Source: Thermoproteus sp.
Lineage (GTDB): Archaea > Thermoproteota > Thermoprotei > Thermoproteales > Thermoproteaceae
Assembly: GCA_049976425.1 (NCBI GenBank)
Contig: JBMFIG010000031.1
Coordinates: forward strand, 1 to 16,720
Direction of reading: 5' to 3'
Length of the DNA: 16,720 nt
The first letter of the stretch is position 1. Each line of letters begins with the position of its first letter. A program made the translations under genes and the position numbers. The notes under the pieces were generated by a model that saw only the letters and a program-made list of their open reading frames with translations, searched no databases and was not told the DNA's origin. This document shows positions 1 through 16,720 of the stretch, piece after piece.

Positions 1-249
1 CCTAGCCTCGACCTCCGCCCGGAGATCCTCCCAGACGTAGCGGGAGAGGGTGGCCTCGGTGAGGGCGCCGAGGCTGTCCTCTAGATCCGATACGCGTTTG
101 TTTAGATGGGCGAATCCGGCCTTGGTGTAGTCGGCGAGGGCCTTTAAGGCCTCGGCGACTGCCTTCATCTCCTCGCTCCGGGCCTCTGCAAGGGCCTTCT
201 TGACGGCCCTCTCCACGACCTCCTCAAGCACCTTAAGGTCGATAGACAC
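1..249 (-). CDS. N-terminal part of a coiled-coil paREP-like protein (runs off the window edge)
   Basis: Not in the ORF track. Hand translation from GTG at 249 is open to base 1: MSIDLKVLEEVVERAVKKALAEARSEEMKAVAEALKALADYTKAGFAHLNKRVSDLEDSLGALTEATLSRYVWEDLRAEVEAR. Host-like codons; TTTTTAAAAA box at 266-275. Family assignment is by resemblance only. Confidence 0.75.
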   Translation of the reverse strand, partial: MSIDLKVLEEVVERAVKKALAEARSEEMKAVAEALKALADYTKAGFAHLNKRVSDLEDSLGALTEATLSRYVWEDLRAEVEAR

Positions 250-265
250 GGGAATAAGCCGGCAC

Positions 266-275
266 TTTTTAAAAA
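266..275 (-). promoter_or_regulatory. TATA box of the 1..249 gene
   Basis: TTTTTAAAAA in a GC-rich background, 5' edge 26 bp upstream of GTG 249. Confidence 0.6.
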
Positions 276-433
276 CATTGATGGGTGTTCGCTACGGCTA
301 CTTCTCGGGGCGGTCGGCCGCTCTCGCTTGTTCGGCCAAGATTAGTGGAAGAGACAGCCGCTTTCACGGCCTGTCGTACGGCAGGTCGGACGGCTGAGCC
401 GCGGCTGGTCGCCGTACCTCGCGGTGGCGGAGA

Positions 434-440
434 TTATATA
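434..440 (+). promoter_or_regulatory. TATA box of the SDR gene
   Basis: TTATATA begins 26 bp upstream of ATG 460. Confidence 0.6.
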
Positions 441-459
441 GGTGCTACTCGGCATGTGT

Positions 460-1242
460 ATGGGCGGGAGGCTTCAAGGAGCGAGGGTTTTCGTCGGCGG
501 CGTCGGGCCCGGTCTGGGCTCCGCCGTCGTGTACTTCGCCCTTCTGGAAGGAGCCAGGGTGTTCGCTGTGGCGAGGTCGAGGGATTTCTTGGAGAGGCTA
601 CGGCGCGAGCTCTCCGGGCTTGGGGAGCTCCACGTGGGCGCCTACGACCTCTTGCGGGCCGAGTCCGCGGAGGCGGCGGTGGCCGAGGCCGTGTCCAAGC
701 TGGGCGGGCTTGACGCTGTTGTGGTGACGGCGGGAGGGTACGTCGAGGCTCCGATAGAGGCTCTGGACCCAGCGGTCCTTGAGGAGATGCTCTCGAGGAA
801 CCTCAGAGCCCATCTCTACGCCGTAAGGGCGGCCGTGAGGCGCCTCAAGGCGGGCTCCTCGATCGTCCTAGTGACTGCCGTCGGCGGGGCCTACCCAGCC
901 TGGCTGAGGAACACCGTGGCGTACGTCTCGTCGAAGGCCGCGTTGGCGAGGGCCGTGGAGGCTCTAGCCGCGGAGCTCGCGGAGAGAGGCATCAGGGTGA
1001 ACGGCGTGGCGCCCGGCGGCATGAGGAGGGACTTCGCCCCGGGCCGGGACTGGGGACGGCGACGTCCTCGACCTCTAGATTCTCCAACCCGGGCGCCGGG
1101 AAGACGGCGGCCCTCATCTACTACTTCTCCTCCACTACGTAGTTCCGGAGCACGCCTATCTTCTCGACCTCGGCCTCCACCACGTCGCCTCCCTTTAGGA
1201 ACTTGCCTCTGGGGAACCCGACGCCGGGAGGCGTCCCGGTGA
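460..1242 (+). pseudogene. Short-chain dehydrogenase/reductase (SDR), 3'-truncated at ~1053
   Basis: Rossmann GxGxGLG (GGVGPGLG), VVTAGG, catalytic YxxxK (AYVSSK) and IRVNGVAPG are present. After DFAPGRDW the usual C-terminal PEDxA...VDGG segment is missing, and the frame runs as R/P/S-rich antisense sequence into the FAH gene. Confidence 0.8.
992..1117 (-). pseudogene. N-terminal fragment of a zinc-type/MDR alcohol dehydrogenase
   Basis: ATG 1117 directly follows the FAH stop codons (TAG TAG ATG) and reads MRAAVFPAPGLENLEVEDVAVPSPGPG, a typical MDR N-terminus. Similarity is lost after codon 27; TGA at 992-994. Confidence 0.7.
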
Positions 1243-2017
1243 AAATGAGGTCGCCCGGCTTCAGCGTAATCCCCTGCGAAGCCCAGTATATGAGCTGTTG
1301 CACGTTGAATATGAGCTCGGAGGTGTTGCCCCTCTGCTCCACCACGCCGTTTACCCTGAGCTCCAGGCCAAGCCTGTTGGGGTCCTCTATCTCGTCCCTC
1401 GTCACTATGTAGGGCCCCACAGGCGCGGCCGTGTCCATGGACTTGCCCCATATCCAGTTGAGGCCGTACTGGGTGGCCGGGTACTGCCAGTCCCTAAGGG
1501 ATATGTCGTTGCCGACGGTGTAGCCGAAGACGTAGTCCAGGGCCTTCCCCGGCTCTATGTACTTGCCCGGCCTCCCCATGACGACCACGAGCTCCACCTC
1601 CCAGTCCATCTTCTCGACCACCTTGTGCTTGACCACGGGCTGTTCGTGGCCGACCAAGGCGTTGGGGAGCTTGGGGAAGAAATAGGGCTTGGGCGGGGGC
1701 TCGTGCCCCATCTCCTTGCCGTGAGATCTGTAGTTCACGGCGACGGCGAAGATCTTCTCGGGGTTGGGGACCGGAGGCTCCCAGACTATGTCCTTGGGGC
1801 TGAGCTTCGCCTCCTCGGGCGCTCTGCGGGAGATGTACTCGACTATCTCCAGCGCCGGCCTCCCGGCCGCTATGAGCTTCCTCATGTCGTGGAGGAAGTC
1901 CGGCGCCTCGTAGGCGTCGTAGACGAGCGTGTAGGCCTTGGGGAGGTCCACTACGAATCCGTCGAGGAACAGCCCGACCCTCCGCGCTTCGCCTTTCCTG
2001 AACGTCAACAACTTCAT
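1121..2017 (-). CDS. Fumarylacetoacetate hydrolase (FAH/HpcE) family protein
   Basis: Motifs AVAVNYRSH, FPKLPNALVG, DWEVELVVV, GYTVGNDISLRDWQ, WGKSMDT, PGDLIFTGTPPGVG. Start at ATG 2017 (MKLLTFRKG), with a T-rich box at ~2038-2046. Confidence 0.93.
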   Translation of the reverse strand: MKLLTFRKGEARRVGLFLDGFVVDLPKAYTLVYDAYEAPDFLHDMRKLIAAGRPALEIVEYISRRAPEEAKLSPKDIVWEPPVPNPEKIFAVAVNYRSHGKEMGHEPPPKPYFFPKLPNALVGHEQPVVKHKVVEKMDWEVELVVVMGRPGKYIEPGKALDYVFGYTVGNDISLRDWQYPATQYGLNWIWGKSMDTAAPVGPYIVTRDEIEDPNRLGLELRVNGVVEQRGNTSELIFNVQQLIYWASQGITLKPGDLIFTGTPPGVGFPRGKFLKGGDVVEAEVEKIGVLRNYVVEEK

Positions 2018-2584
2018 AGAGCCGGCGTAACGAAGGACTAAAAAGCATTTCCGAATCGGCAAGAGCCGCGCTCGGCAGGTCCGCTTGCTGTTTCCGACGC
2101 GCCGGAGTTTTGCGCGTCTTGATAGGTGCTACTCCGCAAGAGGGCGGCCCGACGGATCTCTTCCCGTAGCCAGCAGTACTGTTGCGGCGGCCGGCCTGCC
2201 GCCGTCAGAGAATAGCCGGTGCAGGGCCTGGCGCGGCCCATAAGGCGGCGACCAAGGAAGCCGCGACGTCGGGAAGATTTACCATGGGGATCGCGTTGAG
2301 GGCCGCCAGCAGGCCTTCACGGGTCTTGAAGACGTCCGATAGATACAGCGATGTAGAGTTGGGCCGTGGGCTACGGAGGAATGCCGCCGACGCGGCTCCG
2401 AGTCTGGCAGATCGGAGAGGTTCTTTTCGGCGGGCTCTCCGGAGGCGCGCGGACGGATAACGTCGTGCCGTCGTCCCTTGCCTAGGCTATCGCGCCTGAG
2501 AGGAGTCGCGACAACCGCCACGTAGGCCCTTAATGCGGCCGGCCTTAGAGGCCGCCGATGTGGCCCCGTAAGCACCCGACCGTA

Positions 2585-3928
2585 CTAGATCTGCGGCTTG
2601 GTCAGTTCGTCGAGGGCCTTGAAGTCCACGAGGCCCTCTACGTCCCCCTCGCGGGCCACGATAAGGTAGTGCCGCCTCCGGGCCCCCACGTCGACCTTGT
2701 AGGACCTCTCCACCAAGGCGTCTAGATCCCTAGAGGTGGCCCTCCCCCACTTCACCTCCACGAAGAGCGCGTTTCTGTCGTCCAGAGCCACCGCGTCTAT
2801 TTGGTCCTCCCCCCTCCACCACTGGCCTACGTAGGTCGGCTTGAAGGGCAACGGGATGGCGCCCTCGGCTATCAGCGACCTCACGAGCTCCTCCAACACG
2901 AGCCCGTAGTGCATCTCCAGCTCGGGGCGTATCCTCTCGAGGACCTCGTCGACTCTGCCGAGCTCTAGATCCGACCGGTTCGGGAGCACGAACTTGAGCC
3001 AGAACCACATGTAGTTGTCCGCCACCTGGTACATCCCCTTGCGCCTCTGGCCGTAGGGCACCACGTGCTTCACGAGGCCGAGGTCCTCCAGCGCCGATAG
3101 GTACTTGACCAAGTTGGCCTTGTCCATTCCCAAGGCGCTCGAGAGCTTGCCCATGGAGTTGTAGCCGAGTGCTAGGTATTTCAGCACGGCCAGATAGGTC
3201 GCCGGTTCGCGCAACTCCTCCCGGAGCAGGAAATAGCCCTCGTCGTATAGGAGAGCCCCCTTCCTGAACACCCTATCCCGTAGGTTCTCCTCAAAGGTCA
3301 GGCCGTCGTCGAACTCGTTGAGGTAGAGGGGCACCCCGCCCGCCACGGCCCACACCTTGACGGCGTCGGCGAAGCGGTAGCCCGGCACGAACGCCCGCGC
3401 CTGTCTGAAGCCGAGGGGCGCCACCCTCCAGCTACCGGTCCTCCGTCCGTAAAGCGGCGATCTGTAGCCGAGGACCTCGGTCTCCATCAACGACACGCTG
3501 GACCCGCAGAGGACGAGGAAGAAGCCTCTCCTAGACAAGGTCTCGTCCCAAGCCCTCTGCAGATCGGAGACGACTCCTCTGTCCAGCTCCACGAGGTACC
3601 CGAACTCGTCGATTATGAGGCAAGGCCTTTCCGCCTCCTCGGCGAAGTACGCCAACAGATCGCCCAGGCCGCGCGGCTCCACTCTCCTGAATATCTCCTT
3701 CCCCAGGAAGTCGGCCATCTTGTCCCTCAGCATGTTTAGGTTGTCCTTGATGGAGGTGCGCGACGCCAAGAAGTAGAGGCATCGCTTGCCCTCCACGAAC
3801 CTCCTCAATATCTCCGTCTTGCCCACGCGCCTTCTGCCGTATATCACCAACAGCTCGGCGCCGCCCGACCTCCACCGCTCCTCAAGGAATCCCAGATCCA
3901 TCTCCCTGTCTATAAATTTATGTTTCAC
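2585..3928 (-). CDS. Archaeal AAA-type ATPase (COG1672/ATPase_2) with wHTH and C-terminal DUF234 PD-(D/E)XK-like domain
   Basis: FIDRE, Walker A YGRRRVGKT, Walker B LIIDEF, LCGSS, SPLYGRRT, GGVPLYL, and C-terminal QIDAVA...FVEVKW. Start GTG 3928 inferred from the AT-rich box at ~3947-3960. Confidence 0.9.
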   Translation of the reverse strand: MKHKFIDREMDLGFLEERWRSGGAELLVIYGRRRVGKTEILRRFVEGKRCLYFLASRTSIKDNLNMLRDKMADFLGKEIFRRVEPRGLGDLLAYFAEEAERPCLIIDEFGYLVELDRGVVSDLQRAWDETLSRRGFFLVLCGSSVSLMETEVLGYRSPLYGRRTGSWRVAPLGFRQARAFVPGYRFADAVKVWAVAGGVPLYLNEFDDGLTFEENLRDRVFRKGALLYDEGYFLLREELREPATYLAVLKYLALGYNSMGKLSSALGMDKANLVKYLSALEDLGLVKHVVPYGQRRKGMYQVADNYMWFWLKFVLPNRSDLELGRVDEVLERIRPELEMHYGLVLEELVRSLIAEGAIPLPFKPTYVGQWWRGEDQIDAVALDDRNALFVEVKWGRATSRDLDALVERSYKVDVGARRRHYLIVAREGDVEGLVDFKALDELTKPQI

Positions 3929-4354
3929 AAGAATTATACTCTGTCTACATATATCTTTATCGCTCGGTGTGTCGGCGTCTCCCTTTCGGGCATGGCCGCG
4001 GCGAGCGGGGACTGTCAGAGCCATGCCCTGTCCTCTCCTAAGGGCGGACGCGACGAGATACGCGCAGAGACCGCCGGCCTAGCCCAGACCGCGTCAACGC
4101 CGGAAATACCTCGACGTCCCCCGACGGTCCCGGGCGAGCATCTAGATAGGGAGGGCGCCGCCAGCCTTTAACGGACCTCCAACATCGCCGAAGTTGCACA
4201 TAGCGGCCGCAAGCACGCGTTAGGACGGCGTAGCCCAGCCACGATGGCCGTAGACGTTGTGGCCGAGATGGACGCCTCGGGCCGACGGTCGCGGGGCTCG
4301 GCCCCTACGCCTATAGAGGACGCCGATGTCCTTGGCCAGTCGGCGGGCGTCGGG

Positions 4355-5037
4355 CTAGCCCTTTCTCTCCATCTCCCTCCTCCTCAATAAGCCTCTCACT
4401 ATCGCGATGTACATCACCAGTTTGGGGTAGTACTTGAACAGGTCTTCTCTCCCGGTCTCCCAAGCCTCCTTGTCGATAGCCTCGGCGATCCTCTCCAGCT
4501 CTGCCACGTCTTCCCATGTGTAGTCCTTGAGGTCCTTGTCCAGCAACTCGATCAGCCTCCTCCTGACCTCCTCGGTGTAGTACCTCGACTTGGCGAGGGG
4601 GACCAAAGCCCTAAGAGTTCCGCGCAACAGAACAGCCTCGGGCTCGGTTATAAGCCCCTTAGCGGCGAGGAAGTCTATCAAGGCGTTCTGGTATCCGTAG
4701 AAGGACTCCCTCACCTGCACAAGGCCCCTTGCCAACTCCTCCACACGCGCCTCAAGCCCATCAATACGCCTCTCAAGATTACTAATGCTGCCCTCAATTC
4801 TATCCATACGCCCATCTAGCCTCTCGACGCGTCCCTCGAGACCATCGATACGTTTCTCGAGGCTATCGACGCCTTTTCTAACTCCATCGACATGTCCCTC
4901 GATCCTATCGATGCGGCCGCCGAGCTCCACTCTCACGGACTCAATTTTTCTATCTAGTAGTAGAGGACTACGATCGCGATTACCACAAGCGGCGCTTGGG
5001 CTACGAGCGAGCTGACTACGAATCCAAGATCTATCAC
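4355..5037 (-). pseudogene. Membrane-anchored coiled-coil paREP-type protein, split by a 1-bp frameshift at ~4956
   Basis: GTG 5037 (box CTTATAAG at 5058-5065) gives hydrophobic MIDLGFVVSSLVAQAPLVVIAIVVLYY, then TAG at 4954-4956. Restoring one C gives ...LYYLDRKIESVRVELGG, in frame with the 4355..4936 ORF (heptad repeats, then a YYTEEVRRRL..YTWEDV domain). Confidence 0.75.
4741..4920 (-). repeat. Degenerate 21-bp heptad-coding repeats
   Basis: Units of RIDRIEG/RIDGLEG/RVERLDG/RMDRIEG/RIDGLEA type in the coiled-coil region. Confidence 0.6.
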
Positions 5038-5166
5038 GTAGCCGTCGGCCTTCTCAGCTTATAAGCTTATCAGCCCCAACCGCCGCCTAGAAACGCCGGC
5101 CGTCTAGATGTCGCCTGCAAGCCGTCAGATCTATGGGAGGTAGAGGCGGCCGCACACGACGGGAAT

Positions 5167-5484
5167 CTATCTGAGGTACCGCTCGACGGCCCTCCGCACG
5201 ATCGGGTCCGGGATCGAGTAGAGATCGCCAGTTTTTTCGAGGATCCCCGTCTTCACCAGATAGCGGAGCAACGCGGTGAAGTTCTTGTCGTCTATCTCGG
5301 CCCCCTCGCGGGCCTCGACCACCATCTTTATCTCGGACCACCTCATCGGCCTCAACGCGACTGCCTTCAATATGGCGCGGTACCTCTCCTCGGCCCTCGA
5401 CTTCAGCAGGAATCTCTCGAGCTCGGCCGCCTCCTGCCGCGCCGCCGCGTCAGCTATTATAGGCCGCGCCGAGGCGTCAAGCAC
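5167..5484 (-). pseudogene. Orphan C-terminal wHTH portion of an archaeal ATPase
   Basis: RYRAILKAVA..RWSEIK..LVKTGILEK..YSIPDPIV matches the C-terminus of archaeal ATPases (compare 15437-15796). No Walker motifs upstream. Confidence 0.7.
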
Positions 5485-5579
5485 TAACGGCCCGACAGGC
5501 CGACCGAGGCGCAGATCGCCGAGCCGGCCTGGCGCGGTGTCTTATATCGGTGCGTGGAGAGGCCCGCGCTGGCCGAGCC

Positions 5580-5730
5580 CGCGAAGCTCTGGAGGACCCG
5601 GTCAGGCCGCCGGTCGACGTATCCCTTGAGCTCCACAAGCCTGCCATTCGCCTATTCGAAGCCGCGGCGCGTTTCGTCCTCCAAACCTGTCATCAACCTC
5701 TCTATCCCAATATGTCGCTACATCGACGCA
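5580..5730 (-). pseudogene. Degraded paREP-like coiled-coil remnant
   Basis: Pieces in two frames: VATYWDREVDDRF and EDETRRGFE*ANGRLVELKGYVDRRPDRVLQSFA, with a stop and a frameshift. Confidence 0.4.
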
Positions 5731-5800
5731 TCGGCGCCGCCGAGATGGCGGACGTCCTCGGCGCGCCGGCCGCAGGGCCTATCGCCAGGGGCACGGCTCT

Positions 5801-6745
5801 CTACAGCTGCGCGATGAACCCGTTGAGCTCCTCCACTAGAGTCCTGAACATGTCCTTGGGTACCCTGGCCCCAGCGGCGTTTCTGTGGCCGCCTCCCGAC
5901 ACCCCGCGCCTTCTGGCGAAGTCCCTCAAGAAGGCGTTCAGATCCACCGGGGGAGCGGAGCGCAGGCTCATGACGTACACGTCGCCCCGCTCCTCCGCCG
6001 CGATGCCCACGGGCGACTCCTTGAGGCCCCTCGCGAGGGTCGCGGCGAGGCCGAGAGGCCCCGGGGGGTTCACCACGTAGGCCACGCGGCCCTCCACGAC
6101 CGCGTTTCTCTCCACCCAGCCCACAAGGGCCTCGTTGACCCTAGCCTGCTCCTCGGCCAGCCTCAGTAACTTCGGCAGAGCCGAGGGGGCGGCGTTTCTG
6201 GACAGATGGCCCACCACCTCCCGCTTGAACTCGTGGTCCTTCCGCGCCCGCTCCAGCCCCTGCATCAACACGCCGGCCTCGTAGTAGACTATCCGCCTAT
6301 CCCACATCTCCAGCGCCTGTCTCACCCAGTCTGTGTGGTCCATATAGTCGCCGATGGCGCCGTAGAGGGCGACTCTGCTGTAGAGCCGGGGCAACCTCCC
6401 GGCGAGCCGCTTGTAGACGAGCTCGGAGGCCGCGGCCCCCTCCTCGTGGACCAGCTCCACGCCCGGCAGATCTGCGGAGAGGGGGTGGTGGTCTATATAC
6501 ACGACGCGGCCTCGATGCGCCGAGAAGGCCTCCCGCACCTCCCCGACTAACTTCTCGTCTATGGCCACGTCGACGATGTACACGTCACCAGCGGCGGCCT
6601 CCCGGAAGTCCTTGACCAGATCCACGGGGTGGGTGAAGTAGATCCGCACCTCCTCGTACTCCTCCGCAAAGGCGGCCCTCACGAGCGCGGCCGAACACAC
6701 GCCGTCGGCATCTCCGTGGGCCAGAATCGTCAACGTCTTGCCCAC
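5801..6745 (-). CDS. DHH/DHHA1 family phosphoesterase (RecJ/NrnA-like)
   Basis: HGDADG, IVDVA, YIDHH, GAIGD, SLRS, GGGHRNAAG. Start GTG 6745 with an AT-rich box at ~6762-6780. Confidence 0.92.
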   Translation of the reverse strand: MGKTLTILAHGDADGVCSAALVRAAFAEEYEEVRIYFTHPVDLVKDFREAAAGDVYIVDVAIDEKLVGEVREAFSAHRGRVVYIDHHPLSADLPGVELVHEEGAAASELVYKRLAGRLPRLYSRVALYGAIGDYMDHTDWVRQALEMWDRRIVYYEAGVLMQGLERARKDHEFKREVVGHLSRNAAPSALPKLLRLAEEQARVNEALVGWVERNAVVEGRVAYVVNPPGPLGLAATLARGLKESPVGIAAEERGDVYVMSLRSAPPVDLNAFLRDFARRRGVSGGGHRNAAGARVPKDMFRTLVEELNGFIAQL

Positions 6746-6906
6746 GTGCAATATCCAAACTATTTTATTGAATTTACTTTACGGATCAAGCGCCTCCCAG
6801 AGGCCTTGAGGGGCGTGCCCAGCACTACCGCGCCCATTCGACACCACATAGGCCGACGGCGTCTGTGGACGGCGCTACGCCATCCGCGATGGCCGCGGCG
6901 TCGGGG

Positions 6907-6915
6907 TTTTTAAAT
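6907..6915 (+). promoter_or_regulatory. TATA box of the HEPN-MNT gene
   Basis: TTTTTAAAT ~26 bp upstream of in-frame GTG 6934. Confidence 0.6.
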
Positions 6916-6933
6916 CTGCGTAGGTGTGGCGAT

Positions 6934-7659
6934 GTGAGGATTTTGAGGATTCTAGAAGACGCCGAGGCGAGGATTAGACGCATCGAGTCGGCCGACGACG
7001 AGGATGTACTGCGGTGGAATCTCTACGCCGCAGTCCAAGACGTGCTCGACGCGCTGGCGGTTCTATTCTCGGAGCTGGGCTGGAGGAAGCCGCCGTCGTA
7101 CACCCGCCTTGTCCTAGAGGCTGAGGAGAGGGGCGTGTTGCCGCCCGGCTTCGCCCCCTTTGTCAAGATGCGGAACGCCTTGGCTCATGCGTATAGGGAA
7201 ATAAGCGCCCGCGAGCTGGGGGAGATAAGGGCGAGGGCGCTGGAGGAGCTCCCGCGCCTCCTCGTCGCCGTTAAGTCGTTTGTAAAGGAGAGGGGAGTCG
7301 ACCCAGTGGTGGAGTGGGGGCCTGCCGCTGAGGTGTTTAGGAGGTTTGGGGTCAAGTTCGCCTACCTGTTCGGCTCCCGGGCCAGGGGGCTTGAGAGGGA
7401 GGACAGCGACTGGGACGTCGCGGTCTACTTCGGAAGGGACGTCTCCCTTGTGGACGAGGCTGAGCTCGCGGCGGAGCTGTCGAGGGCGCTGGGGGCTGAG
7501 GTGGACGTGGTGGCGCTGGACGCGGCCGGCCTCGACCTCATCTACACGGTTCTGAGAGACGGCGTGGTGATCTACTCCGTCGACGAGGAGTTGCGGAGAC
7601 GGTGGGAGATCGAGTCGTACCTAGAGTATCTGGACTACGCCAGCGGCTATCTAGACTGA
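6934..7659 (+). CDS. Fused HEPN (DUF86/HepT-like) RNase and minimal nucleotidyltransferase (MntA-like)
   Basis: N-domain has RX4HXY (RNALAHAY, 7171-7194). C-domain has YLFGSRARG..DSDWDVAV (GSX10DXD) and VDVV. Confidence 0.88.
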   Translation: MRILRILEDAEARIRRIESADDEDVLRWNLYAAVQDVLDALAVLFSELGWRKPPSYTRLVLEAEERGVLPPGFAPFVKMRNALAHAYREISARELGEIRARALEELPRLLVAVKSFVKERGVDPVVEWGPAAEVFRRFGVKFAYLFGSRARGLEREDSDWDVAVYFGRDVSLVDEAELAAELSRALGAEVDVVALDAAGLDLIYTVLRDGVVIYSVDEELRRRWEIESYLEYLDYASGYLD

Positions 7660-7690
7660 GGAAGTTTTTAAGGCAGGCCATGCGTCTGGC

Positions 7691-7801
7691 ATGGATCTCG
7701 CCAAGTCGCCGGATATCTCCGTTGCGGCTACTTTCGGGCTTGTCCTCGCAACTTTTCCGATAGGCGCCGATAGGCCCTCGGCCGGGGCCCGAACTGTATG
7801 A
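7691..7801 (+). CDS. Putative 36-aa small protein, translationally coupled to the next gene
   Basis: TTTTTAAG (7665-7672) lies 26 bp before ATG 7691. Reads MDLAKSPDISVAATFGLVLATFPIGADRPSAGARTV; its TGA overlaps ATG 7798 (ATGA). Confidence 0.4.
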   Translation: MDLAKSPDISVAATFGLVLATFPIGADRPSAGARTV

Positions 7802-8319
7802 CAAGCCGGCTTCAACTGCCGCGGGGCGTTAGGAGGGTGGTAGAGATATGCCGATCAATGGGGTATAGAGTTTTTCTAATTGGGGCGAGGGCCTTAGAGT
7901 TCTACGGCTTGGTGCGGCAAACGGCTGATTGGGACTTGGCCATCGACCAGCCGTTCACAGTAGAGGTCAGAGATAGGCTCACGGAGGCGTTGAGGGGAGT
8001 CGGCTATTCCGTCCAGTGGAGGAAATGGGGGCTGTACGTGGACGCGGAGGGCGTGCACGTGGATATAAACTATGCCCCCCTCATATTGGACGACGAGTTT
8101 GTCTCCAGGTGTAGGGAGGCTGGGGGCCTCCTAATACCGTCGCCTGAGGATCTGGCGGTCCTGAAGCTAGCGAGCGGCGAACGGAAGGACATAGAGGACT
8201 TGAAGAAATTACTTAGGCTCCCCCTCGACTTGTCGTATCTGAGGAGGAGGGCCCTCCAGGCAGGTCTCGAGAAAGAGCTGGAGAGGATCTGGCGGAGGGT
8301 GCATGGTACTCGCCTTTAG
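7798..8319 (+). CDS. AbiEii/DUF6036-like nucleotidyltransferase
   Basis: LIGARAL..RQTADWDL matches the GxxA..RxTxDxD signature; C-terminal SPEDLAVLKL..RKDIEDL. Confidence 0.8.
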   Translation: MTSRLQLPRGVRRVVEICRSMGYRVFLIGARALEFYGLVRQTADWDLAIDQPFTVEVRDRLTEALRGVGYSVQWRKWGLYVDAEGVHVDINYAPLILDDEFVSRCREAGGLLIPSPEDLAVLKLASGERKDIEDLKKLLRLPLDLSYLRRRALQAGLEKELERIWRRVHGTRL

Positions 8320-8755
8320 AGAAGAGGGGTGTCTTCTCTTCGGAGCTGTAAGGTTATCAGCTGAGGCTGTATATGTCTTGGAGGGCTGTGCCCTGGCCGG
8401 CTGGTCCGCTCTCGCCGCACGTCTAGGCACGGCGCTTCCTCTCCCATTTCATCCCCCGTACCTCCAGTTCGTATGCCCGTCGCTCGATACCGTGGTGGAG
8501 AGGGCTGCGAAAACCTCGCTATGTGTCTGGAGGGGGCGGGGCCGAGTCTCCCTCGGCACAAGGCTCGGCAAGGAGGCCGAGATAGTTGAAGGAACGGCTA
8601 GGGGCGCGCGATTCCGCTGTGGGCTGTATGTACAGACGTGCGACGAGGCGCTTAGACATATCGCCGAGCGCGGCCCCGGCTCGAAGTATCTGAAGTTGCT
8701 ACCTAGGTACGTGGAGGAGGGCTTGTGTCTAGAAGGACAAGGACGTTCTGTATAG
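8303..8755 (+). CDS. Hypothetical Cys-rich protein, possible antitoxin partner
   Basis: 150-aa ORF overlapping the NTase gene by 17 nt; 7 Cys. ALAGWSAL loosely resembles AbiEi-type C-terminal domains. Confidence 0.6.
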   Translation: MVLAFREEGCLLFGAVRLSAEAVYVLEGCALAGWSALAARLGTALPLPFHPPYLQFVCPSLDTVVERAAKTSLCVWRGRGRVSLGTRLGKEAEIVEGTARGARFRCGLYVQTCDEALRHIAERGPGSKYLKLLPRYVEEGLCLEGQGRSV

Positions 8756-9211
8756 GTTAACGCAAGGCGTCTGACCTCCTCCCTGCCCCTCGGCGGGGTA
8801 GCTCACGGGCGCCCTTATTCCCCATCCGTCTGGGTGGGGCCGTGGGGCTGGCCCGAGCCAGTACTGCGGGCTTTGGTGCATGGGCCGGCCCGTTCAGCCT
8901 CCAGCACCGATCTGGAGACCCCTCTAGGGTCTTCTCGTCCACGACTGGGAGGCAGCCTTCACGGCCTCGGGGCATCTCGGCTTTGGCCTCTCCACAGCAT
9001 GTTAAGAACACTAACAAGCCATAGGTGCCGCGGGGGTTCTTTAGTTGGCAATGCTTCGGGTCGCATCCATGATGGCGACGTGAGCAGGCGATCCCTCAGC
9101 ATTATGCGACTCCGTATACTAAGGCTTTACATTTCCCGTTTAGCTAGTGTGGCTACTTGATATGTGTGTCTTGTTTGACAAGCCGTTAACTTGGGACGCA
9201 TCTGGAGTGAA

Positions 9212-9240
9212 TTTTTTTAAAAGGGGGCGCGTCGGCCCCT
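9212..9240 (+). promoter_or_regulatory. TATA box and imperfect palindrome upstream of the DUF1646 gene
   Basis: TTTTTTTAAAA (9212-9222), then AGGGGGCG-CGT-CGGCCCCT (9222-9240), then ATG 9243. Confidence 0.5.
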
Positions 9241-9242
9241 CT

Positions 9243-10319
9243 ATGGCGTTAGAACAACTCCTCCTCCAGATAGTGTTCCTCATCGTGCTTGTGGTGCCGC
9301 CTCTTGTTTCGAAGAAAGTGGAGCATAATATTGAGCTGTTTTTTCTTGCCGTGGGTGCCGCCGGCGTGTCTCTGGCTGGTTTGTGGAGCCGGGAGCTTTT
9401 GAAAGAGGCGCTTCTCCACCCAGTGGCCGTCTACCAGCCTGGCTTGGGGTATCTGCCAATTGGCATTACTCAAGTCGTCCTCGCCGCGGGGCTTGTCTTC
9501 TACGCCCTCCGCAACAGGCTCGCCGCCTGGGCAGAGGCCTTAGCTAACCCGGCTGTTATTGCGCTACTCATATTGATCCTCGGGATGTCTAGTAGCGTCA
9601 TCTCTGCCATCGTTGCGTCGGCGGTGCTGGCCGAGTTGCTGGGCTTCGCCAAAGCGCCGCATACATACAAGGCGAGGGCGGCCGTTTACGGCGCCTTTGC
9701 AATCGGCACGGGGGCCGCGTTGCTACCGCTAGGCGAGCCGCTGTCCACCATCGCCGTGGCTAAGCTGAGACAGGACTTCTTCTACCTAGTGGAGGTCCTC
9801 CTAGACGTGGTGGTTTTGATTGTGGCGTTTTTCGCGCTGTACGCATATCTAGCCCTCAAGAGGGTGGGGGCGTTTGGAGTCGAGATTGAGCCCTACGAGC
9901 CCGAGCTCGGGGAGGTGCTCCTCAGAGCCGCGAGAGTTTACATCTTCATATTCGCCCTCACCCTACTGGGGGAGTTCTTTAAGCCCATGGCTGATGCCGT
10001 GGCGGGGCTCGGCAGAGAGGTGCTGTACATATTCGGCGCGCTGTCCGCCGTGGTGGACAACGCCACGCTGGTGGCCGCGCTGGTCAGCCCCGACATGGCT
10101 GTGGAGACGCTCCGCGGCTTCCTGATTTCGCTCGTGTTGGCGGGGGGCTTCACTGTGCCGGGAAACGTGCCCAACATAGTTCTGGCAAGCGTGCTGAAGA
10201 TAGGCTTCAAGGAGTGGATAAAGCTGGCCCTCCCAATAGGCCTCGCCGTCTTCACCGCCGTTGGCATGTACGTCTTGTTTCTCGCGCCGCACCCGCCATT
10301 TATACAACAGCCCTCTTAG
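9243..10319 (+). CDS. DUF1646 family multi-pass membrane protein (putative cation transporter, IT superfamily)
   Basis: KKVEHNIELFFL, GAALLPLGEPLSTIAVAKL, SAVVDNATL, GGFTVPGNVPNIV, and many hydrophobic helices. Start ATG 9243 by TATA spacing. Confidence 0.85.
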   Translation: MALEQLLLQIVFLIVLVVPPLVSKKVEHNIELFFLAVGAAGVSLAGLWSRELLKEALLHPVAVYQPGLGYLPIGITQVVLAAGLVFYALRNRLAAWAEALANPAVIALLILILGMSSSVISAIVASAVLAELLGFAKAPHTYKARAAVYGAFAIGTGAALLPLGEPLSTIAVAKLRQDFFYLVEVLLDVVVLIVAFFALYAYLALKRVGAFGVEIEPYEPELGEVLLRAARVYIFIFALTLLGEFFKPMADAVAGLGREVLYIFGALSAVVDNATLVAALVSPDMAVETLRGFLISLVLAGGFTVPGNVPNIVLASVLKIGFKEWIKLALPIGLAVFTAVGMYVLFLAPHPPFIQQPS

Positions 10320-10346
10320 GTTATTAATAGTGAGATATGTCAAGCT

Positions 10347-10862
10347 GTGGAGATTCCGCTTCTTCTTCTGGAAAAAGCGAGGAGACAAGGCCTCGATTTA
10401 GTAGACCTCATCTCAAAAGCGCTGTCTCTTGACCCAAATAGCCGCACAGCGGCACATCTAGAGCTAGCAGAGAGGTTCCTTAACGAGGGGAGAGAGCTCG
10501 TTGAAAAAGATCCTGTGCAAGCAAGCGAAAAGCTGTACAAAGTAGCTGAAGAGGCTGTAAAGGCGCTGGCTACTGCGCTGGGGCTGGAGGAGGCCGAGAG
10601 GGCGAAGGAGTACGGCCGCTGGAACGCCCAGATGCTTTTCCAGGCAGTAGACTCGGCCTCGAGGATAGCTGGGAGAGATCTAAGGCTTCTCTGGCGGGCC
10701 GCGTTGTTCCTCCACGTCGAGGGGTTCCACGAGGCGCGGCTGAACAGCGCACAGGTAAGAGAGGACGTAGAGTACGTCGAAAAGATCGTCGATCTGGCCT
10801 CTAAACACGTCAAGAAGGCTCGCGACCTCGCCGAGGGCAACCGCGCCGGATCTGGGGCCTAG
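10347..10862 (+). CDS. PaREP1 family protein (HEPN-related fold)
   Basis: DPVQASEKLYKVAEEAVKALA, GRW, LHVEGFHE. TTATTAAT box at 10321-10328. Confidence 0.9.
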   Translation: MEIPLLLLEKARRQGLDLVDLISKALSLDPNSRTAAHLELAERFLNEGRELVEKDPVQASEKLYKVAEEAVKALATALGLEEAERAKEYGRWNAQMLFQAVDSASRIAGRDLRLLWRAALFLHVEGFHEARLNSAQVREDVEYVEKIVDLASKHVKKARDLAEGNRAGSGA

Positions 10863-10933
10863 GGCTGACCGGGCCCCGCGGCGTTTGCCCGACCATGTCG
10901 GCAATCGATAAATAGCTACATCGGAGTGTTGCC

Positions 10934-11191
10934 GTGAGGAGGGAGGAGTATATCGTGTATAGGATAAGGTTCAAGTCCTATACCGACGCGGCGAGGTTTC
11001 TGGCGAGCCTCGCAGAGGCCGCGGATAGGCTGGGCCACCACCCGGACGCGGAGCTGAGGTACGTGGACCTCGTCCTCAAGCTCACGACACACGACGCCGG
11101 GAACAGAGTCACCGAGAGGGACCTATCGCTGGCGAGAGAGATCGAGAGGCTTCTGGAGGCGTATAGGGAGTCCATAGTCGGGGTGGAGTAG
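10934..11191 (+). CDS. Pterin-4a-carbinolamine dehydratase (PCD/PhhB family)
   Basis: HHPD, LTTHDAG, VTERDLSLA. Confidence 0.88.
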   Translation: MRREEYIVYRIRFKSYTDAARFLASLAEAADRLGHHPDAELRYVDLVLKLTTHDAGNRVTERDLSLAREIERLLEAYRESIVGVE

Positions 11192-11202
11192 CTGGATCCG
11201 CC

Positions 11203-11768
11203 GTGATGGGCGAGCTCCTGCTGGCGGCCGTCGCGTTGGGCGCTCTCCATATGGCGGCGCCCGATCACTGGGCGCCGTTGGCGGCGTCTTTGGCCAGGAG
11301 GCGCTACGGCGGAGCCGCCTTGGTGGCCGTATCGGCGTTGGTGGGCTTGACCCACGGCGTGTTGTCGGTTGCCCTTGCGCTTATCGCCGCCCTTGCGGGC
11401 TCTTACGTGTTGCCGATGGCCTACATCAAATACGTGTCAATAGCGCTGTTGGCGGCGTTGTCCGTCGGCGTATTGATCGATGCAGTGCGCGGAGGCGGCA
11501 TAGACGTGGGGGGCTCGGCGGCCGTCTCGGTGTTGCCCGACCCGGCGGCGATCCCCTAGTCCTGGCCTCGTTGGCCCTCGGTAGCTCGTACGCTTTCCTG
11601 GTCGCAACCGCCTTCGTCATATCCAGCGCCGCGTCTCTGGCCTTGGTCATGTCGCTGGCGGGCGCAGGTCTCTCCCGGGCGCTCCGGAGGGTAGACTCTC
11701 AGTATTTCGACTACGTGGTGGCCGCCGTGTTGGCGCTGACCGCGCTCTACGTCTACCTAGCCCCCTAG
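11203..11768 (+). pseudogene. Ni/Co permease-like membrane protein (NicO/RcnA/UreH-like), split by a 1-bp frameshift
   Basis: GALHMAAPDHW and GLTHG motifs. Adding one C to the C4 run at 11553-11556 joins ORFs 11203..11559 and 11571..11768 (..PDPAAIPLVLASLALG..). Confidence 0.72.
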
Positions 11769-12255
11769 GCCAAGAAGAACAAGCTGTCGAGATAGACCAC
11801 GGCGGCGGAGCTTGCTATTAACAAGGCCGGTATGACCGCGCTGTAGAGCGGGCGCCACGTCACGCCGCGTCTGATAAGCGCAAGGCCGACGCCGCTCGCT
11901 ATGTGCAGGACGAAGAAGAAGGCCAGGGGGTCTATCAGCAAGAGGTGGAGCTGTAGCCCGACCCCCTCGTCAGCAAGCCGCCGGTGGCGGCGCTGATTAG
12001 GTTAGAGGTGACGGGGCTTGCGGCGAAGCCTGTCAAGGCCTCGGCGACCGCCAGCGCCAGCAGAGCCCAGGCGGTCTGCCTCTGAAGCTGCGGCGAGTAT
12101 ATGCTCCTGTTTATCTCGGGCACCGCCAAGGTTGCGCCCACCGCCGCCGGTAGATACGGCGACAGCGCCGGCTGTAGGTACGCCGCTATCGACGCCAGCG
12201 CGGCCTCTATCTGTAGAGCCGCCGGGCCTAGGCCGGCCGCGCGGCCGATCCCCAT
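11765..12255 (-). pseudogene. Membrane protein with two His 14 residues apart (cytochrome b-like), split by a 1-bp frameshift
   Basis: Adding one G to the G5 run (11962-11966) extends the 12255 ORF: ..LTRGVGLQLHLLLIDPLAFFFVLHIASGVGLALIRRGVTWRPLYSAVIPALLIASSAAVVYLDSLFFLA*, ending at 11765. Confidence 0.65.
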
Positions 12256-12503
12256 GGCCTACTTGCCGCCGTCTTTTTGGCCACGTCCGGATAGCCTACC
12301 GACTCCCAGTAGCCTAGGTAGTCCTTGTCGGTCACTGTCAGCTTGACGAGCCACTTCACGCTCTTGTAGCCCCACCACCTCGGCACGATCAGCCTGACAG
12401 GGTAGCCGTGTTTGCTGGGCAGAGGCTCGCCGTCGGCCATGTAGGCCACCAGCGTGTCGGGCTCCATCGCCTTCCAGAGGGGCAGATCGCTGGTGTACCC
12501 CCC
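12228..12503 (-). pseudogene. C-terminal fragment of a sulfite-oxidase-family (MsrP/YedY-like) molybdopterin oxidoreductase
   Basis: GYTSDLPL..LVAYMADGEPLPSKHGYPVRLIVPRWWGYKSVKWL..GYWESVGY. The N-terminal half, with the Mo-ligating Cys, is absent. Confidence 0.85.
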
Positions 12504-12781
12504 AGGTGGCTGAAGCCCCTCCTCCTGTTCCTCCTGATGTCGCAAGTCCCCACCAGCTTCCCGCCGGCCTCCGCAACCTTGAAGACCGCGTCGCCGCGCT
12601 CCAGAGCCTTGAGGATCTCCGAGAACCAGGCGAACTCGTCGGCCAGCGACGGCGGCTTCTCCTCGAGCGCCAGCCCGACCTCGCGCCCAAGCCTCTTGGG
12701 ATCTTCGTCTACCTCTCTATAGTAGCCGTAGAGATCGATCACCTGTCGGAAGTCCTCCGGCTTGAGGTCCCTCACCGCCAC
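12501..12781 (-). pseudogene. N-terminal fragment of a GNAT acetyltransferase
   Basis: VRDLKPED..VAEAGGKLVGTCDIRR..SHLG stops just before the acetyl-CoA-binding motif A (RxxGxG), which is missing. Confidence 0.7.
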
Positions 12782-12838
12782 GCCAGAGGACGTCGCAATA
12801 GGCGTTCCAAGCTTTTAAGTATTTGTCTACGTCTAGAG

Positions 12839-13303
12839 ATGAAGTTGGGGCTGGGCGCCAAGTGGGGCGCCGTGACTGGGCTGATCGGCGGCGTCATTTC
12901 CGCACTGGAGATATACGTGCTCAGGGAGGAGATCTATAGAGCTGTATACGAGGCCGTGGCCTCCGCGGCCCAGTCTAGCGGCGCCGCGCTTACGCAACAA
13001 CAGATACAGCAGATAGCGGAGCTCTCCATAACCGGCGCCTACATCGGCGCAGTCGCCGGAAGCGTCATATGGTTCGTCATAATAGGCCTCATAATGGCCG
13101 CCGTCTGGGATAGGCTGAGGCTTCCCTGGTACTCCAAGGGCGCCATATTCGGCGCCGTCCTTGTGGGGCTGAACTTGGCCCTCGGCCGTCCGCCCGCCGC
13201 CGCTCTCGCGGCCAGCGGCGTGGTTGTGAACTTCCTACTCGCGCTCCTCCTCGCATATTTCTTGAGCCGGGCCGGGGGGAAAGCCGCCGCGGCGGCCCAG
13301 TAG
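12839..13303 (+). CDS. Hypothetical membrane protein (about 4 TM helices)
   Basis: ATG 12839 lies 26 bp after TTTTAA (12813-12818). Gly-rich TM1, a soluble helical loop, then three further hydrophobic segments. Confidence 0.75.
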   Translation: MKLGLGAKWGAVTGLIGGVISALEIYVLREEIYRAVYEAVASAAQSSGAALTQQQIQQIAELSITGAYIGAVAGSVIWFVIIGLIMAAVWDRLRLPWYSKGAIFGAVLVGLNLALGRPPAAALAASGVVVNFLLALLLAYFLSRAGGKAAAAAQ

Positions 13304-13414
13304 TAAAACAAGCTTTTTATGTGACATACGGCGAGGGGCCATGGGTTCCGTTACTGTCTCGGCCGGCGGACGCCTCGCCTACGCTAGCTCGGCGCGCGGC
13401 CGGCCTTGCGGGCT

Positions 13415-13846
13415 ATGAGGACCGTCTCGGTCAAGCTGGCGTCTAGGTCCTACGCCGACGAGGGCATGGTGCAGATGCTGATGGCTATCCCCGGCATATA
13501 CAACGCCTATATCGAGGGCGACCGCGTGGTGTTGGAGATAGACGACGCCGCCATACAGCCCGCCGAGGCCGTCAGGAGGATGATGGACCTCGGCTACGAG
13601 CTGGTACTGCCCCACTACGTCTTCTCGGTTGGCAGAGGCGATCCATGGAGGGTCAAGGAGCTCGTCGAGGGCGACCTCCCGCCCTACGTGGTCGCGGCAA
13701 CCTTCGACGTGGATACCCGGCTCGCCTACGTGGCGGTGTTGCCCGGCGTGGGGCCCGAGGAGGCCGGCCGGTATCTTGCCGATAGGGGGCTACGCGCGGA
13801 GCTCGTGGACTCCTACCAGAAGCCCATAAGGCTCAGCTTCGGGTAG
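13415..13846 (+). CDS. Protein with two tandem HMA-like (ferredoxin-fold) domains lacking CxxC
   Basis: LMAIPGIYNAYI..VVLEIDD..AVRRMMDLGY and VVAATFDVDTRLAYV..YLADRGL follow the HMA pattern. No Cys in the protein. Confidence 0.6.
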   Translation: MRTVSVKLASRSYADEGMVQMLMAIPGIYNAYIEGDRVVLEIDDAAIQPAEAVRRMMDLGYELVLPHYVFSVGRGDPWRVKELVEGDLPPYVVAATFDVDTRLAYVAVLPGVGPEEAGRYLADRGLRAELVDSYQKPIRLSFG

Positions 13847-13882
13847 CGCGCAAAGCCTTTAAATCCACTATTTATTTTTTGC

Positions 13883-14272
13883 GTGGATGAGATCAAGGCC
13901 AGCATACTGGAGCTCCTCCGCAGAGAGGGGCCCCAGCCCGTCTACAAGATCGCCAAGGCGCTCGGCTTGAGCTACGGCGCCGCCCAGTGGCATATCTTCT
14001 ACCTGGAGCGGGAGGGCCTCGTGAGGACCTTCAGGAGCGGCAACAAGCGCTACGCTACGATAAGCCCCACCGCGGACGTGTTGAAGGTGGTCAAGGTCGA
14101 GGACGTGTTGAAGGACGTGGAGCTCGCCTTGAGGGCGTACGGCGTGAGGCCCGACATGACGGTCCACGAGGCTGTCCAAGTGCTCTCGGAGGAGGCGCCG
14201 CATCTGGCCGAGCTAATCCAGCAGATGGCCGAGGAGAGGTACCGGGAGGCCGAGGAGGAGCGAAAAACTTAA
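13883..14272 (+). CDS. Winged-HTH transcriptional regulator
   Basis: ILELLRREGP..VYKIAKALGLSYGAAQWHIFYLEREGLV. TTTAAAT box at 13858-13864. Confidence 0.85.
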   Translation: MDEIKASILELLRREGPQPVYKIAKALGLSYGAAQWHIFYLEREGLVRTFRSGNKRYATISPTADVLKVVKVEDVLKDVELALRAYGVRPDMTVHEAVQVLSEEAPHLAELIQQMAEERYREAEEERKT

Positions 14273-14291
14273 TTGGGGCCTATATCACGCC

Positions 14292-15023
14292 ATGGCGCTC
14301 GAGGTAGTGGTCCACCACACCTGCTCGTCGAGCTGGAAGCTCTATAGGGACGTCAAGGCGAGGGGGCTTCCGGTGAGGTTCGCGCCGGCCTCTCTGCCCG
14401 ACCTCAGACGGGCCGTCCTCGGCATCCCCGCGGTCTTCGCGGACGGGCGGCTGGTCCTCTACGACCCCGTCACGGCGGACGATCTGGAGGTCCTTCTGAA
14501 GGGCGCCGCGAGGCGGGATCTGCCGGTGGACGAGGCCGTCCAGAACTTCGTGACCGGGGTCGTATACAACCAGGCGCTCCTCTCGCTCGCCGTGTTGCAC
14601 AAGTCCTTCAAGCCGATACTGGCCGACAGGGAGGCGGTGGAGGTCCTCACTAGGGCGCGTTTCTACGGCTCTCCGGAGGTCGCCAAGTCGGCCTACGAGG
14701 AGATATCGAGGCGCGACGCCCAGCTTTTCGCCGAGAATAGGGATAAGATGCTGAAGGCCCTCGCCTACGGCCTAGTCAGAGAGCTCTACTGGCTCGGCAT
14801 AAGCCCCTCCAAGATCGGCGTAGAGCACGTCTCGATGTGGATAATGGCCAAGGCCACCGTCGGCAGGCTGGGGCTCCAGTACCCGAAGCCCTACGTGGAT
14901 AGGGACGTGGCCGAGGTGGTAGCGGCCATACTCAAGGAAAGGGGCGACCACTACCTCGCCAAGATAGCCGAGGAGCAGTCCGCCATATCGTCAGACCGGG
15001 ACTTCCTCTCCCTCTTCGGCTAG
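14292..15023 (+). CDS. Thioredoxin/glutaredoxin-fold protein (CxxS) with a helical C-terminal domain
   Basis: HHTCSSSWK and the cis-Pro-type motif GIPAVFADG. AT-rich box at ~14265-14274. Confidence 0.7.
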   Translation: MALEVVVHHTCSSSWKLYRDVKARGLPVRFAPASLPDLRRAVLGIPAVFADGRLVLYDPVTADDLEVLLKGAARRDLPVDEAVQNFVTGVVYNQALLSLAVLHKSFKPILADREAVEVLTRARFYGSPEVAKSAYEEISRRDAQLFAENRDKMLKALAYGLVRELYWLGISPSKIGVEHVSMWIMAKATVGRLGLQYPKPYVDRDVAEVVAAILKERGDHYLAKIAEEQSAISSDRDFLSLFG

Positions 15024-15089
15024 GGCCGCCGTCCCCGACACGCAGGTCTGTGAGGCCCTACGCCACGCCGGCAGGCGACGCGGCACCTA

Positions 15090-15139
15090 CTTATATCCTT
15101 CGACAACACACATGGGTGTGAGTAACACACATAGGTGCG
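15090..15139 (+). promoter_or_regulatory. TATA box plus two tandem palindromic operator-like repeats
   Basis: CTTATAT at 15090-15096; AACACACATGGGTGTG (15105-15120) and AACACACATAGGTGCG (15124-15139). Confidence 0.55.
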
Positions 15140-15796
15140 TGTCGGGGCTCTTCAGCCCGATCCCCAAGGAGAGGAGGAGCGAGCTCTTCGATAGGGAGGA
15201 GCTGGCGGCGTTGACGCGCCACGTCTCGGGCGGCGCGCCTCTGGTCTTGTGCCTCGGCGTCAGGAGGGTCGGCAAGACGTCTGTCGTAAGGATCTTCCTC
15301 GACGAGCGCGATGCCCCCCATACGACAGGGCCAGAGATGAGGTGCGCGTGGAGAGGTTCTCCTTGGAGAGGAGTATCTGGCGGCTGGCTTCGCCGAGGCG
15401 GGGATCAAGGTCGGCGAGGAGGAGCTGGAGAGGGCCGTGAAGATCTTCGACGGGATTCCGGGGTGGCTGGCCCTCTACGGATACGCCGCATGTAGGGGAC
15501 AACGAGGCGCGCTCGACGCTTCGCTGGAGGAGGCCGTCCGGACGGCCCTGGGCGAGATCAGACACATAGCGTCTGCCTCCGAGCTCTACGCACACGTCCT
15601 CAGAGCGGTCTCCATGGGCCACGCCAGGCGGAGCGCTGTGAAGAGGGCCGTGAAGATCTGGACGGGCCGGCATATATACGACGAGACGCTACAGAGGATC
15701 TTGAACAAGCTGACGTCCATGGGCATTTTGGCCAAGGAGGGGGAGGAGTACCGCTTCCTCGACCCGATCTACAGAAGAGCGGCCCAGAGGCTCTAA
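15139..15796 (+). pseudogene. Archaeal ATPase (ATPase_2 + wHTH) with an internal deletion and frameshifts
   Basis: Frame A: MSGLFSPIPKERRSELFDRE..GVRRVGKTS. Frame B: YDRARDEVRVERFSLERSI. Frame C: EYLAAGFAEAG..DGIPGWL..YRFLDPIY. The Walker B region is absent. Confidence 0.85.
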
Positions 15797-16470
15797 CGGC
15801 CGGCCAGAGGCCTAGCCAGCTCGAGTATCTTGGCGTAGTGGTCCTTGGCCTTGACGGCGGCGCTGGCCAGGAGAACGCCCCTAGTGCCGAGCCTCAACGC
15901 CGCCTCGACGTCCTCCCCTGACTCTATCCCCGCCCCCGTGATCACGGCGACGTCGGGGAAATGCCTCTTGACTAGCTCGACGGTCTCGACGACAGTCTCC
16001 GGCTTGTACTTGGAGACGGCTCTCCCCGTCCCTATGAGCTCGGGCGGCTCGACCGCCACCGCGTGAGGCCCCAGGGCGGCCGCGGCGAGGCTCGTCTTGG
16101 GATCAGGCGCGCAGACGACCACGTCGAGCCCCGCCGACCTGGCCCTCGCCACGAGCCTCGCCAAGTCGTTAAGCCTCAAGGGGGCCTCGCTGTGGTTCAA
16201 TATAATGCCCGACGCGCCCGCCTCCTTCACGTTGTCCACAGCCACGTGGGCCGTGTAGGCCCCCGGGGACTCCACGTCGGCGCCTTGGGCGTAGACAGGT
16301 ATGCCCACCGACTGGGCCACGAGGGCGAGCTCCAGATGGCTCGGGGCCACCGCCACGTTGACGCCGAGCTCCTTGGACACCCTCTCAGCGGCCTTGGCTA
16401 TATCGACTGCCCTACGCCCTGCCGCCTCGCCGTACGCCTTGAAGTTTATTATCAAGATCGGCAACTTCAT
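15793..16470 (-). CDS. tpiA: Triosephosphate isomerase, archaeal type
   Basis: 225 aa with [37 protein letters not shown] box at ~16491-16498. Confidence 0.97.
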
Positions 16471-16555
16471 GCACTAGTGGAACTCCACCCGATTTAAACT
16501 TACCCCCGCAGTGTGTGTGGACCAGATAACACTTATGGCTTGTGGTGTGAAGAGG

Positions 16556-16695
16556 AGCCGCGGCTCCGGCCGCCGGCGCCGGTTTGGCCGACGGCCCCGG
16601 GCGGGTTGCCCCGTCCGAGGCCGCCGGTTTATCCCCGCGTCGCCTCCGCGGTTGGGCCGCGGAGGCTTAGGCCGGGGGCGGTCGAAACCGCGGCT
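16556..16695 (-). ncRNA. Candidate structured non-coding RNA of unknown family (~140 nt)
   Basis: 19-bp closing stem, 10-bp perfect hairpin, 18-bp hairpin with a GCAA loop, A-rich linkers, and ATAAATA at 16720-16714. Confidence 0.6.
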
Positions 16696-16720
16696 GTATC
16701 TCTGATGTCCCAGTATTTAT

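Follow-up and report, generated by a model that had tools for sequence, protein, structure and literature searches.

The stretch of DNA analysed here, referred to as the window, is 16,720 nt long and represents the entire contig C31 of the 96-contig genome G000 of a Thermoproteus species. Towards its end, the minus strand carries the tpiA open reading frame with its TATA box and, further upstream, an element (16695-16546) that is very probably a real, selected gene for a structured RNA. Because the window is the whole contig, it stops within the promoter of the RNA gene, at ATAAATA. The syntenic copy in the related genome G007 is 96% identical to the window copy and supplies the DNA past the window end. 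The coordinates of the helices (Table 1) have been obtained by mapping the family alignment onto the window.

Table 1. Positions of the RNA gene, its predicted structural elements and tpiA in the window
Feature	Position	Strand	Details
tpiA open reading frame	15793-16470	-	from the ORF list
tpiA TATA box, TTTAAAT	16492-16498	-	28 nt before the ATG at 16470; outside the RNA gene
TATA box of the RNA gene, ATAAATA	16714-16720	-	contig ends here; rest of the promoter lies beyond the window
Full match of covariance model R1	16546-16698	-	cmsearch, 143.3 bits, E 4.5e-30, model positions 1-154
RNA body	~16695 to ~16556	-	followed by the pyrimidine-rich tail
P1, 5' strand (AGCCGCGGUUUCGACCG)	16679-16695	-	pairs with 16556-16572; 11 of 17 P1 pairs changed on both sides in the family
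P2a, 5' strand, CCCC	16674-16677	-	pairs with GGGG 16633-16636; 99.1% of cells pair; 1 of 4 pairs with a double change
Unpaired conserved strand GGCCUAA, P2a/P2 internal loop	16667-16673	-	alignment A2
P2 hairpin, GCCUCCGCGG-CCCAA-CCGCGGAGGC	16642-16666	-	9 of 10 pairs changed on both sides
P2a 3' strand with A-rich J2/3 (AUAAA), GGGGAUAAA	16628-16636	-	near-invariant as GGGGAUAA in the A2 conservation line
P3 hairpin, 13 bp + A-C + 4 bp, loop GCAA	16588-16627	-	7 of 17 pairs changed on both sides
P3 wobble partners, A16614 opposite C16601	16601-16614	-	alignment columns 135/150
J3/4 (CCAAA) with palindrome CCGGCGCCGG	16573-16587	-	palindrome itself 16582-16573; core CGGCGCCG near-invariant
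P1, 3' strand	16556-16572	-	partner of 16679-16695, 17 pairs
Pyrimidine-rich tail (CCUCUUCACA)	16546-16555	-	ten aligned columns, 90% pyrimidine on average, minimum 60% (29 sequences)

The stability of the segment 16540-16720 has been evaluated with RNAfold. The minus strand folds at -112.4 kcal/mol (z -7.14), and none of 200 dinucleotide shuffles is equally stable, while the plus strand folds at -109.7 kcal/mol (z -4.40). High G+C content alone already favours stable folds. The first-pass annotation, in which three helices had been folded by hand, preferred the minus strand; all three are present there, and the preference agrees with these z-scores and with the pairing in the family. Among 1479 paired cells from 29 distinct sequences, 147 are G-U and 26 are A-C, and this large excess of G-U identifies the minus strand as the transcribed one. 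The promoter and the pyrimidine tail, which are one-sided, fix the same strand. The reverse strands of the family homologues score merely 31-54 bits with the covariance model. An AUG is present in just 4 of the 29 family sequences, so the RNA is not coding.

The conservation of the pairing has been assessed in alignments of two kinds. A1 is a plain, structure-blind MAFFT alignment of 14 copies and the source of the covariance model R1, while A2, which contains 39 hits with 29 distinct sequences, has, like a further alignment A3, been fitted to the model and leans towards it. RNAalifold applied to A1 gives 51 pairs, 16 of which show compensatory changes. In A2, 97.5% of 1472 cells are standard pairs and 29 of the 51 pairs have changed on both sides, counts that are not probabilities because A2 leans to the model and the sequences are kin. 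None of 500 column shuffles of A2 attains any of five measures, and sliding the partners by 1-3 columns lowers the pairing to 37-54%. The structure-blind A1 gives the same picture. The compensatory changes on which the first-pass annotation had made its RNA depend are abundant in both alignments. Within G000, the window copy and its paralogue on contig C58 differ at 17 of the 51 pairs, eight of them on both sides and nine on one side; in the window copy itself, 50 of the 51 modelled pairs are standard and one is A-C. Because the aligned sequences are closely related and come from just two genera, the covariation counts do not represent independent events.

The modelled fold is a four-way junction composed of P1, a P2a-P2 arm with an internal loop, P3 and a very short P4 or palindrome, connected by A-rich linkers. 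Helices P1, P2 and P3 of the first-pass annotation are all retained in this model, but its three-helix architecture is replaced. P2a (4 bp) and the palindrome CCGGCGCCGG are two elements that it had missed. P1 had been drawn with 19 positions; 17 of these pair, the innermost two being parts of other helices. In the alignment mapping, one unpaired C lies between P1 and P2a on the 5' side. P2 (16666-16657 with 16651-16642) is the perfect 10-bp helix with a CCCAA loop that had been described, and P3 (16627-16610 with 16605-16588) has the 18 positions, the single A-C and, in the window, the GCAA loop ascribed to it. The mapping also recovers the A-rich linkers, namely AUAAA in J2/3, CCAAA in J3/4 and CUAA inside GGCCUAA, and AAACCGGCG does occur twice.

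The near-invariant blocks in A2 are CCGCC, GGGGAUAA, GGACGGG...CCCGCC and AAAUCGGCGCCGACGG. GGCCUAA(G) is the conserved 5' strand of the P2a/P2 internal loop, and the opposite strand, GACGC (16637-16641), varies among relatives. The tip of P2 is variable, since the 189-nt forms of G012 and G023 carry an insertion in this arm. GGACGGG/CCCGCC forms the near-invariant apex of P3, and the loop that it closes differs between the genera, with GCAA in genus g1 and CCUC, UCAC, AACC and others in g3. The GNRA loop noted earlier is thus present in the window but is not a feature of the family. At P3 columns 135/150, the 29 distinct sequences have A-C in 25 cases, G-U in three and A-U in one. A protonated A-C is isosteric with G-U, and the pattern would be the one expected of a pair held in wobble geometry. 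J3/4 reads NAAA in the family. The palindrome that follows could form either a 3-bp hairpin (P4) with the loop GCGC or a self-complementary pairing site. Most copies have U-A as its outer pair, and those linked to tpiA have C-G; of the distinct 3'-segment variants listed for metagenome copies, one has U-G at this place and two have C-A. A comparison of all columns of A2 with one another for extra covarying pairs was uninformative, as the invariant G and C columns dominated it.

Of the 33 upstream regions taken from homologues, 32 contain a TATA-like heptamer that starts 22-24 nt ahead of model position 1. This corresponds to 26-28 nt before the first base of P1, the usual archaeal spacing, and the start of the RNA has therefore been placed at P1. 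ATAAATA in the window occupies this conserved position, in agreement with the earlier suggestion that the RNA has its own promoter. The TATA element sits within the string ACTGTT(A/T)TAAA in 22 of the 33 regions. About 8-10 nt further upstream of it, an AT-rich imperfect palindrome of the approximate form ATAATAC-N4-GTATTAT is found in both genera and in the paralogues. In the G007 syntenic copy, the promoter is TTCTTATAAATACTGG and the palindrome upstream of it is AGTAATACTTAAGTATTAT. This palindrome is a putative binding site for a regulator. No regulon has been found for it in G000, where a scan for TAATAC-N4-GTATTA with up to two substitutions returned 34 scattered sites and missed the C58 copy, and a scan for [AC]CTGTT[AT]TAA[AT] returned three sites, the C58 copy being the sole family member among them. 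Also, no ACTGTT(A/T)TAAA box is present upstream of the four RNase P RNA genes compared. At the other end of the gene, the pyrimidine-rich run that had been noticed after the last paired base is conserved across the family, and CCUCUUCACA is likely a termination tract. We infer from the conservation of the promoter that the RNA is expressed.

Homologues have been searched at several depths. BLAST finds matches in 12 of 41 related genomes, and a second copy in G000 at C58:508-662 (BLAST 509-647) is 86% identical over 139 nt. With G000 excluded, the covariance model R1 matches 25 of 29 genomes of the same family (8 of 8 in g1, 16 of 18 in g3 and 0 of 2 in g2), so that the search in relatives called for by the first-pass annotation reveals a conserved family. 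On the other hand, R1 has no match in 91 genomes that represent 14 further families of the class. When 185,579 species, each represented by a single genome, were scanned for an exact pattern, ten stretches were returned, and in every case the title names Thermoproteus, Pyrobaculum or uncultured Thermoproteaceae. The corresponding metagenome scan returned 105 stretches; 80 have been examined as loci, of which 46 have a forward model match of 76-160 bits, and the remaining 34 are chance pattern matches. As far as searched, the RNA family appears to be confined to two genera of Thermoproteaceae, which named records give as Thermoproteus and Pyrobaculum. A viral origin has been rejected, as blastn gives no match in the phage and virus records and IMG/VR yields no pattern match. 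The sequencing runs listed for 15700-16720 of the window are one hot-spring metagenome run (X1) and a second one of the same study (X2) with next to no matches; both are guessed to be DNA, and no RNA run is among them.

The copy number is low. Among the 25 matching genomes, 15 have a single copy and seven have two full-length copies, while two have one copy and a diverged 143-nt paralogue (L064, L065). The remaining genome, G004, has just two short forms, 102 and 111 nt long, that lack P2. Many dispersed copies, which the first-pass annotation had regarded as the mark of a REP/MITE-like DNA element, are seen neither in G000, with two, nor in its relatives, with one or two of full length. The RNA gene has been duplicated repeatedly. 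In a tree of 29 sequences with modest support (6 of 26 inner branches starred), the duplications are mostly lineage-specific, G005b and G044b being exceptions, and the tpiA copies are nested among the g1 sequences, from which a long branch (0.28) separates them. The 5' ends had suggested two ancient paralogue types, an idea that has been dropped in view of this topology. Several assemblies are broken at the RNA gene (the window, L126, L141, L088 and L125), likely because two copies share long identical stretches.

The copy next to tpiA is a lineage-specific paralogue in one sub-lineage, and the commoner copy lies elsewhere, in G000 at C58:508-662. The tpiA-linked arrangement recurs in G007 and on three metagenome contigs; the distance from the end of the RNA to the start of tpiA is 133 nt on L127 and L108, and on L086 the gap is ~775 nt. 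The tpiA upstream regions of G002, G003, G004 and G016 have no RNA; they are unrelated to that of G007, and as a result the insertion boundaries and target duplications of the tpiA copy are unreadable. Elsewhere the neighbours of the RNA vary and include a 4Fe-4S protein, an MBL-fold hydrolase, an amino-acid permease, a cyclase, a GHMP kinase, an FtsX-type permease and ketopantoate reductase. Since the flanking genes differ between genomes without a common theme, the RNA is considered independent of its neighbours. A local role in the tpiA sub-lineage is possible, because the paralogue keeps its place before tpiA there.

The RNA represents a new family against Rfam 15. At gathering scores, the 4227 models give no match in the whole window and none in 12 homologous loci. 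At permissive thresholds, only chance-level matches are found in the window, such as mir-3960, whose 24.4 bits fall short of its gathering score (73), and nothing is found at the RNA in seven homologous loci. The proposed comparison with known families has accordingly turned up none, and the earlier statement that tRNA, 5S, RNase P and C/D motifs are lacking holds. ARAGORN identifies no tRNA or tmRNA gene in 16300-16720. The 5S rRNA resembles the RNA in its ~120-150 nt, its multi-helix junction closed by the two ends and its own promoter, but the RF00001 model has no match in the window and a 5S gene is found elsewhere in five of five genomes. A C/D box sRNA has been rejected, as the C box RUGAUGA is found in none of 29 sequences, CUGA in two and both together in none, and a canonical H/ACA sRNA has been rejected with ACA within the last 14 nt in two of 29. 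An atypical H/ACA-like class of ~60-70 nt is known from Pyrobaculum. In A2, inspected by eye, neither the P2 internal loop nor any terminal loop shows the GA/GA arrangement of a K-turn.

RNase P RNA of type T (RF02357) shares with the RNA the same organisms, a high G+C content, stability, a similar size (208 model positions) and closure by a terminal helix. It has been rejected, because it gives no match even at E up to 10 and lies at other loci. RF02357 has a match over the cut-off in 36 of 41 genomes, and every listed place differs from those of the RNA; in G007, for example, it is at C1:1810769-1810975 and the RNA is at 962537 and 36120. G000 gave no RF02357 hit, and the exclusion there rests on the Rfam scans of the window. 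An RNase P S-domain supplied in trans has also been rejected. The RNA does not resemble any RNase P model even locally and has not been found in families f2 and f3; most genomes of these families have an RF02357 hit (over the cut-off in 13 of 14 f2 genomes, with weak matches below it in f3).

Archaeal SRP RNA is another structured RNA of these organisms, and the standard models fail to find it in g1. The GCAA loop of P3 in the window fits GNAR. The RF01857 model gives partial matches (model positions 99-273) at other loci in g3 and none in g1. The Thermoproteus SRP RNA is described as a permuted, circular molecule of 309 nt that adjoins ppdK (Plagens et al. 2015, PMC4731332). In G000, G002 and G007, the PPDK_N genes lie either on a different contig from the RNA or at a distance of hundreds of kb, and this form has been rejected too. 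Unlike the permuted SRP RNA, the RNA family does not conserve a GNAR-like loop, and in A2 its P1 has no bulge-helix-bulge motif, for which reason the RNA is expected to be a linear molecule. Pyrobac-1 (RF01722; Weinberg et al. 2010, PMC2864571) is an orphan RNA of Pyrobaculum that is clade-restricted and thought to act in trans. It is similar to the present RNA in being a clade-restricted orphan without a known function. Its model (60 positions) matches three of three g3 genomes (G016, G014, G010) and neither of two g1 genomes (G000, G007), always at other loci than the RNA.

The explanation that we favour, and regard as probable on the whole, takes 16695-16546 as a gene in its own right that specifies a stable and extensively folded RNA of ~145 nt, whose two ends are closed by P1. 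Taken separately, the functional part, a trans-acting structural or scaffolding RNA bound by protein and distinct from an antisense regulator, is put forward tentatively, at somewhat less than even chances. The proposal is based on the observation that conservation peaks in paired regions and at the junction, namely in the P3 apex, CCGCC, GGGGAUAA and the palindrome, as would be expected of sequence-specific protein or tertiary contacts. Base pairing by itself would not demand such conservation, and antisense regulators do not display it. The gene neighbourhood gives no hint of a partner, and for this reason the case for protein binding is made from the conservation pattern. A factor binding the upstream palindrome would probably control the transcription of the RNA.

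The same features have been considered under other explanations. The RNA may be a base-pairing sRNA, in which unpaired GGCCUAAG, GGGGAUAA and the C/U-rich tail would pair with RNAs in trans and the helices would provide heat stability. Conserved single-stranded segments do exist in A2, the promoter looks regulated, and antisense and other small RNAs have been reported from Pyrobaculum (PMC3388794). However, conservation is strongest inside the helices and the junction and lower in the loops, and 51 pairs in ~145 nt are far beyond the structure that known antisense sRNAs need, which makes this explanation unlikely, at about one chance in a handful. We give a lower chance, of roughly one in eight, to a ligand-binding or catalytic RNA, that is, an aptamer or ribozyme acting in trans, possibly as a homodimer joined by the palindrome. 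The multi-helix junction with its A-rich linkers and invariant nucleotides, the conserved A-C/G-U wobble position in P3 and the near-invariant 8-nt palindrome, whose outer pair covaries as U-A, U-G and C-G, would suit such an RNA. Against it, no Rfam ribozyme or riboswitch model resembles the element. For most copies, RNAcofold favours a dimer by -19.9 kcal/mol at 37 C and by -9.7 kcal/mol at 85 C, with the palindrome mislocated in many rows, but such a gain is the generic outcome for any GC palindrome and does not constitute evidence. The palindromes of the G004 short variants, CCAGCUGG and CCGGCUGG, have been dropped as support for the dimer. Each of these variants folds as one long hairpin, in which the 5' GGCC takes the segment in question as its partner, so a palindrome is not needed there.

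Two further explanations place the function of the element in the DNA or in cis. The position of the window copy, which shares the strand of tpiA and precedes its TATA box by 48 nt, and its counterparts in G007, L127, L108 and L086 could indicate a leader or a transcriptional-interference element for tpiA. This is very improbable and a riboswitch or other cis leader has been rejected, because the commoner copy lies beside tpiA in no genome examined, the neighbours are inconsistent between genomes, four tpiA upstream regions are without the RNA, and just one sub-lineage's paralogue is tied to tpiA. The RNA has its own TATA box and tail, and tpiA has a TATA box of its own, so that the earlier view of an independent ncRNA rather than a tpiA leader is upheld. 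Even less credible, to the point of being nearly negligible, is a DNA-level repeat of the REP/MITE type, or a protein-binding DNA site, that makes no RNA. It would account for the richness in inverted repeats, the two occurrences in G000 and the contigs that often end at the element. Against it, full copies number just one or two in each genome and the virus collections yielded none, G-U strongly exceeds A-C so that just one strand folds, the element is flanked by a promoter at constant spacing before its start and by the pyrimidine tail after its end, and the compensatory changes preserve pairing instead of sequence.

No description of the RNA has been found in the full texts searched, and an earlier sighting without a name is possible. 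PMC3388794 sequenced RNAs of 16-70 nt only, and its consulted sections make no mention of the present RNA. Likewise, the RNA is not described in the consulted passages of PMC4731332, PMC2864571 and PMC3037878, and those of a preprint on the P. calidifontis ribosome mention no extra RNA. The absence from both Rfam 15 and the literature searched explains why annotation pipelines miss the RNA, which is present in nearly every genome of two genera. Few RNAs that combine a complex fold with an unknown function are known in Archaea. In bacteria, raiA, OLE, ROOL and GOLLD are conserved, intricately folded RNAs with genes of their own, unknown biochemical roles and mostly larger sizes, and some of them are reported to form homo-oligomers. 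The present RNA differs from them in being archaeal and in having no sequence or model similarity to them in the Rfam scans. We conjecture that it may oligomerise through its palindrome.

Thermoproteaceae have an unusually reduced RNA repertoire. Their RNA biology is also notable for a minimal RNase P RNA (RF02357; PMC3579882), a permuted, circular SRP RNA (PMC4731332) and atypical guide RNAs (PMC3388794). A SelB-like factor is reported to be absent from Pyrobaculum and Thermoproteus. There is a small chance, in our estimate, that the RNA defines a new archaeal class: a regulated four-way-junction RNA that would assemble into a symmetric homodimer via the palindrome and act as a catalytic or ligand-sensing machine of RNA alone or of RNA and protein, or supply a lost function in trans. 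If so, the RNA would provide a function that has been lost elsewhere in this repertoire, or it would be part of a machine specific to Thermoproteaceae. The 51 pairs, the invariant junction and the dedicated promoter, kept through repeated duplication, are the signature of strong selection for a specific three-dimensional job. The family is narrow, with two genera, and the alignment and the model suffice to seed a new RNA family. Also, the gene is present in several cultured species, which makes Northern blots, pull-downs and structure work feasible.

Contigs frequently end at or within the RNA gene, as at window position 16720 and in the homologous loci L126 (1-148), L141 (1-131), L088 (9875-10027) and L125 (7544-7696). 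These breaks have likely arisen because two paralogous copies of the gene share long identical stretches.

Shorter and more divergent relatives of the RNA have been identified in related genomes (Table). Both variants from the genome G004 lack GGGGAUAA in addition to the P2 arm. The 102-nt variant and the two loci of the 143-nt paralogue type retain the TATA box and an AT-rich palindrome upstream, while the 111-nt variant is preceded only by a TATA-like box, with an unusual spacing of 19 nt.

Table. Reduced and diverged relatives of the RNA, and protein-coding features of the window
Feature	Location	Genome or strand	Remarks
Reduced RNA variant, 102 nt	L066:301-402	G004	Hairpin-like, without P2
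Reduced RNA variant, 111 nt	L067:201-311	G004	Hairpin-like, without P2
Diverged 143-nt paralogue type	L064:201-343 and L065:201-344	G001, G006	No mismatch in the folded P3 arm
129-aa ORF (MDEIKASILELLRREGPQPVYKIAKALGLSYGAAQWHIFYLEREGLV...)	window 13883-14272	plus strand	Putative small winged-helix regulator
Possibly broken P-loop protein gene	window 15112-15796	plus strand	Adjoins tpiA; compared with G007

The RNase P RNA type T model (RF02357) found no match in the whole genome carrying the window (G000, 99.4% complete) or in G005, though all other genomes of the genus have a match. Probably, the gene is missing from these two assemblies or has been dropped by the candidate filter of the search. 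Separate from the main rnpB locus, G023 has a second match above the cut-off (C1:567368-567547, ~180 nt, 84.8 bits), and weak matches of ~133 nt (27-28 bits) occur in G012 (C9:153146-153278) and G023 (C1:80199-80331). These additional matches may represent further RNase P-like RNAs or decayed ones. The archaeal SRP RNA model (RF01857) had no match in G000, G002 and G007 of the genus g1, and in two genomes of the genus g3 only model positions 99-273 were matched. This pattern is consistent with the permuted SRP RNA reported for Thermoproteus (PMC4731332).

By sequence comparison, the gene beside tpiA looks like a damaged version of a ~370-aa P-loop protein that is whole in G007. Relative to G007, the reading frame shifts after ...GKTSVVRIFLDERDAP, ~165 codons are absent, and the remainder is spread over ORFs at 15112-15495, 15249-15440 and 15437-15796. 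Either a pseudogene or an error in the assembly could account for this arrangement. The 129-aa ORF, for its part, looks like a small winged-helix regulator.
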